Source of the DNA: Oscillospiraceae bacterium
GTDB taxonomy: Bacteria > Bacillota > Clostridia > Oscillospirales > Acutalibacteraceae
Assembly: GCA_902792985.1 (NCBI GenBank)
Contig: CADBBT010000004.1
Location: 55,235 to 119,234, forward strand
Direction: 5' to 3'
DNA: 64,000 bases
Of the stretch, positions 1-64,000 are shown one piece after another (position 1 is the first letter of the stretch; every line of letters begins with the position of its first letter). Made by a program: the position numbers and the translations under genes. The notes below the pieces were generated by a model. It saw nothing but the letters and a program-made list of their open reading frames with translations. It was not told the origin of the DNA and ran no database searches.

Positions 1-1
1 G

Positions 2-286
2 CTGGTGCGCGACATCAACACAAACGTCAATGAGGGCGTGCAGAGCAAGGCGCTTGTGACGGCTGCCATCGAAGCGCTGGATGAACTCACCGGCGTGCTC
101 GGCCTGCTGTATAACCGTCAAAAGAAGGATGACCTTGATTCAGAGATCGAAGCGCTGATTGAACAGCGCACGGCTGCCCGCAAGGCGAAAAACTGGGCCG
201 AAGCCGACCGCATCCGCGATGAGCTTAAGGCGCGCGGCATCGTGCTGGAAGACACACCCCAAGGCGTGAAGTGGAGCAGAGCGTGA
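2..286 (+). CDS. cysS: cysteine--tRNA ligase, C-terminal fragment (5' end lies outside the window)
   Basis: Frame is open from the window edge. The tail EALIEQRTAARKAKNWAEADRIRDELKARGIVLEDTPQGVKW is the characteristic CysRS C-terminal helical region. Confidence 0.8.
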   Translation: MVRDINTNVNEGVQSKALVTAAIEALDELTGVLGLLYNRQKKDDLDSEIEALIEQRTAARKAKNWAEADRIRDELKARGIVLEDTPQGVKWSRA

Positions 287-487
287 TTTCATTCGCAGTG
301 CATAATGAAGGGCACAAAGCCCTCTTGCTGCCTGTTTAACGAACGCTTTTCACTTGTTTTGATTTAAAACTATCCGACAAAAACACTTGACGGACGCGGA
401 AAAAACCTTGCGTTTCATGTTTTTTCCGCGGCTGCAATTTCAAATTCCGAATTCATCATTCCGAATGAAAAAAGGGGGTGACCGCGC

Positions 488-1264
488 TTGATCCCAAATG
501 CAACCGCGCCCATCGGCGTTTTCGATTCCGGCGCGGGCGGCATCAGTGTGCTCAAACGACTTTGGACGCTGATGCCGAATGAAAACTATATCTATTTCGG
601 TGATTCCGCCAACGCGCCCTACGGCGTGCGCCCGGTGGAGGAGATCCGCGCGCTGACGGTCGCGGCGGTGGAAAAGCTGCTTTCCCTTGGCTGCAAGGCG
701 ATTGTGCTTGCCTGCAACACGGCGACCAGCGCGGCGGCGCAAGATCTGCGTGCAACGTATCCGGAACTGCCGATCATCGGGCTGGAGCCGGCGCTGAAAC
801 CGGCGGCGCTTTCCGGCGGACATCCGACGGTTGTGGTCATGGCAACGCCCGTGACGCTGCGCGAAGAAAAATTTACGCGCCTGACCGAGCGGTTCAAGGA
901 TGACTGCAATCTGATCAAGCTTCCGGCGCCCGAACTGGTGACACTGGTGGAGCAAAACAAAATGGGCACGCCGGAGTTGGCGGCGTACCTGAAAGCCCTG
1001 TTTGCGCCCTTGAAAGAAACGCGCATCGACTGCCTTGTGCTCGGCTGCACGCATTTTCCGTTTGCAAAGCGCGAAATCAAAGCGCTGCTTGGCGCACAGG
1101 TCAAGCTGTTTGACGGTGCGGTCGGCGAAGCAAAGTATACAAAAGTTGTGCTTGAAGAACGCGGTCTGCGCGCGCCTTTGGAGGCAAAGGGCGAGATTTG
1201 CTTCTTGTCAAGCGATGAAACAAAGCTGCCTTTGCTGCGGCAGCTCTTCGATTTTGAATTGTGA
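488..1264 (+). CDS. murI: glutamate racemase
   Basis: IGVFDSGAGGISVLK, LACNTATSAA and LGCTHFPF motifs. TTG start sits 8 nt after AAGGGGGTG. Confidence 0.9.
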   Translation: MIPNATAPIGVFDSGAGGISVLKRLWTLMPNENYIYFGDSANAPYGVRPVEEIRALTVAAVEKLLSLGCKAIVLACNTATSAAAQDLRATYPELPIIGLEPALKPAALSGGHPTVVVMATPVTLREEKFTRLTERFKDDCNLIKLPAPELVTLVEQNKMGTPELAAYLKALFAPLKETRIDCLVLGCTHFPFAKREIKALLGAQVKLFDGAVGEAKYTKVVLEERGLRAPLEAKGEICFLSSDETKLPLLRQLFDFEL

Positions 1265-1273
1265 GGTAAAACT

Positions 1274-1693
1274 ATGCTGACAAAAAAAGTGAACGATACC
1301 ATCATCGCCCGTCTCGACAAAGGCGAGGAGATCCTCGGCTGTCTGCGTGCCGTCTGCGCCGAATATGCGGTTCGCGCAGCCTCCATCAGCGGCATCGGCG
1401 CGGTGAAGGGCACAACGATCGGCATGTACGATATGGAGACCGGTCGCTATTCCGATTTGAAGCTGCCGAACTTCATGGAGCTGACAAACCTTTCCGGCAA
1501 TGTTTCGGCGCTGAACGGGGAGACCTATCTCCATGTGCATATCACGCTTGCCGACGAGAACGGTCATGCCTTCGGCGGCCATCTCAAGGAAGCTCTCATC
1601 GGCGCCACGGCAGAGATCTTTGTGACTGTGTTCGATACCAACATTGACCGCGCACGCGACGAAGCGACGGGCCTGAACACGTTTCACTGGTAA
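1274..1693 (+). CDS. PPC (DUF296) domain DNA-binding-like protein
   Basis: 139 aa with the pattern RLDKGEEI...GIGAV...LSGN...HVHITL...GGHL typical of PPC/DUF296 proteins. Confidence 0.65.
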   Translation: MLTKKVNDTIIARLDKGEEILGCLRAVCAEYAVRAASISGIGAVKGTTIGMYDMETGRYSDLKLPNFMELTNLSGNVSALNGETYLHVHITLADENGHAFGGHLKEALIGATAEIFVTVFDTNIDRARDEATGLNTFHW

Positions 1694-1694
1694 C

Positions 1695-2393
1695 ATGACA
1701 GAGCTTCAAAAGGAACTCAAGGAGCTCCTCCTGCGGGAAGGGGCAGGGGACGTCGGCTTTTGCCGGGTGGACGACGGCGATTTCGGTGACTGCGTTTACG
1801 CGGTCAGTATCGCTGTGCCGCTGAGCGATGCGATCGTGGATGAGATCGACGGCACGCCGACGCACACCTATTTCAACCATTATCGCTCCATCAACGCCTT
1901 CATCGACAGTCTGCTGCTGAAAACGGGTCTGTTCTTGCAGCGTCACGGTTACCGTTATATCACCGTTGCCGCGTCGCAAAGCATCAACAAGGACGGCTGG
2001 AACTACAAGGGCCGCTATTCGCATAAGAAGGCGGCAGTGTTGTCCGGGCTCGGCACCGTGGGGAAAAGCTCTATGTTTTTGCATCGGACGTTCGGCACGC
2101 GCGTGCGGTTGGGCACAGTGTTTACCGACTGCCCGTTTGATGTGCCGTCGGTGCTGCCCGCGTCGCTGTGCGGCGACTGTGATCTGTGTGTGAAAGCCTG
2201 CCCGTCCGGCGCGATCAGCGGAAAGACGTGGGCGCCCGGTGTGCCGCGCGAAGAGCTGTTCGACCCGGAAAAATGCAGCACCTATATGAAAACGGCGTTT
2301 CAACGCATTGGTCGCGGCGCAGTCTGCGGCGTGTGCATGGAGGTTTGTCCGTTCGGTGGGTCGGCCGCATCGAAGAATAAAACAACCAACTGA
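1695..2393 (+). CDS. QueG-like 4Fe-4S dicluster protein (short form, function uncertain)
   Basis: CGDCDLCVKACPSGAI and CGVCMEVCPFG ferredoxin motifs. The N-terminal half resembles the QueG/reductive-dehalogenase fold, but the protein is only 232 aa. Confidence 0.55.
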   Translation: MTELQKELKELLLREGAGDVGFCRVDDGDFGDCVYAVSIAVPLSDAIVDEIDGTPTHTYFNHYRSINAFIDSLLLKTGLFLQRHGYRYITVAASQSINKDGWNYKGRYSHKKAAVLSGLGTVGKSSMFLHRTFGTRVRLGTVFTDCPFDVPSVLPASLCGDCDLCVKACPSGAISGKTWAPGVPREELFDPEKCSTYMKTAFQRIGRGAVCGVCMEVCPFGGSAASKNKTTN

Positions 2394-2414
2394 TGCCAAA
2401 GGGCAAAAAAGAAG

Positions 2415-2442
2415 GCTCCGCTGCAGCGCAGGGAGCTTTTTT
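2415..2442 (+). terminator. intrinsic terminator after the 4Fe-4S protein gene
   Basis: GCTCCGCTGC/GCAGGGAGC hairpin followed by TTTTTT. Confidence 0.6.
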
Positions 2443-2514
2443 GTGTGAAACAGCTGACGGCCGTTCCGCTGACAACGTGAATCTTCTGTGACGCAGAGCC
2501 AGAAAACGCAAAAC

Positions 2515-2550
2515 AAAAGACAGTGACTTGAAAGCAAATCACTGTCTTTT
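2515..2550 (-). terminator. terminator of the tRNA operon (hairpin usable from both strands)
   Basis: AAAAGACAGTGA ... TCACTGTCTTTT, a 12-bp stem flanked by A and T runs, directly 3' of tRNA-Cys. Confidence 0.65.
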
Positions 2551-2551
2551 C

Positions 2552-2626
2552 TGGAGGTACCACCCGGATTTGAACCGGGGCATAACGGTTTTGCAGACCG
2601 TTGCCTTACCACTTGGCTATGGTACC
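2552..2626 (-). tRNA. tRNA-Cys (GCA)
   Basis: Reverse complement GGTACCATAGCCAAGTGGTAAGGCAACGGTCTGCAAAACCGTTATGCCCCGGTTCAAATCCGGGTGGTACCTCCA. Cloverleaf folds, anticodon loop is CTGCAAA, CCA is encoded. Confidence 0.93.
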
Positions 2627-2629
2627 ACA

Positions 2630-2705
2630 TGGAGCGGATGACGGGGCTCGAACCCGCTACCTCCACCTTGGCAAGGTGGCGCTCTACCAGATGAGCTACA
2701 TCCGC
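2630..2705 (-). tRNA. tRNA-Gly (GCC)
   Basis: Reverse complement GCGGATGTAGCTCATCTGGTAGAGCGCCACCTTGCCAAGGTGGAGGTAGCGGGTTCGAGCCCCGTCATCCGCTCCA. Anticodon loop is TTGCCAA. Confidence 0.93.
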
Positions 2706-2724
2706 ATATGCCGGTGAGACAAAA

Positions 2725-2801
2725 TGGCGACCCGGAACGGGCTCGAACCGTCGACCTCTAGCGTGACAGGCTAGCGTTCTAACCAACTGAACTACCGGGC
2801 C
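2725..2801 (-). tRNA. tRNA-Asp (GTC)
   Basis: Reverse complement GGCCCGGTAGTTCAGTTGGTTAGAACGCTAGCCTGTCACGCTAGAGGTCGACGGTTCGAGCCCGTTCCGGGTCGCCA. Anticodon loop is CTGTCAC. Confidence 0.93.
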
Positions 2802-2827
2802 GTGTGCTGTCTCACAGCGGCTCATAT

Positions 2828-2856
2828 ACTATAACAAAAAAGAACGCGTTTGTCAA
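2828..2856 (-). promoter_or_regulatory. sigma-A type promoter of the tRNA-Asp/Gly/Cys operon
   Basis: Minus strand reads TTGACA, a 17-nt spacer, then TATAGT, about 25 nt upstream of tRNA-Asp. Confidence 0.7.
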
Positions 2857-2898
2857 TGGATAACGCAAATTTTTTTCAGTTTTTTCCCGAAAAAAATA

Positions 2899-3066
2899 TT
2901 ATTCCGCTTCCGAAAAGGATTCAAAAAAATGAAATCTCCGCTTGTTGTCAAAAACGTTCGGGTTGTCGGGTTCTTCTTCCTCTTCTTTCGGCAAAAAGAT
3001 GGCAATATAATTGAAGATTCTGAAAAAGAACAGCAAAAAAGAATGAAAAGCAGCAAATTGAATCAT
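2899..3066 (-). CDS. possible 55-aa small membrane protein (hypothetical)
   Basis: AGGAGG lies 8 nt before the ATG. Product MIQFAAFHSFLLFFFRIFNYIAIFLPKEEEEEPDNPNVFDNKRRFHFFESFSEAE has one hydrophobic helix and an acidic tail. It sits in an AT-rich 300-bp spacer and I recognise no homology. Confidence 0.3.
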   Translation of the reverse strand: MIQFAAFHSFLLFFFRIFNYIAIFLPKEEEEEPDNPNVFDNKRRFHFFESFSEAE

Positions 3067-3153
3067 TTTCTGCGCCTCCTTACTCATTATAAGCATAATA
3101 ACACAAGGTTTTCCGGTTTGTGTCATTGAAATGTAAATAAACCGTTAATAATG

Positions 3154-3187
3154 AGAAAAACAGCCGCTGCAAGCGCGGCAGCGGCTG
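3154..3187 (-). terminator. intrinsic terminator after upp
   Basis: Minus strand CAGCCGCTGC...GCAGCGGCTG hairpin followed by TTTTTCT. Confidence 0.7.
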
Positions 3188-3201
3188 AAGCTTCAAAGCG
3201 A

Positions 3202-3834
3202 TTATTTTGTGCCGAAGATGCGGTCGCCGGCGTCGCCGAGACCCGGAACGATATAACCGATCTCGTTGAGCTTTTCATCTTTTGCGGCGCAAAAGATCGA
3301 CACATCCGGATGTACCTTGGTAAACGCGTCGATTCCCTCGGGCGCAGCGATCAGGCACATGAAACGGATGGAGCGCGGATTGCGTTTTTTGATCTGCGCA
3401 ACGGCGTCAATAGCAGAGCCGCCGGTGGCAAGCATGGGATCGACAACGATCACGTCGCGCATTTCAATGTCCTTGGGCAGCTTGCAGAAATATTCCACGG
3501 GCTGCAGCGTTGTTTCGTCGCGATACAGACCGATATGACCGATACGCGCGGAGGGGATCATCTTGCTCACGCCGTCAACCATGCCGAGACCTGCGCGCAA
3601 AATCGGAACAATGGCAAGCTTTTTGCCGGCCAGATGCTTGGCTGTGGTCTTGCCCATCGGCGTTTCGATCTCCACGTCCTCCAGCGGAAGGTCACGCGTA
3701 GCTTCATAGCACATCAGCATGGCGATCTCCGAAACGAGTTCGCGAAAATCCTTGGAGCTGGTCTGCTTGTCGCGCAGGATGGAAAGCTTATGCTGAATGA
3801 GCGGATGGTCATAAATCGTTACGTTGCTGTTCAT
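3202..3834 (-). CDS. upp: uracil phosphoribosyltransferase
   Basis: [22 protein letters not shown]..., [15 protein letters not shown] motif and [17 protein letters not shown] tail. I chose the internal ATG at 3834; the ORF-track start at 3987 adds a non-homologous extension. Confidence 0.92.
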
Positions 3835-4154
3835 GCTTTTCAAGTCCTTTCCTTCGGCACTTTGTTGCGCCCGTTTCCGATTTATTATACACCAGAGCGC
3901 AGACAATGTCAATCTTGCGCGCCGAAAAAGCTGAAAGAGTCGCCCGGAAAGAGCGGGGTGCAGCGCAGAAATGAGAATTTTTTTCACTTACGGAATCACT
4001 TTTGCTTGACATCTATTGGTTTTTGATTTATAATAACCTGTATAACAACAGGTGTTGTTATTTCTGCTGTTTCATTCGAGTAACACTACTGTAATTCTTT
4101 TGATGGTTTTTGGAACTGAAAAGCTTATTTCAAAAAGAAGGAGGTGCTGCTACT

Positions 4155-5711
4155 TTGGACAATTGGGTTTTAACTTTGATCGTCGCGATCGTTGTTGCGG
4201 TCGTGTTTGGCGTTATCGGTTTTATTCTTGGCGAAAGCCACCGCAAAAAGAAGGCTGAGGGGCTGATCGGTTCTGCGGATGAGGAAGCCACGCGGATCAT
4301 CAACCGCGCTGTCAATGAAGCCGAAACGATGAAAAAAGAAGCGATTCTGGAAGCAAAAGATGAAATTCATAAGACGAGAACCGAGACCGAAAAGGAATTG
4401 CGTGATCGCAGAAATGAAGTTCAGCGTCAGGAACGGCGCATGATCCAGAAAGAAGAAAGTCTTGATAAAAAGGTTGAAGCGCTCGAAAAGAAAGAGGAAG
4501 TCCTCAACCAAAAAATCAAACAATCCGAAAGCCAACTTGCCGAAGCAGAAAGCATCAAAAGAAGTCAGTTGGAAATGCTTGAAAAAATATCCGGCTACAC
4601 GAAAGAGCAGGCCAAGGTATATTTACTTCAGCAACTGGAAGAATCTCTCACCAGAGAAAAAGCCGTGAAAATCATGGAATTCGAACAGAAGACCCGTGAT
4701 GAATCGGATGCGCTCGCGCGAGAGATCATTACCACCGCCATTCAGCGCTGCGCTGCCGATCAGGTGGCAGAGGCGACCGTTTCCGTTGTCACGCTGCCGA
4801 ATGACGAAATGAAAGGCCGCATCATCGGCCGCGAAGGACGCAACATCCGTACCATTGAAACCGTCACCGGCGTCGATCTCATCATCGACGACACCCCGGA
4901 GGCCATCACCGTTTCCTCCTTCAATCCCGTGCGCCGTGAGATCGCACGTCTGACGCTGGAAAAGCTGATCGCCGACGGCCGCATTCATCCCGCACTGATC
5001 GAAAAGCTTTATGAAAAAGCGAAGCGCGAGGTGGAGCAAACGATTCGCCAGGCCGGCGAACGCGCCATTGTTGACGCGGGCGTGGGCGGCGTGCATCATG
5101 AGCTGGTCAAGCTGCTCGGCGCGCTGAAATACCGCACGAGCTACGGTCAGAACGTGCTCAAGCACTCTTTGGAAGTGTCCTATATTGCCGGACTGATGGC
5201 GTCCGAACTCGGCGTTGATGTGAAACTGGCAAAACGCGCCGGCTTGCTGCACGACATCGGCAAGGCGATCGACCACGAGCAGGAAGGCTCCCATGTGGAG
5301 CTCGGCGTGGAGGCTGCCCGTAAGTATAAAGAAAACGAGACAGTCCTCAATGCCATTCAGGCGCATCACGGCGATGTGGAACCGAAGACCCTTGTGGCTG
5401 TGCTTGTACAGGCCGCAGACGCAATTTCCGCTGCGCGCCCGGGTGCAAGACGCGAAAACCTGCAAAACTATATCAAGCGTTTGCAGAAGCTCGAGGAGCT
5501 GTCAAAATCCTTCAAGGGCGTGGACAGCGCCTATGCCATTCAGGCAGGCCGTGAGGTGCGCATCATTGTGAAGCCCGAGCAGGTCAGCGACGAAAAGATG
5601 GCGCTGCTTGCACGGCAGATCGTGGAAAAGATCGAGCAGGAGCTCGAGTATCCCGGTCAGATCAAGGTCAACATGATCCGCGAAACCCGCGTGGTCGATG
5701 TCGCAAAATAA
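4155..5711 (+). CDS. rny: ribonuclease Y
   Basis: N-terminal TM helix, coiled-coil, KH domain ([12 protein letters not shown]) and HD domain (LLHDIGKA). TTG at 4155 lies 11 nt after AAGGAGGTG; the track start at 4110 has no SD. Confidence 0.9.
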
Positions 5712-5762
5712 GCAAACGAAAGGAAGGGCAGTCTCGAGGGACTGCCCTTTTTTGGAGGACAA

Positions 5763-6374
5763 ATGGACATTCTTTATCAGGACGACGCGCTCATCGTCTG
5801 CGTCAAGCCGCGCGGCGTCCTTGCACAGGAGGCGCCGGGACAGGCGAATATGGTGTCTTTGCTGCGCGAGGCAACAAACGGCGAAATTTTTCCCCTCCAC
5901 CGGCTTGACCGCGAGGTGACGGGTGTCATGGTGTATGCCAAAACAAAAGCGGCTGCTGCGGCGCTTTCCGCGCAAATTGCAGCGCACACATTCCGAAAAA
6001 CCTACGTCGCCCGCGTGCACGGAGTTCCCGAACCGCAAAAGGGCACATGGGAGGATCTGCTGTTCAAGGACAGTGCAAAAAACAAGGTTTTTGTGGTGCG
6101 GCGGGAAAGAAAAGGCGTCAAGCGCGCCGTGTTGTCCTATGAGGTGCTCGCTGTGGACGCGCAGGGCAACGCGCTTGTGAAAATTGCGCTGCAAACCGGC
6201 CGCACCCACCAGATTCGCGTGCAGTTTGCTTCCCGCCGCCATCCGCTGCTCGGCGACCGCAAATACGGCGCACGGGACGAAGCGACCTTTTTGCATCTGC
6301 AATCGCAGTCCCTTGCGTTCTCTCATCCGGTCACCGGGGAGCGGATGACGTTTTCGATACAAAATGAATGGTGA
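5763..6374 (+). CDS. RluA-family RNA pseudouridine synthase
   Basis: HRLDREVTGVMVYAKT catalytic motif and the GRTHQIRVQ motif. Confidence 0.85.
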   Translation: MDILYQDDALIVCVKPRGVLAQEAPGQANMVSLLREATNGEIFPLHRLDREVTGVMVYAKTKAAAAALSAQIAAHTFRKTYVARVHGVPEPQKGTWEDLLFKDSAKNKVFVVRRERKGVKRAVLSYEVLAVDAQGNALVKIALQTGRTHQIRVQFASRRHPLLGDRKYGARDEATFLHLQSQSLAFSHPVTGERMTFSIQNEW

Positions 6375-6399
6375 ATGCGGAGCATGACGCCGAAATCAG

Positions 6400-6440
6400 A
6401 AAAGACAGTCGATCGGTCTGAGCGGCTGTCTTTTTCTCTG
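6400..6440 (+). terminator. intrinsic terminator after the pseudouridine synthase gene
   Basis: AAAAGACAG ... CTGTCTTTT hairpin followed by a T-run. Confidence 0.6.
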
Positions 6441-6488
6441 TACATTGCATCTTGATGTATGGAGCGATCTACATCATGCCCATTCTCT

Positions 6489-6512
6489 CATTACGCATTG
6501 CGCATTACGCAT
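6489..6512. repeat. short tandem heptamer repeat CATTRCG x3.5
   Basis: CATTACGCATTGCGCATTACGCATT, lying between two convergent terminators. Confidence 0.6.
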
Positions 6513-6514
6513 TA

Positions 6515-6553
6515 AAAAGTTTGACCCCTCCGCAGAGGAGGAGCGGAGGGGTC
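6515..6553 (-). terminator. terminator of the 1053-aa secreted protein gene
   Basis: Minus strand GACCCCTCCGC...GCGGAGGGGTC, an 11-bp stem followed by AAACTTTTT. Confidence 0.6.
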
Positions 6554-6596
6554 GAGGGGGAAAGAAGAGCTATGAAAGCTTTTCGGAGAGGATTTG

Positions 6597-9500
6597 TTAT
6601 CTGCCGAACAGTCTCGCAAAGAAGTTGCGGATGTTGGCGAAGATGTTGCGGATGCTGTTGATGATGCGCTGGAAGAAGTTTGTGGACTGTGCCGGTTCAG
6701 GCAGCTTCGCGATCGCGGAGCCGGTCTGAACGGTTGCGCCGCAAGCCTGGCAAACTTTGTCGCCGGTGTAGCCTTCCGCGTCAACGGTTGCAGCTTTCGC
6801 GTTGCCTGCGTCGACGATCGGGCCTTCGTGGTTGTTCGCGTCAAGCGGGAGCGCCTTGTTTTCAAATGCCTTGCCGCAGGCTGCGCAGACAACGGCAGCG
6901 GTGCCGGCAGTCTTGCAGGTGGAAGCGGTGATCACGGTTTCGGTCTTTTTCGCATGAGCGCAAACGTCAACCAAAACGCCGGATTCTTTGAGCAGGTTCA
7001 GTCCGCAGGGAACGAGGTCAGCTTTGCGGTCAGCAATATCCTGCATGTTGCGCGCAGCGATCTTCGGATCGTTTTCAGCGCCGGTGAAGTATTCCTGAAC
7101 GCCGTCATAGTCGTTATAGGAAGCAGCGGAAACGGTGGTCGGGAAGAACGCCTTTACGATTCTTTCGGAAGCGTTGATGAGTGCCTTGTTGATGGACACG
7201 CCGCCTGCAACTGCGTCTTCCTTGGTCTCAGCAAGGGACAGCACGTTTGCAAAGTTGCCGTTCAGAGCATCACCGAAGATGTAACCCGGAATCTTCGCAA
7301 CGTCAGCGCCGCTCTTCACGTTGGAGAACATGGAATCCATCGGGAGCGCCTTGTAAAGGATGTCGCCGAGTTTGCCATACAGGCCGTTACCGGTGATCGG
7401 GCTGATGAACAGGCCGTCGGTCAGGGAGATGAAGCGGTCGACCAGAGCTTCGAGGGAGGCTCTCCAGTTGTTGGCGTTGTAGGAAACATTCAGTGCGAAT
7501 TGTGCTTCGCCGAGACCCAGCTCGGTGGAAATCTTGGAAACGGCGTCGTTGGCCACGCCGACTGCCCATTCAGCACCGGCGAAGATCGCCTTCGTAGCTT
7601 CCTTCATGATGTTGTCTTCCGCGTTGCCGCCCTTGGGGATGGCAGTGAAGGTATAGGCAATGCCTTCGGGAAGTTCAAACTTCGGAGCATATTCGTTGAT
7701 GAGCGCGACGAGCATATCGTCAAGGGTTGCTTCGTTCTTTACGATGGCAATGAGGTCTTTGATTTCATCCATCTCAGCGGGGATGTACTGATCAGCTTCT
7801 TTGATGAGGCTGACATACAGCGCTTCGTTGGAGGAAAGGTCAAGCTGATCGAGCATACCGAAGTCGATGGTGTCAAGGTCGATGCCTGCGGGGATGTATT
7901 CCGCAAGGTCGGGGTTGGACTTCAGGGTGTTGATCGCGTCCCTGGCGCCGTCAAGAAGTTCGGCAGCTTTGGTGCGGATGGCGGTGACGTTTGCGTCAAG
8001 CTTGTCGTTGCCGCCCTGCTGAAGGCCGACATAAGCGATGCCTTCCGGAGAGAGAATCATGGAAGCGGCGTCGTAAAGCACACGGTTGGCCTGGCCGACA
8101 GCGCCCTTGTAAGTGTCGTAGTATTTGATGAAGTTGAAGAGGTCAGCGTCGTAAACAACGTCGTCTTTGACATAACCCAGCAGGGTCTTCACGCTGTCAA
8201 GGTCGATGTCGCTGTTGCCGGAAAGGTTGTTGACAACGACGGTCACGAAAGCGGGATCCTTGAACATGTCGCCGATCGCGGTCTTGATCGCGCTGACAGC
8301 AGCGTTCTTTACAATGTCGTTGAACATGGAGTACATGCCGCCGAGATCAACCGTTGTTGCATCGGGATTCAGCAGGTCGGTCGTTACGGTTGCAGCGATG
8401 GGGGAAGTGATGTTGACTTTCGCCGTTGCACTTTCCACTTTTGCCTGCACTGCGAAGGAGTCGTCGTCCTTATAAGCCTTGTAGGAGAAGGTCGCGGTGG
8501 CGTCGGAGATATTGAACGCAACGCCGCTGATGTTTGCGCCCTGGCCGTTGACGTTGTTCTGCAGGGTTTGAAGAACTGCCTTTTCCACATCGTCAAGGAC
8601 GATTCTCAGGGGAAGAAGACCCGCAAGATCGGTGTCGGAGATCACGCCGTCAATGCCGGAAACGTCGATGATGACGTCTTTGCCCCAGGCTTCGGAAGCG
8701 GTGTTGACAAGCGCAGCGTCCGCAGCGGTCATCTCGGAGTTCTTGAGCACCTCGATCTCAGTATTCGCATACTGATCCATGGTGTCCTTCGCCTGATCGT
8801 TCGCATAGATCGTGGGCATATAGTCGTCGAGGTTTGTGCTGGTGGGCGTATATTCCGCATAGGGGTTCTTGCCGGTGTAGCCGATGGAAAGCACGGGCAT
8901 TTCAATGTCTTTGAGCGCGTTCTTTGCTTCGCCCAGCGCCGGAGCGATGGCGTCAACGATTGCCTGGCCCATGGTGTCGAGGTCGGCTTTGTAATCGTTC
9001 TGCAGCAGGCCGATGTAAGCCTTGATGATGGCATAAACGTCGGTGGAAGCGTCTTTCGTGCTGAATGCGTCGAACGCAGTCTTAGATGCGTCGGTCTTGA
9101 GAAGGTCTCTCAGGAGCGTGCCGATGCCGCTGCCGTGGATGCCGTTGTTGAGCGTGTCGTCAAAGGTTTCACCTGCGGGAATGGTGTAGCCCATTTCACG
9201 AGCGATTTCTGCAGTGAACTTATCCTGAATGTCAAAGCCGTTCTTCAGGTAGTCATTGTAGAAGCTCTTCACGGTTTCGTTGGTGTATTCGTCGCTCTCA
9301 ATGAATTCGCCGATCTTGCCGTAATCAAACGGTTCGCCGTCGGGCGTCCAGGAGAAGACTTTGCCGAACACTTCTTTGTTTGCGGCCATGAAGTCGATCA
9401 TGCCGTTGATGAAGCCGATGTCGCCATTCTTGTTGCGGTCAACGATCTTGTCCCATGCGGTGAGATTTTTGAAGTCGCCGCCGATGGTGTCAAGCACGCC

Positions 9501-9758
9501 TTGCTCGATCGCAAGATCCTTGTACTTGATAATGTCGTTGAGGCTGGTGATGGTGGTCAGACCTGCAACCGGATACTGGGTCACAAAGTCATTGAATTGC
9601 TGTGCAATCTCGTTTTCCTGAATCTTGCTGTCGATCCAGTCGAGTGCGGCTGTTGCGGTGGGTTCAGTTTGAGCCGCAGTGGGTGCTGCAGATGCCAGAG
9701 GGATCATGCAGGTCATCAGCATGAGAACTGATAACAGTACGGATAAGAACTTTTTCAT
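6597..9758 (-). CDS. large secreted protein of unknown function (1053 aa) with a C-terminal Cys/His module and a Phe-rich amphipathic tail
   Basis: Signal peptide MKKFLSVLLSVLMLMTCMIPLASA|AP and SD AAGGAGG. The long Asp/Asn/Ala-rich body has no domain I recognise. A C..C/CxxC/H module sits near the end, and the terminal sequence is NFFQRIINSIRNIFANIRNFFARLFGR. Confidence 0.8.
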   Translation of the reverse strand: MKKFLSVLLSVLMLMTCMIPLASAAPTAAQTEPTATAALDWIDSKIQENEIAQQFNDFVTQYPVAGLTTITSLNDIIKYKDLAIEQGVLDTIGGDFKNLTAWDKIVDRNKNGDIGFINGMIDFMAANKEVFGKVFSWTPDGEPFDYGKIGEFIESDEYTNETVKSFYNDYLKNGFDIQDKFTAEIAREMGYTIPAGETFDDTLNNGIHGSGIGTLLRDLLKTDASKTAFDAFSTKDASTDVYAIIKAYIGLLQNDYKADLDTMGQAIVDAIAPALGEAKNALKDIEMPVLSIGYTGKNPYAEYTPTSTNLDDYMPTIYANDQAKDTMDQYANTEIEVLKNSEMTAADAALVNTASEAWGKDVIIDVSGIDGVISDTDLAGLLPLRIVLDDVEKAVLQTLQNNVNGQGANISGVAFNISDATATFSYKAYKDDDSFAVQAKVESATAKVNITSPIAATVTTDLLNPDATTVDLGGMYSMFNDIVKNAAVSAIKTAIGDMFKDPAFVTVVVNNLSGNSDIDLDSVKTLLGYVKDDVVYDADLFNFIKYYDTYKGAVGQANRVLYDAASMILSPEGIAYVGLQQGGNDKLDANVTAIRTKAAELLDGARDAINTLKSNPDLAEYIPAGIDLDTIDFGMLDQLDLSSNEALYVSLIKEADQYIPAEMDEIKDLIAIVKNEATLDDMLVALINEYAPKFELPEGIAYTFTAIPKGGNAEDNIMKEATKAIFAGAEWAVGVANDAVSKISTELGLGEAQFALNVSYNANNWRASLEALVDRFISLTDGLFISPITGNGLYGKLGDILYKALPMDSMFSNVKSGADVAKIPGYIFGDALNGNFANVLSLAETKEDAVAGGVSINKALINASERIVKAFFPTTVSAASYNDYDGVQEYFTGAENDPKIAARNMQDIADRKADLVPCGLNLLKESGVLVDVCAHAKKTETVITASTCKTAGTAAVVCAACGKAFENKALPLDANNHEGPIVDAGNAKAATVDAEGYTGDKVCQACGATVQTGSAIAKLPEPAQSTNFFQRIINSIRNIFANIRNFFARLFGR

Positions 9759-9846
9759 AACAAATCCTCCTTATGAATTCTTGCCGCATTTTGGAGCGGC
9801 TTCCAATGTGTTTTTGGTTGACGCCTCATGTTCATCAACTATCTAC

Positions 9847-9875
9847 ATTTTATAACCCGCACCTTCGGTTCTCAA
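9847..9875 (-). promoter_or_regulatory. candidate promoter of the 1053-aa protein gene
   Basis: Minus strand TTGAGA, 17 nt, then TAAAAT, about 90 nt upstream of the ATG. Confidence 0.45.
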
Positions 9876-10045
9876 GCAACAAAAAACAGCGGAATGTCTA
9901 TCGAGACGGTTTTTATAGTGCATTGTGTCCAGTTGATTTTGTATCATTCACTTTGTTTTTGTGAAATTAATAAAAAATTAATAAAATCTTAATAGGCGTT
10001 ACAGCAACGCCAAAAGTGAGCCGCGACTCACCGAAAACAGAAGAA

Positions 10046-10079
10046 CCGCCGCATCTGCAGAAAAGCGACAGATGCGGCG
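10046..10079 (-). terminator. hairpin terminator downstream of the Fe-ADH gene
   Basis: CCGCCGCATCTG ... CAGATGCGGCG, an 11-bp stem with T-rich flanks on both strands. Confidence 0.55.
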
Positions 10080-10097
10080 ATTGTATTTTTTGTTCAA

Positions 10098-11192
10098 TTA
10101 TTTCAGCGCTTCGAACATGGTTTTCAGTTCCTGCGCACTGAATTGTTTTGGATTGTTGCGCATGAGCATATGCGCTTCGCTTTCGCTTGCCAGCCGGTCA
10201 AGGTCAAGTTCTCCTTCGCACTGCGAAAACCTTGTGCGCAGCCCGCCGATGGTTTTCAGCCGTGCGATTTCGTCCGCCAACGTGTCGCAGCTTGCAAAAC
10301 CGAGCGACTGCGCCAGCGCTTCCAGGCGGCTGTCGGCGTTCATGCGGATGAAGCTGTCAAGGGTGAACGCGCATGCTTCGCCGTGCGGCAGATGGTGATA
10401 CATCGAAAGCGGATAGCTGCACGCGTGGCAGCCGGCGGTTTTTGCAACGGAAAACGCGAGTCCTGCAAGCAGGGAGCCATAGGCCATGCCGGTGCGTGCA
10501 TCCCTGTCGCCGGTGCGATAGGCGTTCTCAAGGTTTGCAAGAATAACGCGCAGCGCTTCTTTTGCGAACAGATCGCTCACCGCGCCGTGGCGCACGCTCC
10601 AAAACGCTTCAATGGCGTGTGTGAACGCGTCAAGGCCGGTGATCATCGTGGTGAACGGGGGAACGGTCATGGTCAGTTCCGGGTCCACGATGCAAACGTC
10701 GGGGTAAAAGCTCGGGTGGTGAGTCGTTTTTTTCTCATTGCCGCGGCTGATCACAGAAACGCCCGTGACCTCCGCGCCGGTGCCCGCCGTTGTGGGAACA
10801 GCAAAGATTTTTGCGCCTTTGCCGGGGAACGGTGCACCTTCAAAATGCGCGGCAGGGGAGTGTTCGCTTTTTGCGCAGGCAGCGGCGTATTTCGCCGTGT
10901 CCATCGCGCTGCCGCCGCCGAGCGCGAGCACTGCGTCTGCGCCGTGCTTTTTCAGCAGCTGTACCGTCGCTTCCACGCCGGAAAGCTGCGGGTTCGGTTC
11001 CACATCGTCAAACACCGCGCAGATCTGTGCGGTCGTTTCCAGCAGCTCGGCGCCTTTTTTTGCAAAAAAGCGGTCGCAAACCAGCACGCATTTTTGCACG
11101 CCGTGGCTTTCCAGCAGTTCCGGCAGTTCATTTAGCTTGCCGAAACCGAAAACGATCTCGGTCGGCAGGCTGTAGGTGAAGGCGTCAATCAT
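10098..11192 (-). CDS. iron-containing alcohol dehydrogenase family oxidoreductase
   Basis: GGGSAMDTAK and PTTAGTGAEVT motifs plus conserved His residues (HAIEAF, HLPHGEA). Confidence 0.8.
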   Translation of the reverse strand: MIDAFTYSLPTEIVFGFGKLNELPELLESHGVQKCVLVCDRFFAKKGAELLETTAQICAVFDDVEPNPQLSGVEATVQLLKKHGADAVLALGGGSAMDTAKYAAACAKSEHSPAAHFEGAPFPGKGAKIFAVPTTAGTGAEVTGVSVISRGNEKKTTHHPSFYPDVCIVDPELTMTVPPFTTMITGLDAFTHAIEAFWSVRHGAVSDLFAKEALRVILANLENAYRTGDRDARTGMAYGSLLAGLAFSVAKTAGCHACSYPLSMYHHLPHGEACAFTLDSFIRMNADSRLEALAQSLGFASCDTLADEIARLKTIGGLRTRFSQCEGELDLDRLASESEAHMLMRNNPKQFSAQELKTMFEALK

Positions 11193-11658
11193 AGATCTTA
11201 TCCTCCAACTGCTGCACTTCGCGCTTTGCGTTTGTCAGCCATTCCTTGCGCCATTCTTCAAGATCCTGCAGAAAGTCGGTGTTCAAAAACGCCTTGGTCA
11301 TCTCAATGCCCATTTCGGGTGCGATCAGCCAGCCGCCCATGCAAAGGATGTTTGCGTCGTTGATCGCGCGGCACATCTTCGCGCTGTAAACGCTTTCGCA
11401 CGCCACGGCGTAGATGCCCTTGTGCTTGTTGGCAACGATGCTCACGCCCGCGCCGGTGCCGCAGATGAGGATGGCGCGGTCATAGGTGCCGTTCTGTACC
11501 AGCGGCGCCACGGTGGACGCCACAACATAATAGGGCTTCACATGGTCGAGATCGGTGGTGCCCAGATCGTCGAACGCGATGTTTTCACTTTGCAGATATG
11601 CTTTGATGGCTTCCTTGAGCGGAAAGCCGGATTTGTCACTGCCGATGGCAAGTTTCAT
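11185..11658 (-). CDS. rpiB: RpiB/LacA/LacB family sugar-phosphate isomerase
   Basis: MKLAIGSDKSGFPLK...ILICGTGAGVSIVANK. GGGAGGA SD lies before the ATG at 11658. The 3' end overlaps the ADH start by 8 nt, indicating an operon. Confidence 0.8.
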   Translation of the reverse strand: MKLAIGSDKSGFPLKEAIKAYLQSENIAFDDLGTTDLDHVKPYYVVASTVAPLVQNGTYDRAILICGTGAGVSIVANKHKGIYAVACESVYSAKMCRAINDANILCMGGWLIAPEMGIEMTKAFLNTDFLQDLEEWRKEWLTNAKREVQQLEDKIYD

Positions 11659-11846
11659 AAGGAGTCCTCCCATTTTAAATAGTATGCTCCCAGTGTATCA
11701 CGCCGGATGGTTTCTGTCAAGCAAAAAACTTTGCGCTATTTGAAAAATAAACCGTAAATAAATTGTAAATCCTATTCACAAACGCGAAAGAATGTGTTAA
11801 AATACAAATGAATATGCGTATATAAATGTATATGGAGGTGGCGCAG

Positions 11847-12812
11847 TTGTTTGAGCGCTTGGTCAGCATTGATCGGATGGAGACAGCGGTATCGCTGTTC
11901 GGCGCGTTCGACGAAAACATCAAGCTCATTGAGCAGGCGTTCGATGTCAAGATCATCAGCCGCGGCACCGATTTGAAGATTCAGGGCACCGAGGAAACGG
12001 CCGACCTTGCCGCGCGTGCGATCCACGGGCTGCTGACCTTGCTTGCCAAAGGGGAAACGCTCGGCGAGCAGAATGTGCGCTATGTGATCTCGCTGGTGCG
12101 CGAAGGCGCGGACGACAAACTTTCCGCCATGGGCGGCGATATTGTCTGTGTCACCGCAAAGGGCAAGCCGGTCAAAGCAAAAACGCTCGGGCAAAAGCGC
12201 TATCTCGACGCGATCCGGAACAACACGATCGTGCTCGGCGTCGGCCCCGCCGGCACCGGCAAGACCTATCTTGCCGTGGCGATGGCAGTGGCGGCGTTCC
12301 GCGCAAAGGAAGTGGACCGCATCATCCTCACGCGCCCCGCGGTGGAAGCCGGAGAAAAGCTCGGCTTTTTGCCCGGCGATCTGCAGCAGAAGGTCGATCC
12401 GTATCTGCGTCCGCTGTATGACGCGCTGTTTGAAATGCTCGGTCCCGAAACGTTTCAGCGCTTTCAGGAGCGCGGAGCAATCGAGGTCGCGCCGCTGGCA
12501 TATATGCGCGGCCGCACGCTCGACGACAGCTTCATCATTCTGGATGAAGCGCAGAACACCACGCGCGAGCAGATGAAAATGTTTTTGACCCGTCTGGGGT
12601 TCAATTCAAAAATCGTTGTCACGGGCGACGTGACACAGATCGATCTGCCGGACGGCAAAACGTCCGGTCTGCTCGAGGTCGTCAAGATTTTGAAAAACGT
12701 GGATGATATTGCGATCATCCGCTTTTCGGAAAAAGACGTGGTGCGCCACCGTCTGGTGCAGGATATCATTAAAGCATATGAAAAATATGAGGAGGCACGC
12801 AAGAAAAAATGA
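11847..12812 (+). CDS. phoH: PhoH-family ATPase
   Basis: Walker A GPAGTGKTYLAVA and the ILDEAQN motif. TTG at 11847 lies 8 nt after GGAGGTG; the alternative ATG at 11826 has no SD. Confidence 0.88.
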   Translation: MFERLVSIDRMETAVSLFGAFDENIKLIEQAFDVKIISRGTDLKIQGTEETADLAARAIHGLLTLLAKGETLGEQNVRYVISLVREGADDKLSAMGGDIVCVTAKGKPVKAKTLGQKRYLDAIRNNTIVLGVGPAGTGKTYLAVAMAVAAFRAKEVDRIILTRPAVEAGEKLGFLPGDLQQKVDPYLRPLYDALFEMLGPETFQRFQERGAIEVAPLAYMRGRTLDDSFIILDEAQNTTREQMKMFLTRLGFNSKIVVTGDVTQIDLPDGKTSGLLEVVKILKNVDDIAIIRFSEKDVVRHRLVQDIIKAYEKYEEARKKK

Positions 12813-13315
12813 AAGACAAGGTGAAAGTGATCATCAGCGACGATCAGAATGTTGAAAAGCTGCCGCGCGGCACGAGAATGCTCATTCGCCGCTGCTGCAA
12901 CGCCGTGCTTGTGAATGAGGGGTTTCAGGGGCCGGCAGAGATCAGCGTCACCATTGTGGACGACGCGACCATCCACCGCTATAACAAGCAATACCGCAAC
13001 ATTGACCGTTCCACCGACGTGCTCTCGTTTCCGCTCGGCGTGGACGGCAAATATGACATCAACAACGACACCGGCGCGCAGATGCTCGGCGATATCGTGA
13101 TCTCCATTGAACACGCGCTGCGGCAGGCGGAGCTTTACGGCCATTCGTTCAACCGCGAAATCGCCTATTTGACCGTGCATTCCATGCTGCATCTGCTGGG
13201 CTATGACCACGAACCCGGCGGGCTGGAGCTGGTGCGTATGCGCGAAAAGGAAGAAGCTGTGCTCACCCAGCTCGGTCTGGTGCGCTCCGGCAGCTACTAC
13301 ACCACGGAAAGCTGA
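12809..13315 (+). CDS. ybeY: rRNA maturation endoribonuclease YbeY
   Basis: HSMLHLLGYDH zinc motif. The start overlaps the phoH stop by 4 nt. Confidence 0.9.
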   Translation: MKDKVKVIISDDQNVEKLPRGTRMLIRRCCNAVLVNEGFQGPAEISVTIVDDATIHRYNKQYRNIDRSTDVLSFPLGVDGKYDINNDTGAQMLGDIVISIEHALRQAELYGHSFNREIAYLTVHSMLHLLGYDHEPGGLELVRMREKEEAVLTQLGLVRSGSYYTTES

Positions 13316-13318
13316 CCT

Positions 13319-13795
13319 ATGGAACGATTGAAAAAGCTCTTTCTCGGCTTCTTTTATGCCTTTCGGGGCGTCGGCGCGTCCATCCGGACGGAGCGCAATT
13401 TGCGCATCCATCTGACCTGCCTTGCGTATATGCTCGGCTTTCTGCTTTGCACCGACTGGTTCGTGCTTTCGCGTGCGGACTGGGCGCTGTTGATGCTGGC
13501 GGCGGGGTCCGTGCTTGCGGCGGAGCTGTTCAACACAGCGCTTGAGCACACGGTCGACCTTGCGACGAAAGAATATGCCGAGCACGCAAAAAAAGCAAAA
13601 GACGCCGCTGCGGGCGCCGTGCTGGTGTGCGCAATTTTTGCGGTGATCGTCGGGCTATGCATCCTGTTGCAGCCCGAAGCGTTCCGGCAGATGTTCGCAT
13701 ATTTCAAAACCCACCTCGGTTCGCTGGCGCTGTTTGTGCTGAGCCTCGTTCCGGCGAATCTGTTCATCTTCCTTCCTTGGCAGAAGAAGGAGTGA
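13319..13795 (+). CDS. dgkA: diacylglycerol/undecaprenol kinase
   Basis: FRGV..RTERN.RIH, ELFNTALE and AKDAAAGAVL motifs with three TM segments. Confidence 0.88.
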   Translation: MERLKKLFLGFFYAFRGVGASIRTERNLRIHLTCLAYMLGFLLCTDWFVLSRADWALLMLAAGSVLAAELFNTALEHTVDLATKEYAEHAKKAKDAAAGAVLVCAIFAVIVGLCILLQPEAFRQMFAYFKTHLGSLALFVLSLVPANLFIFLPWQKKE

Positions 13796-13834
13796 CAGGG
13801 GACAGGTGGCAGGGAACAGGGGACAGTAGGGGCG
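13794..13834 (+). repeat. G-rich heptamer tandem repeat (GACAGGG-like, about 5 units) in the dgkA 3' UTR
   Basis: GACAGGG GACAGGT GGCAGGG AACAGGG GACAGTA GGGG begins at the dgkA stop codon. Confidence 0.7.
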
Positions 13835-13847
13835 GCCATTGTCGCAG

Positions 13848-13874
13848 AAAAAAAGCTCTGGTGGAGCTTTTTTT
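13848..13874 (+). terminator. intrinsic terminator of the phoH-ybeY-dgkA operon
   Basis: AAAAAAAGCTC TGGTG GAGCTTTTTTT. Confidence 0.75.
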
Positions 13875-13942
13875 CGTTGCGATTCCATTTTTATCGCGGC
13901 AGCGACAAAGCACTTTAAAGACGTCCGGTTTTGTTGAATTGC

Positions 13943-13971
13943 TTGATTTTTCAGGAGAAATATGGTAGAGT
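13943..13971 (+). promoter_or_regulatory. promoter of the small-peptide mRNA
   Basis: TTGATT, 17 nt (containing TATGG), then TAGAGT. Near-identical to the promoters at 14284 and 59547 (minus). Confidence 0.55.
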
Positions 13972-14056
13972 AAAAACCGCAGAGAGGTCTGCAAGAAACG
14001 GTAGGCGGTTCGCTCTCCCAAACACGGAAGGAAACTTCCGCCCGGGAGGTGGTAGC

Positions 14057-14125
14057 ATGGAACTGGCATTTGTTGTGCTGATTCTGATCGCAGCCACGGG
14101 TTACATCGTAGCTATTAAGAAGTAA
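14057..14125 (+). CDS. 22-aa hydrophobic peptide, candidate type I toxin
   Basis: GGGAGGTGG SD lies 5 nt before the ATG. Product MELAFVVLILIAATGYIVAIKK is a single TM-like helix with a KK tail. The gene is convergent with an antisense RNA gene that overlaps its 3' UTR. Confidence 0.45.
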   Translation: MELAFVVLILIAATGYIVAIKK

Positions 14126-14127
14126 TT

Positions 14128-14220
14128 CAGAAAAGCGATAACCGCCCCAGACTCGACAAAGGGACGGTTATCATTAACCAATTCTTTAGAGAGCGACCGC
14201 TGAACCGCGACCTCTCTGTA
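14128..14220 (-). ncRNA. candidate antisense (antitoxin-like) RNA, about 90 nt
   Basis: It starts about 7 nt downstream of a perfect TTGACA-17-TATAAT promoter. It ends at the hairpin GATAACCGTCCC/GGGGCGGTTATC followed by GCTTTTCT on the minus strand, and is fully complementary to the peptide mRNA 3' UTR. Confidence 0.5.
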
Positions 14221-14225
14221 TCTTT

Positions 14226-14254
14226 ATTATAGCCGTGCGCAGCGCTTTTGTCAA
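14226..14254 (-). promoter_or_regulatory. perfect consensus sigma-A promoter driving the antisense RNA
   Basis: Minus strand TTGACA AAAGCGCTGCGCACGGC TATAAT with an exact 17-nt spacer. Confidence 0.7.
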
Positions 14255-14283
14255 GCATTGCGGCGGTTTATTTTTTTATAGGG

Positions 14284-14312
14284 TTGATTTTTCGGGGAAG
14301 ATGTGGTAGAGT
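14284..14312 (+). promoter_or_regulatory. promoter of the hairpin leader and Sel1-like gene
   Basis: TTGATT TTTCGGGGAAGATGTGG TAGAGT. Confidence 0.55.
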
Positions 14313-14318
14313 AAAGGT

Positions 14319-14514
14319 GCCAAACAAAAACCAAGCAAGCGACATGTGTTGCAGGCTTCACATACATTAAATGAAACCGAAAGGTGCACTTTATAAAAAG
14401 GTGCATCCTGTCCTTCCTTTCGAGTTTCATTTATTGGAGCCGTTGGTTGGTTTTTGTTTGGCGACAAGATAGGATTGCACTTTTTTATGCGTCCATCTTG
14501 GGCGCATTTTTTTA
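14319..14514 (+). promoter_or_regulatory. structured 5' leader: 144-nt hairpin plus intrinsic terminator (unassigned class)
   Basis: GCCAAACAAAAACCAAGCAA (14319-14338) pairs with TTGGTTGGTTTTTGTTTGGC (14443-14462) at 19 of 20 positions. An inner stem pairs ATGAAACCGAAAGG with CCTTTCGAGTTTCAT. ATGCGTCC ATCTT GGGCGCAT plus T7 (14487-14514) lies immediately before the SD AAGGTGG. Confidence 0.5.
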
Positions 14515-14535
14515 TTATATAAGGTGGACAATAAA

Positions 14536-15201
14536 ATGCTGGAAGAGTTGATTCAGGAATACCTGCATAAGCCTGTGGAAAACCTGTTTGACATGCTGGA
14601 GGAAAGAAAATTTTCGGAGAAAAGTATTCTACCGCTTTTGCTGCTGGGACGTGCCTATCAGCTCGGCGTTTCCGGTGCACCGAAAGATGATCTGTCTGCA
14701 TATTTTTTCTTCCAAGCGGCAAGTGAATGGGGATGTGAAGAAGCGGATGACCTGATAGATTTGACGGTTTTTAACGGGTTGCACATAGAAACTCTTTTTG
14801 CGCGGCTGGAAGAGGAACCGCACACGTTTTTAAAGGGTTGTCTGTTGTTTGAAATCGGGTATATGTACCAGTTCACGAAGCTGAATGAGCGAATGACGCC
14901 AAAAATGGATCAGGAGGAACGAAACCTCATTGCCTTGAAGTATTATAAGCAAGCGGCAGCGTATGGAAACCTGGATGGAATGATTCAAATGAATGCGCTG
15001 CTGATGATGCAGGAGTTTCAAAACCAACCGGACCCGTCACAGCGCGTCTCCTTGAGCTTGATGAATCTTTGTAATCTTTGCTGTCGCAGTCACTATCCAC
15101 CTGTGCAGATGTTTTTGGACGAACTGATTTCCAAGCATGTGATTATATTTGACGGCGTGAAAGAATCACAGGATTTGGTGAATTTGTTGATTGGAGAATG
15201 A
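14536..15201 (+). CDS. hypothetical protein with Sel1/TPR-like helical repeats
   Basis: 221 aa. AAGGTGG SD lies 8 nt before the ATG at 14536. Segments LGRAYQLGVSGAPKDDLSAYFFFQAASEWG and ALKYYKQAAAYGNLDGMIQMNALL look like Sel1 repeats. The gene is AT-richer than its flanks. Confidence 0.5.
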   Translation: MLEELIQEYLHKPVENLFDMLEERKFSEKSILPLLLLGRAYQLGVSGAPKDDLSAYFFFQAASEWGCEEADDLIDLTVFNGLHIETLFARLEEEPHTFLKGCLLFEIGYMYQFTKLNERMTPKMDQEERNLIALKYYKQAAAYGNLDGMIQMNALLMMQEFQNQPDPSQRVSLSLMNLCNLCCRSHYPPVQMFLDELISKHVIIFDGVKESQDLVNLLIGE

Positions 15202-15251
15202 AGCTCTGCACGTTCCGCTTTTTTTATTCCACAAAAAATTCTTCAAACCCC

Positions 15252-15280
15252 TTTACATTTCTGAAAACCTATGCTATAAT
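15252..15280 (+). promoter_or_regulatory. rpsO promoter
   Basis: TTTACA, 17 nt, then TATAAT, leaving a leader of about 90 nt before rpsO. Confidence 0.65.
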
Positions 15281-15373
15281 CTTTCAGCATTGTGCCTTCT
15301 TCTCAGGCTGCGGACTTCACCGACCGCTCCCCGGGGGTTCGGCGAATGAAATATTTTATTGAGGTGAAACATC

Positions 15374-15640
15374 ATGATCACGAAAGAAGAAAAAACCGCA
15401 ATCATCAAAGAGTACGCAACGCATGAGGGCGACACAGGTTCCCCCGAAGTGCAGATCGCCGTTCTCACACACCGCATCAACACGCTCACCGAGCATCTGA
15501 AGATCAACAAAAAGGATCATCACTCCCGCCGCGGTCTGTTGAAAATGGTCGGTCACAGAAGAAACCTGCTGGCTTACCTGCAGAAGAACGACATCGAGCG
15601 CTATCGTTCGATCGTTGCACGTCTTGGCTTGCGTAAATAA
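15374..15640 (+). CDS. rpsO: 30S ribosomal protein S15
   Basis: 88 aa with [31 protein letters not shown]. Confidence 0.95.
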
Positions 15641-15652
15641 GAAGCACACATA

Positions 15653-15685
15653 CAGCAGGCACGGGTTTCCGTGTCTGCTGTTTGC
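15653..15685 (+). terminator. rpsO terminator/attenuator hairpin upstream of pnp
   Basis: CAGCAGGCACGG GTTT CCGTGTCTGCTG followed by TTT. Confidence 0.65.
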
Positions 15686-15805
15686 GTAAAAATTATGAAA
15701 CATGCAGGGCACGGATTAGCACTAAATTGAGCTTTTGAAACATTTCAACGGCTGAATTTACTGCTGTTCCGACCTTGCAAAAAATAAAGAAAGGTTGGTA
15801 CATTT

Positions 15806-17989
15806 ATGTTCCCTGAATTCAGAAAATTCGAAACGACCCTCGCCGGTCGTCCCCTTGTTGTGGAAACCGGCAAAATGGCAGGCCTCGCCGGCGGCTCCTG
15901 CCTGATCCGTTATGGTGAAACGGAGATCCTCTGCACCGCGACCATGTCCGCCAAGCCCCGTGAGGGCGTGGATTTCTTCCCGCTTTCCGTGGACTTTGAA
16001 GAAAAGCTGTATTCCGTGGGCAAGATCCCCGGTTCCTTCCAGCGCAGAGAAGGCCGCGCCAGCGAAAAGGCGACGCTTTGCTCTCGCGTGATCGACCGTC
16101 CGATCCGCCCGCTGTTCCCGAAGGATATGCGCAACGACGTCGGCGTTGTCGCCACCGTGATGAGCGTGGATCCCGACTGCCTGCCTGAGATCACCGCCAT
16201 GATCGGCGTGTCGATCGCCATCTCCATCTCCGACATCCCGTGGGACGGCCCGATCTCGGGTGTGTCCGTGGGCCTTGTGGACGGAAAATTCGTCATCAAT
16301 CCGACCGAGGAAGAGCGCGACCGCAGCGAAATGGCTGTCACCGTTGCTTCCACCTCCGATCTGGTCGCCATGATCGAAGCCGGCGCGAAGGAAGTCGATA
16401 ACGAAACGATGTTCGAAGGCATCATGTATGCCCACAAGGTCAACCAGGAGATCGTTGAGTTCATCAAGGGCATCCAGAAGGAAGTCGGCAAGGAAAAGAT
16501 CCCGTTCGAATCCCAGGATCCCGATCCGGCGATGTTCGAAGAGATCAAGAGCTTTGCCATCGACATGGTCAAGGAAGCGCTCGACACAGACGACAAGCGC
16601 ATCCGCGACGAGCGCCTCAAGCCCGTTTATGCCGCTGTGCATGAAAAATATGACGAAGTTTATCCCGAAGAGATCGCAAAGATCGACGACTGCATGTATA
16701 AGCTGCAAAAGTTTGTCGTGCGCCGCTGGCTGCTCGATGAGGGCAAGCGTGTGGACGGCCGCGGCATCAACGATATGCGTCCGCTGGACGCCGAGATCGA
16801 CCTGCTTTCCCGTGTCCACGGTTCCGGTATGTTTACCCGCGGTCAGACCCAGGTGCTCACCGTGACCACGCTCGGCACCATGAGCGACGCGCAGCTGCTG
16901 GACGGCCTTGACAAGGAAGACAGCAAGCGCTATATGCACCATTACAACTTCCCGTCCTATTCCGTCGGCGAAACCCGTCCGTCGCGCGGCCCGGGCAGAC
17001 GTGAGATCGGTCACGGCGCCCTTGCAGAGCGTGCGCTTCTGCCGGTGATCCCCTCGGTGGAGGAATTCCCGTATACCTTGCGTCTGGTGAGCGAAGTGCT
17101 CTCCTCCAACGGTTCCACCTCGCAGGCTTCCGTCTGCGGATCCACGCTGTCGCTGATGGCGGCCGGCGTGCCGATCAAAGCGCCTGTGGCCGGTATCTCC
17201 TGCGGTCTGATCACCGAAGGCGACCGCTTCATGACGATGGTCGACATCCAGGGCCTTGAGGATTTCTTCGGCGACATGGACTTCAAAGTTGCCGGCACAA
17301 AGAACGGTATCACTGCCATCCAGATGGACCTGAAGATCCACGGCCTGACGCCGGAGATCATCAAGGAAGCGCTTGAAAAGACCTATGTTGCCCGCTGCAA
17401 GATCCTCGATGAGGTCATGCTGCCGTGCATCGCCGAGCCGCGCAAGGAACTTTCCAAGTACGCGCCGAAGATGCTCACGACCAAGATCGACGTCGAAAAG
17501 ATCGCCGACGTCATCGGCAAGCAGGGCAAGGTCATCCAGAAGATCTGTGCCGAATGCAACTGCAAGATCGACGTGGAAGAAGACGGAACGATCTTTGTCT
17601 CCTCTCTGTCGCTTGAGGATGCGCAGCGTGCGCTGACCATCATTGAAACGATCGCAAAGGATCCCGAGATCGGCGCGATCTATCGCGGCATTGTGACCCG
17701 TCTGATGACGTTTGGCGCGTTCGTTGAGATCGCTCCGGGCAAAGAGGGTCTGGTGCACATCAGTAAGCTTGACGTCAAGCGTGTGGATAAGGTCGAGGAT
17801 TGCGTCAACGTCGGCGATGAAGTGATCGTGAAGGTCACCGAGATCGACGATCAGGGCCGCCTGAACCTGTCCCGCCGCGACGCACTGATCGAAATTGAAG
17901 GGCTGACACCGGAGAATGACGACGAAGCACCGCGCAAACCACGTCGTGACGGTGGTAACCGCAGAAGAAACAACAATCGACACAACTGA
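15806..17989 (+). CDS. pnp: polyribonucleotide nucleotidyltransferase (PNPase)
   Basis: 727 aa with two RNase PH domains, KH and S1 (GIVTRLMTFGAFVEI) domains, and a basic tail. Confidence 0.95.
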   Translation: MFPEFRKFETTLAGRPLVVETGKMAGLAGGSCLIRYGETEILCTATMSAKPREGVDFFPLSVDFEEKLYSVGKIPGSFQRREGRASEKATLCSRVIDRPIRPLFPKDMRNDVGVVATVMSVDPDCLPEITAMIGVSIAISISDIPWDGPISGVSVGLVDGKFVINPTEEERDRSEMAVTVASTSDLVAMIEAGAKEVDNETMFEGIMYAHKVNQEIVEFIKGIQKEVGKEKIPFESQDPDPAMFEEIKSFAIDMVKEALDTDDKRIRDERLKPVYAAVHEKYDEVYPEEIAKIDDCMYKLQKFVVRRWLLDEGKRVDGRGINDMRPLDAEIDLLSRVHGSGMFTRGQTQVLTVTTLGTMSDAQLLDGLDKEDSKRYMHHYNFPSYSVGETRPSRGPGRREIGHGALAERALLPVIPSVEEFPYTLRLVSEVLSSNGSTSQASVCGSTLSLMAAGVPIKAPVAGISCGLITEGDRFMTMVDIQGLEDFFGDMDFKVAGTKNGITAIQMDLKIHGLTPEIIKEALEKTYVARCKILDEVMLPCIAEPRKELSKYAPKMLTTKIDVEKIADVIGKQGKVIQKICAECNCKIDVEEDGTIFVSSLSLEDAQRALTIIETIAKDPEIGAIYRGIVTRLMTFGAFVEIAPGKEGLVHISKLDVKRVDKVEDCVNVGDEVIVKVTEIDDQGRLNLSRRDALIEIEGLTPENDDEAPRKPRRDGGNRRRNNNRHN

Positions 17990-17997
17990 GAAAAACG

Positions 17998-18024
17998 GGT
18001 GCGCGGACAGCGCACCTTTTTTTT
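17998..18024 (+). terminator. pnp terminator
   Basis: GGTGCGC GGACA GCGCACC followed by T8. Confidence 0.75.
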
Positions 18025-18055
18025 GGAATTTCGCATTTTTCCCAGGAGGTTCCCC

Positions 18056-18664
18056 ATGAAACAAAAAAACATCTTCTTTCTGACGCTTTCCGCTGTGTTC
18101 ATCGCCATCATCGCTGTGATGTCGTTCACACCGGTCGGCTATCTCAAGATCGGCATCGTGGAAATCACGCTGCTCGTTGCGCCTGTGGTTGCCGGCGGCA
18201 TTCTGCTCGGCAGATGGGGCGGTCTTTTGCTCGGCGCCGCTTTCGGCATTTCCAGCTTTTTGCAGTGCTTCGGCATGAGCACGTTCGGCGCGACGATGCT
18301 GTCGATCAACCCTGTGTTCACCGCGATCGTTTGTCTTTTGCCGCGTCTTGCGCTTGGCTTTTGTGCGGTCTGGCTGTTTGAGGCGCTTTCCAAAAAGAAT
18401 GTTCCCTCGCCGGTCAGCGGTGCGCTCAGCTTTTTGTGCGGTTCGCTGATGAACACCGTGCTGTTTGTCGGCTTGTTCGTGCTTTTGTTCGGCAAAACCG
18501 AGTATGTGGCGACCCTCATGGAAAGCATGGGCGCAAAGAGCCTGCTGGCGTTTGCGGCGGCGTTTGCCGGTATGAACTCGTTGATCGAGGCGGCGGCAAA
18601 CGCGGTGCTTGGCGCGGCGCTGACGCCGATTTTGCTCAAACTGAAAAAGCGTGCGCGCGCCTGA
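18056..18664 (+). CDS. ECF transporter S component (substrate unassigned)
   Basis: Polytopic 202-aa protein. AGGAGG SD precedes the ATG at 18056. Size and helix pattern are typical of ECF S units. Confidence 0.6.
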   Translation: MKQKNIFFLTLSAVFIAIIAVMSFTPVGYLKIGIVEITLLVAPVVAGGILLGRWGGLLLGAAFGISSFLQCFGMSTFGATMLSINPVFTAIVCLLPRLALGFCAVWLFEALSKKNVPSPVSGALSFLCGSLMNTVLFVGLFVLLFGKTEYVATLMESMGAKSLLAFAAAFAGMNSLIEAAANAVLGAALTPILLKLKKRARA

Positions 18665-18768
18665 AGATATTGACAGAAGAAGAAAAAACCCATATAATGT
18701 TCTTATGGAACCTTATGTGGGTTTTGTTGTTTTGAAAACCTCTCATCTGAAAGCGGAGGGAAGAAACG

Positions 18769-20283
18769 ATGGGAAAACTGAAAACCTTTCTGAACAGTCC
18801 GATCATCAAAAAGGACGTCGGCGAAGAGACGGTTCTGAGCTGGAAAGAAACGCTCTCCTACGCGCTCGGCCGCGGAGCGCAGGGCATGAACACGGGCATG
18901 ACGTCCTCCAAATATGTCAACTACTTTTTGACGAATGTGCTCTTTTCGCGGCTGGAGCGCGAACGCGGCGCCGGAAGCTCGATGAAGGTCGCCGGTCGCA
19001 TCCGCTTTTACTGCGGGATCTTTGACGCGATCAACGACCCCGTCATGGGCGTTATCGTTGACCGCACGCGCACAAAGAACGGACAGATGCGCCCGTATAT
19101 CAAATGGGCGCCGCTGTTTGTGGCGCTTGTTATGGTGTTGTTCTTTCTGGGCTCTTCGAATCTGCCGACCTGGTTCAACATCGCCTACACGACGATTCTG
19201 TTTGTGCTGCTCGACGTGACCTATACGGCGTTCGACATTCCGATGGGGGCGCTCGCGTTTTCGATCACGCCCAGCGGTATCGAGCGCACAAAGCTGTTCG
19301 GCGTTTCGTCCATCGTGCGCTCCGTCGGCGGCGCGATCCCGATGGTCTTTGTGGCGGGTGCCGGTCTGCTGCCGTATTTCAAGGATCACCGGCCGCAGTC
19401 CTATCTCACAAGCGCGATCATCGCCGCGGCGGGCATCATCATTCTCACACGGCTGACCTATGCAAACACCCATGAGCGTGCCGAACACAAAGAGGATGCG
19501 CCGTCTGTGAAGGAATGCTTCCGTCTGCTGTTCAAAAACCGGCCGCTGCTCATGCTTTTTTTGGGAAACATCTTCTTTGTGCTGTGCAAGATCCCGGAAC
19601 AGGTTTCGACCTATTTCGTCTATGATCTGATGAGCAACGACAAATATAACCTTTTTATCGACGTCATCAAATTTCCCGGCAGCCTGATCGCCGCTGTTGC
19701 GGTGCCGATGATCATGGAAAAGCTCGGCCGCCGCGCCGACCCAAAAAAGTTTTATCAGGCCTGCTGTGTGCTTGCCATCGCGCTCAGCGCGCTGTTTGCG
19801 CTGACGACCTGCAAGGGGCTGCTCGGCAAGGAAAACGGCGCGTCCGTCTCGCTGTTTACCGGTGTGCTTGTTGTGCTGTTCACCGGTTTGCTCGCCATCC
19901 CGATGGAGTTCAAGAACCTCATCCAAAAGGAGATGGAGGCCGAGACGGTGGATTATATCGAATACAAGACCGGCACGCGTGTGGAGGGCGTCATGCTGTC
20001 CATCATGTCGTTTACCGGAAAGATCGAAAACACGTTTTCCTCCACGATCGGTCTGCGGGTGCTCGGTCTGACCGGCTACATCAGCCATGAGGAGGGCTCC
20101 ATTGCACAAAACGCGGCAACAAACAAGGCGCTGTTTCTGATGACCGTCCTTGTGCCCGCGCTGGGTTATCTGCTCATGCTGCTGCCGATGCATTTTTACA
20201 ATATCACCGGTGAGAGCCATCGCAAGATGATGGAAGAGATCAAGGAACGCCGCGCGGCGCTGGCCGCAGAACAGGAGGCTTAA
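18769..20283 (+). CDS. GPH-family (MelB-like) glycoside/cation symporter
   Basis: 12-TM protein with the DRTRTKNGQMRPY signature loop. Confidence 0.75.
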   Translation: MGKLKTFLNSPIIKKDVGEETVLSWKETLSYALGRGAQGMNTGMTSSKYVNYFLTNVLFSRLERERGAGSSMKVAGRIRFYCGIFDAINDPVMGVIVDRTRTKNGQMRPYIKWAPLFVALVMVLFFLGSSNLPTWFNIAYTTILFVLLDVTYTAFDIPMGALAFSITPSGIERTKLFGVSSIVRSVGGAIPMVFVAGAGLLPYFKDHRPQSYLTSAIIAAAGIIILTRLTYANTHERAEHKEDAPSVKECFRLLFKNRPLLMLFLGNIFFVLCKIPEQVSTYFVYDLMSNDKYNLFIDVIKFPGSLIAAVAVPMIMEKLGRRADPKKFYQACCVLAIALSALFALTTCKGLLGKENGASVSLFTGVLVVLFTGLLAIPMEFKNLIQKEMEAETVDYIEYKTGTRVEGVMLSIMSFTGKIENTFSSTIGLRVLGLTGYISHEEGSIAQNAATNKALFLMTVLVPALGYLLMLLPMHFYNITGESHRKMMEEIKERRAALAAEQEA

Positions 20284-20284
20284 C

Positions 20285-21658
20285 ATGAAAGAAACAAAGC
20301 TCGTTTTCATTGCGGACACCCATTATTTTTCGCCCTCGCTTGCCGACGGCGGCAGAGCGTACTATCTTCGCAGCGGCTCGGATCAGAAATGCCTGCTCGA
20401 AACCGGCGCGATCATTGACGCGGCGTTTGCAGAGATTGCAAACAGCGACGCGGACGCCGTTTTGCTGGCCGGCGACATCACGAACGACGGCGAGCGCGTC
20501 TGCCACGAAGAAATGCGCGAGAAGCTCTATGCGCTGCAAAAGAAAAAGGACGTTTTTGTGATCACCGCCACACACGACTGGTGCTGCGACGGCAATCCGC
20601 GCAAGTTCGTCGGCAACGCGGTCTATCACGATGTGCCCGTCATGGGGCATGAGGAGCTGCGCGACTTTTACTTTGATTTCGGGCCGCGTCAGGCAAACAG
20701 CGAATTCATCACCCACCTCGGCACCTGCTCTTATACCGTGGATGTCGGCGAAAACGTGCGCATCCTTGCGCTCAACGACGACCAGAACGGGAGCGGCTCT
20801 GCCGGCTTTTCCGAGCCGCATTTTCAGTGGATCGAAGCGCAGATCGCACAGGCGAAGACGGACGGAAAAGTGCTCATCGGCATGGAGCACCATCTGCTGA
20901 TGACGCATGTACATCCGATGATCACCGGTGTGGGCAGCACTTGTGTCGGCGACCGGGAAGCGGTTGCGTCGCGTTTGGCGGATGCCGGACTGCGCTATAT
21001 GTTTGTCGGCCATTCCCACATCCAGTGCATCGGTGCGTTTACCTCCGCAAAGGGCAACACGATCACGGAGGTCAACGTCGGCGCGCTTGTCGGCTACCCC
21101 GCACCGATGGTGTATGTTACGGTTACGGACGCCGGGTTGAAGATCGATGTGAAAACGCTGAAAAGCTTTACGTTTGAAGGTAAAACGATCGACGCACAGC
21201 CGTATCTTGCTGCGCACGCCACAGCGCTGATCGACCGCCTTGTGGAGGGCGCCGCACTGACAAAGCGGGAATTCACCGACCGTCTGTGCGCCATGGGACT
21301 CAAGGGCGAAAACTTTGAAAAGCTCTACTACCCGCTGCACCCGATCGCACGGCTCTATTTCAAGGCGACGGCGAACACAGTGTATCGGCTGCTGTGCGCG
21401 CTGGGCTGCAAAAGCTATATCGACCGCGCAGCATTGGCAAAATTCAAGGACAAGCCGCTGCAGGAATTCGTGGGCGAAACCTGGCTGTCCATTCTTGATG
21501 CGCAAGGAAAGGGCGTAGACGACAAGGCGTACTATCAGCTTGTGATGGGCGTCGCAAACGCGCTTGTGCATCTGAAGCGCTGTGCTCTCACACTCGATCT
21601 GCGCGACGCGCTGAACAGCATTTTGCTCGGCGAAAGCTTCAAAGACGCCGTGCTTTGA
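20285..21658 (+). CDS. metallophosphoesterase family protein
   Basis: FIADTHY, LLAGDITNDGE and VGHSH motifs. The gene is tightly packed behind the symporter gene. Confidence 0.75.
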   Translation: MKETKLVFIADTHYFSPSLADGGRAYYLRSGSDQKCLLETGAIIDAAFAEIANSDADAVLLAGDITNDGERVCHEEMREKLYALQKKKDVFVITATHDWCCDGNPRKFVGNAVYHDVPVMGHEELRDFYFDFGPRQANSEFITHLGTCSYTVDVGENVRILALNDDQNGSGSAGFSEPHFQWIEAQIAQAKTDGKVLIGMEHHLLMTHVHPMITGVGSTCVGDREAVASRLADAGLRYMFVGHSHIQCIGAFTSAKGNTITEVNVGALVGYPAPMVYVTVTDAGLKIDVKTLKSFTFEGKTIDAQPYLAAHATALIDRLVEGAALTKREFTDRLCAMGLKGENFEKLYYPLHPIARLYFKATANTVYRLLCALGCKSYIDRAALAKFKDKPLQEFVGETWLSILDAQGKGVDDKAYYQLVMGVANALVHLKRCALTLDLRDALNSILLGESFKDAVL

Positions 21659-21670
21659 GGAGGTCGGAAC

Positions 21671-22054
21671 ATGACACAGGTGGTCGCTGCGCTGATCCGC
21701 GAAGGCGAACGGTTTTTGATCTTTCAGCGCCCGGCGCATAAGACACGCGGATTGCTGTGGGAATTCGTCGGCGGCAAGGTCGAACCCGGAGAGAGCAAAG
21801 AAGAAGCCCTTCGCCGCGAATGCCGCGAGGAGCTGGGCGTGGAGGTCGCTGTGGGCGACGTGTTCATGGAAGTCGTGCACGATTATCCCGATATGACGGT
21901 GGAGCTGACGCTTTTCAATGCAAAGATCGTCTCCGGCATGCCGCAAAAACTGGAACACGCCGACATCCGTTCGATCACGGTCGATGAGATCGACAATTAC
22001 GACTTCTGTCCCGCGGATGTTGAAATCTTGAAAAAGATTCGAGCGTCTTTTTAA
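21671..22054 (+). CDS. NUDIX hydrolase (MutT-like)
   Basis: Nudix box GGKVEPGESKEEALRRECREELGV. Confidence 0.85.
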   Translation: MTQVVAALIREGERFLIFQRPAHKTRGLLWEFVGGKVEPGESKEEALRRECREELGVEVAVGDVFMEVVHDYPDMTVELTLFNAKIVSGMPQKLEHADIRSITVDEIDNYDFCPADVEILKKIRASF

Positions 22055-22096
22055 AAAAGCGCCGTGGATTCACGATCCACGGCGTACATTTTTTAT

Positions 22097-22753
22097 TCAG
22101 ATTACTGCGTTTTTTCCGCTGCCCACCTCAAAGTGATACTTCACGATTCCCAGATCGACGTTGCTGTATACGCCGCCGGTGGCTTTGATCGTGACGGTTT
22201 CGCCGTTGCGGATGAAACGGAACTTTTGCTGGTTGACTGCTGTCGGCGCCTTCAGTGCAGCTTCAACGCCTGCGATGAACCAGTCCGGCGCGTCGGTGAG
22301 GTCGGCAACATCTGCCGCCGCTTTGGTCGGGCGCGTGTGGCCCTGCGTTGCGCCGTAGCCCAGCGAGATCACGAGCGCGAGCTTTTCGCCTTTGTCGACC
22401 ACAGCCTTGCACTTGCGTTTGCTGAATGTCAGCGCGACCCAGCAGGTGTTGAGGCCGAGCTGCTGTGCTTTGAGCACGATCTGCTCGCCGTAGTAACCGA
22501 CCTGCTCGCCGAGCGTTTTGCTCTTTTTGCCGACCAGGGCAATGTAGTTGGTTGCGCCGGTGAAATGGCCGTAGTTCGCCAAGGCACCGGTGAAAGCTTC
22601 GGGCTCGTCGGTGATGAGCTGAATGTGCAGCCCGCTCTCTTCGTTGCAGCGGTCGATCTCCTGCTGCAGCGCCTGTTTTTTCTCCGGCTCAATGGGCTTT
22701 TCAAGATAACGGCGCACACTGTGGCGCGCGTCGATTGCTTCGAGTAAGGTCAT
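22097..22753 (-). CDS. nitroreductase family protein
   Basis: LEAIDARHSVRRY N-terminal motif. Its ATG overlaps the thiN stop (ATGA). Confidence 0.8.
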   Translation of the reverse strand: MTLLEAIDARHSVRRYLEKPIEPEKKQALQQEIDRCNEESGLHIQLITDEPEAFTGALANYGHFTGATNYIALVGKKSKTLGEQVGYYGEQIVLKAQQLGLNTCWVALTFSKRKCKAVVDKGEKLALVISLGYGATQGHTRPTKAAADVADLTDAPDWFIAGVEAALKAPTAVNQQKFRFIRNGETVTIKATGGVYSNVDLGIVKYHFEVGSGKNAVI

Positions 22754-23370
22754 GTGACAGGCTCCTTCCATGTGATGAGTAAAATGCCGTCGCGCACACT
22801 GATCTCGCCCGCCTTTCCGCAAAAGGTGTTGCTCGCACCCAGAGAAGTGTGGTTGTTCAGTGTAACATCTTCGGCTTCATAGCGAAAGTTTTTGATCGTG
22901 ACGCCGCTGCTTTCGTCCGTCAGCGAAAATACGCCGATGCTGCCCGTCAGCGATTCGTCAAAGGTACGCGTTTCATTGTGAATGGCGGTGATATGGGTGC
23001 CGTCTGTGCCGATGAGCGTTCCGCGGCAGCCGCACACGCAAAGATGATGCAAAAGCTGGATATTGGCAAAGGTGTGGTCAAACCGCCCGCCGAGCCCGCC
23101 GTAGATCAAAAACTCGGTGCAGCCCTGCGCCATTCCGTAATCTGCGGCAAGGAAAGAATCGGTCTCGTCCTTCGCAACGGGGTGCACGCGGACGTTTTCA
23201 CCCTGCGGGATCATGCCGAAGGAATCGAAGTCGCCGACGATGAGAGCGGGAGAGATGCCCTGCTTTTTTGCGTGCGCAAGGCCGCCGTCGGCGCAGATGA
23301 CAAAGCTGTCGGGCGGGACTGTGATGCGTCCGACCTCCCCGGCACAGATGATGGTGCAGTGTTTGAACAT
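22750..23370 (-). CDS. thiN: thiamine diphosphokinase
   Basis: ADGG...VGDFDS motif followed by the C-terminal thiamine-binding beta domain. Confidence 0.8.
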   Translation of the reverse strand: MFKHCTIICAGEVGRITVPPDSFVICADGGLAHAKKQGISPALIVGDFDSFGMIPQGENVRVHPVAKDETDSFLAADYGMAQGCTEFLIYGGLGGRFDHTFANIQLLHHLCVCGCRGTLIGTDGTHITAIHNETRTFDESLTGSIGVFSLTDESSGVTIKNFRYEAEDVTLNNHTSLGASNTFCGKAGEISVRDGILLITWKEPVT

Positions 23371-23393
23371 CCAAGGTCTCTCCTTTCGTTTCT

Positions 23394-23422
23394 ATTATAT
23401 ATAGCGCATTTCTTTTTGTCAA
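23394..23422 (-). promoter_or_regulatory. promoter of the thiN-nitroreductase operon
   Basis: Minus strand TTGACA, 17 nt, then TATAAT. Confidence 0.7.
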
Positions 23423-23431
23423 GAACGCCCC

Positions 23432-23460
23432 TTGACGAAACGGCGCGGTTATGCTATAGT
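23432..23460 (+). promoter_or_regulatory. promoter of the ArsC-family gene
   Basis: TTGACG, 17 nt, then TATAGT. Confidence 0.65.
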
Positions 23461-23491
23461 TTTAGGCAGCAAAGAATAAGGGGGCGCGGCC

Positions 23492-23836
23492 ATGAACATT
23501 CAGATCTACGGCACGGCGAAAAGCTTTGACACCAAAAAAGCCCAGCGCTTTTTCAAGGAGCGGGGCATCAAATTCCAGTTCATCGACCTTGCAAAGTTCG
23601 GCATGAGCAAAGGGGAGCTGCGCTCGATCCGCACGGCGCTGAAATGCTCGGTGGAGGATCTGATCGACGAAAAGAGCAAAGCGCAGGAGGTCACGCTGAT
23701 CAAATATCTCGCGGGTGAGGATGCGAAGGAAGAAAAACTGCTGGAGCATCAGACATTGTTCAAAATGCCGATCGTGCGCAACGGCAAGCAGGCGACTGTC
23801 GGTGATTGCCCCGACGTCTGGAAAACATGGGAGTGA
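23492..23836 (+). CDS. ArsC/Spx/MgsR-family protein lacking the N-terminal CxxC
   Basis: IQIYGTAKSFDTKKAQRFFKERGI aligns with the family N-terminus, but the Cys residues are replaced. Confidence 0.6.
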   Translation: MNIQIYGTAKSFDTKKAQRFFKERGIKFQFIDLAKFGMSKGELRSIRTALKCSVEDLIDEKSKAQEVTLIKYLAGEDAKEEKLLEHQTLFKMPIVRNGKQATVGDCPDVWKTWE

Positions 23837-23843
23837 GAAAAAC

Positions 23844-24056
23844 ATGGTAACACAAGCACAGATCGACCGCATCAACGAACTGGCGCGCAAGGCCAAAACG
23901 CCGCAGGGGCTGACCGACGAGGAGCGCGACGAGCAAAAAATGCTGCGCGAACTCTACATCGCATCGTTCCGCGAAAGCCTGGTCGCAAACCTTGAAAACA
24001 CCTACATCATCGACGAGCACGGCAAAAAGCGCAAGGTGCAGAAGCGTAAAAAATGA
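23844..24056 (+). CDS. DUF896 (UPF0291, YnzC-like) small protein
   Basis: 70 aa, QIDRINELARKAKT.GLTDEE..EQ..LR..Y. I chose the internal ATG at 23844. Confidence 0.7.
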   Translation: MVTQAQIDRINELARKAKTPQGLTDEERDEQKMLRELYIASFRESLVANLENTYIIDEHGKKRKVQKRKK

Positions 24057-24057
24057 G

Positions 24058-25284
24058 TTATACCACCTGAAACAGATAGAATTTCAAATAGTCCGTCTCC
24101 GGCACATTCCAAAGGATCGGATGGTCGGGTGCCTGTTGGCGCGCTTCGATCTGCCGCAGGGAAACGCCCGCGTCCGCCGCGGCGCTGTGCAGCATTTGGC
24201 GAAACAGGGCGTCGGTCATAAAGTGCGAGCATGAGCAGGTGGCAAGGTAGCCGCCGCGCGGGAGCAGCTTCATCGCCTTGAGGTTGATCTCCTTGTAGCC
24301 GCGCATGGCGCTTTTGACGGTACTGCTGCTCTTTGTGAACGCCGGCGGGTCGAGGATGATATAGTCATACGGGCTGTTGCCGTCCGCGTGGAGCTTTGTC
24401 AAAAGATCGAACACGTTCGCGCACTGCACATCCACATTGTCAAAGCCGTTTCTTTGCGCATTGGCACGGGTGTGCATGACAGCTTCTTCGGAGATGTCCA
24501 CCGCCGTGACATGCTTTGCGCCCATCTTTGCGCAGTTCAGCGCAAACGCGCCGGTGTGGGTAAAACAATCGAGCACCGTCTTGCCTGCCGCGAGCTTTCC
24601 GGCAGCGAGGCGGTTATATTTTTGGTCAAGGAAAAAGCCGGTCTTTTGCCCGTGCATGTAGTCCACTTCGTAGTCGATGCCGTTTTCTGTGAGGATCAGC
24701 GTGCCGGGAAGGTCTGTTGCAAGGCCGGGCGAATCAAAAAAGCCGGTGGATTGCGCGAGCCCTTCTTTTTCGCGGATGGCAACATCGTTGCGCTCAAAAA
24801 TCGCGCGGATCGGCGCGCCCAATTCCGCAAGGATCTGCGCCATCAGCGGAAAGATCACACCCTTGCGCTGTTCGATGCCGAGCGAAAGCGTCTGTGTGAC
24901 CAGCACATCGCCGAAACGGTCCACTGTGAGTCCCGGAAAGCCGTCCGCTTCGCCGAAGATCAGCCGGCAGCAGGGAAAGTCGCTGCCCATGACGGCTTTG
25001 CGGTAGTCGAAGCTATAGCGAAGCCGCCGCGCAAAAAAAGCAGCGTCAAAGGTGTCGTTGGCGTTTTTGGATAGAATGCGTACGCGGATTTTGGAATTGT
25101 CGTTGTAAAAACCGGTGCCGAGGTAACGCCCTTTGGTGTTCACCACATCCACCAGATCGCCGTTGCTGCATGCGCCCTGCAGGTCCGTCACTTCCGCGTC
25201 AAAGACCCAGACGCGCCCTTCTTTGAGAAAGCGCTCGCCCTTGGGTGTGACAGTCACCACGGGAAAGCTGCGGTTTGTTTTCAT
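24058..25284 (-). CDS. RlmI-like class I SAM-dependent rRNA (m5C) methyltransferase
   Basis: N-terminal PUA-like region, VLDCFTHTGAFAL SAM motif and DPPAF motif. Confidence 0.8.
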   Translation of the reverse strand: MKTNRSFPVVTVTPKGERFLKEGRVWVFDAEVTDLQGACSNGDLVDVVNTKGRYLGTGFYNDNSKIRVRILSKNANDTFDAAFFARRLRYSFDYRKAVMGSDFPCCRLIFGEADGFPGLTVDRFGDVLVTQTLSLGIEQRKGVIFPLMAQILAELGAPIRAIFERNDVAIREKEGLAQSTGFFDSPGLATDLPGTLILTENGIDYEVDYMHGQKTGFFLDQKYNRLAAGKLAAGKTVLDCFTHTGAFALNCAKMGAKHVTAVDISEEAVMHTRANAQRNGFDNVDVQCANVFDLLTKLHADGNSPYDYIILDPPAFTKSSSTVKSAMRGYKEINLKAMKLLPRGGYLATCSCSHFMTDALFRQMLHSAAADAGVSLRQIEARQQAPDHPILWNVPETDYLKFYLFQVV

Positions 25285-25407
25285 GAGATCACCCTCTTAT
25301 GGAATGAAAAGAGTATAGCATATTTTTTGCCTTTTGTCATCCGCTTCGGTTGACAAATTTTGTTTTTTCATTATAATAGCACCTATATGAAAGAAAGCGG
25401 TGATCAA

Positions 25408-26184
25408 ATGAAACGATCCAAACCCCTTGCGCTGCTGCTTTGTCTGCTGCTGATGCTCAGCGTGTTTTCTGCCTGCGGCAAAACAAAGACCGAAGGAACA
25501 ACATCTGCGGGCACGTCAACGTCTGCGGCCGAAGCAGAAAAGGAAACAGCCGAAGCTGCAACGAGCACCAAAGGCGAAGGCGACAAAGCGACCGAAAACA
25601 AAGATGCAAAGGATACCAAAGGCGAAAGCGCCGCAGCAACCGAAAACAAAGCAACAGAAACACAGCCTTCTGAGGAGGGCAAAAAGGAGACAACCGATAT
25701 GGAACACACCAAAGTGAAATTCACCATGGAAAACGGCGGCACCTTCACAATGGAGCTGTATCCCGAATACGCCCCGAAGACTGTCGAAAACTTCATCAAA
25801 CTCGTGAAAAGCGGCTATTACAGCGGCACGACCTTCCACCGCATCTATCCTGGCTTTATGGCGCAGGGCGGCGAGGGCGCCGACACCCCGTCCATCAAGG
25901 GCGAGTTCGCGTCCAACGGCTTCAGCCAGAACACACTGAGCCACACGCGCGGCGTGGTGTCGATGGCACGCACGACGGTCAAGGATTCGGCCTCCAGCCA
26001 GTTCTTCATCTGCTATGACGACGCCACCTTCCTTGACGGCGACTACGCCGCATTCGCGAAGGTGATCGACGGCATGGACACTGTGGACGCGTTCTGCGAG
26101 ATCGAGCGCGTGTTCAACGGCATTGACCGTGTGCCGACGTCCCCGGTGGAGGACATCGTGATCCAAAGCGCCGAGATCGTGTAA
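25408..26184 (+). CDS. cyclophilin-type peptidyl-prolyl isomerase lipoprotein
   Basis: MKRSKPLALLLCLLLMLSVFSACG lipobox, a low-complexity linker, and the cyclophilin core (FHRI..GFM.QGG, SMAR). An alternative start lies at 25387. Confidence 0.85.
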   Translation: MKRSKPLALLLCLLLMLSVFSACGKTKTEGTTSAGTSTSAAEAEKETAEAATSTKGEGDKATENKDAKDTKGESAAATENKATETQPSEEGKKETTDMEHTKVKFTMENGGTFTMELYPEYAPKTVENFIKLVKSGYYSGTTFHRIYPGFMAQGGEGADTPSIKGEFASNGFSQNTLSHTRGVVSMARTTVKDSASSQFFICYDDATFLDGDYAAFAKVIDGMDTVDAFCEIERVFNGIDRVPTSPVEDIVIQSAEIV

Positions 26185-26223
26185 CGATTGTCAGGAAAAA
26201 CCAAAAAAAATTGAAAAAAGCCC

Positions 26224-26252
26224 TTGACGAACGGGGGAGTTTGTGCTATGAT
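26224..26252 (+). promoter_or_regulatory. promoter of rpmG-secE-nusG
   Basis: TTGACG, 17 nt, then TATGAT. Confidence 0.6.
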
Positions 26253-26364
26253 AACTCTACCTCTGTCGAGGGCTTTCTTTTTGTGCCGCGAGAGAGGGAG
26301 GCCTGAAAGGTCTTTTGCAAAAGCGAAGGACCGAAAATAATCCAAGTTTAATGGAGGTGCCGTC

Positions 26365-26514
26365 ATGCGCGTGAAAATCACATTATCCTGCACGGAGTGC
26401 AAACAACGCAACTACAACACAATGAAAAACAAAAAGAACAATCCGGACCGACTGGAGATGAACAAGTATTGCAGATTCTGCAAGAAACATACGCTCCACA
26501 AGGAAACAAAATAA
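26365..26514 (+). CDS. rpmG: 50S ribosomal protein L33 (absent from the supplied ORF track because it is under 60 aa)
   Basis: My translation is [58 protein letters not shown] and the canonical position before secE support it. Confidence 0.92.
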
Positions 26515-26532
26515 GACGGGAGGTACGCTACA

Positions 26533-27078
26533 GTGGCTGACAAAGAAAACAAGGCTGCCGAGACTTCTGAGGTTGTGAAGGCCGAAACCGAAGAAAGCAA
26601 AGCTGCTGCGAAAGTTGCCAAGGCTGCGAAAGCCGCCAAGAAGTCAGATCGTCCCGGTTTCTTCTCCCGTTCCGGCCAGAGCCTCAAGCGTTATTTCAAA
26701 GACGTACGCGGCGAAACGAAAAAGATCGTCTGGCCCGACGCCAAAACCGTGCTGAAAAGCACCGGCGTGGTACTGCTCGTTGTGGTGGTCGTTTCTCTGA
26801 TCATCTGGGGCATCGACACCGGTCTTTCCGCCGGCATCACCGGCTTGAAAAAGCTTGCAACGGGCGATGAGACGTCTGTGAGCGAAACGGTGAGCGAGGA
26901 AACAGCCGAAGGCGAAGACACCACAGCCGAAGCGGCGGAAGGTGAAGAGGCAGAAGGCGAAGAGGCCGAAACCGAAGAAGAAACCAAGGCAGACGAAGCG
27001 GATACGACCGAAGCCGAAAGCGCACAGGCTGACGAAGCTGAAGCACAGACCGAAGCTGAGACAACAGCTGCCGAATAA
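26533..27078 (+). CDS. secE: preprotein translocase subunit SecE with long N- and C-terminal low-complexity extensions
   Basis: Core sequence KRYFKDVRGETKKIVWP followed by a TM helix. GTG start follows GGGAGG. An acidic tail of about 75 aa follows the TM helix. Confidence 0.85.
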   Translation: MADKENKAAETSEVVKAETEESKAAAKVAKAAKAAKKSDRPGFFSRSGQSLKRYFKDVRGETKKIVWPDAKTVLKSTGVVLLVVVVVSLIIWGIDTGLSAGITGLKKLATGDETSVSETVSEETAEGEDTTAEAAEGEEAEGEEAETEEETKADEADTTEAESAQADEAEAQTEAETTAAE

Positions 27079-27096
27079 GCAGCGGGAGGTGTCACA

Positions 27097-27663
27097 ATGT
27101 CAGAATACGCCAGATGGTTTGTGGTACACACGTATTCAGGCTACGAAAACAAGGTTGCATCCAACATTGAGACCGCGGTCGAAAATCGCCGGATGCAGGA
27201 TCAGATCTTTGAAGTCCGCGTGCCGATGGAAACGGTGACGGAGATCAAGGACGAACAAAAAAGAGAAATCGAGCGCAAAATGTTCCCCGGCTATGTGCTC
27301 GTCAAAGTCGCTTGCTCCTACAGACGGCGCAGTGAGTTTGAGGATGAGGAGCTCGCCATGTCCGACGAGGCGTGGTACCTGATCCGCAACACAAGGGGCG
27401 TCACGGGCTTTGTTGGCCCGGGCAGCAAACCGGTCCCCCTGACCGAAGAGGAAGTTGCCGCACTCGGCATCGAAAAGAAGTCAGTGGAGATCAACTACAA
27501 GGTCGGCGACCTTGTCAACATTCAGAGCGGACCGTTCGACGGCTACAGCGGCATCGTGGACAGCATCGACCTGACGAAAGAGATCGTGGTCGTGATGATC
27601 TCCATGCTCGGCCGTGAAACGCCGGTGGAACTTGACCTTTCTCAGGTCGAACCCGCAATCTGA
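27097..27663 (+). CDS. nusG: transcription termination/antitermination factor NusG
   Basis: WFVVHTYSGYENKV NGN domain and KOW motif (GDLVNIQSGPFDGYSGIV). Confidence 0.93.
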   Translation: MSEYARWFVVHTYSGYENKVASNIETAVENRRMQDQIFEVRVPMETVTEIKDEQKREIERKMFPGYVLVKVACSYRRRSEFEDEELAMSDEAWYLIRNTRGVTGFVGPGSKPVPLTEEEVAALGIEKKSVEINYKVGDLVNIQSGPFDGYSGIVDSIDLTKEIVVVMISMLGRETPVELDLSQVEPAI

Positions 27664-27801
27664 TCCCGGGAAACCGGAACACAAACACAAAGTCATTGAC
27701 GGCGCAAGCCGTGTTATGATGAGGGGGCGCTGCTCCCTGTGGGAGATTCGCAAAACTTTCCGCGAATCGCCATCAACCACATTTTTTTGGAGGTGCAAAA
27801 A

Positions 27802-28227
27802 ATGGCTCAAAAGGTAGTAGGCTTAATCAAGCTCCAGATTCCGGCCGGTAAAGCAACGCCGGCACCGCCTGTTGGTCCGGCACTCGGTCAGCACGGTGTG
27901 AACATCATGGCGTTCACGAAGGAATTCAACGAGCGCACAAAGAATGACATCGGATTGATTATCCCCGTTGTCATCACGGTGTATGCCGACCACACATTCT
28001 CGTTCGTAACCAAGACCCCGCCGGCGGCAGTGCTGATCAAAAAGGCATGCGGCATCGACAGCGGTTCCGGTGTTCCGAACAAGACGAAGGTCGCAACCAT
28101 CACGAGTGAGCAGGTTCGTAAAATCGCCGAGCAGAAAATGCCCGACCTGAACGCTGCAAGCATTGAGACCGCGATGAGCATGATCGCCGGCACATGCCGC
28201 AGCATGGGCGTTGTTGTCGCTGATTAA
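27802..28227 (+). CDS. rplK: 50S ribosomal protein L11
   Basis: [31 protein letters not shown] at 27802 follows GGAGGTG. Confidence 0.95.
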
Positions 28228-28294
28228 CGATTCACAATCATGATTCCGGGTGGGAGGAACTTTTCCGATGAACCACTCTATAGGAGGATGAACT

Positions 28295-29005
28295 ATGAAA
28301 CATGGTAAAAAGTATGTTGAAAGCGCAAAGCTGTTCGACAAAATTTCCCTTTATGATCCTGCTGAAGCGTTGGAGCTGAGCATCAAAACCGCGACCGCGA
28401 AATTCGATGAGACCATCGAAGCGCATATCCGTCTGGGCGTTGACTCCCGTCACGCTGACCAGCAGGTGCGCGGCGCTGTGGTGCTTCCCAACGGCACAGG
28501 TAAAACCGTCCGCGTTGCGGTGTTCGCCAAGGGCGACGACGCAAAGGCTGCTGAAGCTGCGGGCGCAGACGTGGTCGGCGCTGAGGATCTCGTACAGAAG
28601 ATCCAGGGCGAAGGCTGGATGGAATTCGACGTTGCGATCGCGACCCCGAACATGATGGGTCTCGTCGGTCGTCTTGGTAAGCTGCTCGGTCCCCGCGGTT
28701 TGATGCCGTCGCCGAAAGCCGGCACTGTGACCCCGAACGTGGCGCAGGCTGTTACCGAAGCGAAAGCCGGTAAGATCGAATACCGTCTGGACAAGACCAA
28801 CATCATCCACTGCCCGATCGGCAAGGCCTCCTTCGGCACCGAAAAGCTGAACGAGAACTTTACCACGCTGCTGGACGCCATCATCAAGGCGAAGCCGGCC
28901 GCTGCCAAGGGTCAGTACATCCGCTCCTGCGTTGTTGCTGCAACCATGGGCCCCGGCATCCGTGTCAACCCGAATAAGGTTGGTTCCGCTGCCGCTGAAA
29001 AATAA
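28295..29005 (+). CDS. rplA: 50S ribosomal protein L1
   Basis: [30 protein letters not shown]. Confidence 0.95.
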
Positions 29006-29017
29006 TTTCAAAAATAC

Positions 29018-29046
29018 TTGACATCGCGATTGCGATGCGGTATAAT
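29018..29046 (+). promoter_or_regulatory. rplJL promoter
   Basis: TTGACA TCGCGATTGCGATGCGG TATAAT with an exact 17-nt spacer. Confidence 0.75.
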
Positions 29047-29052
29047 AATCAA

Positions 29053-29190
29053 GCTGTTTACCAAAGACAGCAGGTGTTTTAACTGAAAGGCTTTTGCCGC
29101 CTGCCGAGGAGACTGCGCAAGTAGATTGTCTTACTGTGCCCTTTCTTCGGTTTGGAGAAAGGGCTTTTCTGTTGCACAAAATAATTTCAG
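29053..29190 (+). promoter_or_regulatory. rplJ (L10-type) ribosomal protein leader with an attenuator hairpin
   Basis: Structured leader of about 140 nt in the canonical position. GCCCTTTCT ... AGAAAGGGC followed by TTTTCT (29138-29170) lies just before the SD. Confidence 0.6.
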
Positions 29191-29203
29191 GAGGTGACTT
29201 CAT

Positions 29204-29758
29204 TTGCCAAGTGCTAAAGTTTTGGAACAGAAGCAGCAGGTCGTAGCCGCGCTCGTTGAACGTCTCAATGCTTCCTGTGCCGGCGTCATCGTCGACTACA
29301 AGGGCATCACCGTGACCGACGACACCGCGCTGCGTAAGGAACTGCGTGAGGCCGGTGTGGAATATACCGTCGTCAAGAACACGCTCCTTCGTCTTGCGAT
29401 CGCTTCTACCGAGCTGGCTGGTTTGGAAACCGTCTTGGACGGAACGACCGCCATCGCCACAAGCGCAGATGATTACGTAGCTGCTGCTCGCATTCTCAGC
29501 AAGTTTGCAGACACACACAAGGATTTCACAATCAAAAACGGCTTCCTCGATCGTGAAGTGATCGACACAGCCAAGATCTCCGGTCTTGCAAAGCTGCCCT
29601 CGCGCGAAGTTTTGCTTGCCCAAGTGCTGGGTGCCTTCCAGGCGCCGATTTCCGCCTTCGCCCGCGCCATTCAGGCGATCGTCGACAAAGACGGCGAAGA
29701 CTCCGCTCCTGCTGCTGAAGAAGCACCGGCCGCTGAAGAAGCGCCCGCAGAAGCGTAA
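29204..29758 (+). CDS. rplJ: 50S ribosomal protein L10
   Basis: TTG start after AGGAGGTG. L10 fold with an Ala/Glu/Pro-rich C-terminal extension. Confidence 0.92.
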   Translation: MPSAKVLEQKQQVVAALVERLNASCAGVIVDYKGITVTDDTALRKELREAGVEYTVVKNTLLRLAIASTELAGLETVLDGTTAIATSADDYVAAARILSKFADTHKDFTIKNGFLDREVIDTAKISGLAKLPSREVLLAQVLGAFQAPISAFARAIQAIVDKDGEDSAPAAEEAPAAEEAPAEA

Positions 29759-29796
29759 CAACACTCAACTTTTGAATTAAATGGAGGTAAATTACC

Positions 29797-30174
29797 ATGG
29801 CATCTGAAAAGATTACTGCGATCATTGAAGAACTGAAAACCCTGACCGTGCTCGAGCTCGCTGACCTCGTTCACGCTGTTGAAGATGAATTCGGCGTGTC
29901 CGCTGCTGCGGCTGTCGTCGCTGCTGGCCCGGTGGAAGCTGCCGGTGCTGCTGCTGAAGAAAAGACGGAATTTGATCTTGAGCTGACCGAGATCGGCGCG
30001 AACAAGATCGCTGTCATCAAGGCTGTCCGCGAACTGACCGGCCTTGGCCTGAAGGAAGCGAAAGAAGCCGTTGACGGCGCTCCGAAGGTCATCAAGGAAG
30101 CGATGAGCAAGGACGACGCTGAAGCTGCGAAGGCTAAGCTTGAAGAAGCCGGCGCAAAGGCGACCCTGAAATAA
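29797..30174 (+). CDS. rplL: 50S ribosomal protein L7/L12
   Basis: [23 protein letters not shown]... Confidence 0.95.
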
Positions 30175-30190
30175 GATTGACTTCAAATAA

Positions 30191-30233
30191 AAAAGCAGTC
30201 GAATTGTTCGACTGCTTTTTTTTATGTGGAATT
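30191..30233 (+). terminator. rplL terminator
   Basis: AAAAGCAGTCGAA TTG TTCGACTGCTTTT followed by a T-run. Confidence 0.8.
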
Positions 30234-30253
30234 TGGAGTGTGGAATGTGGAAT
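30226..30253. repeat. short tandem repeat TGTGGAA x3
   Basis: GTGGAAT TTGGAG TGTGGAA TGTGGAA, immediately after the rplL terminator. Confidence 0.5.
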
Positions 30254-30330
30254 CGTTCTGTCGGGTGCAGGGGAGCGGTACATAAAAACGACCGCCCCAG
30301 CCGGAGCGGTCGTTCTATTCAATTTCAGCC

Positions 30331-30945
30331 TTATTCTTCCGTCGTGCTTGCCGCCTTTGCCTTTTTCAGCGAGCGCAGCCGCGGCGCACGCAGGTCGAGC
30401 AGGGAGCCGAGGATCAGCGCGCCGATCACGGTGATGATGAGCTCCGGAAGCATATAGGAGCCGTTGTAGGTCAGCGAGTAGATCAGCACCGGCGTGTCCT
30501 CCGCGTAGCCGCCCCAGATCGTTGCGCCGGAAATGAAGTGGCAGATGAAGCGGATCACGGAAACGAGGGCGCCGCCCGCTGCCAGCGAAAGGGCCTGATT
30601 CTTGATCGTGCCGCGGAAAACGCCGCCCAGACCAAGGGACGAGAAGGCGATGACATAATCGGCAAAAATCAGGATCAAATAGGCCGCGATGCCGGTGACA
30701 TAGGAGAAGTTGGCAAGGCCGAACAGCATCTCAATGATGCCCATGGCAAGGCCGGTGAACAGACCCCATTTCACGCCGTGGCGGTAACCGATGACGACGA
30801 TCGGAAGCTGCGAGAAGAACGTCACCGAGCCGCCGTAGGGCAGTTTGATGGGCGTGAACTCGTTGAGCACAACGGCGAGGGCGAGCATGATGCCGCATTC
30901 CGCCAGCCGCTGCACGGAGGAGATGGATGATTTTTGATTCGACAT
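30331..30945 (-). CDS. thiT: thiamine ECF transporter S component (ThiT-like)
   Basis: 204-aa polytopic protein directly downstream of a TPP riboswitch. ATG at 30945 follows AAAGGAAG. Confidence 0.75.
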   Translation of the reverse strand: MSNQKSSISSVQRLAECGIMLALAVVLNEFTPIKLPYGGSVTFFSQLPIVVIGYRHGVKWGLFTGLAMGIIEMLFGLANFSYVTGIAAYLILIFADYVIAFSSLGLGGVFRGTIKNQALSLAAGGALVSVIRFICHFISGATIWGGYAEDTPVLIYSLTYNGSYMLPELIITVIGALILGSLLDLRAPRLRSLKKAKAASTTEE

Positions 30946-30970
30946 GGGAATCTTCCTTTCTTTTTGGGCG

Positions 30971-31009
30971 AAAAAAACACGCCCGTGAATTTTAAACATC
31001 ACAAGGCGT
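30971..31009 (-). terminator. TPP riboswitch expression-platform terminator
   Basis: Minus strand ACGCCTTGTGA...TCACGGGCGT followed by GTTTTTTT. Confidence 0.65.
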
Positions 31010-31013
31010 TTCA

Positions 31014-31243
31014 TTACGTCCCTACGCCGGCATTATCCGGATCAGGTTGGGTTTCACTTAGGTACCCGCTGATTAACTCGGTGCGTGAAGATTGGCGAGG
31101 AAATTTTTCGTCAGATGTAACAGAAATCGCGCAGCAAACCTGACGGTTTGTAAGAGATTTCTGTGCAAAATGACGTCAATGTTTGCGAATTCGAGTTAAT
31201 CAGTGGGTACTTAGCAGTGATCTCAGCCGTAGCACCCCTGTAA
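31014..31243 (-). promoter_or_regulatory. TPP (THI-box) riboswitch, interrupted by a 149-bp MITE
   Basis: Minus strand reads TTACAGGGGTGCTACGGCTGAGATCACTGCTAA [MITE] GTGAAACCCAACCTGATCCGGATAATGCCGGCGTAGGGACGTAA. All conserved TPP aptamer blocks are present (GGGGTGC, GCTGAGA, ACCC, CCTGATCNGGATAATGCCNGCG, AGGGA). Confidence 0.85.
31062..31210 (+). mobile_element. MITE copy A (149 bp, non-autonomous)
   Basis: 19-bp TIRs GTACCCGCTGATTAACTCG / CGAGTTAATCAGTGGGTAC, flanked by a TTAG direct duplication (31058-31061 and 31211-31214). It is the reverse complement of the element at 58784-58942. Confidence 0.85.
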
Positions 31244-31257
31244 CATTTATTGAATGC

Positions 31258-31286
31258 ATTATAGCACCGTGCCGGCGGAAAGTCAA
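31258..31286 (-). promoter_or_regulatory. promoter of the TPP riboswitch and thiT
   Basis: Minus strand TTGACT, 17 nt, then TATAAT, about 15 nt upstream of the P1 stem. Confidence 0.7.
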
Positions 31287-31294
31287 GGGCGCAG

Positions 31295-31323
31295 TTGCAT
31301 TTTTTGAAAAAACGTGCTACAAT
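31295..31323 (+). promoter_or_regulatory. queH promoter
   Basis: TTGCAT, 17 nt, then TACAAT, back-to-back with the thiT promoter. Confidence 0.6.
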
Positions 31324-31338
31324 GCTTACGGTGATGAT

Positions 31339-31977
31339 ATGCGCAATTATCAAAAAGAGCTGGACGCGCTGATCGAGCGCCATACGGCTGCGGGCGAGGT
31401 GCCGACGCTGCTGCTGCATGCCTGCTGCGCCCCTTGCAGCAGCTACTGTCTGGAGTATCTTTCACAGTATTTTTCGATCACTTTGTTTTATTACAACCCG
31501 AACATCTACCCCGCGCAGGAGTACACCCACCGTGTGCAGGAGGCGCGGCGCTTGTGCGCGACTCTGCCGGCAAAGCACCCGATCACCTTTTTGGAGGGCA
31601 CGTTTGATCCGCAGCGGTTTTATGACGCGGTACGCGGATTGGAGGGCGAACCCGAAGGCGGCGCGCGATGCCGGGTCTGCTTCCGCCTGCGGTTGGAGGA
31701 AGCGGCAAAACAGGCGAAGAAGGGCGGCTTCGATTATTTTACGACCACACTGTCGATCAGTCCGCTGAAAGATGCGGCTGTGCTCAACGAAGAAGGGGAG
31801 CGCGCCGCGGAAAAATTCGGCGTGCGCCATCTGCCGTCCAACTTCAAGAAAAAGGGCGGCTATCAGCGCTCCATCGTCCTGTCGAGGGAATATGACTTGT
31901 ATCGGCAAAACTACTGCGGCTGCGTGTTTTCGAATGCGCAGTCGAGGAATGTAGGGACTGAGGGATTAAGGGATTAA
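31339..31977 (+). CDS. queH: epoxyqueuosine reductase QueH (DUF208)
   Basis: LLLHACCAPCSSY motif and the CGC..S C-terminal motif. I chose the ATG at 31339 because the track start at 31183 lies inside the MITE. Confidence 0.85.
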   Translation: MRNYQKELDALIERHTAAGEVPTLLLHACCAPCSSYCLEYLSQYFSITLFYYNPNIYPAQEYTHRVQEARRLCATLPAKHPITFLEGTFDPQRFYDAVRGLEGEPEGGARCRVCFRLRLEEAAKQAKKGGFDYFTTTLSISPLKDAAVLNEEGERAAEKFGVRHLPSNFKKKGGYQRSIVLSREYDLYRQNYCGCVFSNAQSRNVGTEGLRD

Positions 31978-32005
31978 GGGACTGAGGGATTGAGGAGTTA
32001 AGTTG
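31951..32005 (+). repeat. octamer tandem repeat TRAGGGAY (about 6 units) at the queH 3' end
   Basis: GTAGGGAC TGAGGGAT TAAGGGAT TAAGGGAC TGAGGGAT TGAGGAGT TAAG. The queH stop codon lies inside it. Confidence 0.7.
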
Positions 32006-32045
32006 AGATTGTGTTCCGGAATCAGTCAAATATATCAAAGATAAC

Positions 32046-32080
32046 AAAAAGAACTGCGATCACTTCACAGTTCTTTTTTT
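32046..32080. terminator. bidirectional terminator between convergent queH and gpx
   Basis: AAAAAGAACTG CGATCACTTCA CAGTTCTTTTT. Confidence 0.75.
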
Positions 32081-32100
32081 CGTTCGGAAGAGGAACGCAA

Positions 32101-32133
32101 CCCTCATTCTCTGATTCCCTTCATCCCTGATCC
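32101..32133 (-). repeat. inverted, degenerate copy of the GGGA-octamer repeat in the gpx 3' UTR
   Basis: Minus strand CTGAGGATCAGGGATGAAGGGAATCAGAGAATGAGGG begins right after the gpx stop. Confidence 0.6.
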
Positions 32134-32676
32134 TCAGATCAGCTTTTCCACAGCCGCGGCAACGTTCTTCATGTTCTCGGTCGGCTCAAAGCGCGCGACA
32201 ACGTTGCCCTGACGGTCCACCAGGAATTTGGTGAAGTTCCATTTGATGTTCGGGTTCTTTTTGTAATCCTTGTCGATGCCCTTGAGCATGACGCTCATCG
32301 CAAGCGCTTTCGGACCGCTGCCGAAGCCTTTGAAGCCCTGCTGCTCCTTGAGGTAGGTGTACAGCGGCAGCTCGTTTTCACCGTTGACGTCGCTCTTTTT
32401 CATCTGCGGGAACTGCGTCTTGTATTTCAGCGTGCAGAACTCGTGGATCTCGTCGTCGGTGCCCGGCGTCTGACCGGCAAACTGATTGCACGGCACGTCG
32501 ATGATCTCAAGTCCCTTGTCGTGGAATTGTTCATACAGCGCTTCCAGATCCTCATATTGCGGGGTGAAGCCGCAGCCGGTGGCGGTGTTGACGATCAGCA
32601 TCACTTTGCCTTCAAAGTCTTTCAGCGGAACCTGCACGCCCTTCGGCGCTTCCAGAATGAAATCATAAATTCTCAT
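32134..32676 (-). CDS. glutathione peroxidase family protein
   Basis: LIVNTATGCGFTPQY, FPCNQF-like (VPCNQFAGQ) and WNFTKFLV motifs. Confidence 0.88.
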   Translation of the reverse strand: MRIYDFILEAPKGVQVPLKDFEGKVMLIVNTATGCGFTPQYEDLEALYEQFHDKGLEIIDVPCNQFAGQTPGTDDEIHEFCTLKYKTQFPQMKKSDVNGENELPLYTYLKEQQGFKGFGSGPKALAMSVMLKGIDKDYKKNPNIKWNFTKFLVDRQGNVVARFEPTENMKNVAAAVEKLI

Positions 32677-32752
32677 GGTATGACCTCCTATATTGAATTC
32701 TGTTTCATTTTACGAAACTTTATTCGCGTTTGTCAAGGCGTTTTGCGACGGT

Positions 32753-33400
32753 TTAATTCTTTTTATTATTTCTGTCGATCACCGCACAGTCACCGAGGAT
32801 CTCCGGACGACTGCGCAGAGAGTCCGCTTCTGTCAGCGTGCGGATCACACGGCAGGGGTTGCCGGCGGCAAAGGAGTTCGGCGGGATGTCGCGCGTGACA
32901 ACGCTGCCTGCGCCGATCACACAGCCGTCGCCGATCGTAACGCCGGGGCAAACGACCACGTTTGCGCACAGCCAGCAGCCGTTGCCGATGTGTACCGGTT
33001 TGGCATAGCACAGCCGCCGCGCGGTCCCGTCGGGGCAAAGCAGCGCCTCGCGTTCGCTTTGCAGCATCGGGTGGCAGGGTGTGACGATGGTGACGTTTGG
33101 GCCGAAATCGCAGTGTTCACCGATGAAAACGTCGGTGTCATCCTGACAGGTGAAGTTGAAATTGATGAAGGTGTGCGCGCCGATATGCGTGTGTATGCCG
33201 TAATGGAAGGTGATCGGCCCGTTGAAAAACACGCCCTCGTTCACTTCGCCGAGCAGGTCGCGCAAAACCGCTGCGCGTTCAGCACTTTGGTCTTCGTCCA
33301 GCGCGTTGAACCTGCGGTTGAGATCGTGCGCGATCACTTTTCTTTGCTTGCGCCAAGGCTCCACAGGGTCATAAAGCATTCCGTTGCAATCGTCGAGCAT
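32753..33400 (-). CDS. sugar O-acetyltransferase (maltose/galactoside acetyltransferase family)
   Basis: Mac N-terminal segment (MLYDP...) followed by hexapeptide repeats (IGNGCWLCANVVVCPGVTIGDGCVIGAGSVV). Confidence 0.85.
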   Translation of the reverse strand: MLDDCNGMLYDPVEPWRKQRKVIAHDLNRRFNALDEDQSAERAAVLRDLLGEVNEGVFFNGPITFHYGIHTHIGAHTFINFNFTCQDDTDVFIGEHCDFGPNVTIVTPCHPMLQSEREALLCPDGTARRLCYAKPVHIGNGCWLCANVVVCPGVTIGDGCVIGAGSVVTRDIPPNSFAAGNPCRVIRTLTEADSLRSRPEILGDCAVIDRNNKKN

Positions 33401-33403
33401 GGA

Positions 33404-34957
33404 TCAGTCCTCACTATTCGCCGCTGCGTCCTGCGCGATCGCGGCCGCCATCTCGCGTTCGATCTGCGGGTCATAGGAGAGCATGGGCGCTTCGTCTTTG
33501 TTTTTGATCACGCGGTTCACATAGTTCTTTGTGATGCGTGAAACCACAGGGAAGAGCACTACAACGCCGATCAGGTTCGGGATCATCATCAAACCGTTGA
33601 ATGTGTCGGAAATGTCCCACGCAAGTGAGGAAGTCATGACGGCGCCGGAGATGATCATCAGCACAAAGATGATCTTATAGACAACGGTGGATTTCGTGCC
33701 GAAGAGGTATTCCACAGCCTTGGTGCCGTACTGCGACCAGCCGAGCACGGTCGTGAACGCGAACAGCAGCATGGCGATCGCGATGAACATCTCACCGAGG
33801 TAGCCGAAGGATTCGCCGAAGACCTGTGCAACGAGCGTCGCGTCGCTGATGCCCTCTTTGACAAAGCCGGTCGCAAGGTCGATATGGCCGGAGGAAAGCA
33901 CAACGATGGCGGTCATGGTGCAGACAACGAAGGTGTCGAAGAACACTTCAAAGATGCCCCACATGCCCTGACGGACAGGCTCTTTGACGTTGGAGGAGGA
34001 GTGGACCATCACAGAGGAGCCGAGACCGGCCTCGTTGGAGAACACGCCGCGCTTGCAGCCCTGGGTGATGACCTGGCTGATCGCGATGCCGGCCGCGCCG
34101 CCGACTGCGGCTTTGACGCCGAAGGCGAATTTGAAGATCGCGGCGAACATGGCGCCGATGTTGCGGTAGTTCATGATGCAGATGATCAGCGCGCCGACAA
34201 CATAGATGATGGACATGAACGGCACCACACGTTCGGCGAAGGAGGCGATGCGCTGCAGACCGCCGAGGATGATGAGGGCGGCAAGGATCATGAGCGCAAC
34301 ACCGATGATGATGCTGATCACGGGAATGCCGCCGACTGTGCCGAGCGCTTCGGGATTTTTGAAGAACGCGGACTGCAGGTTCAACGTGATCTTGTTGACC
34401 TGACCCATGTTGCCGATACCGAAGGAGGCGAGGACGGCAAAGATCGCAAACAGCACGGCGAGCACCTTGCTGATGCCTTTCATGCCTTTTTTGCTGCCGA
34501 GGCCGTCCGCAAGGTAGTACATTGCGCCGCCCGACCATTCGCCGTCACGGTTGCGGCGGCGGTAATAGATGCCGAGCACGTTTTCGGAATAGTTCGTCAT
34601 CATGCCGAGAAAGGCTGCGACCCACATCCAGAACACAGCGCCCGGGCCGCCGATCACGATGGCGGCGGAAACGCCTGCGATGTTGCCGGTACCGATCGTT
34701 GCGGCAAGGGCGGTGCAAAGCGCCTGGAACTGCGAGATGCTCTTCTTGTCGGTCTTTGCGCGCGAGGCGCTGCCTTTGCCGAAGATGCTGCCGATGGTCT
34801 CCTTCCACCAGTGACCGATGTGGGACACCTGGAAGAAGCGGGTGGAAACGGTCATGATGACGCCGGTTCCGATCAGCAGCACAAGGCCGATCTTGACCCA
34901 AACGAAGCCGTTGATGGCGTCGTTGACGGCAGCGAGTTTGTCAAAAAAGTTTTCCAT
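33404..34957 (-). CDS. alanine/glycine:cation symporter (AGCS family)
   Basis: ISQFQALCTALAATIGTGNIAGV signature. ATG at 34957 follows AAAGGAAAG. A glycine riboswitch precedes it. Confidence 0.88.
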   Translation of the reverse strand: MENFFDKLAAVNDAINGFVWVKIGLVLLIGTGVIMTVSTRFFQVSHIGHWWKETIGSIFGKGSASRAKTDKKSISQFQALCTALAATIGTGNIAGVSAAIVIGGPGAVFWMWVAAFLGMMTNYSENVLGIYYRRRNRDGEWSGGAMYYLADGLGSKKGMKGISKVLAVLFAIFAVLASFGIGNMGQVNKITLNLQSAFFKNPEALGTVGGIPVISIIIGVALMILAALIILGGLQRIASFAERVVPFMSIIYVVGALIICIMNYRNIGAMFAAIFKFAFGVKAAVGGAAGIAISQVITQGCKRGVFSNEAGLGSSVMVHSSSNVKEPVRQGMWGIFEVFFDTFVVCTMTAIVVLSSGHIDLATGFVKEGISDATLVAQVFGESFGYLGEMFIAIAMLLFAFTTVLGWSQYGTKAVEYLFGTKSTVVYKIIFVLMIISGAVMTSSLAWDISDTFNGLMMIPNLIGVVVLFPVVSRITKNYVNRVIKNKDEAPMLSYDPQIEREMAAAIAQDAAANSED

Positions 34958-35103
34958 GGAGTTCTTTCCTTTCACTGTGCGAGCGCACATTATTTTTATA
35001 AAAATAAAAACGAACCGTGTCAACGCGGTCCGCTCAAACAAAGGCAATTTCATCACGCCGAAAACCGCCCGGGCCGGGCAGCGGCGCAAGAAAAAACAAC
35101 TTT

Positions 35104-35260
35104 GTCCTTTTGCCTGAGAGATTCACGCGATGCGCTTTCACCTTCGGCACTGCATAAAACGCAGCTTCTCCAAAGTCCCGTCCGCTTACAGTCCGGTCGG
35201 CAGCACGGCTGCCAACACCTGAGAGTTTGACTCCTTCGGTCGCGCAAATGCGCATCTCCT
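35104..35260 (-). promoter_or_regulatory. tandem glycine riboswitch
   Basis: Minus strand aptamer 1 is GGAGA...ACCGAAGGAGTCAA..CTCTCAGG...GGAC. Aptamer 2 is GGAGAAG...GCCGAAGGTGAAAG...CTCTCAGGCAAAAGGAC. Confidence 0.88.
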
Positions 35261-35296
35261 GCAAGTATCATACGGCGTTCATTTCAATTTGAAAGC

Positions 35297-35325
35297 ATTA
35301 TAGCATTGAACCGCGGCAAAATCAA
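35297..35325 (-). promoter_or_regulatory. promoter of the glycine riboswitch and AGCS gene
   Basis: Minus strand TTGATT, 17 nt, then TATAAT. Confidence 0.65.
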
Positions 35326-35377
35326 GGGTTTGCGTAAAAAAATGCCCCGGGATGAAAGTTTTTTTCTGCTTCATCTG

Positions 35378-35411
35378 CAAAAGCGGGACACAGACCGAAT
35401 GTCTGTGCCCC
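35378..35411 (-). terminator. terminator of the LRR protein gene
   Basis: Minus strand GGGGCACAGAC ATTCG GTCTGTGTCCC followed by GCTTTTGC. Confidence 0.65.
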
Positions 35412-35438
35412 TGAATGAAACTTCCTTTCAAGGTCTGC

Positions 35439-37436
35439 TCAGGCAGCCTTGAATTTCAAATTGAAAAGCTTGCAATAGGTTTCTGCGCTGGAGCCAGTTG
35501 CTGCGCAGAAGGTGACGCCGGACGGGAAATACTGCTCGTTTTCATACGATTCATCCGGATATTCCATGTGCAGCTTTGCGTTTTTGACCGTGATCGTTTT
35601 CAGATTCTTGCAGTCCATGAATGCGGAGTTATCCAAAAAGACCAGAGATTTCGGCAGCGTGATCGCGGTCAGCGCTTTGCAGTTCAGGAAAGCTTCGGCT
35701 CTGATGAACTTCACGCCTTCGCTCAGCGTAACTTTTTTCAGCGCTTTGCAGTTTTCAAATGCGTTCCAGCCGATGATTTCAACAGAACCGGGAACGGATA
35801 CGGCAGTCAGTTGCTTGCAGTTTTTGAAAACGCACTCTTCAATCGACTGCAGCTTGCCCGGGAGCTGAATGGATTTCAGCGCTTTACAGCCGGAGAACGC
35901 CTCATATTCAAGCGCTTTTAAATTGGCCGAAAGCTTGACCGCTTTCAGGTTTTTGCAATCGGCAAAGGCGCTGCTGCCCATGTCGGTGACACTGTCGGGA
36001 AGGGTGATCTTTGTCAAAGCTTTGCAATTGCTGAACGCCATATCGCCGATGGACTTCAGCTTGGCGGGCAACTGGATTGTTTTCAGCTTCGGCGTATTGC
36101 TGAAAGCACCGGCATAAATCGTTTGAACGCTGCTCGGCACACGGTAGGACGTCAGGGTGCCGGCGGACGGGAAGGCGAAGAGTACGGATTTGTTTTTGTT
36201 GAACAGAACGCCGTGCTTGTCGGCGCTGTACGCTTTGTTGCCGGCGGCAACATGGAATTTTGTTTTTTCGGAAAAAGCGTCTTCCGCGCCGCTTTTGAGG
36301 CTTTTCGGAAGTGTGACGGCTGAAATGGAGGTGTTACTGAAAACGCCGTAATCGAGGGAGGAAAGTGTGCTCGGCAGCGTGACGCTTTTCAGCGCGAAAC
36401 AATTGTAAAAAGCGCTTTCGCCGATTGTCTTCAAACCTTCGTTGAATTTGACGCTTTTCAAATCGGAGCAGCCGGAAAAGGTATAGGAACTGAGTGATTT
36501 GATTTTCTTCGGCAGGGTAACGGTCGTCAGGTCTGTGCCCGAAAAAGCACCCCAGCCAATGGTGTTCAGAGACGACGGCAGAGAAACCCGGGTAAAGCCG
36601 TGCTTGTCGGAAAACGCGTTGTCCGCAACGTTGACGGTGCCTTCTTTGATCTTCAAGGTCTGATTGCCGGTGTAAGGGCCGATATAGGCAAGAAGTGTAT
36701 TGCCCAGATAGGCCGGACCTGCGGGGAGCTGATAGTACCAGAGCGTGTCTTCAAACGCGCAGGCGCCGACCGAGCGCAGACCTTTGCCGCCGGTGATCGT
36801 GGAAAGCGCATAGCAGCCGCTGAACGCATAGCAGGGGATGCTCTGCACGCTGTCGGGGATATGAACAGACTTCAAGGCTTTGGCGTTAGAAAAAGCGCTT
36901 TCGCCAATGCTTTTTGTGCCGCTTTTGATGTTGTAGGATGTCAGAGCGCATTTTGACGCAAAGCAGACCAATGTTTTTGTTTCTGTATTGTAAAGAACCG
37001 CGCTTTGATCTACAGAAAAGGTCGGATTGCCTTTTTCCACAGAGATCGTTTTCAGGGAGTTACAAGCGGTGAGATTATAGCTTTCGATATCTTCAATGGT
37101 TTTTCCGATGAAAACATCGCTCACATGGCTCAGCTCATAGAGATCAAAGCCAAAGGTGGAGAGCAGACCGGAGGAAAACACAACACGGCGGATCTTGTCG
37201 TCATATTTTGTCCAGTCGCTGTATGTGTAGTTTTCGTCATATTCTCCATCGTATTTCTGGATGTCGCTTTTTCCGGAAAAAGTCAGCGTGCCGTCGTTGG
37301 TGAGAGTCCACTTGGCACCGGTGTTGGTTTTACCGCTGTCGATCACGGCGTTTTTTGCGAACGCAGTCGGCATCAGGCTGCAGAAGGTCAACAGGATGAG
37401 ACAGAGCGCAAGTGCGCGGCGGATGGTTGTTTTCAT
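35439..37436 (-). CDS. BspA-type leucine-rich repeat surface protein
   Basis: Signal peptide MKTTIRRALALCLILLTFCSLMPTAFA. Many repeats of about 23 aa of the form L.SV.LP.SL..IG..AF..C..L. ATG at 37436 follows AAAGGAG. Confidence 0.85.
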   Translation of the reverse strand: MKTTIRRALALCLILLTFCSLMPTAFAKNAVIDSGKTNTGAKWTLTNDGTLTFSGKSDIQKYDGEYDENYTYSDWTKYDDKIRRVVFSSGLLSTFGFDLYELSHVSDVFIGKTIEDIESYNLTACNSLKTISVEKGNPTFSVDQSAVLYNTETKTLVCFASKCALTSYNIKSGTKSIGESAFSNAKALKSVHIPDSVQSIPCYAFSGCYALSTITGGKGLRSVGACAFEDTLWYYQLPAGPAYLGNTLLAYIGPYTGNQTLKIKEGTVNVADNAFSDKHGFTRVSLPSSLNTIGWGAFSGTDLTTVTLPKKIKSLSSYTFSGCSDLKSVKFNEGLKTIGESAFYNCFALKSVTLPSTLSSLDYGVFSNTSISAVTLPKSLKSGAEDAFSEKTKFHVAAGNKAYSADKHGVLFNKNKSVLFAFPSAGTLTSYRVPSSVQTIYAGAFSNTPKLKTIQLPAKLKSIGDMAFSNCKALTKITLPDSVTDMGSSAFADCKNLKAVKLSANLKALEYEAFSGCKALKSIQLPGKLQSIEECVFKNCKQLTAVSVPGSVEIIGWNAFENCKALKKVTLSEGVKFIRAEAFLNCKALTAITLPKSLVFLDNSAFMDCKNLKTITVKNAKLHMEYPDESYENEQYFPSGVTFCAATGSSAETYCKLFNLKFKAA

Positions 37437-37701
37437 AATGATCGCTCCTTTAGATTGTTTGAAAGATGGATAGTTGGTTTTCGGATGTGCTTCGTTTGGG
37501 CTTTCTTCGTTCTTTCCGGGCTTCATCTCCCTTGCATTTGTCTTTGCTTCGCTCTCATCATAACAGATGCACCGGCGGGGGTTGTAATCTTTGTTTTACC
37601 CTGATCTTCGGACAAAACAAAGACTAACCCCCGAAAAAACGGAATGGCCGGTATTTTGCCGTTTTTGAAATGCGCCTTTTTGACTGTTTTCGGAATAGAT
37701 A

Positions 37702-37730
37702 TTGACAAATTTGCTTTTTTTAGGTAAAAT
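37702..37730 (+). promoter_or_regulatory. glpK promoter
   Basis: TTGACA, 17 nt, then TAAAAT. Confidence 0.65.
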
Positions 37731-37760
37731 TATTTAAATGCTATTTTAGGAGGAAATATT

Positions 37761-39186
37761 ATGGCAGGAAAATACGTTATGGCGCTCGATCAGGGCACAA
37801 CCAGCTCGCGCGCCATTGTCTTTGACAAGCACGGCAACATCATTGCCAAAGCGCAAAACGAGTTTGACCAGATCTATCCGAAAGCCGGCTGGGTAGAGCA
37901 CGATCCGCTGAAGATCCTTTACAGCCAGATCACGTCCATTACCTCTGTGCTGGCAAGCGGCAAATTCGATCCCAAAGAGATCGCCGGCATCGGCATCACC
38001 AACCAGCGTGAAACAACGATCCTTTGGGACCGCGCGACCGGCAAGCCTGTTTATAACGCCATCGTCTGGCAGTGCCGCCGCACCGCGGAATTCTGCGAAG
38101 AGATCAAGAAGGATCAGGAGCTTTGTGATTACATCACCGCGCACACCGGCCTGCTTGTGGACGCTTATTTCTCCGCAACAAAGATCAAATGGATCCTGGA
38201 CAACGTTCCGGGTGCAAAGGCGCTTGCCGAAGCCGGTCAGCTTTTGTTCGGCACCGTTGAAACATGGCTGATCTGGAACCTCACCGGCGGCCGTACCCAT
38301 GTGACGGATTATTCCAACGCCTCGCGCACCATGCTGTTCGACGTGGATAAGCTGGAGTGGGACGATCGTGGGTATGGAAGAGCTGGAAGGCGTGCCCATC
38401 TGCGGCGCCATCGGCGACCAGCCCTCGGCACTGTTCGGTCAGGCGTGCTTCAAGCCCGGCATGGCGAAGAATACCTACGGTACCGGTTGCTTCCTGCTGA
38501 TGAACACCGGCAACAAGCGTGTGGAATCCAAAAACAAGCTGCTCACAGGTGTGGCGTGGAGTTTGAACGGTGAGACCACTTATTCGATCGAAGGTTCCGC
38601 ATTCAACGCGGGTTCCGTCATCAAATGGCTGCGTGACGAACTGAAACTGATCGACAGCCCGCGCCGCTGCGATGAGCTTGCAGAAAGCGTCACCGACGCG
38701 AACGGCTGCTATCTTGTGCCCGCGTTCACCGGCCTCGGCGCCCCCTATTGGGATATGTATGCCCGCGGCTGCATCGTCGGTTTGACCCGCGGCGTCAACC
38801 GCGCCCACATTGCGCGCGCCGTGCTGGAAAGTATCACCTATCAGATGACCGACCTGCTCGAAGCGATGAAGGCGGATTCCGGCATCGACATCACCGACCT
38901 GCGCGTGGACGGCGGCGCGAGCGTATCCAATATCATGATGCGCATTCAGGCAAACATGGCACAGACCAAGGTCGACCGCCCGAAGTGTGTGGAGACCACA
39001 GCGCTCGGCGCTGCCTATCTTGCCGGTCTTGCCGTCGGCGTCTGGGACAGCCTGGATGACATTGAGCAAAACCGCGAGATCGATCGCATCTTTGAACCCG
39101 AAATGTCGATGGAAGTGCGCAACAAGTACTACGCCGGCTGGAAAAAGGCCGTCACCCGCGCCATGGATTGGGAAGAGAAAGAGTAA
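37761..39186 (+). pseudogene. glpK: glycerol kinase, frame-disrupted by an internal deletion
   Basis: Residues 1-201 (..[28 protein letters not shown]) are in frame 0. The remainder ([17 protein letters not shown]...GTGCF...DGGAS...) is in frame +1. Only 25 nt link WDD to VPICG, where GlpK proteins have about 35 residues. Confidence 0.75.
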
Positions 39187-39250
39187 AAGAAAAAAAGCAC
39201 CGTGGCTTTCACGGATTATTAAATGTATATTATTTATAGGAGTGATTCAC

Positions 39251-40360
39251 ATGGGAAAAGTAATTCTTGACTGGGACACTGCACGCAGCTTTATGGAAGA
39301 CGCGTTCAAAGGCGTTGGCGTACCTGCTGACGACGCGAAGATCGTGGTTGACGTGTTGCTCGAATCCGACAAGCGCGGCATCGAGTCTCACGGCTGCAAC
39401 CGCTTTAAGCCGATCTACATTGACCGCATCAACGACGGCATCCAGAACCCGGTCACCAATTTTGAAATCATCAAAGAGACCCCCTGCACCGCAGTGGTGG
39501 ACGGTCATGACGGCATGGGCCAGGTCATCGGCTACAAGTCCATGCAGATGGCGATCGACAAGGCAAAGCAATACGGCCTCGGCATGGTCGTTGTCCGCAA
39601 CTCCTGCCATTACGGCATCGCCGGCTACTATCCGACCATGGCCTGCAAACAGGGCTGCATCGGCATCACCGGCACAAACGCCCGTCCGTCCGTTGCGCCG
39701 ACCTTCGGTGTGGAAGGCATGTTCGGTACCAACCCGCTGACCATCGGCATCCCGACCGACGAGGATTTCGATTTCATCATCGACTGCGCGACCTCCATCA
39801 CCCAGAACGGCAAGATCGAGTATTATGCCCGCATCGGTGAAGACGTCCATCCGGGCACCATCATCGACATCGACGGCAACGCTGTGGAAGGCGACGCCGG
39901 CGTGGCGCTTTCCAAGATCCGCAATGGCACCGCTGCGCTTGCCACCCTCGGCGGCATCGGCGAAGCACTCGGCGGCTACAAGGGCTACGGCTACGCAATG
40001 GTCGTGGAACTGCTCTCCTCCGTGCTGCAGGACGGCCTTTACGGCAAAGATCTGGACGGCAAGGACGAAAACGGCAACAAGCGTCCGTATCACCTCGGTC
40101 ACTTCTTCATTGCGATTGACACCGACCACTTCCTCGGCGAAGAGCTTTGCCGCAAAAAGGCTGGCGAAATCATCCGCGCTGTCCGCGCTTCCAAAAAGCA
40201 GCCGGGCGCCGAGCGCATCTGGTCCGCGAACGAAAAGGAATGGAACGTCTGGCTGCAAAGAAAAGACAGCGGCGTGCCCATCAACGAATCTGTGCAGGCG
40301 GAAATGTCCAAGGTTCGCGACGATCTGAAGCTCGATTACAAATTCCCGTGGGAAAACTGA
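39251..40360 (+). CDS. Ldh_2 family (malate/L-lactate/ureidoglycolate dehydrogenase-like) oxidoreductase
   Basis: ESDKRGIESHGCNRF and NSCHYGIAGYY motifs. ATG at 39251 follows AGGAG. Confidence 0.78.
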   Translation: MGKVILDWDTARSFMEDAFKGVGVPADDAKIVVDVLLESDKRGIESHGCNRFKPIYIDRINDGIQNPVTNFEIIKETPCTAVVDGHDGMGQVIGYKSMQMAIDKAKQYGLGMVVVRNSCHYGIAGYYPTMACKQGCIGITGTNARPSVAPTFGVEGMFGTNPLTIGIPTDEDFDFIIDCATSITQNGKIEYYARIGEDVHPGTIIDIDGNAVEGDAGVALSKIRNGTAALATLGGIGEALGGYKGYGYAMVVELLSSVLQDGLYGKDLDGKDENGNKRPYHLGHFFIAIDTDHFLGEELCRKKAGEIIRAVRASKKQPGAERIWSANEKEWNVWLQRKDSGVPINESVQAEMSKVRDDLKLDYKFPWEN

Positions 40361-40409
40361 TTCTCCGGGCAAAAAACACATAACACATTTTTCAACGGAG
40401 GTAATACCC

Positions 40410-41582
40410 ATGGATTATGCAAAAGAATCCCTCAGACTGCACTATGAGTGGAAAGGAAAACTCGAAGTCACACCCCGTGCCGCAGTGGACAGCAAAGATG
40501 CGCTGTCTCTGGCTTACACCCCGGGTGTTGCACAACCCTGCCTTGAGATTCAGAAGGACATCAACAAGTCCTATGAGCTGACCCGCCGCTGGAACACCGT
40601 TGCTGTTGTCACCGACGGTACGGCTGTGCTCGGCCTTGGCGATATCGGCCCCGAAGCCGGCATGCCGGTCATGGAAGGCAAATGCGTGCTGTTCAAGGCG
40701 TTCGGCGGCGTTGACGCCATCCCCCTGTGCGTACGCTCCAAGGATGTGGACGAAATCGTGCACACTGTTGAACTGCTTGCCGGTTCCTTCGGCGGCGTGA
40801 ACCTGGAAGACATCAGCGCGCCGCGCTGCTTCGAGATCGAAAAGCGTCTGAAAGCAAGCTGTGACATTCCCATCTTCCACGATGACCAGCACGGCACCGC
40901 GATCATCACCCTCGCCGGTATGATCAATGCGCTGAAGATCGTCGGCAAGAAGATCGAAGACGTGAAGATCGTCACCTCCGGCGCAGGCGCTGCGGGCATC
41001 GCGATCATCAAGCTGCTCATGAGCATGGGTCTCAAGAACGTCATCATGACCGACCGTGTCGGCGCGATCTATAAGGGCCGCGAAGGCTTGAACCCGATCA
41101 AGGAAGAGATGGCCGAGATCACCAATCAGGCGATGGAAAAGGGCAAGCTTGCCGACGTCATCAAGGGCGCAGATGTGTTCATCGGCGTTTCCGGCCCCGG
41201 CACGCTGACCAAGGACATGGTCCGCACCATGGCGAAGGATCCCATCATCTTTGCCTGCGCAAACCCGACTCCGGAGATCTTCCCGGACGAAGCGAAGGAA
41301 GCCGGCGCCGCCGTTGTTTCCACCGGCCGCAGCGATTTCCCGAACCAGATCAACAACGTCCTTGCCTTCCCGGGCATCTTCCGCGGTGCGCTTGACGTGC
41401 GCGCAAGCGACATCAACGACGAAATGAAAGTCGCCGCTTCCTATGCGCTGGCGAACCTCGTTTCCGATGAAGAGCTGAATCCGGAATACATCATTCCGGC
41501 TGCGTTTGACGAGCGCGTGAAGGACGCCGTTGCCAAAGCTGTTGCCCAGGCAGCGATCGATTCCGGCGTTGCACGCATCTGA
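40410..41582 (+). CDS. NAD(P)-dependent malic enzyme (short form)
   Basis: LSLAYTPGVA, DGTAVLGLGDIG, FHDDQHGTA and GAGAAGIAI motifs. Confidence 0.9.
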   Translation: MDYAKESLRLHYEWKGKLEVTPRAAVDSKDALSLAYTPGVAQPCLEIQKDINKSYELTRRWNTVAVVTDGTAVLGLGDIGPEAGMPVMEGKCVLFKAFGGVDAIPLCVRSKDVDEIVHTVELLAGSFGGVNLEDISAPRCFEIEKRLKASCDIPIFHDDQHGTAIITLAGMINALKIVGKKIEDVKIVTSGAGAAGIAIIKLLMSMGLKNVIMTDRVGAIYKGREGLNPIKEEMAEITNQAMEKGKLADVIKGADVFIGVSGPGTLTKDMVRTMAKDPIIFACANPTPEIFPDEAKEAGAAVVSTGRSDFPNQINNVLAFPGIFRGALDVRASDINDEMKVAASYALANLVSDEELNPEYIIPAAFDERVKDAVAKAVAQAAIDSGVARI

Positions 41583-41775
41583 GAAACCGGCTTTTTTCCG
41601 CCCTTTGTTTCAATCCTTTCCGGCGGCACCCCAATAAGGTGCCGCCGCTGCTTTCCTTGGTGAGTTGGAATTCACTTTTTAACAAAAATCAAAAACAGAT
41701 TCGTGCATTTTTGTGGAGTTTTATTGTGACTGCTTGTGCAGTTTTCACGAATTGAAATAATTTTTAATAAATCAT

Positions 41776-41804
41776 TTGACTTTTATTCACGTTTGTCATA
41801 TAAT
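41776..41804 (+). promoter_or_regulatory. promoter of the 513-aa secreted protein gene
   Basis: TTGACT, 17 nt, then TATAAT, in an AT-rich spacer. Confidence 0.65.
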
Positions 41805-41849
41805 CTTCTTAGGATAAAACCTAAATAATTATGAAAGAAGGAGATTCCC

Positions 41850-43391
41850 ATGAAAAAAGTACTCGCAATCCTGCTCGCATCTTTGATGCTCCTGAGTGTC
41901 GTTCCTTTCGCAGCCTTTGCGAAGGTGGATCCGACCGACGCCATTGTCGCTGACATCGAAAACGCCAGCCTCTATCGTCACATCGGCTATGTGAAATCCA
42001 ACAATGAGTTCAAAAAAGAAAGAGATCTCATGACCGGTTTCGCTACTTATGATGACGCTTGGCGCAACGCGTTCACCGACAATGTGGACGTCAAATATGC
42101 AGAAGGAATCCTGCTCAGCCTCATTGAGCAGATCGAAGCCGAATATCACAACAAGACCTTCGAAAAGATCCTTGACATCCTCTCCAAAGTGCAGAAGGGC
42201 GCCGAGATCGCTGAGAAGATCGACAGCTTCACCAAAGTGCTTGACCTTGCTGGCAGCAGCGAGTGGGCAACTGCAATGAACGTGCTGAAAAACGTCATCA
42301 ACTTCGGCACCATGGCAAACGATTTCTATAAGAAATACGTGGAAGCTTATGCAAGAGTGCTCTCCATCCAGTCCGCCAGCATCTACTATGCTGAACTGCT
42401 TGACTTCATCATTGCCAACGTGAGCGGCAACCACGCTGACACTGTCAGAGCTGCTGCAAACAACATCAAGGGCCAGATGAATGAGACCTTTGAGCAGTCC
42501 CGTAACCGCATCATCGCAGAGCTTGTCACTGAAGCTGCGATCGACGGCATCGAGACCGGCATTTCCGCCGCGATGAAGACCAACACGATCACTGCTGTCA
42601 TCGACACTGTGTATCATCTGTCCGGCACCATCGGCAAGAAAGTGTTCAACACCCAGAACCTCTATGAATACATGACCTCTCTTGCAGAGCTTGTTGAAAT
42701 CGAAGACTGCGTGCCTCCTTATGTTGCCACTGCGAAAGCCGGCGCTCTGCTGATGCCGAAGAAGGCTGACGCTCTGAACGCTGAAGAAACCGAAACCAAG
42801 GAAAAAGCTGACGAGCGCGCTTGGGACTTCGCGATCCATGCACTTGCTGTGATGCGCGAGACCGGTGAATTCCTTGTCAAGAAGCTTGCACAGGCTAAGT
42901 CCTCCAGCACTTGGAACGGCATTGGCGAAAAGACCGGTTGGTGGTCCAACACTGACGAAATGAACGCTGTCATCAAAGACGCTGCTGTGATGTATGCGAA
43001 GTCTCATGCATGGCGTATGGTCATCGACACCGAAGGCGTTGTGAAGACCTATGGCACCTATTTCTCCATCGAAAAGGGTAAGAACGCGGTTGCGATCAAC
43101 TCCAAGAATCAGATCGTTGGTAAGATCATCAGTGCGACTGCTACAGAAGTTGTCAACGACAGCGTTGCTCTGTATGCTGCTGACGATGCCGACATCGGCG
43201 AATTCGTGAAGGTTGTCATCGCTCTTGAACCGGGCATCTATGTGAGATATCCGAACTATGTTGTTGGTGACGGCAGCTCCAGCTCCAGCTCTAGCTCCAG
43301 CTCCAGCGGCGGCTTCGGCAGCATCTTCTCCAACCTGTTCAAGTCCATCGGCGACTTCTTCAAGAGCTTGTTCAGCATCTTCAAGTTCTAA
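41850..43391 (+). CDS. secreted helical protein of unknown function with a poly-Ser linker and Phe-rich amphipathic C-terminal tail
   Basis: Signal peptide MKKVLAILLASLMLLSVVPFAAFA and SD AAGGAG. The body has no domain I recognise. The C-terminus is GSSSSSSSSSSSGGFGSIFSNLFKSIGDFFKSLFSIFKF. Confidence 0.8.
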   Translation: MKKVLAILLASLMLLSVVPFAAFAKVDPTDAIVADIENASLYRHIGYVKSNNEFKKERDLMTGFATYDDAWRNAFTDNVDVKYAEGILLSLIEQIEAEYHNKTFEKILDILSKVQKGAEIAEKIDSFTKVLDLAGSSEWATAMNVLKNVINFGTMANDFYKKYVEAYARVLSIQSASIYYAELLDFIIANVSGNHADTVRAAANNIKGQMNETFEQSRNRIIAELVTEAAIDGIETGISAAMKTNTITAVIDTVYHLSGTIGKKVFNTQNLYEYMTSLAELVEIEDCVPPYVATAKAGALLMPKKADALNAEETETKEKADERAWDFAIHALAVMRETGEFLVKKLAQAKSSSTWNGIGEKTGWWSNTDEMNAVIKDAAVMYAKSHAWRMVIDTEGVVKTYGTYFSIEKGKNAVAINSKNQIVGKIISATATEVVNDSVALYAADDADIGEFVKVVIALEPGIYVRYPNYVVGDGSSSSSSSSSSSGGFGSIFSNLFKSIGDFFKSLFSIFKF

Positions 43392-43404
43392 GAACCAAAA
43401 ACAC

Positions 43405-43434
43405 AAAGTGCTCGCTTCGGCGGGCACTTTTTCT
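43405..43434 (+). terminator. intrinsic terminator
   Basis: AAAGTGCTCGC TTCG GCGGGCACTTT followed by TTC. Confidence 0.7.
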
Positions 43435-43510
43435 ATGCGTCGAACCCTTGACAAATCTTTTTGATGCTTTATAATAAAGAAGATAATATCTTATTATGAG
43501 GAGTGGTCAC

Positions 43511-43780
43511 ATGCGTGCCATAATTACCGTGACCGGCAAGGATACCACCGGCATCATTGCCCGGGTTTGCACCTGCCTTGCGGAAAATGATGTCAACATT
43601 CTCGATATCAGCCAGACCGTTATGCAGGAGTTTTTCACCATGGCGATGCTGGTGGAGCTGGAAAAAAGCAAGCTCGGCTTTTCCGAACTGAGCGACGCGC
43701 TCGCTGCCATCGGCGAATCGATGGGTCTGGTCGTGCGTATCCAGCGCGAAGACATTTTCACGCGGATGCACAGAGTCTGA
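43511..43780 (+). CDS. ACT-domain protein (UPF0237 family)
   Basis: MRAIITVTGKDTTGIIARV...NILDISQT. GAGGAG SD lies 7 nt upstream. Confidence 0.8.
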   Translation: MRAIITVTGKDTTGIIARVCTCLAENDVNILDISQTVMQEFFTMAMLVELEKSKLGFSELSDALAAIGESMGLVVRIQREDIFTRMHRV

Positions 43781-43789
43781 GGTGGCGCC

Positions 43790-45151
43790 ATGCTGTATAA
43801 TATGCAAGACATCGTCAGCACCCAGGACATGATCGACAAGCAGCACCTTGATGTGCGCACGATCACGATGGGCATCTCTCTGCTGGACTGTGCCGACACC
43901 GATGTACAACGCTGCGCGGAGAAGGTGTATTCCAAAATCATGCAGAAGGCGCGCCGGCTTGTGGCGGTCGGGGAGCAGATCGAAACCGAATTCGGCATCC
44001 CCATCGTCAACAAGCGCATTTCCGTGACGCCGATCTCCCTGGTTGCCGCCGCCTGCACCGGAGCGGATTATACGCACATTGCGCTGGCGATGGACAGGGC
44101 GGCGAAGGACTGCGGCGTGAATTTCATCGGCGGTTTTTCCGCACTGGTGCAAAAGGGCTTTTCCGAAAGCGACAAAAAACTGATCGCGTCGATCCCGTCT
44201 GCACTGGCGGCGACGGAGCGCGTGTGTTCTTCCGTTTGCGTGGCCTCAACAAAGGCAGGCATCAACATGGATGCTGTGGCGCGCATGGGCGAGATCATCA
44301 AACAGACGGCCGACCTGACAAGGGACGCCGGTGGCTTTGGCTGCGCGAAGCTGGTCGTTTTTGCAAACGCGGTGGAGGATAATCCTTTTATGGCGGGCGC
44401 GTTCCACGGCGTTGGGGAAGGCGAGTGTGTGATCAATGTTGGCGTTTCCGGCCCGGGCGTTGTTTATCATGCTCTGCAAAGCTGCAAGGGGCAACCCTTC
44501 GATGTGGTGGCCGAAACGATCAAGCAAACGGCGTTCAAGATCACCCGCATGGGCCAGCTCGTCGCCAAGGAAGCCTCAGAGCGACTGGACGTTCCGTTCG
44601 GAATCGTCGATCTCTCCCTTGCACCGACGCCGGCAAAGGGTGACTCTGTGGCGCGCATTCTCGAGGAGATGGGCTTGGAACACTGCGGCACGCACGGCAC
44701 GACAGCCGCGCTGGCCCTGCTCAACGACGCGGTCAAAAAAGGCGGCGTGATGGCGAGTAGCCATGTCGGCGGCCTTTCCGGCGCATTTATCCCGGTCAGC
44801 GAAGACGAGGGCATGATCGAGGCGGCGCAGATGGGCGCGCTGTCGCTCGATAAGCTGGAAGCGATGACCTGCGTGTGTTCCGTTGGTCTTGACATGATCG
44901 CTGTGCCGGGCGATACGAGCGCTGCGACGCTTTCCGCGATCATTGCGGACGAAGCGGCGGTGGGTGTGGTCAACTGCAAAACAACGGCGGTGCGTGTGAT
45001 TCCCGCTCCGGGAAAAACCGTCGGCGACATGGTCGAATTCGGTGGTCTGCTCGGCAGTGCGCCTGTGATGGATGTGCATCCCTTCTCTGCCGATATCTTC
45101 ATTTCCCGCGGCGGACGCATTCCGGCGCCGATGCACAGCCTGAAGAATTAA
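43790..45151 (+). CDS. UPF0210 (DUF711) family protein
   Basis: [16 protein letters not shown]-terminal signature, in the usual pairing with the UPF0237 ACT protein. Confidence 0.8.
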
Positions 45152-45221
45152 AACGGCATTCTTTCTGTACGCTGCCCCTGAACCTTTTCCCGATTTCAAC
45201 TGAGATAAGGATCGTGATATC

Positions 45222-46079
45222 ATGAAAATCATAGATTTGCTGAAAAGCGGAAAACCGACGCTCTCTTTTGAGGTCTTTCCGCCGAAAACAACAGACAAGA
45301 TCGACACCGTGTTCAACGCTGCCATGAATATCGCGGCGCTGAACCCCGCATTCATGAGTGTGACCTACGGCGCCGGCGGCGGCACCTCCGATTATACGGC
45401 GGCGCTTTCTGCCGATGTGCAGAATCTGACCGGCGTGCCGGTGCTCGCGCATCTGACCTGCATCAATTCCACAAAGGAGCAGGTGCACCGCCAGATGCAG
45501 ACGCTCAAAGATTACGGGATCGAAAACATCATGGCGCTGCGCGGCGACCGCGTGCCCGATCATCATGAGACCGATTACCGGTATGCGAGCGAGCTTGTCG
45601 CCGAGGTTGCGGCCGACGGTTCGTTTTGCATCGGCGGCGCCTGCTATCCGGAAACGCATCCGGAAAGCGACAACAGCTTTGATGATGTGCGTCATCTCAA
45701 GGAAAAGCAGGACGCGGGGTGTCAATTTTTCACAACCCAGATGTTTTTCGACAACGATATTCTTTATAATTTTCTCTACCGCATCCGCGAAGCCGGCATC
45801 ACGGTGCCGGTGGTCGCCGGCATCATGCCGGTGACGAATCCAAGCTCCATCAAGCGCATCTGCCGCATCTCCGGCGCGGCGCTGCCGCAGCGTTTCTGCC
45901 GTATCGTGGATAAATACGGGAGCGACCCGAAGCAGATGAAGCAGGCCGGCATCGCCTATGCCACACAGCAGATCATTGATCTTTACGCCAACGGCGTGAA
46001 CGCCGTTCATATTTATTCGATGAACAAACCCGACGTGGCAGAGGCGATTTTGCAAAACGTCAGCGAGCTGCTGCGATGA
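45222..46079 (+). CDS. metF: methylenetetrahydrofolate reductase
   Basis: SFEVFPPKT, VTYGAGG and CYPE.HPE motifs. Confidence 0.88.
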   Translation: MKIIDLLKSGKPTLSFEVFPPKTTDKIDTVFNAAMNIAALNPAFMSVTYGAGGGTSDYTAALSADVQNLTGVPVLAHLTCINSTKEQVHRQMQTLKDYGIENIMALRGDRVPDHHETDYRYASELVAEVAADGSFCIGGACYPETHPESDNSFDDVRHLKEKQDAGCQFFTTQMFFDNDILYNFLYRIREAGITVPVVAGIMPVTNPSSIKRICRISGAALPQRFCRIVDKYGSDPKQMKQAGIAYATQQIIDLYANGVNAVHIYSMNKPDVAEAILQNVSELLR

Positions 46080-46687
46080 GCGAGGTCTTTCTGTCTGTCG
46101 GAAACGCGCAGACGATCCGCATCAACCGCCGGGAAGCGGCACGCTATCTCGGCTATCGCGGCGTGCTTGCGCCGGACGCCGAAGCGCTGTTTGACGTTTG
46201 TGAGCGCGAACTGCGTGCGGTTGCCGCCCCGAGAGCGGTTTGGAGAACGTCGCCAGTTCAAAGCGATGAAGCGCTGGTGACGTTTTCGTTTTGCAAGATG
46301 GAAAGCGCCGCGCTGGCCAAGAACCTTTCCGGCTGCAAAAAAGCGTTTGTGTTTGCCGCAACGCTCGGCGCCGGGGTGGATCGTGCCATGCTGCGTCTGC
46401 AAAAGACCGACCCGGCGAAAGCGGCGGTGTTTGATGCGCTGGCGTCCGCCGCAGTGGAGGGCTGGTGCAACGAAGTGAATGAAGCGCTCTCGCAAGGGCG
46501 GCAGACCTGTCCGCGCTTTTCGCCGGGCTACGGCGGCGTGGCGCTGCGCCATCAGGCCGATCTGCTGCAGTTTTTGGACGCGCAGCGCAAGCTCGGCATC
46601 ACGCTTTCCGAAACGTTTTTTATGTCGCCGGTCAAATCTGTCACCGCCGTCATCGGCATCAGGAGGGATGAAGATGAAACTTACTGA
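46076..46687 (+). CDS. stand-alone methionine synthase activation (AdoMet-binding) domain protein
   Basis: RFSPGYGG....Q..L...LD..K.LGI.L.....M.P.KSVTA.IG pattern. The ORF overlaps both neighbouring genes. Confidence 0.7.
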   Translation: MSEVFLSVGNAQTIRINRREAARYLGYRGVLAPDAEALFDVCERELRAVAAPRAVWRTSPVQSDEALVTFSFCKMESAALAKNLSGCKKAFVFAATLGAGVDRAMLRLQKTDPAKAAVFDALASAAVEGWCNEVNEALSQGRQTCPRFSPGYGGVALRHQADLLQFLDAQRKLGITLSETFFMSPVKSVTAVIGIRRDEDETY

Positions 46688-49061
46688 ACGCATTTCCACA
46701 TGCCGCACGTATTTTGACGGCGGGATGGGCACGCTTTTGCAAAAGGCGGGCCTTCCAAGCGGCGAGCTGCCGGAAAATTGGAACCTGACGCACCCGGACG
46801 TGCTGCGCGACATCCATCTTGCCTATATGAACGCCGGGGCGAATATCATCACCTCCAACACCTTCGGCGCAAACTGCCTGAAGTTTGACAATCTCGAAAC
46901 GCTGATCCCAGCCGCGTTCGCCGCCATGCAGGAGGCGAAGGCGCTTTTTGACGGCGACCGGAACAGCGTTTATCTTGCCTTCGATATGGGTCCGCTGGGC
47001 AAAATGCTGGAGCCGCTCGGTGATTTTCCGTTTGAACAGGCGGTGGAATGCTTTGCAAAAAGCGTGCGCATTGCCGAAAAATGCGGCTTTGATCTGATTT
47101 TGATCGAAACGATGAGCGATCTTTATGAGACGAAAGCCGCCGTGCTTGCCGCAAAGGAAAACTCCGCACTGCCGGTGTTCGTGACAAACGCCTATGACGA
47201 AACGGGGCATCTGCTGACCGGCGCAAATGTGGCGGCCGTGGTCGCAACGTTAGAAGGACTCGGCGTGCAGGCGCTGGGCGCAAACTGTTCGCTCGGCCCG
47301 CAGCAGATGGTCGGCATTGCGCGGCAGTACATGGAGCACGCGTCGCTGCCGGTCATCATCAATCCGAACGCCGGGGTGCCGCGTGTGGAAAACGGGCGCA
47401 CGGTGTTCGATGTGGACGCCGCGGCGTTTTCGGATATCATGCGCGAGATCGCGTTGCTCGGCGTGCAGGCACTCGGCGGCTGCTGCGGCACAACGCCGGA
47501 GTTCATTCGTCTGCTGGAGCAAAAAACGGGCGATGTGCCTTTTTCTGCGCCGCAAAAAAAAGAAACCACGGTCATTTCCTCCTATACCCACGCTGTGACA
47601 TTCGGCAAAAAGGCGGTCGTGATCGGCGAACGGATCAATCCCACCGGAAAGCCGAAGCTCAAGGACGCGCTGCGACGCGGCGACCTCGATTACCTTGTGC
47701 GCGAGGGCATTGCCCAGCAGGAAAGCGGCGCAGAGGTGCTCGATGTGAACGTCGGTCTTGCGGAGATCGACGAGACCGCCACGCTGGTCAAAACCGTGAA
47801 AGAGCTGCAAAGCGTGCTGGATCTGCCGCTGCAGATCGACACGGTGCGGGCGTCTGCGCTTGAACAGGCACTGCGCATCTATAACGGCAAGCCGCTGATC
47901 AATTCGGTCAACGCCAAGCAAAAAAGCATGGATACCGTGTTCCCACTGATGCAAAAATACGGCGGCGCGGTCATTGCGCTGACGATCGGCGAGGAAGGGA
48001 TCCCCGCAACAGCCGAGGGCCGCTGCGCGCTTGCAAAAGCGATCGTTGACGAGGCCGCACGTTACGGCATCGACAAAAAAGATATCATTGTGGACCCGCT
48101 GTGTATGGCGGTCTCCTCTGACGACAATGCCGGCCGCGTGACGCTCGACGCGATCCGGCTGATCAAACAGCTGGGCGTGAAGACCTGTCTCGGCGTGTCG
48201 AACATCTCCTTTGCACTGCCGGACCGTCCGGCGGTGACGGCCGCGTTTTTGGCGATGGCGCTGGAAAACGGGCTGGATTGCGCGATCCTCAACCCCTGCA
48301 GTGACGAGATCATGCGCACCTTGCGCGCCTGCGTGATGCTTTCGGGGAACGATGCGCATTGTGAGGATTACATCGCGTTTGCAACTGCGCATCCGCGCGC
48401 TGCCGTTTCGGCGGCTGCCGCACCGCAGACGCAGAAAAAAGACGAGCTGCCGGAGCTGATGTATGCCATCGTGAAAGGGCTTTCCGCCAAGGCTGCCGCC
48501 GCGGCGCAGCAATTGCTGGAAAAAGAAGATGCGCTGCATGTGATCGAAACGCAGATCATTCCGGCGTTGAATCTTGTCGGCGAACGCTTTGAAAAGGGCG
48601 TTCTGTTCTTGCCGCAGCTGCTCATGAGCGCAGAAAGCGCAAACGCCGCGTTTTCTGTTGCGGCGCAAAAACTGCCGCAAAGCGAAGGCAGCAGGGACCG
48701 CGTGCTGCTGGCCACCGTGCAGGGGGACATCCATGATATCGGCAAAAACATCGTCAAGGTGCTGCTGCAAAGCTATGGCTTTGAGGTGCTCGATCTCGGC
48801 AAGGACGTGCCGCCGCAAAAGGTGCTGGAAGCGGCGCTGCAATATGATGTGCGCCTTGTGGGGCTTTCGGCGCTGATGACAACAACGCTCGATTCCATGC
48901 ACGAAACGGTGACGCTTCTGCGCGCGCAGGCGCCGCAGGTGCAAACGATCGTCGGCGGCGCGGTGCTCACGCAGGATTATGCCGATTTGATCGGCGCCAC
49001 CTACTACGCCAAGGACGCCATGCAAAGTGTACATTTTGCCAAGCGCGTTTTTGGCAGATAA
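46674..49061 (+). CDS. metH: methionine synthase (Hcy-binding, pterin-binding and B12-binding domains; no activation domain)
   Basis: FDGGMGT, GANCSLGP and GGCCGTTP (Hcy domain), the pterin-binding region, and DIHDIGKNIV (DxHxxG B12 motif). ATG at 46674 lies 9 nt after AGGAGG. Confidence 0.88.
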   Translation: MKLTERISTCRTYFDGGMGTLLQKAGLPSGELPENWNLTHPDVLRDIHLAYMNAGANIITSNTFGANCLKFDNLETLIPAAFAAMQEAKALFDGDRNSVYLAFDMGPLGKMLEPLGDFPFEQAVECFAKSVRIAEKCGFDLILIETMSDLYETKAAVLAAKENSALPVFVTNAYDETGHLLTGANVAAVVATLEGLGVQALGANCSLGPQQMVGIARQYMEHASLPVIINPNAGVPRVENGRTVFDVDAAAFSDIMREIALLGVQALGGCCGTTPEFIRLLEQKTGDVPFSAPQKKETTVISSYTHAVTFGKKAVVIGERINPTGKPKLKDALRRGDLDYLVREGIAQQESGAEVLDVNVGLAEIDETATLVKTVKELQSVLDLPLQIDTVRASALEQALRIYNGKPLINSVNAKQKSMDTVFPLMQKYGGAVIALTIGEEGIPATAEGRCALAKAIVDEAARYGIDKKDIIVDPLCMAVSSDDNAGRVTLDAIRLIKQLGVKTCLGVSNISFALPDRPAVTAAFLAMALENGLDCAILNPCSDEIMRTLRACVMLSGNDAHCEDYIAFATAHPRAAVSAAAAPQTQKKDELPELMYAIVKGLSAKAAAAAQQLLEKEDALHVIETQIIPALNLVGERFEKGVLFLPQLLMSAESANAAFSVAAQKLPQSEGSRDRVLLATVQGDIHDIGKNIVKVLLQSYGFEVLDLGKDVPPQKVLEAALQYDVRLVGLSALMTTTLDSMHETVTLLRAQAPQVQTIVGGAVLTQDYADLIGATYYAKDAMQSVHFAKRVFGR

Positions 49062-49120
49062 GCCGAATTTTATCGCCTTCGCTTGTAAAGCGGAGGCGTT
49101 CGTGTTATAATAACTTTATT

Positions 49121-50332
49121 ATGAGAAAGTATTCTGTGTTTTCGTCACTTTTGAAAAACTGCATGGCGCTGCTGCTGGCTTGCGCCGTGCTTTTCGGCGT
49201 TTTGGTCACGGCGTATGCCGTTGACGCGGCAGATCCGCAGGGCGGTCTGATCGCCGTGGCATCTCGCGGCGAAACGACAGCGCACACACCGAACACGCCG
49301 GAAGCGGTTCTTGCCGCCACTGAAGCGGGTGCGGATCTTGTTTCCGTTGCCGTGACAAAAACGGCAGACGGACAGTTTGTGCTGCTGACGGATGCACAAA
49401 AGGCACTTGTGACCGAAACACAGACGTTTTCACAGATGCAGGTTTCGCTGTTCGGCGCGTCTTCCTCGCTCCTTTTACCGACACTCGAAACCGTTGCCGA
49501 TTTGCTTGATTCCCGCGCCGGACTGATCGTCGATTTTGACGTTTCCGCGCTGGACGCGCTGTGCGCCTATCTGCGGGAGCACGCGCTGACGGATTCGGTG
49601 CTGCCGCGCGTCAATTTGCCGGCAAAGACGATCGTTTCCTTTACCGAAGCGAATCCCGACATCCGTCTGCTCGGCATATATCACGGCAATGTGGTCATGA
49701 ATGCCGACGCGTTCTTAGCGCGCCTTTCGGCGGCGGGGCTGCCGATCGTGCAGTGTCAAAACAAAAACTATTTCTGTGTCAGCTTTCAAAAATTCACCGC
49801 CGACCGCTTTTCCAAAAACGGCAACTGCCGCGCAATGGTGAATATGACAAAAAAAGAGCTGTGCGGACAGCGCGACGACAGCGTGACCGGCTGGGACGAT
49901 ATGATCTCCCGCGGCTTTTCCGTGATCGAAACGGGTGATATCCGCGGTCTTTGCGCCTATATCGCACAGCAACAAGCAACAAAACAAGCGCTGCTTTCAT
50001 CGCTTGAAACCGCAAAACAGACCGACCTATCCGCTCTGCGCGCGCAAAGCGCAAAGGCGCTCTCCGACGCGATCGCGGCAGGAGAGGACGCAAAGGGCGA
50101 AAACGCTTCGCTTTCGGCGCGGCAGTCGGCGTTGTCCGCGCTGCAAAACGCGTCGGCGACAAAGGTGCCGCGCGGAGAGGACGAAACGCGCAAAGGCGCT
50201 TTGCAGATCACAACCGGCAAGGTGCTCACGGTGCTTTTTTTCGCCGTGCTGGTGCTCGCCGTGCAAATCTATTTCCATAAAAAACAGGGAAACAAAGGAG
50301 AAGATCGTTATGCCAAAAAAGAACACCACTGA
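49121..50332 (+). CDS. membrane-anchored GDPD-like domain protein with substituted catalytic residues
   Basis: Signal/anchor N-terminus. IAVASRGETTAHTPNTPEAVLAATEAGADLVSVAVTKTADGQFVLLTD aligns to the GDPD pattern HRG..PENT..GAD.IE.DV..T.DG..V..HD with H, E, E/D and H all replaced. A C-terminal TM helix follows. Confidence 0.55.
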   Translation: MRKYSVFSSLLKNCMALLLACAVLFGVLVTAYAVDAADPQGGLIAVASRGETTAHTPNTPEAVLAATEAGADLVSVAVTKTADGQFVLLTDAQKALVTETQTFSQMQVSLFGASSSLLLPTLETVADLLDSRAGLIVDFDVSALDALCAYLREHALTDSVLPRVNLPAKTIVSFTEANPDIRLLGIYHGNVVMNADAFLARLSAAGLPIVQCQNKNYFCVSFQKFTADRFSKNGNCRAMVNMTKKELCGQRDDSVTGWDDMISRGFSVIETGDIRGLCAYIAQQQATKQALLSSLETAKQTDLSALRAQSAKALSDAIAAGEDAKGENASLSARQSALSALQNASATKVPRGEDETRKGALQITTGKVLTVLFFAVLVLAVQIYFHKKQGNKGEDRYAKKEHH

Positions 50333-51899
50333 ACTTCCACGCGCGAAAACACCGGAATCCGTGGGCGTCAGCTCCAAAGAGGTGCAGGCGTTTATCGACC
50401 ATTGCATGACGCTCGGCAAAGAGCTGCACTCCGTGATCGTGATCCGTCACGGCAAGGTTGCCGCCGAGGTCTATCGTGATCCGTTTGCCGCACAGTTCCG
50501 CCACGCGATGTACTCGGTCAGCAAAAGCATGACCGCGACCGCCATCGGCTTTGCCATCGGCGAGGGCATCATCTCGCTGGACACACGCTTTGTGGATATT
50601 TTCCCCGAAGCGCGCAAGGTGCAGTCCAGCCCGTATCTTGAAAAGCTGACGGTGGAAGATCTGCTGACGCTGCGCAGCGGTCTTTCCGTGACGCCGCTGA
50701 TGGACAAGACCAAGGATCGCTGGTTCGAGGATATCATCGGTTCCAAATGGATGACTGAGCCGGGTACGGAGTTCTTTTACATCAACGAAAACCTGTATCT
50801 GCTGTGCTGTATCATCCACAAAAAATGCGGCATGAGCGTGGTCGATTATCTGATGCCGCGGCTGTTTGAGCCGCTGGGCATCGAGCGTCCGTTCTGGGAG
50901 ACCTGTCCGCGCGGCATTGAAGCCGGCGGCTGGGGTCTGATGCTGCGCCCGATGGATCTTGCAAAATTTATTCTGACTTATCTCAACGGCGGCGTCTATG
51001 CCGGAAAGCAGGTGCTGCCGGAAGGTTGGGCAGAAAAAGCGACGGCCAAGCAGACCGAAACGTGCAACAGCAAGGATCAGCTCGACACCAAGCAGGGCTA
51101 CGGCTACGGTTTTTGGCGCTGCGGCGGTTATCTGAACGGCTTCCGCGCCGACGGAATGTTCAGCCAGTTCGGCATCGGCTTTGAAGATCTGGATGCCGTG
51201 CTGGTCGTCAACTGCAGCGAGATCAACGAGCAGGCAATGCGAGATGTGGTCTGGGACCATTTTCCGAAGGCGTTCATCGATGTTGACAAGTCCGCAGAAC
51301 CGATCGACATCTCCATCCCGCCGTATGAAAAGCTGCGCGCAAAGCCGCGTTCCCCGATGGAGCAAAAGCTCAAGGGCCGCCGTATCGTGTTCAATAAGCC
51401 GCTGCTGCTCAACGCGATCGGTTTCCCGGTCAGCACACTGCCGCTGACAGCGACGTTCATGGGCAAGGACAAGGCCGGCAACATTACCAATATTTCCATT
51501 GAGCCGCTCGAAAACGAGCTGATCTTCTCGTGGTCGGAAGGCCGCGAAGTCAACCGCATCCATGTTGGCATGGACGGCGAATACCGCTTTGATAACATCG
51601 TGCTCGGCCAGATGCCGTTCACAAGCTGCGCCATCGGCTGTTGGAACAACGAAAACGAGCTGGAGATCATCATTCGTCCGATGGAAGCTGCCGCTGCGCG
51701 AAAGCTGGTGCTGAAATTCCACGGCGAGCTTGTCACGCTCAAGCCGACCGCGCTGCCCGACACGAGCGCGATGGTGGAAAATCTGGTCGGCTCGGTCAAA
51801 TCCGTGTTCAAATCACAGGCACTGCGCAAGCCCATTGAAACTGTGATGCCGCATCTCACGCCGCTGGTGGATATGATCCACATCGGCAAGATCAAATAA
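50310..51899 (+). CDS. beta-lactamase-family serine hydrolase
   Basis: YSVSKS (SxxK) motif. ATG at 50310 follows AAAGGAG and overlaps the upstream gene by 23 nt. Confidence 0.8.
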   Translation: MPKKNTTELPRAKTPESVGVSSKEVQAFIDHCMTLGKELHSVIVIRHGKVAAEVYRDPFAAQFRHAMYSVSKSMTATAIGFAIGEGIISLDTRFVDIFPEARKVQSSPYLEKLTVEDLLTLRSGLSVTPLMDKTKDRWFEDIIGSKWMTEPGTEFFYINENLYLLCCIIHKKCGMSVVDYLMPRLFEPLGIERPFWETCPRGIEAGGWGLMLRPMDLAKFILTYLNGGVYAGKQVLPEGWAEKATAKQTETCNSKDQLDTKQGYGYGFWRCGGYLNGFRADGMFSQFGIGFEDLDAVLVVNCSEINEQAMRDVVWDHFPKAFIDVDKSAEPIDISIPPYEKLRAKPRSPMEQKLKGRRIVFNKPLLLNAIGFPVSTLPLTATFMGKDKAGNITNISIEPLENELIFSWSEGREVNRIHVGMDGEYRFDNIVLGQMPFTSCAIGCWNNENELEIIIRPMEAAAARKLVLKFHGELVTLKPTALPDTSAMVENLVGSVKSVFKSQALRKPIETVMPHLTPLVDMIHIGKIK

Positions 51900-51918
51900 C
51901 CTTCCGGGAGGAAAGCGT

Positions 51919-52668
51919 ATGTTTCTCAAGATTCTCTATGCGCTGTGCGTAGCGCTGGAATTTGTGTTCGTTCCCTTGTTTTTGAAATATTCCTGGCCGA
52001 AAAAATGCTGGAAATCCTTCGGCTTTAAAATGGTCTGCTCCGCGCTGTTCTTTGCAGCGGGTCTGCTGGCGATGAAGATCTCCGGCAACCATACCGATTA
52101 CGCAAAGCTGATCCTTTGGGGGCTTGCGTTCGGCTGGGCGGGCGACTTGTTCCTGCATCTGATCACGGAGAAGATCTATGTGTTCGGCATCGGGCTGTTC
52201 GCCTTTCTCGGTGGTCATATCTTTTACATTCTCGCGTTCCATCACGCGATCCAGACGACCTATCCGAACAAGGGCTTTTTCACCTGGTATGAGATCCTGC
52301 TCGTGCTCGCGTTCGTTGGTCTGCTGGCGTTTTATGCCTATAAAAAACAGATCAAACAAAAGCTTTACCTGGTCATTCCCGTGGTGCTGTATGCTGTGAC
52401 GATCTCGTTCATGGTCGTCAAAGCGTGGCGTTACTGCATCGGCGAATGGGCGTGGGGACTGAACGACCATATGGTACTTGTGTTCCTGTTCATCGGTCTG
52501 GGCGCAGTCCTGTTCCTGCTGTCGGACGCAACGCTCGGTCTGATTTTGTTCGGCGGGCAGGAAAAAAACCGTCCGCTGAAGATCTTCAACATCGGCACAT
52601 ATTTTGCCGCACAGATCCTGCTCGGCGCGAGCATCTTCATCGTGCGCAGCTATGTCCCGCTGGGCTGA
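51919..52668 (+). CDS. YhhN-family (lysoplasmalogenase-like) membrane protein
   Basis: 8-TM protein with the GWAGDLFLH and FLGGHIFYI motifs. Confidence 0.75.
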   Translation: MFLKILYALCVALEFVFVPLFLKYSWPKKCWKSFGFKMVCSALFFAAGLLAMKISGNHTDYAKLILWGLAFGWAGDLFLHLITEKIYVFGIGLFAFLGGHIFYILAFHHAIQTTYPNKGFFTWYEILLVLAFVGLLAFYAYKKQIKQKLYLVIPVVLYAVTISFMVVKAWRYCIGEWAWGLNDHMVLVFLFIGLGAVLFLLSDATLGLILFGGQEKNRPLKIFNIGTYFAAQILLGASIFIVRSYVPLG

Positions 52669-52678
52669 GGTGCGGCGT

Positions 52679-53113
52679 ATGAAAATTCCCGTAAAAAAAC
52701 TGCGCGAAAACGCGCGATTGCCAAAGCGAGCTTCCGCGGGCGCGGCAGGGGCCGACCTTTACGCGTGTCTTGACGAAGAGATCGAGCTTTTGCCCGGACA
52801 GACAACGCTGATCCCGACCGGGCTTTCCCTGGAGATCCCGGAGGGCTTTGTCGGTCTTGTGTTTGCACGTTCCTCTGTGGCAAGCAAACGCGGCCTTGCG
52901 CCGGCGAATAAAGTCGGCGTGATCGACAGCGACTATCGCGGCGAAGTGATGGTGGCGCTGTTCAATCACGGCAGCACAGCGCAGACGGTTTTGCCGGATG
53001 AGCGCATCGCGCAATTCGTCGTTGTGCCGTTCCTTTCGGCCGAATATGAGGAAACGCAGACTTTGACCGACACCGCGCGCGGCAGCGGCGGCTTCGGTTC
53101 GACCGGACAATAA
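52679..53113 (+). CDS. dut: dUTP diphosphatase
   Basis: AGADL, RSS, GVIDSDYRGE and RGSGGFGSTG motifs. Confidence 0.92.
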   Translation: MKIPVKKLRENARLPKRASAGAAGADLYACLDEEIELLPGQTTLIPTGLSLEIPEGFVGLVFARSSVASKRGLAPANKVGVIDSDYRGEVMVALFNHGSTAQTVLPDERIAQFVVVPFLSAEYEETQTLTDTARGSGGFGSTGQ

Positions 53114-53165
53114 GAATTGACGGGACGCCGTGTGACCGGCGTTCCTTTTCGAAGGAGGAACATTT

Positions 53166-53648
53166 ATGAAAAAAGCGTTGGTCGCTTACTTTTCCGCAAG
53201 CGGAACCACGGCAAAACTTGCTGCTGCAGTTGCAGCGGCGGCAGAGGGCGAACTGTTTGAGATTCGTCCGCTTGTGCCCTACAGTGCCGCCGATCTGAAA
53301 TGGACAAATCCGCTCGCGCGCTGCAACCGCGAAAAAATCGGCAAAAAAACCATTCCGCTCGCTGCGTCGGTGGAAAACTGGACCGACTATGACACCGTGT
53401 TCCTCGGCTTTCCGATCTGGTACTACGGCGCGCCGAACGTCATCGAATCCTTCGCAAAGAACTATGACTGGAACGGAAAAACGGTTGTTTTGTTCGCCAC
53501 GTCCGGCGGCAGCAATATCGGCAAGACCGCCGAGAAACTGCTTGCGTTTTTAAACGGCTGCAACGCGGTCGCCGATGCGCGCGTGTTCGGCGCCGAGACT
53601 TCAAACGACGCGCTTTCGCTTTGGGCAAAACGCTTTTGTCAGGAGTAA
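53166..53648 (+). CDS. flavodoxin
   Basis: ALVAYFSASGTT FMN-binding loop and the GFPIWYYGAP motif. Confidence 0.8.
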   Translation: MKKALVAYFSASGTTAKLAAAVAAAAEGELFEIRPLVPYSAADLKWTNPLARCNREKIGKKTIPLAASVENWTDYDTVFLGFPIWYYGAPNVIESFAKNYDWNGKTVVLFATSGGSNIGKTAEKLLAFLNGCNAVADARVFGAETSNDALSLWAKRFCQE

Positions 53649-53651
53649 TCT

Positions 53652-56132
53652 ATGATTCTATGTTATAATTCCCCCGCGAATTTCAGCTACTTCGGCTGGG
53701 AAAACGAAGCGCTGCCGCTCGGCAACGGCAGCCTCGGTGCAAAGGTGTTCGGCCGCGCAGACTGTGAGTTGATCTCTTTCAACGAAAAATCCCTTTGGTC
53801 CGGCGGCCCGACTGCCAAGGGCTGGAATGCCGGGCTTTCCAGCTTTGATGCGGGCAAGTCTGTCAAAGAAGTGCAGGACCTGCTTTTTGAAGGCAGAACC
53901 GCCGCCGCGCGCGCGGCGATGGAAAAGCTGCAGGGAGACGCGCAGGCGTTCGGCGCTTATCAGGCGCTCGGATCGCTGTATTTGCAGTTTGACGAAATGG
54001 GCGGTTCCGACCACTATGTGCGCGACCTCGACCTTGACACCGCCTCGGCCATGGTGACCTATCGCCGCTCGAATCTGATGTATTCGCGCCACTATTTTGT
54101 CTCCCATCCCCATCAGGTCTTTGTCGGACGGCTCGAGAGTGCGTATCGTGAACGCAAGGTTCCGAAAAGCGACAAGGAGAAGGAGCAGGAAAAAAAGCAG
54201 ATGCCGGAGCCCCAGCTTCCGCCGGAGCCGCCGACATTCAGCTTTGACGCCTATTTTGTCTCCGAGCAAAAGGGCGAATGCGCCGCAATCGACGACGCAA
54301 TCCTTCTGACCGGCACCGTCAACGATAATCATGGACTCACTGCGCCCGACGGCGAAGGCAAGAACCGTTTGCGCTATGCGTTCGGCGTGAAATTCCTTGT
54401 CAAAGACGGCACGGTCACCGCGCTGGAAAACGGACATATCCGCGTGGAAAACACGTCCTGTGTGGTCTTTTTCGCCGCTGCGGCAACAGATTATCAAAAC
54501 ACGTTCCCCAACTTTTGCGACGGGAGCGATCCGCTGCGTGACAAGGTGATCCCGCGGTTGAATGCTGCAACAGAGATCTCGTTCGGCACCCTGTACCGCG
54601 CACATCTCGACGATTACCGCAAGCTGTATGACCGCGTGACATTCTCTTTGGGCGAAACGCAGGAGCAGGCAGTGCATCTGACAGAGAATCTGCTCAAGAA
54701 GTTTGAGAAAAAAGAGGAATACCGCAACGCGCTCATCCCGCTGCTGTTTCAATACGGCCGCTATCTTCTGATCGCCTCCTCACGTGACGGCGCGCTGCCG
54801 GCGAACCTGCAGGGTATCTGGAACGCGAAAAACGACCCGCCCTGGAACTGCGATTATCACCTCAACATCAATCTGCAAATGAACTACTGGCCGGCGTTCG
54901 TGACGAATCTTGCCGAAACCGCCGTGCCGTTTCTCGATTTCATTGCCTCGCTGCGAAAACCCGGCCGTCTTGCCGCACAGAAAGTTTACGGCATCGGCAG
55001 CGGCGATCCGGATTCGCCCACGGGCTGGATCGCGAACACATGGGCAAACCCCTTCGGCTATTGCGCGCCCGGGTTTAACTGGCGCTGGGGCTGGGCAACG
55101 GTTTGCGGCGCCTGGGCAGCGGTGGAAATGTTTGAGCATTACTTATTCACGCGCGATCTTGAAACGCTGCGCGATCTGATCTATCCGACCATGGAGGAGG
55201 CGGCGCTGCTGTTTTCCAATGTGCTGCGCGAGGACGTATGCTCCGGGCGGCTTGTGATGTCGCCGTGCTTCTCGCCGGAGCACGGTCCGCTGAGCATCGG
55301 CGGCACATTTGAGCAGACGATCGTCTACGCGCTGTTCGACGCGGTCCTCAAGGGCGCTGCGGCGCTGCGGGAAAGCGGCGAGGGCGCGGCGCTCAACGAA
55401 GCGCTGCTGAATAAGATCGCCGCGCAAAAGGAGCGTTTGCAGCCGCTTTCGACCGGGAAAAAGGGGACGGTCAAAGAGTGGTGGAACGAAGACAGCTTTT
55501 CGCGTGCCGAACGCGCGGATATCGAAAAGCATCACCGCCACATCTCGCACCTTTTGGGGCTGTATCCGTTTGATTTGATCGATGAAACAACGCCCTCGCT
55601 GCAAAAAGGCGCTGCGCAGTCGCTCGATCTTCGGGGCGATAAAACGACCGGCTGGGCGCTCGCACATCGGCTTTGCTGCCGCGCAAGACTCGGCGACGGC
55701 GAACAATGCGCGCGCATCATTGCGCAGACGGTGAAAACAACGATCCTCAAAAACCTCTTCGGCACCCATCCGCCGTTCCAGATCGACGGCAACTTCGGCT
55801 TTACCGCCGGCGTGGCGGAAATGCTGCTGCAAAGCCACGGCGGCGTGCTGCGCATTTTGCCTGCACTGCCGAGAGAATGGACGACCGGCAGCTTCACCGG
55901 CCTTTGTGCGCGCGGCGGCTTTACGGTTGACGCGGAATGGACGCACGGGCGGCTGAAGCAGGGCACGCTGCACGCGAACATAAGCGGCAGGTGCGCAATG
56001 AAATACGACGGCAAGATCATGCTCGTGCACGAGCTTGACGGCGAAGCCGAGGGCAAAGAGATCGAGGTCGCCTTTGAAAACGGCATATCCGCCTTTTCGG
56101 TCGAAGCGGGAAAAAGCTATCGCTTTGTCTGA
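53652..56132 (+). CDS. glycoside hydrolase family 95 (alpha-L-fucosidase-like)
   Basis: WENEALPLGNGSLGAKVFG N-terminus, LQGIWN, NINLQMNYWP and FQIDGNFG motifs. Confidence 0.85.
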   Translation: MILCYNSPANFSYFGWENEALPLGNGSLGAKVFGRADCELISFNEKSLWSGGPTAKGWNAGLSSFDAGKSVKEVQDLLFEGRTAAARAAMEKLQGDAQAFGAYQALGSLYLQFDEMGGSDHYVRDLDLDTASAMVTYRRSNLMYSRHYFVSHPHQVFVGRLESAYRERKVPKSDKEKEQEKKQMPEPQLPPEPPTFSFDAYFVSEQKGECAAIDDAILLTGTVNDNHGLTAPDGEGKNRLRYAFGVKFLVKDGTVTALENGHIRVENTSCVVFFAAAATDYQNTFPNFCDGSDPLRDKVIPRLNAATEISFGTLYRAHLDDYRKLYDRVTFSLGETQEQAVHLTENLLKKFEKKEEYRNALIPLLFQYGRYLLIASSRDGALPANLQGIWNAKNDPPWNCDYHLNINLQMNYWPAFVTNLAETAVPFLDFIASLRKPGRLAAQKVYGIGSGDPDSPTGWIANTWANPFGYCAPGFNWRWGWATVCGAWAAVEMFEHYLFTRDLETLRDLIYPTMEEAALLFSNVLREDVCSGRLVMSPCFSPEHGPLSIGGTFEQTIVYALFDAVLKGAAALRESGEGAALNEALLNKIAAQKERLQPLSTGKKGTVKEWWNEDSFSRAERADIEKHHRHISHLLGLYPFDLIDETTPSLQKGAAQSLDLRGDKTTGWALAHRLCCRARLGDGEQCARIIAQTVKTTILKNLFGTHPPFQIDGNFGFTAGVAEMLLQSHGGVLRILPALPREWTTGSFTGLCARGGFTVDAEWTHGRLKQGTLHANISGRCAMKYDGKIMLVHELDGEAEGKEIEVAFENGISAFSVEAGKSYRFV

Positions 56133-56133
56133 C

Positions 56134-56162
56134 TTGACAAACGCCGTGCAACGTGCTATAAT
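56134..56162 (+). promoter_or_regulatory. ilvBN promoter
   Basis: TTGACA AACGCCGTGCAACGTGC TATAAT, an exact consensus. Confidence 0.78.
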
Positions 56163-56169
56163 CCAACCA

Positions 56170-56428
56170 ACATGAAAACGCGAGGAAGCGGAGGAGTACG
56201 TTCGGACCCTTTTCTCAGAGAGATGCCGGTCGCTGCAAGGCATTGAAAAGGCTGAACCGAAGTCGCCGCAGAGCGGTCGCAGGGAACAGATGTAGCTGCG
56301 AACGGGCGCTCCCGTTAAAGAGCAAGGCGTGTCAGCGCCGGAGTGCGGCCTTTGGTCGAAGAAGAGTGGTACCGCGGAAGAACAACGGCTCTTTCGTCTC
56401 TTTGAGAGACGGGAGCCTTTTTGTTTTT
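56170..56428 (+). promoter_or_regulatory. T-box leader (branched-chain amino acid; specifier probably GUC/Val, with CUG/Leu not excluded)
   Basis: AGTA and AGAGAG elements, distal loop GGTCGCTGCAA, T-box AGTGGTACCGCGG, and terminator GGCTCTTTCGTCTC TTTG AGAGACGGGAGCC plus a T-run. GAA-GUC-G (56259-56265) lies opposite the AGUA element. Confidence 0.82.
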
Positions 56429-56449
56429 CTTTGTGGGGAGGAATGAAAG

Positions 56450-58150
56450 ATGACGCAAAGAAAAAAGCGCCTGAGCGGGGCGCAGATCCTGATTGAAACG
56501 CTGATTGAGCAGGGCGTGACAGACGTGTTCGGCTATCCCGGCGGCACGGTGCTTGATATTTACGACGCGCTGTTTCGCGCAAAACGGCAGCTTCGGCATA
56601 TCCTCACGGCGCACGAACAGGGCGCTGCGCACGCGGCAGACGGTTATGCGCGCAGCACAGGTAAGGTCGGCGTGGTGATCGCGACCAGCGGACCGGGCGC
56701 AACAAACCTTGTGACCGGCATAGCAACAGCGATGCTCGATTCGGTGCCGATGGTGGCAATCACGGGCAACGTCGCAACGTCGATGATCGGCCGCGACAGC
56801 TTTCAGGAGGTGGACATCACCGGTGTGACCGTGCCCATCACGAAGCACAACTTTTTTGTGACAGATGTGCGCACTTTGGCAGACACCGTGCGCGAAGCGT
56901 TTCAAATTGCGCGGGAGGGGCGTCCCGGACCGGTGCTGATCGACATTCCGAAGGACGTGCAGCAGGCGCTTTGCACGTTCACTCCGGCAAAAGAGCAACC
57001 GTCGGCGCAGGAAGAAAGCTTTGACGACGCAGCGCTGGATGAAGCGGCAGCCCTCATCGCAAAAGCGCAGAAGCCCTATCTTTACATCGGCGGCGGCGCG
57101 CTCGGGTGCGAGCTCGGCAAACAGATCGTTGCGCTGGCGGAAAAAATCGACGCCGTGATCGGCTGCTCGTTTATGGGCTTGACCGCGGTGCCGACCGACG
57201 AGCCGCGCTTTCTCGGAATGCAGGGTATGCACGGCCGCTTTGCTTCCACAGCGGCAAGCCGGCAGGCGGATCTGATCCTCGGCGTGGGTGTGCGTTTTTC
57301 CGACCGCGCCACAGGCAGCCTTGAACGCATCAAAACGCGGCCGACCGTCATTCAGCTCGATGTTGATCTTGCGGAGCTTGGCAAAAACGTGCCGCTTGAT
57401 CTCGGCATTCAGGGCGATCTGCGCGCACTTTTCCCGCGCCTTTGCGCGCGTGCCAAGCCGGCAAAGCACCCCGATTGGATGCGTCAGGTGCAGCGGCTGC
57501 GCGAAAAAGAAAGCGCCGATCTGCTTGCGGCAGATTCTGCGCAGGAAAGCGGCCTTTCGCCGCGAAAGATTTTTGAGATCATCAACGCATCTACAGACAA
57601 CACCACCGTTTTTGCGACCGATGTCGGTCAGCATCAGATGTGGACGGCACAGTTTGCCGCCTTCCGCACGCCGCATACGCTTGTTTCCAGCGGCGGTCTG
57701 GGCACCATGGGCTACGGCCTCGGCGCGGCGATCGGTGCGTGCATCGGCACCGGGGCGAAAACCGTGCTGCTCACCGGCGACGGCAGCTTCGGCATGAATC
57801 TGACCGAGCTCGCAACGGCGGTGACTGAAAAGCTGCCGCTCGTGATCGTGCTGTTCAACAACCGCACCCTCGGTATGGTGCATCAGCTCCAGCATCTGTT
57901 TTATAAAAAACGCTTCGCCGGAACGGACCTTTCCGCACGGCGGACCGATTTTGTGAAGCTGGCGGATGCGTTCGGCGCAAAGGGAACGCGCGTTGAAACG
58001 CCCGCGCAGTTTGAAACGGCGTTCAAAGCGGCAATGCAAAGCAAAACGCCTGCGTTGATCGAGGTTTTGATCGATCCCGAAACGCCGGTGCTGCCCATGC
58101 TGCCGCAGGACGAATCCATTGATAATATCATCACGACCATGACGGAATAA
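56450..58150 (+). CDS. ilvB: acetolactate synthase large subunit
   Basis: ThDP enzyme with GYPGG, GPGATN and GLGTMGYGLGAAIGA....GDGSF motifs. Confidence 0.92.
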   Translation: MTQRKKRLSGAQILIETLIEQGVTDVFGYPGGTVLDIYDALFRAKRQLRHILTAHEQGAAHAADGYARSTGKVGVVIATSGPGATNLVTGIATAMLDSVPMVAITGNVATSMIGRDSFQEVDITGVTVPITKHNFFVTDVRTLADTVREAFQIAREGRPGPVLIDIPKDVQQALCTFTPAKEQPSAQEESFDDAALDEAAALIAKAQKPYLYIGGGALGCELGKQIVALAEKIDAVIGCSFMGLTAVPTDEPRFLGMQGMHGRFASTAASRQADLILGVGVRFSDRATGSLERIKTRPTVIQLDVDLAELGKNVPLDLGIQGDLRALFPRLCARAKPAKHPDWMRQVQRLREKESADLLAADSAQESGLSPRKIFEIINASTDNTTVFATDVGQHQMWTAQFAAFRTPHTLVSSGGLGTMGYGLGAAIGACIGTGAKTVLLTGDGSFGMNLTELATAVTEKLPLVIVLFNNRTLGMVHQLQHLFYKKRFAGTDLSARRTDFVKLADAFGAKGTRVETPAQFETAFKAAMQSKTPALIEVLIDPETPVLPMLPQDESIDNIITTMTE

Positions 58151-58163
58151 CGGAGGAACTTTT

Positions 58164-58661
58164 ATGCGCAATGTCATCGCAGTTTATGTGGAAAACAAAT
58201 ACGGCGTGCTGACCCGCGTGGCGGGGCTGATCATGCGCCGCGGATTCAATATTGACACACTGACCGTGGGTGAAACGGAAAACCCCGATTATTCGCGCAT
58301 CACGATCACCATGCAGGGTGACGAATACAGTCGCACGCAGATCATCAATCAGCTCAAAAAGCTGCACAATGTCAGACAGGTGCAGCTTTTGGAAAGCGGT
58401 GATTCCGTGGAGCGTGAGCTGTTGCTGGTGAAGGTGAAAAACAGCGCCTCCACGCGCAGCGAGGTTATGACCGCCGCCGATGTTTACCGCGGCAAGATCA
58501 TTGATTATTCCACGGATGCGATCATGATCGAGGTCACGGGCGAACCGAATAAGATTCAGGCGTTCATCGACGTGCTGCGTCCACTCGGCATCCTTGAAAT
58601 GTGCCGCACGGGCATCGTCGCGCTGCAGCGCGGCAGCGAAGCGCTGGCAAAGCAGGCTTAA
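58164..58661 (+). CDS. ilvN: acetolactate synthase small (regulatory) subunit
   Basis: ACT domain ENKYGVLTRVAGLIMRRGFNIDTLTVG followed by the C-terminal AHAS small-subunit domain. Confidence 0.92.
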   Translation: MRNVIAVYVENKYGVLTRVAGLIMRRGFNIDTLTVGETENPDYSRITITMQGDEYSRTQIINQLKKLHNVRQVQLLESGDSVERELLLVKVKNSASTRSEVMTAADVYRGKIIDYSTDAIMIEVTGEPNKIQAFIDVLRPLGILEMCRTGIVALQRGSEALAKQA

Positions 58662-58740
58662 TTCGGAATTGCGGTCGCGGGGGAATGATGTGCGGAAAGC
58701 GCGTGCTTCCCGCGACGAAGGTTTCCGAACCGATCATTCC

Positions 58741-58783
58741 TTAATCAATCAGGGGCGGCTTATGGCCGCCCCTGATTGATTAA
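58741..58783. repeat. perfect 19-bp-arm palindrome
   Basis: TTAATCAATCAGGGGCGGC TTATG GCCGCCCCTGATTGATTAA. It abuts MITE copy B, and its last 4 nt are the MITE target duplication. Confidence 0.8.
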
Positions 58784-58942
58784 GTACCCACTGATTAACT
58801 CGAATTCGCAAACATTGACGGTAATTTTCCGTCATTTTGTACAGAAATCTCTTACAAACCGTCAGGTTTGCTGCGCGATTTCTGTTACATCTGACGAAAA
58901 ATTTCCTCGCCAATCTTCACGCACCGAGTTAACAGCGGGTAC
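58784..58942 (-). mobile_element. MITE copy B (159 bp), inverted relative to copy A
   Basis: The reverse complement matches 31062-31210 except for one 1-nt indel, one substitution and one 11-nt indel. It is flanked by a TTAA duplication (58780-58783 and 58943-58946). Confidence 0.85.
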
Positions 58943-59308
58943 TTAAAAAATAAAGATGATATCGGCATCTTTTTTGAGATATTCCTCCATCTTGTTTAAG
59001 CTGTCTGCAGTGAACTGCGTTTGCAGCATGGTTTCTTTGTCGCAGCGCTCCATCACGATGAAAAACCGGTCGCGCAACGGTTCGTCCCAATCGTTTGCAA
59101 CGGTTTCATATGCTAAAACGCATTCAATGAACAAATCCGGCGCAGTCTCTTTCAGCGCCAGCAGCTGCTCCGCCAACGCAACCTCTTGCGGCGAATTGAC
59201 GCCCACAGCCAGATGCGATGTGGGATAGCGCCGCAGAATCAGCTCAAATTGATCGTTTCGTTTGATGACTTTGCGCTTGCTCAGACAGGCGATTTTTGTT
59301 TTTTCCAT
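58943..59308 (-). CDS. hypothetical protein (121 aa)
   Basis: GGAGGA SD lies 7 nt before the ATG at 59308. The gene is AT-richer than its flanks and I recognise no domain. Its TAA stop lies within the MITE target-site duplication. Confidence 0.55.
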   Translation of the reverse strand: MEKTKIACLSKRKVIKRNDQFELILRRYPTSHLAVGVNSPQEVALAEQLLALKETAPDLFIECVLAYETVANDWDEPLRDRFFIVMERCDKETMLQTQFTADSLNKMEEYLKKDADIIFIF

Positions 59309-59326
59309 CTTGCATTCCTCCGGAAA

Positions 59327-59511
59327 GAAAAAGTGTGTGCAAACCGAAGCCTGCACACACGAAAAACACAAACTTCGTTTTGCTACCACACAAAAACTTC
59401 ATTCGTTTAACGTAAAGCTAAACCGAAAATGAGGAAGTCCGTGTTTTTGCCAGAAGGAAAAACACGGTTAGGCTTTACGTTGAAAAAGCGAATATTAAAG
59501 TTTTTGTGTGG
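59327..59511 (-). promoter_or_regulatory. structured 5' leader: 126-nt hairpin plus intrinsic terminator, same design as 14319-14514
   Basis: Minus strand CCACACAAAAACTT ... AAGTTTTTGTGTGG closes the hairpin, with an inner 10-bp stem CCGTGTTTTT/AAAAACACGG. GTGTGTGCA GGCTTCGGTT TGCACACAC followed by TTTTT comes next, directly before the SD. Confidence 0.5.
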
Positions 59512-59518
59512 TGCTTTC

Positions 59519-59547
59519 ACTTTACCACATTTTTACGGAAAAAGCAA
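59519..59547 (-). promoter_or_regulatory. promoter of the hairpin leader and 121-aa ORF
   Basis: Minus strand TTGCTT TTTCCGTAAAAATGTGG TAAAGT, closely similar to the promoters at 13943 and 14284. Confidence 0.5.
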
Positions 59548-59563
59548 GACGTTAAGCGCGATT

Positions 59564-60946
59564 TCATTGCGAATTGCGCATTTCTAATTGCGAATTGATC
59601 TTGATCGCTTCTTCGCCGTTTGCCGCCTTGCCGTCAAAGCGGAACAGCGTCAGGTTTTCCACATCCTCGGCGTCAATCGCATGCCTGTAATCGTCGCACA
59701 GATTCCCGAACGAAGCGGCGGAGTTTTCAATCGAAATGTTTTTACACCCGCGCAGGAAGAACGCCGCGTTGGTGCTTTTTTCGACCCCGAATTCCAGACA
59801 CGGGCGCAGATCATACAGACCGCACGGCCACTTGCTTGTTTTTGTCACATGCACGCGGCAGTGGTCAAACGTGACGTCGGAAATCTTGGCCGCCTTGCCG
59901 CCGTGGATCAGCACACCGTTTTCGCCGTTCGTTGTCACATTAAAAAAGCGGATATTTTTGATCGTGCCGCTGTTGGTGTTTTCGTCGCGGTTGAACGAGG
60001 TCAGCACGATCGGTTCCGCCGTGCCCCACCAGTCGGGGCAGAATCGCCGCGTTTCGATGGAGATGTTGCTGAAGCTGACGTTTTCCACATTGCCGCCGTC
60101 GCGGATCTGGATCGAAAGTCCGCGGTTGGAGCGGCTGATGGCGCAGTTCGACACAAGCACATTGCGAAAATCGCCTACGCCCTCGGTGCCGATCTTGATC
60201 GCGGCGGAGGTGGAGGTCAGGGTGCAGCCGTCAATGACGATGTTTTCGCACGGGCCGTATTCCGCGTTGCCCTTGCTCGTTTTTAAACAAATGCAGTCGT
60301 CGGCGCAAACAATGTGGCAGCCGAGGATGCGCACGTTGGAGCAGTGGTCCGGGTCAATGCCGTCGGAGTTCGCGGCATCCAAGTCGTTGAGGATGCGGAT
60401 GCGGTCGATCAGCACATCGTCGCAGCCGGCGGGATGCAGCGTCCAGAACGGCGCGCCCACGACAGTGAAATCACGGAAGGAGATGTGGTCGCTGTGCTCA
60501 ACATAGATCGTTGTCGGGCGCGGATAAAAATCGCCGGTGACATAATAGCGGTCTTTTCTGCGCAAAAACGCGCCGCCGTTCGCGTCGATCGTGCCCTCGC
60601 CGCTGATGCTGCAGCCGTCCGCGCCAAGGCCGTAAAGAAACACAAAGCTGGGTTTTCCCGTCACGGGGTTGCCGATCAGCGCCGTTTTCGGGTCGTTGAT
60701 CTGTTCATTGGGGCGCACATAGCCCGCAAGGTCGCTTGTCGCTTTCAGCACGGCGCCTTTTTCAAGGTGCAAATCGACATTTTTGCGCAAAAACAGCGAG
60801 TTGCAAACATAGGTGTTTCCGCTTTCAAGGATCACGCGGCCGCCGCCGTTTTCAAAGCATTTGTCCAGCGCGCTCTGGATCGCCAATGTGTCGTTGCTTG
60901 TTCCGTCGCCCGTTGCGCCGAACACCGAAACCGGATAATCTGCCAT
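59564..60946 (-). CDS. glycoside hydrolase family 28 (polygalacturonase-like)
   Basis: FGATGDGTSNDT, NSDGIDPD and CADDCICLKT motifs on a beta-helix repeat pattern. ATG at 60946 lies 7 nt after GGGAGG. Confidence 0.85.
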   Translation of the reverse strand: MADYPVSVFGATGDGTSNDTLAIQSALDKCFENGGGRVILESGNTYVCNSLFLRKNVDLHLEKGAVLKATSDLAGYVRPNEQINDPKTALIGNPVTGKPSFVFLYGLGADGCSISGEGTIDANGGAFLRRKDRYYVTGDFYPRPTTIYVEHSDHISFRDFTVVGAPFWTLHPAGCDDVLIDRIRILNDLDAANSDGIDPDHCSNVRILGCHIVCADDCICLKTSKGNAEYGPCENIVIDGCTLTSTSAAIKIGTEGVGDFRNVLVSNCAISRSNRGLSIQIRDGGNVENVSFSNISIETRRFCPDWWGTAEPIVLTSFNRDENTNSGTIKNIRFFNVTTNGENGVLIHGGKAAKISDVTFDHCRVHVTKTSKWPCGLYDLRPCLEFGVEKSTNAAFFLRGCKNISIENSAASFGNLCDDYRHAIDAEDVENLTLFRFDGKAANGEEAIKINSQLEMRNSQ

Positions 60947-60970
60947 AAGATCGCCTCCCATTTGCCTTCT

Positions 60971-60999
60971 ATTATACCTTTCCGCGCGGCGGTTGTCAA
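60971..60999 (-). promoter_or_regulatory. GH28 promoter
   Basis: Minus strand TTGACA ACCGCCGCGCGGAAAGG TATAAT, an exact consensus. Confidence 0.75.
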
Positions 61000-61035
61000 C
61001 TCGGAGGAACACAGAAATGTTTTTGTGTTTTTTCC

Positions 61036-61064
61036 TTGCAATCAACGCAGGAATATGGTACAAT
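61036..61064 (+). promoter_or_regulatory. promoter of the zinc-ribbon/SH3b protein gene
   Basis: TTGCAA, 17 nt (ending in TATGG), then TACAAT. Confidence 0.6.
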
Positions 61065-61129
61065 CAAATTTGGATAATTTTACGAGATTCTCATCCACCA
61101 AGGAATAATCAAACATAGGAGTGATTTCA

Positions 61130-62500
61130 ATGAAATGCAGCTATTGCGGCAGCGAACTGCCGAACGGAGCGTCTTTTTGCCCGGAATGCGGCACGATCAT
61201 GAACCTGGACAACGATTTTGTTCCGCCGGTTGAACAGAGCGCGCCGGCGCAACCTGCGGAACCCGTTTCCACGGAGCCTGTAACGCCGGTGGCGCCGCCG
61301 GAACCGGAACGCGAGGAGTTCGCCGTGCCGGTGTATGTTTCGCCCTACACCGCGCCGGAAGTGCTTGAAGCGCAGGCGTCACAGCCGACACAGACCCCGG
61401 AACCGGCCGAAACGGTGATCACCCCGACCGAGGAGCCGCCCGAAGCAGAGGACAGCTACGAGGATGGCGACGAGGAAGATTATCTGGTACACGGCGGCAA
61501 AAAGCACGGCAAAGCACTGATCGCCGTGATCGTTGTGCTGCTGGTTGCTGCCGTTGCCGCCTATGCGGTCAAGACGTTCGTGATCGATAAAAAACCGTCA
61601 ACGACCGCCGCGCCGAGCGACACGGTTTCAGTAGAAGACACGACAGACGACGTGTTCTGGACCTCCACCACAGAGCCGACCGACACGTCTGACGACACGG
61701 ACGACACCGATGATACGGACGATACTGACGATACGGATGACACCGATGACATCGATGATACGGATGACACCGATGATATCGACGATACCGATGAGATCGA
61801 CGACAACGAGCTGACTGCGCCGTCGGAGTTCGAATCCACCACCAAAGAAACGACCACGACTCGTGAGACGACGACCACGACCCGTGCGACGACCACGACC
61901 ACCACAAAGCGTGCTGTCACCACCACAACGCGCCGCGTGACCACCACAGCGCGCGCAACAACGCGCCCGACGACCACTCGTCCGACCACAACAGCGGCGC
62001 CGACCACCACGGTGCAGCGTCCTGCCACCACCACGCCGCGCCGCACGCTGTATGTCACTGCCAACGGCGTTGCATTGCGCACCGCACCGCGCCGCAGTGC
62101 TTCGAGTCTGCTGAGCCTTTCCGTGGGCGCCGATGTGGTTGTGACCGGCGAAGAGAACGGTTATTACTATGTCTATTCCAACCGCTACGGCGTGTCCGGC
62201 TGGGTCAGCAAGACCTACATCGGCACGTCCCGTCCCGTTGCAACAAGCGAAAAGAACGTGTCCGGCGTTGTCAGCCCGGACGTGACCTACAGCAGCCCGA
62301 AATCGAAATCTGTTGCGTCGGAAGGCGAGGGCCTCAACCTGCGCAAGGGTCCCGGCACCTCCTACGGCGTGATCCGCTCCATCTCGGAGGGCTACCCGGT
62401 GCTCGTCAAGGGCGAAAGCAGCAGCGTTTCCGGCTGGGTCTATGTGACCGATACCACCCACGGCGTCTCCGGCTGGGTCTCGGCGGCATATCTGAAATGA
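61130..62500 (+). CDS. zinc-ribbon / TM / Asp-Thr repeat / Thr-rich linker / 2x SH3b-like membrane protein
   Basis: CSYCGSELPNGASFCPECG zinc ribbon, TM helix ALIAVIVVLLVAAVAAYAV, a (DTD)n tract, a TTTT(R/K) tract, and two SH3_3-like modules ending GVSGWVSKTYI and GVSGWVSAAYLK. Confidence 0.8.
   Translation: MKCSYCGSELPNGASFCPECGTIMNLDNDFVPPVEQSAPAQPAEPVSTEPVTPVAPPEPEREEFAVPVYVSPYTAPEVLEAQASQPTQTPEPAETVITPTEEPPEAEDSYEDGDEEDYLVHGGKKHGKALIAVIVVLLVAAVAAYAVKTFVIDKKPSTTAAPSDTVSVEDTTDDVFWTSTTEPTDTSDDTDDTDDTDDTDDTDDTDDIDDTDDTDDIDDTDEIDDNELTAPSEFESTTKETTTTRETTTTTRATTTTTTKRAVTTTTRRVTTTARATTRPTTTRPTTTAAPTTTVQRPATTTPRRTLYVTANGVALRTAPRRSASSLLSLSVGADVVVTGEENGYYYVYSNRYGVSGWVSKTYIGTSRPVATSEKNVSGVVSPDVTYSSPKSKSVASEGEGLNLRKGPGTSYGVIRSISEGYPVLVKGESSSVSGWVYVTDTTHGVSGWVSAAYLK
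61682..61806 (+). repeat. imperfect 9-nt tandem repeat encoding (D-T-D)n
   Basis: GACACCGAT GATACGGAC GATACTGAC GATACGGAT ... inside the CDS. Confidence 0.8.
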
Positions 62501-62522
62501 TCGATTGTTAGGAGGAGATACG

Positions 62523-64000
62523 ATGATGACACTGAAAACCCGTTGGGCGGATGCTGCCATGTGCGATCTGCCGCTGCCGGAATATCCGCGTCCGCAGATG
62601 GTGCGCGAACCCTGGATGAATCTCAACGGCCTGTATGAGTATGAGATCACCGGCGAAGGCGCACAGTGGATCAGCCACGTTGACGGCAAGATCCGCGTGC
62701 CGTTTGCGCTGGAAAGCTGCCTTTCCGGGGTCTGCAAAAAGCTGCACAGCGATGAACGCCTTTGGTACCGCAGAACCTTCACGCTGCCCGAATCCTTTTC
62801 CGGAAAGCGTGTGCTGCTGCATTTCGGCGCTGTGGACTGGCAGTGCAAGGCCTATGTGAACCATACCCTCGTTGCCGAACACACCGGCGGCTACTGCCCG
62901 TTTTCCGCAGACATCACCGATGCGCTGCAGGACGGCGAAAACGAACTGGTCGTGCATGTGTATGACCCGACAGACGACGGTTGGCAGAACCGCGGCAAGC
63001 AGGCGAGCTATTCCCACGGCTTCTGGTACACCGCAACGAGCGGTATCTGGCAGACGGTCTGGCTTGAGGCTGTGCCGCAGGCGTATGTCAAAGGCTACCG
63101 CCTGACGCCGGACATCGACAGCGAAACGCTGAAGATCGAAACCGACTGTGTGGGCGAAGGAAAACTGCACATTCAGGTGCTCGACGGGCAGACGGTCGTG
63201 GCGGAAAAGGATCTTGCCGCGTGCGATGAGATCGCGCTGCCGGGCTGCAAGCTCTGGTCGCCCGAAACGCCGTTTTTATATGATTTTGTGCTGACCTTCG
63301 GCGAGGACAGCGTCAAGGGCTATTTCGGTATGCGCAAGTTTTCCATCGGCATGTTTCAGGGCTACAGCCGCCTGTTCCTCAATAATGCACCGTATTTCCA
63401 GCGCGGCCTGCTTGACCAGGGCTATTGGAGCGACGGCGGTTTGACGGCGCCGACCGACGAGGCGATGATCTACGATATCGCAAAGATGAAGGAGCTCGGC
63501 TTCAACATGCTGCGCAAACATATCAAGGTGGAACCCGCGCGCTGGTATTATCACTGCGACCGGCTGGGCATGATCGTCTGGCAGGACATGGTCTCCGGCG
63601 GCAAAGCGCTCAACGTTTTCCACGCCGGCGTGCTGCCGAACGCGATCAGCTTCATCAGCCCGTTCGTCAACGTCTCCATGAAAGACGATAAGTATAAGAT
63701 TTTTAACCGCGACCGCATCGAATGGCGCATCCAGTTTGAAGAGGAGCTGTTCGAGATGATGGACGCGCTGTATAATGTGCCGTGCATCGGCACATGGGTG
63801 CCTTTCAATGAGGGCTGGGGCCAGTTCGACGCCAAACGCATCGGCGACGAGGTCAAGGCAAAGGATCCGACACGCATTGTTGACCACGCCAGCGGCTGGT
63901 ACGATCAAAGAGGCGCGGACCTGCGCTCCATCCACCGTTATATCTGGCCGGTCACAGCGCCGAAATATGACGGCAGACCGTTCGTGCTCAGCGAATACGG
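62523..64000 (+). CDS. glycoside hydrolase family 2, 3' end outside the window (absent from the supplied ORF track)
   Basis: AGGAGG lies 6 nt before the ATG. My translation is MMTLKTRWADAAMCDLPLPEYPRPQMVREPWMNLNGLYEYE...LLHFGAVDWQCKAYVNHTLVAEHTGGYCPFSADIT...FNMLRKHIKVEP..WVPFNEGWGQFD...VLSEYG, open to the window end. Confidence 0.85.
   Translation, partial: MMTLKTRWADAAMCDLPLPEYPRPQMVREPWMNLNGLYEYEITGEGAQWISHVDGKIRVPFALESCLSGVCKKLHSDERLWYRRTFTLPESFSGKRVLLHFGAVDWQCKAYVNHTLVAEHTGGYCPFSADITDALQDGENELVVHVYDPTDDGWQNRGKQASYSHGFWYTATSGIWQTVWLEAVPQAYVKGYRLTPDIDSETLKIETDCVGEGKLHIQVLDGQTVVAEKDLAACDEIALPGCKLWSPETPFLYDFVLTFGEDSVKGYFGMRKFSIGMFQGYSRLFLNNAPYFQRGLLDQGYWSDGGLTAPTDEAMIYDIAKMKELGFNMLRKHIKVEPARWYYHCDRLGMIVWQDMVSGGKALNVFHAGVLPNAISFISPFVNVSMKDDKYKIFNRDRIEWRIQFEEELFEMMDALYNVPCIGTWVPFNEGWGQFDAKRIGDEVKAKDPTRIVDHASGWYDQRGADLRSIHRYIWPVTAPKYDGRPFVLSEY

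Follow-up and report, generated by a model that had tools for sequence, protein, structure and literature searches.

The locus raises a two-part question: is a 340-bp intergenic cassette in the genome of an uncultured rumen member of the Clostridia, laid out as an RNA-controlled toxin-antitoxin pair, in fact such a pair, and how would its RNAs control the toxin? The window analysed is a 64,000-nt stretch of this genome, and an earlier note on it had described a hydrophobic-peptide mRNA, a convergent antisense RNA overlapping the mRNA 3′ end, and pairing between the two ends of the mRNA. Direct reading of the sequence located every item of that description (Table 1), and together the listed features are beyond chance. 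Both strands fold strongly, with z-scores of -5.5 (plus) and -6.3 (minus), and 0 of 200 shuffled sequences folded equally well. The architecture itself gained support from independent evidence: purifying selection on the open reading frame (ORF), tandem diverged paralogues in a sister lineage, compensatory changes in both hairpins, an antisense promoter of a class that is functional in this genome, searches of known families that returned no match, and agreement of folding and cofolding with the suggested competition for the 3′ segment. We conclude that the cassette is probably a type I toxin-antitoxin module, carried on the chromosome and built on the Gram-positive 3′-overlap design, and the best reading is that it represents a new, lineage-restricted family, possibly regulated by leader mimicry.

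Table 1. Features of the cassette, with positions counted from the first letter of the window.
Feature	Position	Strand	Remarks
Peptide mRNA promoter	13943..13971	+	-35 TTGATT 13943-13948; 17-nt spacer; -10 TAGAGT 13966-13971
Predicted peptide (putative toxin) mRNA, ~300 nt	13978..14278	+	limits set by the promoter and the plus-strand terminator
Clamp 5′ arm: CAGAGAGGTC, 15-nt bulge, then GCGGTTC and GCTCTC	13980..14017	+	from folds
Anti-SD CUCCC	14015..14019	+	overlaps clamp arm; from constrained folds and cofold
GAAA-tetraloop hairpin CGGAAG/GAAA/CTTCCG in the 5′ UTR	14025..14040	+	fold -9.1 kcal/mol
Shine-Dalgarno (SD) GGGAGGTGG	14044..14052	+	7 nt 5′ of ATG
22-codon ORF plus stop, MELAFVVLILIAATGYIVAIKK	14057..14125	+	ATG 14057, TAA 14123-14125; putative toxin
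Post-stop hairpin, 12-bp stem and 12-nt loop	14137-14148 / 14161-14172	both	putative antisense terminator; loop-bearing hairpin of the mRNA 3′ UTR
Clamp 3′ arm: GAGAGC, GACCGCT, GAACCGC, GACCTCTCTG	14189..14218	+	from folds; complement is the antisense 5′ end
mRNA intrinsic terminator: hairpin 14231-14268 and TTTATTTTTTT	14231..14279	+	fold -17.8 kcal/mol
Predicted antisense (antitoxin) promoter, TTGACA-17-TATAAT	14226..14254	-	12/12 consensus match
Predicted antisense RNA, ~90 nt	14128..14219	-	fold -36.9 kcal/mol
Weak second minus-strand hairpin and UUUUU (13994-13977)	13977..13994	-	-6.8 kcal/mol; optional part

The plus-strand promoter is present as the earlier note had it and in addition carries TG at 13963-13964, giving an extended -10 element (TGgTAGAGT); transcription is predicted to start near 13977-13979. 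This promoter is kept in all copies of the module, with spacer and -35 variants. A near-copy of it stands at 14283-14311, before the next RNA, and the promoter direct repeats are 45 nt long. The predicted mRNA has a minimum free energy (MFE) of -116.8 kcal/mol. Its 5′ untranslated region (UTR) contains the GAAA-tetraloop hairpin and the strong SD that had been reported, the SD and its spacing being perfect and the SD invariant in all module copies. The reported 22-codon ORF follows, encoding one hydrophobic helix with a KK tail (GRAVY 1.83). Membrane type I toxins are commonly shorter than 60 aa and possess a TM helix and C-terminal cationic residues (PMC8309996), and the hydrophobic core and KK tail of the 22-aa peptide fit these common traits. 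The mRNA would end at its own intrinsic terminator, which encloses the -35 box of the antisense promoter; in the paralogue a C>T change makes a C.A mismatch in this hairpin into a U-A pair, lowering the predicted energy to -21.8 kcal/mol. The terminator was absent from the earlier account.

A sister rumen lineage (MAG RGIG3704, and RGIG3704 strains as well) carries two tandem diverged paralogues of the module. Two closely related rumen lineages were the only ones in which the family was seen, and they supply effectively two paralogue types with minor variants. Across this sample, codon changes separating the paralogues in the ORF frame number 8 synonymous to 3 non-synonymous (permutation P about 0.001). 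In the other frames synonymous changes did not exceed the remainder (0-1 in four frames; minus frame 1, 5 against 4). The pattern of substitution is that of a coding sequence and indicates purifying selection on the protein product of the 22-codon ORF, which occurs in the variants MEYMAYVALILIAATGYIVAIKK and MELALVV.... Toxins of this class are small (<60 aa), hydrophobic, TM-type peptides, and here a peptide of that kind is encoded by a real, selected ORF. While 13 of the 66 aligned nt are different between the paralogue ORFs, no change separates their UTR cores (13978-14016 and 14189-14275), and the antisense promoter is likewise unchanged despite the divergence at synonymous sites.

The two hairpins changed in a manner that kept their stems, with three compensatory double changes between them. 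In the GAAA hairpin of the paralogue a G-C pair is replaced by A-U, and the stem of the post-stop hairpin is preserved by two double changes, with a loop that is again 12 nt long and unrelated in sequence. These stems were compared by folding each copy, since in alignment A3 MAFFT matches the paralogues wrongly along the 3′ arm of the post-stop hairpin. Tandem repeats together with hydrophobicity are the criteria used for finding new type I toxin-antitoxin (T1TA) families (PMC8594479). The duplicated unit in L009 measures 345 bp and includes both promoters, which lie outside the inverted repeats.

On the opposite strand, the perfect promoter described in the earlier note matches the consensus at all 12 positions, is identical in all module copies and is the sole promoter-like site reported by a scan of 13700-14600; its predicted start is A14219. 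Eight perfect consensus promoters were observed in the window against 0.00 expected, and two of the eight directly precede Rfam-confirmed leaders (an L10 leader and a T-box), demonstrating that promoters of the class TTGACA-17-TATAAT are functional in this genome. No minus-strand gene lies downstream of the one at 14254-14226. Excess of antitoxin over toxin mRNA is the rule in these systems (PMC5848175). The predicted antisense RNA begins with 31 nt that mimic the mRNA leader, continues through a spacer into the terminator hairpin and ends with GCUUUUCUG at ~14128, 3-6 nt short of the stop codon. The predicted antisense RNAs of types A and B have these 5′ 31 nt in common and differ in hairpin and spacer. 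Its complementarity to the mRNA 3′ UTR is complete from just past the stop codon to 14219, and a full duplex between the two is predicted (ddG -103.6 kcal/mol).

The post-stop hairpin had been described as a proper terminator on the minus strand only. For this copy the description holds: the minus strand forms 12 pairs (one G.U) at -23.1 kcal/mol followed by the U-rich tail, whereas the plus-strand fold contains a C.A mismatch, has an energy of -16.0 kcal/mol and is not followed by a U tail. It does not extend to the L009 paralogue, in which the two strands are equal (-24.5 against -23.4 kcal/mol). The minus-strand terminator has a weak tail and a long (12-nt) loop, and a consensus terminator scan did not list the hairpin. 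The putative antisense gene can be described as a conserved promoter and a hairpin with a U-rich tail kept through compensatory changes, from which the transcript is predicted. A second minus-strand hairpin, an addition to the earlier account, could possibly serve as a stop for antisense read-through.

The ends of the mRNA are complementary to one another, as had been proposed: 13980-13989 and 14209-14218 match at 10 of 10 positions, GCGGTTC pairs with GAACCGC and GCTCTC with GAGAGC, and all three blocks are paired in the minimum-energy fold. This 5′-3′ clamp appears in both the MFE and the centroid structures. Its 5′ arm is identical in all copies apart from a single C>T, in L009 copy 2, where pairing persists as a wobble, and its 3′ arm is 100% identical in all copies. 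With arms unvarying in all copies examined the clamp displays no covariation, and the identity of the arms could in part reflect gene conversion between tandem copies.

The folds further predict that the clamp governs access to the SD. In RNA whose 3′ arm is lacking or blocked, the anti-SD CUCCC is predicted to pair with the GGGAG of the SD, and the unpaired probability of GGAGG falls from 0.40 with the clamp to 0.00-0.03 in 3′-truncated or 3′-blocked RNA. The same effect is predicted for L009 copy 1 (0.46 against 0.00), while in L009 copy 2, whose anti-SD carries a C>U, closure of the SD on 3′ blocking is not predicted (0.20 against 0.23). Cofolding of the mRNA with the antisense RNA gave the full duplex plus the CUCCC/GGGAG helix. 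The suggestion that the mRNA leader and the antisense 5′ end compete for a single 3′ segment thus agrees with the predictions from both folding and cofolding. SD/anti-SD elements, terminator stem-loops and 5′-3′ interactions are standard determinants of T1TA mRNAs (PMC8594479), and SD-occluding cis elements of these kinds (the CUCCC/GGGAG helix, the 5′-3′ clamp and the terminator) are all predicted here. Even in the clamp fold the SD remains largely paired (mean unpaired probability 0.23 over 14044-14052), with ORF codons 12-15, and the direction of the switch is therefore uncertain.

These predictions can be assembled into a mechanism. The moderate promoter TTGATT-17-TGgTAGAGT would drive a ~300-nt mRNA for a 22-residue, single-helix membrane peptide, and the perfect consensus promoter on the opposite strand would drive a ~90-nt antisense RNA complementary to the mRNA 3′ UTR. 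During transcription, CUCCC would pair with the GGGAG of the SD and leave the nascent RNA untranslated. The emerging 3′ arm would then clamp the 5′ leader, sequestering the GCUCUC that overlaps the anti-SD; the SD would be left weakly paired, and the mRNA would be stable, end-protected and partly translatable. The antisense RNA, with a 5′ end nearly the same as the mRNA leader, would compete for the 3′ arm; the first contact would probably form between the complementary 12-nt loops or in the single-stranded spacer. Its binding would hand the anti-SD back to the SD, turning translation off, and would form a perfect duplex of ~90 bp, a likely RNase III substrate, leading to mRNA decay.

Within the type I toxin-antitoxin reading, this combination of leader mimicry and an anti-SD switch is a tentative proposal. 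Equally tentatively, the folding models would make the antitoxin a mimic of the leader and the clamp activating, since the anti-SD is held off the SD, with silencing exerted from 170 nt downstream of the start codon. Leader mimicry would possibly also reverse the hok/AapA1 logic and define a new family confined to uncultured rumen Clostridia, a view that we put forward with reserve.

A doubtful reading, although one with several observations behind it, assigns the clamp its hok/AapA1 role in a classical type I module: the clamped full-length mRNA would be an inert, stable storage form, and the antisense RNA would act through RNase III decay only (as in txpA/RatA and bsrE/SR5), with neither an anti-SD switch nor leader mimicry. 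It falls within the main toxin-antitoxin reading as a sub-variant, and the confidence placed in it overlaps that of the best explanation. It would account for the low accessibility of the SD in the clamp fold and for the lack of a predicted anti-SD effect in L009 copy 2, and silencing of primary transcripts by 5′-3′ interactions is documented as the norm (PMC8594479; PMC13000454). However, unlike in hok or aapA1, the clamp's 3′ arm has as its partners the anti-SD and the leader upstream of the SD, and not the SD itself, and its removal is predicted to close the SD rather than to open it. Moreover, the antisense RNA would target this very clamp arm, and its binding must therefore rearrange the leader.

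Searches for relatives bear on both the identity and the distribution of the module. The peptide and RNAs found no match in Rfam, Pfam, NCBIfam, PADLOC, phage and plasmid records, IMG/VR, JGI metagenomes or 1.8 billion protein representatives, and the statement that the module resembles no named family stood up in Rfam, Pfam, NCBIfam and PADLOC. For the module, Rfam covariance models gave no family at gathering score and, at E up to 10, none of the antitoxin families (Sok, RatA, SR4-type and the others in Rfam); the only antitoxin match at that threshold, OrzO-P (21.7 bits, its gathering score being 60), falls outside the module, on the dgkA terminator at 13848-13912. Both peptide variants were without a family at E up to 10 in Pfam, NCBIfam and PADLOC, which covers named toxin families such as Fst, Hok, Ldr, Ibs, TisB and TxpA/holin-like, in searches of low power for 22 residues. 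Distant blastn and tblastn searches of phage and plasmid collections, searches of IMG/VR with a degenerate peptide pattern, an SD-ATG pattern and a 3′-arm pattern, and peptide-based and promoter-based scans of JGI metagenomes returned no relatives; two IMG/VR matches to the 3′-arm pattern lay inside unrelated GC-rich sequence and were rejected as chance. The 64-aa upstream-extended ORF, compared with 5.8 billion and 1.8 billion proteins, recovered a single near-identical 64-aa call, on a 555-nt contig. A synteny walk along DgkA homologues reached relatives at 80-89% identity that lack the module and have a short or different region downstream of dgkA. Several contigs stop at or within the module, as expected of a repeated or variable region.

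The module itself sits at the edge of a strain-variable (hypervariable) locus, and this position suggests a role in stabilising or policing that locus. The 22-aa peptide could instead be a harmless small membrane protein. On this account, which we consider unlikely, an antisense-regulated non-toxin would serve as a regulatory or accessory subunit (compare modulators of transporters or sensor kinases), with the RNA features tuning its level. The coding signal and the RNA architecture are silent on toxicity, and the peptide matches no toxin family. Nevertheless, tandem diverged paralogues, patchy occurrence among close relatives and a place at the edge of a hypervariable spot are typical of toxin-antitoxin systems and untypical of housekeeping accessory subunits, as are an SD occluded in every predicted state and an antisense promoter of maximal strength, and no partner gene is conserved beside the module.

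Two further explanations are each very improbable. The inverted repeat could be a DNA-level feature, either a small mobile element's terminal inverted repeats or a pair of operators just past both transcription starts; imperfect 30-bp inverted repeats do surround a 170-bp core, and the module is patchy in distribution and variable in copy number. No other copy, however, was found in the 64 kb or in other fetched loci away from dgkA, the 345-bp L009 unit is as expected of unequal crossing-over at the 45-nt direct repeats of the promoters and not of transposition, and no transposase or regulator gene is adjacent. Alternatively, one strand could encode a structured non-coding RNA, such as a ~245-nt minus-strand sRNA running from the perfect promoter to the 13994-13977 hairpin, with the ORF fortuitous. 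Of the two strands the minus strand has the slightly stronger fold (z -6.3 against -5.5), and it has both the perfect promoter and a distal hairpin followed by UUUUU, but the paralogue substitutions track the plus-strand reading frame, the SD is perfect in sequence and spacing and does not vary, the proximal terminator at 14172-14137 is stronger than the distal one, and no Rfam family matches. Also rejected were tmRNA, 6S RNA and SRP RNA (no Rfam match and a contrary coding signal), attenuation of the downstream gene by a leader peptide (a terminator belonging to the mRNA and then a distinct promoter lie before that gene) and a MITE (no dispersed copies).

Read as a type I module, the cassette would add a toxin-antitoxin family whose toxin, at 22 aa, is among the shortest. 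Should the folding predictions be borne out, it would contain an mRNA whose circularising 5′-3′ pairing turns translation on and an antitoxin that is a decoy copy of the mRNA leader, a new regulatory logic. It would then extend the recent timP finding that toxin mRNAs can be switched by structure alone, and would provide a compact 340-bp two-promoter RNA switch that is testable and reusable.

Among known systems, the toxin mRNAs of hok/Sok (plasmid R1) and aapA1/IsoA1 (Helicobacter pylori) engage, as is predicted of that of the module, in a long-distance 5′-3′ interaction. In both the mRNA is locked by this interaction and an SD/anti-SD element blocks co-transcriptional translation (PMC8594479; PMC13000454). 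There the clamp silences, 3′ trimming activates and the antisense RNA binds the 5′ region, whereas in the module the antisense RNA would bind the clamp's 3′ arm, and an mRNA deprived of this arm is predicted to have its SD closed, not opened. The module has the predicted 5′-3′ pairing of hok/Sok-type fold-back mRNAs without their antisense target, and these Gram-negative families have no homology to it. In timP/TimR of Enterobacteria, the antitoxin acts by destabilising the active conformation (PMC13000454), a likeness to the action proposed for the module; the timP switch, in contrast, lies inside the 5′ UTR (a pseudoknot plus a long-range contact), TimR is not a 3′-overlapping antisense RNA and there is no homology.

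The Ibs/Sib loci of E. coli exist in several copies, some of them adjacent, and variable regions give their antitoxins specificity. They have a very short hydrophobic toxin (IbsC, 19 aa; PMC8309996), resembling the putative toxin of the module, and differ in that Sib spans the whole ibs ORF (PMC8594479) and that IbsC lacks a C-terminal cationic tail (PMC8309996), the module peptide having its KK tail. Ibs/Sib is a Gram-negative family with no homology to the module. In par of pAD1, direct repeats read in opposite directions make both 5′ regions complementary, whereas the repeats of the module are inverted, so that its two 5′ ends resemble each other instead of being complementary, and the overlap itself provides the pairing. 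Fst/RNAII (par of pAD1) and SprA1/SprA1as are, as is predicted of the module, convergent Firmicutes pairs whose overlap excludes the ORF (PMC8594479), with a terminator hairpin between the genes and repeated elements at both 5′ ends. Their functional pairing lies outside the overlap (PMC8594479). The inverted repeats and an mRNA that would end at its own terminator (14231-14279), not at a shared hairpin, set the module apart from Fst/RNAII, and no Fst-family model matched the peptide (Pfam, E up to 10).

The Bacillus subtilis pairs bsrG/SR4, bsrE/SR5, txpA/RatA and yonT/SR6 share with the module Gram-positive, convergent genes and a small hydrophobic toxin, putative in the module. The module has no sequence similarity to this group in peptide or RNA, its peptide is shorter (22 aa against 38 aa for BsrG and 58 aa for YonT) and, unlike bsrG/SR4-type systems, it is not on a recognisable prophage, has a long predicted 5′-3′ clamp and has an antisense 5′ end that copies the mRNA leader. 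The antisense RNAs of the Bacillus 3′-overlap systems (TxpA/RatA, BsrE-G-H, YonT) overlap the ORF (PMC8594479), while the overlap predicted for the module is confined to the 3′ UTR and would reach the ORF only with antisense read-through, placing it outside that group on this point. In bsrG/SR4-type systems, an antisense RNA of ~100 nt shares an overlap with the toxin mRNA's 3′ end and RNase III cleaves the duplex, and SR4 additionally alters the structure around the distant ribosome binding site, blocking translation (PMC5848175). This two-part action, duplex cleavage together with a structural change at the ribosome binding site, is the action proposed for the module.

The cassette elements on which the earlier note had based its type I toxin-antitoxin reading could all be located. 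Its plus-strand promoter, GAAA hairpin, Shine-Dalgarno (SD) sequence, 22-codon ORF and post-stop hairpin were present where it had placed them, its perfect minus-strand promoter was recovered by the promoter scan, and complementarity between the 5′ and 3′ UTRs was confirmed by both sequence and folding. Both strands fold much better than shuffled controls (z-scores of -5.5 for plus and -6.3 for minus). The module lies in a 729-nt gap between dgkA (13319-13795, +) and the gene for a 225-aa protein without a family match (14524-15201, +), within the order phoH-ybeY-dgkA ... rpsO-pnp. Identical or near-identical contigs derive from cattle and sheep rumen metagenomes, and the closest named genomes are the rumen MAGs "Clostridia bacterium RGIG3704" and "Ruminococcaceae bacterium RUG11928".

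Features of the cassette and related elements (window positions unless a locus is named)
Feature	Position	Strand	Basis
Peptide-mRNA promoter TTGATT-17-TAGAGT, with extended -10 TG	13943-13971	+	sequence
GAAA hairpin	14025-14040	+	sequence
SD GGGAGGTGG, 7 nt ahead of ATG	14044-14052	+	sequence
22-codon ORF	ATG 14057, TAA 14123-14125	+	sequence
Post-stop hairpin	14137-14172		sequence
mRNA's own terminator, hairpin (encloses antisense -35 box) then U run	14231-14268 (hairpin)	+	fold
Antisense promoter TTGACA-17-TATAAT, 12/12 match	14254-14226	-	promoter scan
Weak distal hairpin and UUUUU	13994-13977	-	scan and fold
dgkA terminator, symmetric A7-stem-T7 hairpin AAAAAAAGCTCTGGTGGAGCTTTTTTT	about 13849-13875	bidirectional-looking	sequence
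Clamp blocks (predicted): CAGAGAGGUC/GACCUCUCUG; GCGGUUC/GAACCGC; GCUCUC/GAGAGC			
Tandem cassettes, RGIG3704-lineage locus L009	copy 1 4632-4975, copy 2 4977-5317		
Seven other perfect promoters	3884-3912, 4006-4034, 18670-18698, 23394-23422, 29018-29046, 56134-56162, 60971-60999	-, +, +, -, +, +, -	

Being bidirectional in appearance, the dgkA terminator would halt further antisense read-through, and its hairpin explains weak Rfam hits to OrzO-P and mir-4659. Directly 3′ of the dgkA stop, a G-rich short repeat (ACAGGGA/ACAGGTG units, 13796-13830; equivalent at 1064-1120 of locus L033) varies in length and sequence among strains.

In the RGIG3704 sister lineage (DgkA 90% identical), two whole cassettes stand in tandem 3′ of dgkA, copy 2 being 98% identical to that of the window (type A) and copy 1 85% identical (type B). 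Types A and B differ chiefly in the ORF, the GAAA hairpin, the post-stop hairpin and the mRNA terminator. The ORFs differ at 13 nt, a one-codon indel left out, and the type B peptide reads MEYMAYVALILIAATGYIVAIKK. Over 20 comparable codons the ORF frame carries 8 synonymous versus 3 non-synonymous changes; none of the other five frames has synonymous changes in excess of the rest (0-1 in four frames; 5 vs 4 in minus frame 1), and equal residue preservation arose in only 0.1% of trials when the same substitutions were placed at random. Type B has A-U for G-C in the GAAA hairpin, both sides changed in two outer pairs of the post-stop hairpin (U-A to C-G, G-C to A-U), and U-A in place of a C.A mismatch in the terminator; the post-stop loop is unrelated in sequence but again 12 nt long, on a stem that still folds at -23 to -24 kcal/mol. 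This pattern of substitutions and compensatory changes indicates that the ORF is a real gene and that the GAAA and post-stop hairpins form genuine RNA structures. No differences between copies occur in the leader (13978-14016), the SD region, or the 3′ arm with the antisense promoter (14189-14275), the sole exception being a single C>U that L009 copy 2 carries in its anti-SD; these UTR cores would reflect either very strong constraint or homogenisation between copies. A third peptide variant, MELALVV..., occurs on a 555-nt contig. One strain (locus L007, 1271-1285, near window 14050) has a 5-nt GGTAG duplication that lengthens the SD-ATG spacing from 7 to 12 nt, which may represent either an allele with weakened translation or a mistake of assembly.

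Eight TTGACA-N17-TATAAT promoters occur in the window versus 0.00 expected from shuffles; for 64 kb, the exact consensus is unusually frequent. Two of them lie directly 5′ of Rfam-verified leaders on the correct strand (L10 leader at 29043, T-box at 56174) and the others mostly face an ORF 7-300 nt away, which argues that perfect consensus boxes in this genome are real, strong promoters. The one at 14254-14226 has nothing but the predicted antisense RNA to drive.

Folding of the full-length mRNA (13978-14275) gives a predicted -116.8 kcal/mol and a three-block clamp, whose arms have P(unpaired) of 0.00-0.08. Its GCUCUC block overlaps the anti-SD, CUCCC (14015-14019), complement of the SD GGGAG. 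GGAGG has a predicted P(unpaired) of 0.40 in the full-length RNA. This drops to 0.00-0.03, with CUCCC now paired to the SD, if the RNA ends at 14130 or 14176, like a transcript still being made, or if 14128-14219 is blocked. Type B shows the same predicted switch (0.46 vs 0.00), and predicted SD closure was not seen for L009 copy 2 (CUUCC). In the cofold with the 92-nt antisense RNA the two molecules pair in a complete duplex (ddG -103.6 kcal/mol), and the CUCCC/GGGAG helix forms as well. The antisense 5′ end, ACAGAGAGGUC-GCGGUUC-AGCGGUC-GCUCUC, equals the mRNA leader without the 15-nt bulge, which would make the two RNAs competitors for one 3′ arm.

This rivalry, and the arm-dependent SD state in the folds, suggest a mechanism in which the anti-SD would silence the mRNA co-transcriptionally, the clamp would partly activate it and protect its ends, and the antitoxin RNA would displace the leader, re-closing the SD while RNase III attacks the ~90-bp duplex. 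The direction of the switch is the weakest step, because the SD is substantially paired in every predicted state, the clamp shows no covariation among copies and one copy lacks the effect. Within a toxin-antitoxin reading, leader mimicry with an anti-SD switch is only slightly favoured; the competing option is a plain storage clamp of the hok kind combined with decay by RNase III.

A second putative RNA gene lies directly 3′ of the module (14283-14515). The promoter there, TTGATT-17-TGgTAGAGT (14283-14311), is a near-copy of the one ahead of the putative toxin ORF; a 146-nt near-perfect hairpin (14319-14462; z-score -8.3) comes next, and a clean terminator (14487-14507, then T7) follows. No Rfam family matched this rod RNA, also with the E limit relaxed to 10, and it is not recognisable as 6S RNA. 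The RGIG3704 version is 94% identical, with one double compensatory change in the stem (GGCTTCA/TGGAGCC to GGCTTCG/CGAAGCC).

Among the loci fetched, every cassette stood directly 3′ of dgkA and came from either the window species or the RGIG3704 lineage; the 64-kb window holds no second copy. No relative was found in Rfam, Pfam, NCBIfam, PADLOC, phage and plasmid records, IMG/VR, JGI metagenomes or two protein-universe searches. In relatives at 80-89% DgkA identity the site holds different genes, for a TIR-domain protein, a Big_3 protein, an ABC-F protein, a GFO/IDH/MocA-family oxidoreductase or an unannotated 246-aa protein. The promoter recurs as a direct repeat, 45 nt long, on both sides of the cassette (13930-13974 and 14271-14315, 76% identical), so unequal crossing-over would explain the 345-bp tandem duplication in RGIG3704. 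Together with an assembly gap (run of N) inside the module on one scaffold (L033, 1301-1401) and the many metagenome contigs that end at or just after dgkA, the repeats and the duplication suggest copy-number variation.

A locus of the RUG11928 lineage without the module (L027, 3128-5483) encodes a 799-aa TIR_2-domain protein after dgkA. This domain recurs in anti-phage defence proteins, and the gene is consistent with the post-dgkA spot as a variable island. In two window-species strains (L034, 2027-2926; L035, 1078-1658) the downstream promoter (window 14283-14311) precedes, instead of the rod RNA, different genes starting with a signal-peptide-like N-terminus, and in RGIG3704 a SHOCT-domain gene lies 3′ of the rod RNA. 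The module therefore seems to mark the constant border of a locus that varies between strains, a pattern to which chimeric assembly may contribute.

Taken together, the cassette is probably a toxin-antitoxin module of type I, a reading that the type A/B comparison supports independently of the architecture first described; the remaining probability falls mainly to a small membrane protein that is not toxic and is controlled by an antisense RNA. Discoveries of new type I families are a regular occurrence, and the present one is narrowly distributed; its unusual points are a 22-aa putative toxin and a possible mimicry mechanism on a compact 340-bp cassette. The earlier note recognised no sequence similarity to a named family, and the Rfam, Pfam, NCBIfam and PADLOC searches showed no defining sequence feature of any. 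We therefore class the cassette as type I but place it in a candidate new family instead of a named one. The layout is that of Gram-positive 3′-side antisense families. As in Fst/RNAII and SprA1/SprA1as, the ORF lies outside the overlap, unlike in TxpA, Bsr and YonT (PMC8594479). The repeats of the cassette are inverted, whereas those of par are direct. The clamp is hok/AapA1-like, but the antisense target here is the 3′ arm, not the 5′ leader. The proposed SD closure with RNase III decay would mirror the two-part action of SR4 on bsrG mRNA (PMC5848175), and the activating clamp would have a precedent in the activating long-range contact of timP (PMC13000454).

Follow-up and report, generated by a model that had tools for sequence, protein, structure and literature searches.

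A MITE inserted in the P3a loop of the thiT TPP riboswitch of an uncultured rumen Clostridia lineage

Results

The interrupted aptamer

We found that a non-autonomous MITE has inserted in the terminal loop of stem P3a of the thiT TPP riboswitch in an uncultured lineage of rumen Clostridia. The window, by which we mean the whole 64,000-nucleotide stretch of DNA that was analysed, holds the element on the minus strand at 31062–31210 (149 bp), with terminal inverted repeats at 31210–31192 and 31080–31062. It is flanked on the same strand by two copies of a CTAA target-site duplication: copy 1 at 31211–31214, the position of a single CTAA in the leaders of relatives L009, L010 and L012, and copy 2 at 31058–31061, identified from the sequence and the leader alignment. 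A preliminary description of this DNA had given the element 19-bp inverted-repeat ends. The repeats proved to be 19 nt long and complementary at 18 of 19 positions, or 22 nt long at 91% complementarity when part of the duplication is counted. Together the 149-bp MITE and the 4-nt duplication add 153 nt of RNA, and the length from P1 to P1 is 230 nt here versus 77 nt in an uninterrupted aptamer. The element is non-coding. The only open reading frames of at least 50 aa that touch it (30934–31143 on the plus strand, 31111–31419 and 31183–31977) run in from flanking sequence and also cover parts of the riboswitch and queH.

All aptamer helices and conserved nucleotides were unaltered relative to the empty-site leaders. 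The 5′ part of the aptamer (31215–31243, minus strand) consists of the P1 5′ strand UUAC (31243–31240), the P2 5′ strand GGGG, a short P3 (GC-UACG-GC), CUGAGA in J3/2, the P3a 5′ arm UCAC and the loop nucleotides UG, and is identical to that of the empty-site ortholog L009. The 3′ part (31014–31057, minus strand) consists of the P3a 3′ arm GUGA, a bridging A, the P2 3′ strand ACCC, the P4/P5 pyrophosphate arm ACCUGAUCCGGAUAAUGCCGGCGUAGGGA and the P1 3′ strand GUAA, which ends at 31014. Read along the minus strand, the order is GGGGTGC-TACG-GCTGAGA, the P3a 5′ arm TCAC, TG, CTAA, the element, CTAA, GTGA-A-ACCC, P4/P5 and GTAA. Both the CUGAGA of J3/2 and the pyrophosphate arm, ACCUGAUC-GG-UAAU-CC-GCGUAGGGA, are present and unchanged from the empty-site orthologs.

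An Rfam search at the gathering threshold, which for RF00059 (TPP riboswitch) is 54.3 bits, yielded no TPP match in the window. In E-value mode RF00059 matched the 3′ half alone (31002–31076, 31.5 bits), and the interrupted leader of L001, another assembly of the same lineage, likewise fell below the gathering threshold. Empty-site leaders scored 61.9–63.8 bits on the same model, and four further ThiT lineages had uninterrupted aptamers scoring 57–75 bits. Precise excision of the insert from the window gives, base for base over 111 nt, the natural empty-site leader L009, which scores 62.2 bits against the 31.5-bit half-match obtained with the insert in place. We concluded that the sub-threshold score was caused by the insert alone, because the excision product is L009. 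That is, the earlier expectation that precise excision would restore a TPP aptamer was borne out. A clade-specific covariance model (R1), run with filters off, also gave no single match across the insert; two half-matches were obtained instead, one to the 5′ half (31169–31245, 25.7 bits) and one to the 3′ half (42.1 bits).

An RNAalifold consensus of six clade members contained P1, P2, P3, P3a, P4 and P5, with compensatory changes at six pairs in P1 and P3a; five of the pairs with such changes across the clade belong to P3a. We regard P3a as a real but peripheral helix. It was reported in 552 of 907 TPP riboswitches and is optional in the family, and the crystal structure was predicted to accommodate it (Barrick & Breaker 2007, PMC2258182). 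The two CTAA copies lie between the P3a arms, in agreement with the preliminary placement of the insertion point in the loop of an optional hairpin.

The promoter, terminator and coding sequence of thiT were all intact, as had been proposed. The promoter (31258–31286, minus strand) has a −35 element TTGACT (31286–31281), a 17-nt spacer and a TG-extended −10 element TATAAT (31263–31258). It matches the sigma-70 consensus at 11 of 12 positions in addition to the extended-10 TG, is kept in the leaders of relatives, and is the sole promoter-like site on either strand of 30850–31450. The intrinsic terminator (30971–31009, minus strand) reads ACGCC-UU-GUGA, loop, UCAC-G-GGCGU, then G and U7. RNAfold folded it both unconstrained and constrained; a simple terminator scan did not pick it up because of its internal loop. 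Among close relatives (L001, L004–L006, L008–L010 and L012) the leader alignment showed it to be kept, barring one loop base. The thiT gene itself (30331–30945, minus strand) is preceded by the ribosome-binding site GGAAG, ~8 nt upstream, and its translation is an intact 204-aa energy-coupling-factor thiamine transporter S component. The product carries the Pfam domain PF09515 (Thia_YuaJ), and a 93% homolog has the NCBI name ‘energy-coupled thiamine transporter ThiT’.

Origin of the insertion

The spacer between queH and thiT is 393 bp in the window versus 240–241 bp in sister lineages whose ThiT proteins are 95%, 94% and 93% identical in amino acid sequence. The junction in the sister leaders holds either the single CTAA noted above or, in L004, a single TTAA, and the MITE was absent from all seven other ThiT lineages sampled. 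These comparisons upheld the preliminary view of the sequence as an insertion. By the same sequence comparisons, it is later than the split from the sister lineages with 93–95% identical ThiT. The same insertion, with the same junctions, was found in three other assemblies, L001–L003, which are every other assembly found for this lineage; an assembly artefact was thereby ruled out.

That the extra 153 nt might have belonged to the leader from the start, or might result from faulty assembly, is an idea to which we give practically no credence. Against it stand the empty CTAA or TTAA sites in three sister lineages, the uninterrupted leaders of four further lineages, the same junctions in three other assemblies, and dozens of near-identical copies of the element elsewhere, with target duplications of their own. 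We considered it refuted by the empty sites and the shared junctions.

L001 and the window differed at a single place over 6.6 kb, a 12-nt indel inside the element. The MITE-bearing lineage is nearly clonal; thus, persistence of the insertion in it says little about selection, and testing the leader for selection inside the lineage had no power. In JGI metagenomes, neither allele had an exact match to its P3a region.

The MITE family and its target

The terminal-repeat pattern occurred three times in the window, versus 0.00 occurrences expected from shuffled sequences. One of the three marks the left end of a second complete MITE copy (58780–58946, plus strand; element 58784–58942, 159 bp), which is flanked by TTAA on both sides and is 98% identical to the 161-bp copy in the thiT leader of L001. 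This second copy lies directly 3′ of a GC-rich terminator-like hairpin. At least 30 copies, with a canonical length of 161 bp, were found in the goat-rumen Clostridia MAG RGIG3704 (about 45 loci), and further copies in RGIG3589 and on four metagenome contigs. A repeat-pattern search of JGI metagenomes returned only four true MITE copies, the remaining matches being confined to the 20 nt of the query. The terminal repeats have the same sequence in every family copy.

Compared with the canonical 161-bp member, the MITE in the thiT leader of the window lacks 12 internal nt at the 31177/31176 junction, within a hairpin and hence in a context prone to slippage. Both the 149-bp and the 161-bp variants were scanned for promoter and terminator consensus sequences inside the element, and no match was obtained. 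An internal promoter bypassing the riboswitch, or an internal terminator pre-empting it, was rejected on this basis. The 161-bp variant contains a hairpin, GACGG-UAAAUUUU-CCGUC, followed by AUUUUG, which is too weak for a terminator call.

Perfect 4-bp duplications were present at 24 of 36 family copies. A target logo from 23 sites gave Y (20/23), T (18/23), A (18/23) and R (20/23), or YTAR, with CTAA the most frequent target among family copies. We infer that the P3a loop, G-CTAA-G, was chosen because it matches this consensus, and that neither RNA nor DNA structure played a part. Structural targeting of hairpin loops was rejected: the duplication lay in a loop at 7 of 23 reconstructed empty sites, versus 19% for matched tetranucleotide controls (p = 0.12).

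Insertion sequences of the IS5 group make 4-bp YTAR target duplications, a feature that the window MITE shares. In contrast, no transposase or full-length partner with the MITE’s terminal repeats was present in the ~0.5 Mb examined, where repeat pairs 0.6–3.5 kb apart were limited to adjacent MITEs; a plasmid collection gave no such autonomous partner either. The MITE repeats, GTACCCRCTGATTAACTCG, also show no resemblance to known ends of IS5. Assignment of the MITE to the IS5 family is therefore a lead and not a result.

Predicted folding of the interrupted leader

As RNA, the MITE had a predicted folding energy of −52.7 kcal/mol (z = −7.96). In both the minimum free energy (MFE) and the centroid structures of the MITE-bearing aptamer the element folded on itself and extended P3a, with P1, P2, P3, P4 and P5 all kept; nearest-neighbour folding of this kind is blind to tertiary clashes. 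These structures match the earlier suggestion that the element would fold back, lengthen P3a and leave the aptamer arms intact. In the arrangement that we propose, the two terminal repeats would pair in the transcript (18/19 bp) and the interior of the element would pair with itself; the 153 extra nucleotides would thus form a rod that continues P3a outward. As a peripheral helix, P3a would stack on P2 at a distance from the ligand pocket, and P1, P2, P3, P4/P5 and the expression platform would be unchanged by the insert.

The antiterminator 5′ strand, UAAAUGUUACAGGG (31236–31249, minus strand), lies upstream of the MITE and shares nucleotides with P1 and P2 on their 5′ side. In the full-leader MFE structure it pairs with CCUUGUGAUGUUUA (31006–30993), a stretch that is also the terminator 5′ arm, and the same helix was obtained for MITE-bearing and empty alleles. 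Terminator and antiterminator are mutually exclusive, and both were predicted in all alleles. Without TPP, the P1/P2 5′ strand would join the terminator 5′ arm in the antiterminator; with TPP, P1 and P2 would retain that 5′ strand and the terminator would form. The energy gap between the antiterminator fold and the aptamer-plus-terminator fold was −1.0 kcal/mol in each of the three alleles (149-bp, 161-bp and excised), across which P1 pair probabilities were 0.58–0.60.

Prefix folds from nt 56 to ~190, about 135 nt of transcription, contained a decoy helix in which the left repeat AGUACCCACUG pairs with the P1/P2 5′ strand CAGGGGUGCU (predicted −16.6 kcal/mol). The terminal repeats mimic the strands of P2: the right repeat’s CAGCGGGUAC resembles CAGGGGUGC, the left repeat’s UACCCA resembles AACCCA, and model R1 aligns them so. 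During transcription the left repeat would capture the P1/P2 5′ strand temporarily, until, shortly before synthesis of the P2 3′ strand, the right repeat displaces the decoy by branch migration. The helix of right with left repeat is far more stable than the decoy, an 11-nt toehold is available, and the barrier from decoy to native fold was 2.5–5.5 kcal/mol (findpath).

We think it probable, with some reservation, that the riboswitch still shuts thiT off in the presence of TPP, though its efficiency may have changed, and that the MITE rides along as a tolerated, near-neutral passenger. A stronger version, which we put forward tentatively and with less confidence, is that this is a ligand-sensing riboswitch with a whole mobile element in its aptamer, whose P2-mimicking repeats would impose first a decoy and then a strand-exchange detour that alters the TPP threshold of thiT control or how leaky that control is. 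Against retained function, the P3 of this clade is unusually short (2–3 bp), and P3a may for that reason carry more weight than it does elsewhere, for instance in L5 docking.

The insertion could instead have broken ligand sensing, such that the aptamer fails to fold or to bind TPP in time, the antiterminator, being thermodynamically favoured, forms by default and thiT is constitutive through readthrough. The MFE structure of the full leader past the U-tract was the antiterminator in all alleles, so that a non-binding aptamer would default to the ON state; the decoy would hold the aptamer 5′ strand over its ~135 nt of transcription, and the covariance models failed to span the insert. Constitutive ThiT is probably mildly costly at most, and a broken allele could therefore persist in a near-clonal lineage. 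However, we judged loss of sensing unlikely. Helices and conserved nucleotides of the aptamer were all unchanged, the insert lies in a stem-loop that many TPP riboswitches do without, equilibrium P1 probabilities were the same with and without the element, and the barrier out of the decoy was low. In addition, the insert does not change the interval that separates the finished aptamer from the decision at the terminator.

If the decoy persisted, it would favour constitutive termination, as it holds a strand needed by both the aptamer and the antiterminator. The insertion might lower thiT expression, either because the decoy, which uses the same nucleotides as the antiterminator, withholds that strand, or because RNase III cuts the repeat duplex and destabilizes the thiT mRNA. 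The duplex of 18/19 bp, or 22 bp at its extended 91% complementarity, is a plausible RNase III substrate by analogy, as RNase III cleavage of transcribed Correia-element repeats has been documented in Neisseria (PMC10969869). We nevertheless consider reduced expression quite improbable: the left–right repeat helix with its toehold would outcompete the decoy across the modest barrier given above, cutting would leave regulation in place if it came after the termination decision, and the RNase III sensitivity of the duplex is itself putative. If the organism relies on uptake, a thiamine importer at strongly lowered levels would probably be disfavoured by selection; several assemblies nevertheless carry the allele.

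We also considered whether the element has been co-opted: it might delay folding or act as a chaperone-like decoy and so tune the TPP threshold, or it might be a processing site through which another signal governs the half-life of thiT mRNA. The mimicry of one P2 strand by each terminal repeat would fit such a role, as would the fact that the sole difference between the window and L001 falls inside the element. But the repeats are invariant across all family copies, and the mimicry was therefore not shaped at the thiT locus; seven other sampled ThiT lineages manage without the element, the lineage is not old enough to show selection, and the 12-nt deletion lies in a slippage-prone hairpin. 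Co-option thus seemed to us very improbable.

Discussion

The thiT locus described here is a neat natural experiment and not a new mechanism. The finding concerns a single insertion in a single uncultured lineage, and its tolerance by P3a would not astonish a specialist. Riboswitch aptamers are usually seen as compact and highly constrained, and homology models miss interrupted ones, as happened here. The locus illustrates that a transposable element can land in a permissive aptamer loop and persist in a natural population. If TPP sensing is retained, it would be the first documented case of a MITE in an aptamer.

The alleles form a natural series of three: inserts of 161 bp and 149 bp, and an empty site, found in a sister lineage, that is the exact excision product. 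This series makes it testable how much extra RNA and transcription time are tolerable inside the sensor of a terminating riboswitch, and how transient decoy helices affect co-transcriptional folding. A practical point follows for annotation: when half-matches of a split riboswitch flank a repeat, one should check for a mobile-element insertion before calling the gene unregulated.

We found no precedent for a MITE inside a riboswitch aptamer in the full-text literature searched, in reviews or in the Neisseria TPP paper, an absence there that is not proof. The cryo-EM scaffold of PMC11751092 was considered as a precedent for cargo carried by a TPP aptamer and rejected: its ‘P3a’ belongs to a different RNA, and the available part of that source leaves the scaffold-bearing TPP helix unstated.

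The closest regulatory counterpart is the terminator-type thiT TPP riboswitch of Lactococcus lactis (RSthiT), which has been validated experimentally (PMC8862789). The window aptamer shares with RF00059 and RSthiT the CUGAGA and ACCUGAUC..GG.UAAU.CC.GCGUAGGGA blocks and the P1–P5 architecture, in which P3a follows J3/2 and precedes the P2 3′ strand; it also shares the thiT context and the OFF logic through an intrinsic terminator, which is predicted here. In contrast, RSthiT has no obvious P3a, whereas the P3a of the window holds a 153-nt insertion. ‘Stem P3 is highly variable’, and long P3 stems occur in fungal and plant TPP riboswitches (PMC5997356). There too, a stem of the pyrimidine-sensor arm differs greatly in length, with function kept in those riboswitches and folding only predicted in ours. 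Their extensions, however, lie in P3, are typical of their lineages and are of unknown origin, whereas that of the window lies in P3a and stems from a datable transposition whose pre-insertion allele is extant.

As an element, the window MITE resembles Correia/CREE of Neisseria, ERIC of enterobacteria and RUP/BOX of Streptococcus pneumoniae, in that all are small, non-coding and multicopy, with inverted repeats and a target duplication, and can lie in 5′ leaders where the transcript folds into a long hairpin. Transcribed MITE hairpins are known as substrates of RNase III or RNase E (PMC10969869). The window MITE differs from these families in being unrelated in sequence, in its rumen Clostridia host, and in its location inside a ligand-binding aptamer rather than in the gap between promoter and gene. 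Rickettsia palindromic elements insert in genes for structural RNAs and proteins, where they protrude without destroying the fold. The likeness to the thiT case is that of a selfish palindrome at a tolerant position; the two differ in element class, host and target molecule.

The thiT leader and its empty alleles

On the minus strand, a promoter scan placed a strong promoter of the sigma-70 type (TTGACT-17-TATAAT plus an extended −10 TG) at 31286–31258, and the sequence that follows includes the 5' segment of a TPP aptamer (31243–31215): P1 UUAC, P2 GGGG, a very short P3 (GC-UACG-GC), CUGAGA, UCAC and UG. A first CTAA (31214–31211), a 149-bp element (31210–31062) and a second CTAA (31061–31058) separate it from the 3' part at 31057–31014, which comprises GUGA, A, ACCC, the pyrophosphate arm ACCUGAUCCGGAUAAUGCCGGCGUAGGGA and P1 GUAA. 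Further downstream are a hairpin terminator followed by U7 (31009–30971), a ribosome-binding site and thiT (30945–30331), which translates to 204 codons and matches Pfam PF09515. The promoter, terminator and gene are all present in order, in keeping with the preliminary description's statement that they are intact.

We compared public assemblies that encode the exact ThiT protein or its closest relatives. Three other assemblies with identical ThiT carried the same element with the same junctions; thus, an assembly artefact was ruled out. The queH–thiT spacer was 393 bp in the window, and it was 240–241 bp and element-free in lineages with 95%, 94% and 93% identical ThiT. In the 93% lineage (L009, L010 and L012) the site read GAUCACUG-CUAA-GUGAAACCC with a single CTAA, exactly matching the predicted excision product, and L009 was identical to the excised window leader over 111 nt, a stretch that starts in the transcription start region, spans the aptamer and runs into the terminator. 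Aptamers were likewise uninterrupted in four more distant ThiT lineages. We concluded that the element is an insertion in the TPP aptamer, as had been proposed.

The aptamer was intact (74.6 bits) in the lineage with 87% identical ThiT, where the queH–thiT spacer exceeds that of the other lineages by ~250 bp. This spacer contains short tandem GGGACAAG-like repeats, followed further along by CCCTCAAT-like ones that lie upstream of the thiT promoter (L102 340–420 and 555–615; L103 likewise).

No TPP riboswitch in the window reached the Rfam gathering threshold (RF00059, 54.3 bits), and L001, another assembly with the element, was likewise below it. In E-value mode Rfam gave only a 31.5-bit match covering the 3' half of the window aptamer, versus passing scores for empty sites in the relatives L004 (61.9 bits), L005 (63.8 bits) and L009 (62.2 bits); the excision product therefore scores as a TPP aptamer, as the preliminary description had anticipated. 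A clade covariance model, built from six aptamers of the clade, split the window aptamer into a 3' half (42.1 bits) and a 5' half (25.7 bits).

Several other RNAs in the window were above their Rfam thresholds: a T-box leader (56174–56404, plus strand), an L10 leader upstream of rplJ–rplL (29043–29179, plus strand), three tRNA genes (2555–2801, minus strand) and a glycine riboswitch (35092–35183, minus strand). The last adjoins an ORF at 33404–35089, a position at which L001 has a Na/Ala-symporter gene; in L105, from a further ThiT lineage, a tandem glycine riboswitch adjoins a gene of that type.

The element family

By every testable criterion (inverted repeats, target duplication, small size, non-coding sequence, multiple copies and empty sites) the element is a MITE. 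Its terminal inverted repeats are 19 nt with one mismatch. The repeat pattern matched three times in the window (0 expected); the third of these matches is the left terminus of another full-length copy, at 58784–58942, with TTAA on each side. Within 58735–58946, this copy is inserted directly at the 3' base of a long, GC-rich hairpin, AATCAATCAGGGGCGGC-TTAT-GGCCGCCCCTGATTGATT, which is probably a terminator and whose 3' arm (CCCCTGATTGATTAA) resembles the MITE's own repeat (CCCACTGATTAAC).

A scan of one genome per species with a 16-base pattern found ~45 loci (within L013–L087) in RGIG3704, a goat-rumen Clostridia bacterium MAG (JAFTCX01), and one in RGIG3589; the remaining matches were isolated singles from unrelated phyla, as chance could yield with a pattern of this length. 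RGIG3704 and the window represent different genomes, as no flanks match. Many RGIG3704 copies are 92–100% identical to the thiT-leader copy, a burst that implies recent activity of the family in that genome. The canonical copy is 161 bp, and shorter derivatives of 72–84 bp exist; two of these, L070 778–849 (72 bp) and L027 1810–1893 (84 bp), keep both terminal repeats but little of the interior. A search of ~0.5 Mb of sequence and of a plasmid collection revealed no autonomous partner.

The window copy is missing 12 nt (CGGTAAATTTTC) at 31176/31177 that L001, L002 and the canonical family carry, and their absence collapses a small hairpin, GACGG-TAAATTTT-CCGTC, to GACGTC; hairpin slippage or selection may have produced this deletion. 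It is the only difference between the window and L001 over 6.6 kb. The MITE-bearing lineage is thus almost clonal, and persistence of the element is therefore weak evidence of neutrality. That the MITE has been co-opted is highly improbable.

Insertion into the P3a loop

The landing site is the terminal loop of the optional P3a stem-loop, the hairpin that sits between CUGAGA and the P2 3' strand; this agrees with the position first suggested. P3a occurs in 552 of 907 TPP riboswitches and is predicted to stack coaxially on P2, and crystal structures leave room for it (Barrick and Breaker, PMC2258182). Within the clade it is always present, short (4–5 bp) and covarying (UCAC/GUGA, CCGUC/GACGG, CCGCA/UGCGG, CUGUC/GACAG), which argues that the stem matters; the insertion spares it.

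Perfect 4-bp duplications flank 24 of 36 family copies. The oriented target consensus is Y-T-A-R (20, 18, 18 and 20 of 23), preceded by G and followed by C; Y-T-A-R is the target of IS5-group elements. Because the P3a loop reads G-CTAA-G, sequence preference suffices to explain the site. Targeting of hairpin loops by the MITE was not significant (7 of 23 sites versus 19%, p = 0.12).

Predicted folding and regulation

Folding of full leaders of the empty alleles predicted a long-range antiterminator, in which the P1/P2 5' strand plus a few upstream bases (UAAAUGUUACAGGG) pairs with the terminator 5' arm and loop (CCUUGUGAUGUUUA). In the alternative predicted state P1/P2 is formed and the terminator folded. 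The platform would follow the usual OFF logic of terminator-type TPP riboswitches, of which the L. lactis thiT riboswitch is a validated example (PMC8862789).

In nearest-neighbour folding, which is blind to tertiary clashes in a clade with an unusually short P3, the MFE and centroid structures of the MITE-bearing aptamer transcript both kept P1, P2, P3, P3a, P4 and P5. The MITE formed a long hairpin prolonging P3a, upholding as a prediction the idea that it folds back on itself and leaves the other helices intact; its RNA alone gave −52.7 kcal/mol (z = −7.96). The 149-bp, 161-bp and excised alleles shared an energy gap of −1.0 kcal/mol between antiterminator and aptamer-plus-terminator, and their P1 pair probabilities were all 0.58–0.60. 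The stretch from aptamer end to terminator is unchanged, so the time available for a ligand-dependent decision should be the same. Scans of both MITE variants found no promoter-like or terminator-like consensus inside it. These predictions suggest that TPP control of thiT has probably been retained; that thiT is now expressed constitutively seems unlikely. Reduced expression is more doubtful still, with the 18/19-bp repeat duplex being a plausible RNase III substrate, of the kind whose cleavage is documented for Correia-element repeats (PMC10969869).

A transient decoy is also predicted. In prefix folding, transcription of the left repeat lets AGUACCCACUG form a 10-bp helix with CAGGGGUGCU, the P1/P2 5' strand; this helix has one bulge (fold −16.6 kcal/mol) and lasts until the right repeat emerges ~135 nt later. 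The left repeat would thus capture the P1/P2 5' strand. The right repeat, able to start from an unpaired toehold on its left counterpart, is predicted to form a far stronger helix and would then displace the decoy. The best direct refolding path out had a barrier of 2.5–5.5 kcal/mol, low enough that the decoy should not last long after the right repeat has been made. The decoy reflects a likeness of the repeats to the P2 strands (CAGCGGGUAC versus CAGGGGUGC, UACCCA versus AACCCA; 31235–31244 versus 31201–31211 and 31062–31071), which also explains why the clade covariance model independently aligned each repeat in place of the missing P2 strand. This mimicry is coincidental, because every family copy has the same repeats; it could nevertheless affect folding efficiency.

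Relation to known systems

The riboswitch, the thiT gene, the logic of regulation and the mobile-element class are all already known. Length tolerance of a peripheral helix is known for P3 of TPP riboswitches in eukaryotes (PMC5997356), whereas here the helix is P3a. What appears to be new is that a transposition into an aptamer loop can be dated and that its pre-insertion allele is still extant; the full-text literature searched, including reviews and a TPP riboswitch paper, contained no comparable case. The thiT-leader MITE offers a clean natural experiment and a warning to annotators, rather than a new mechanism.
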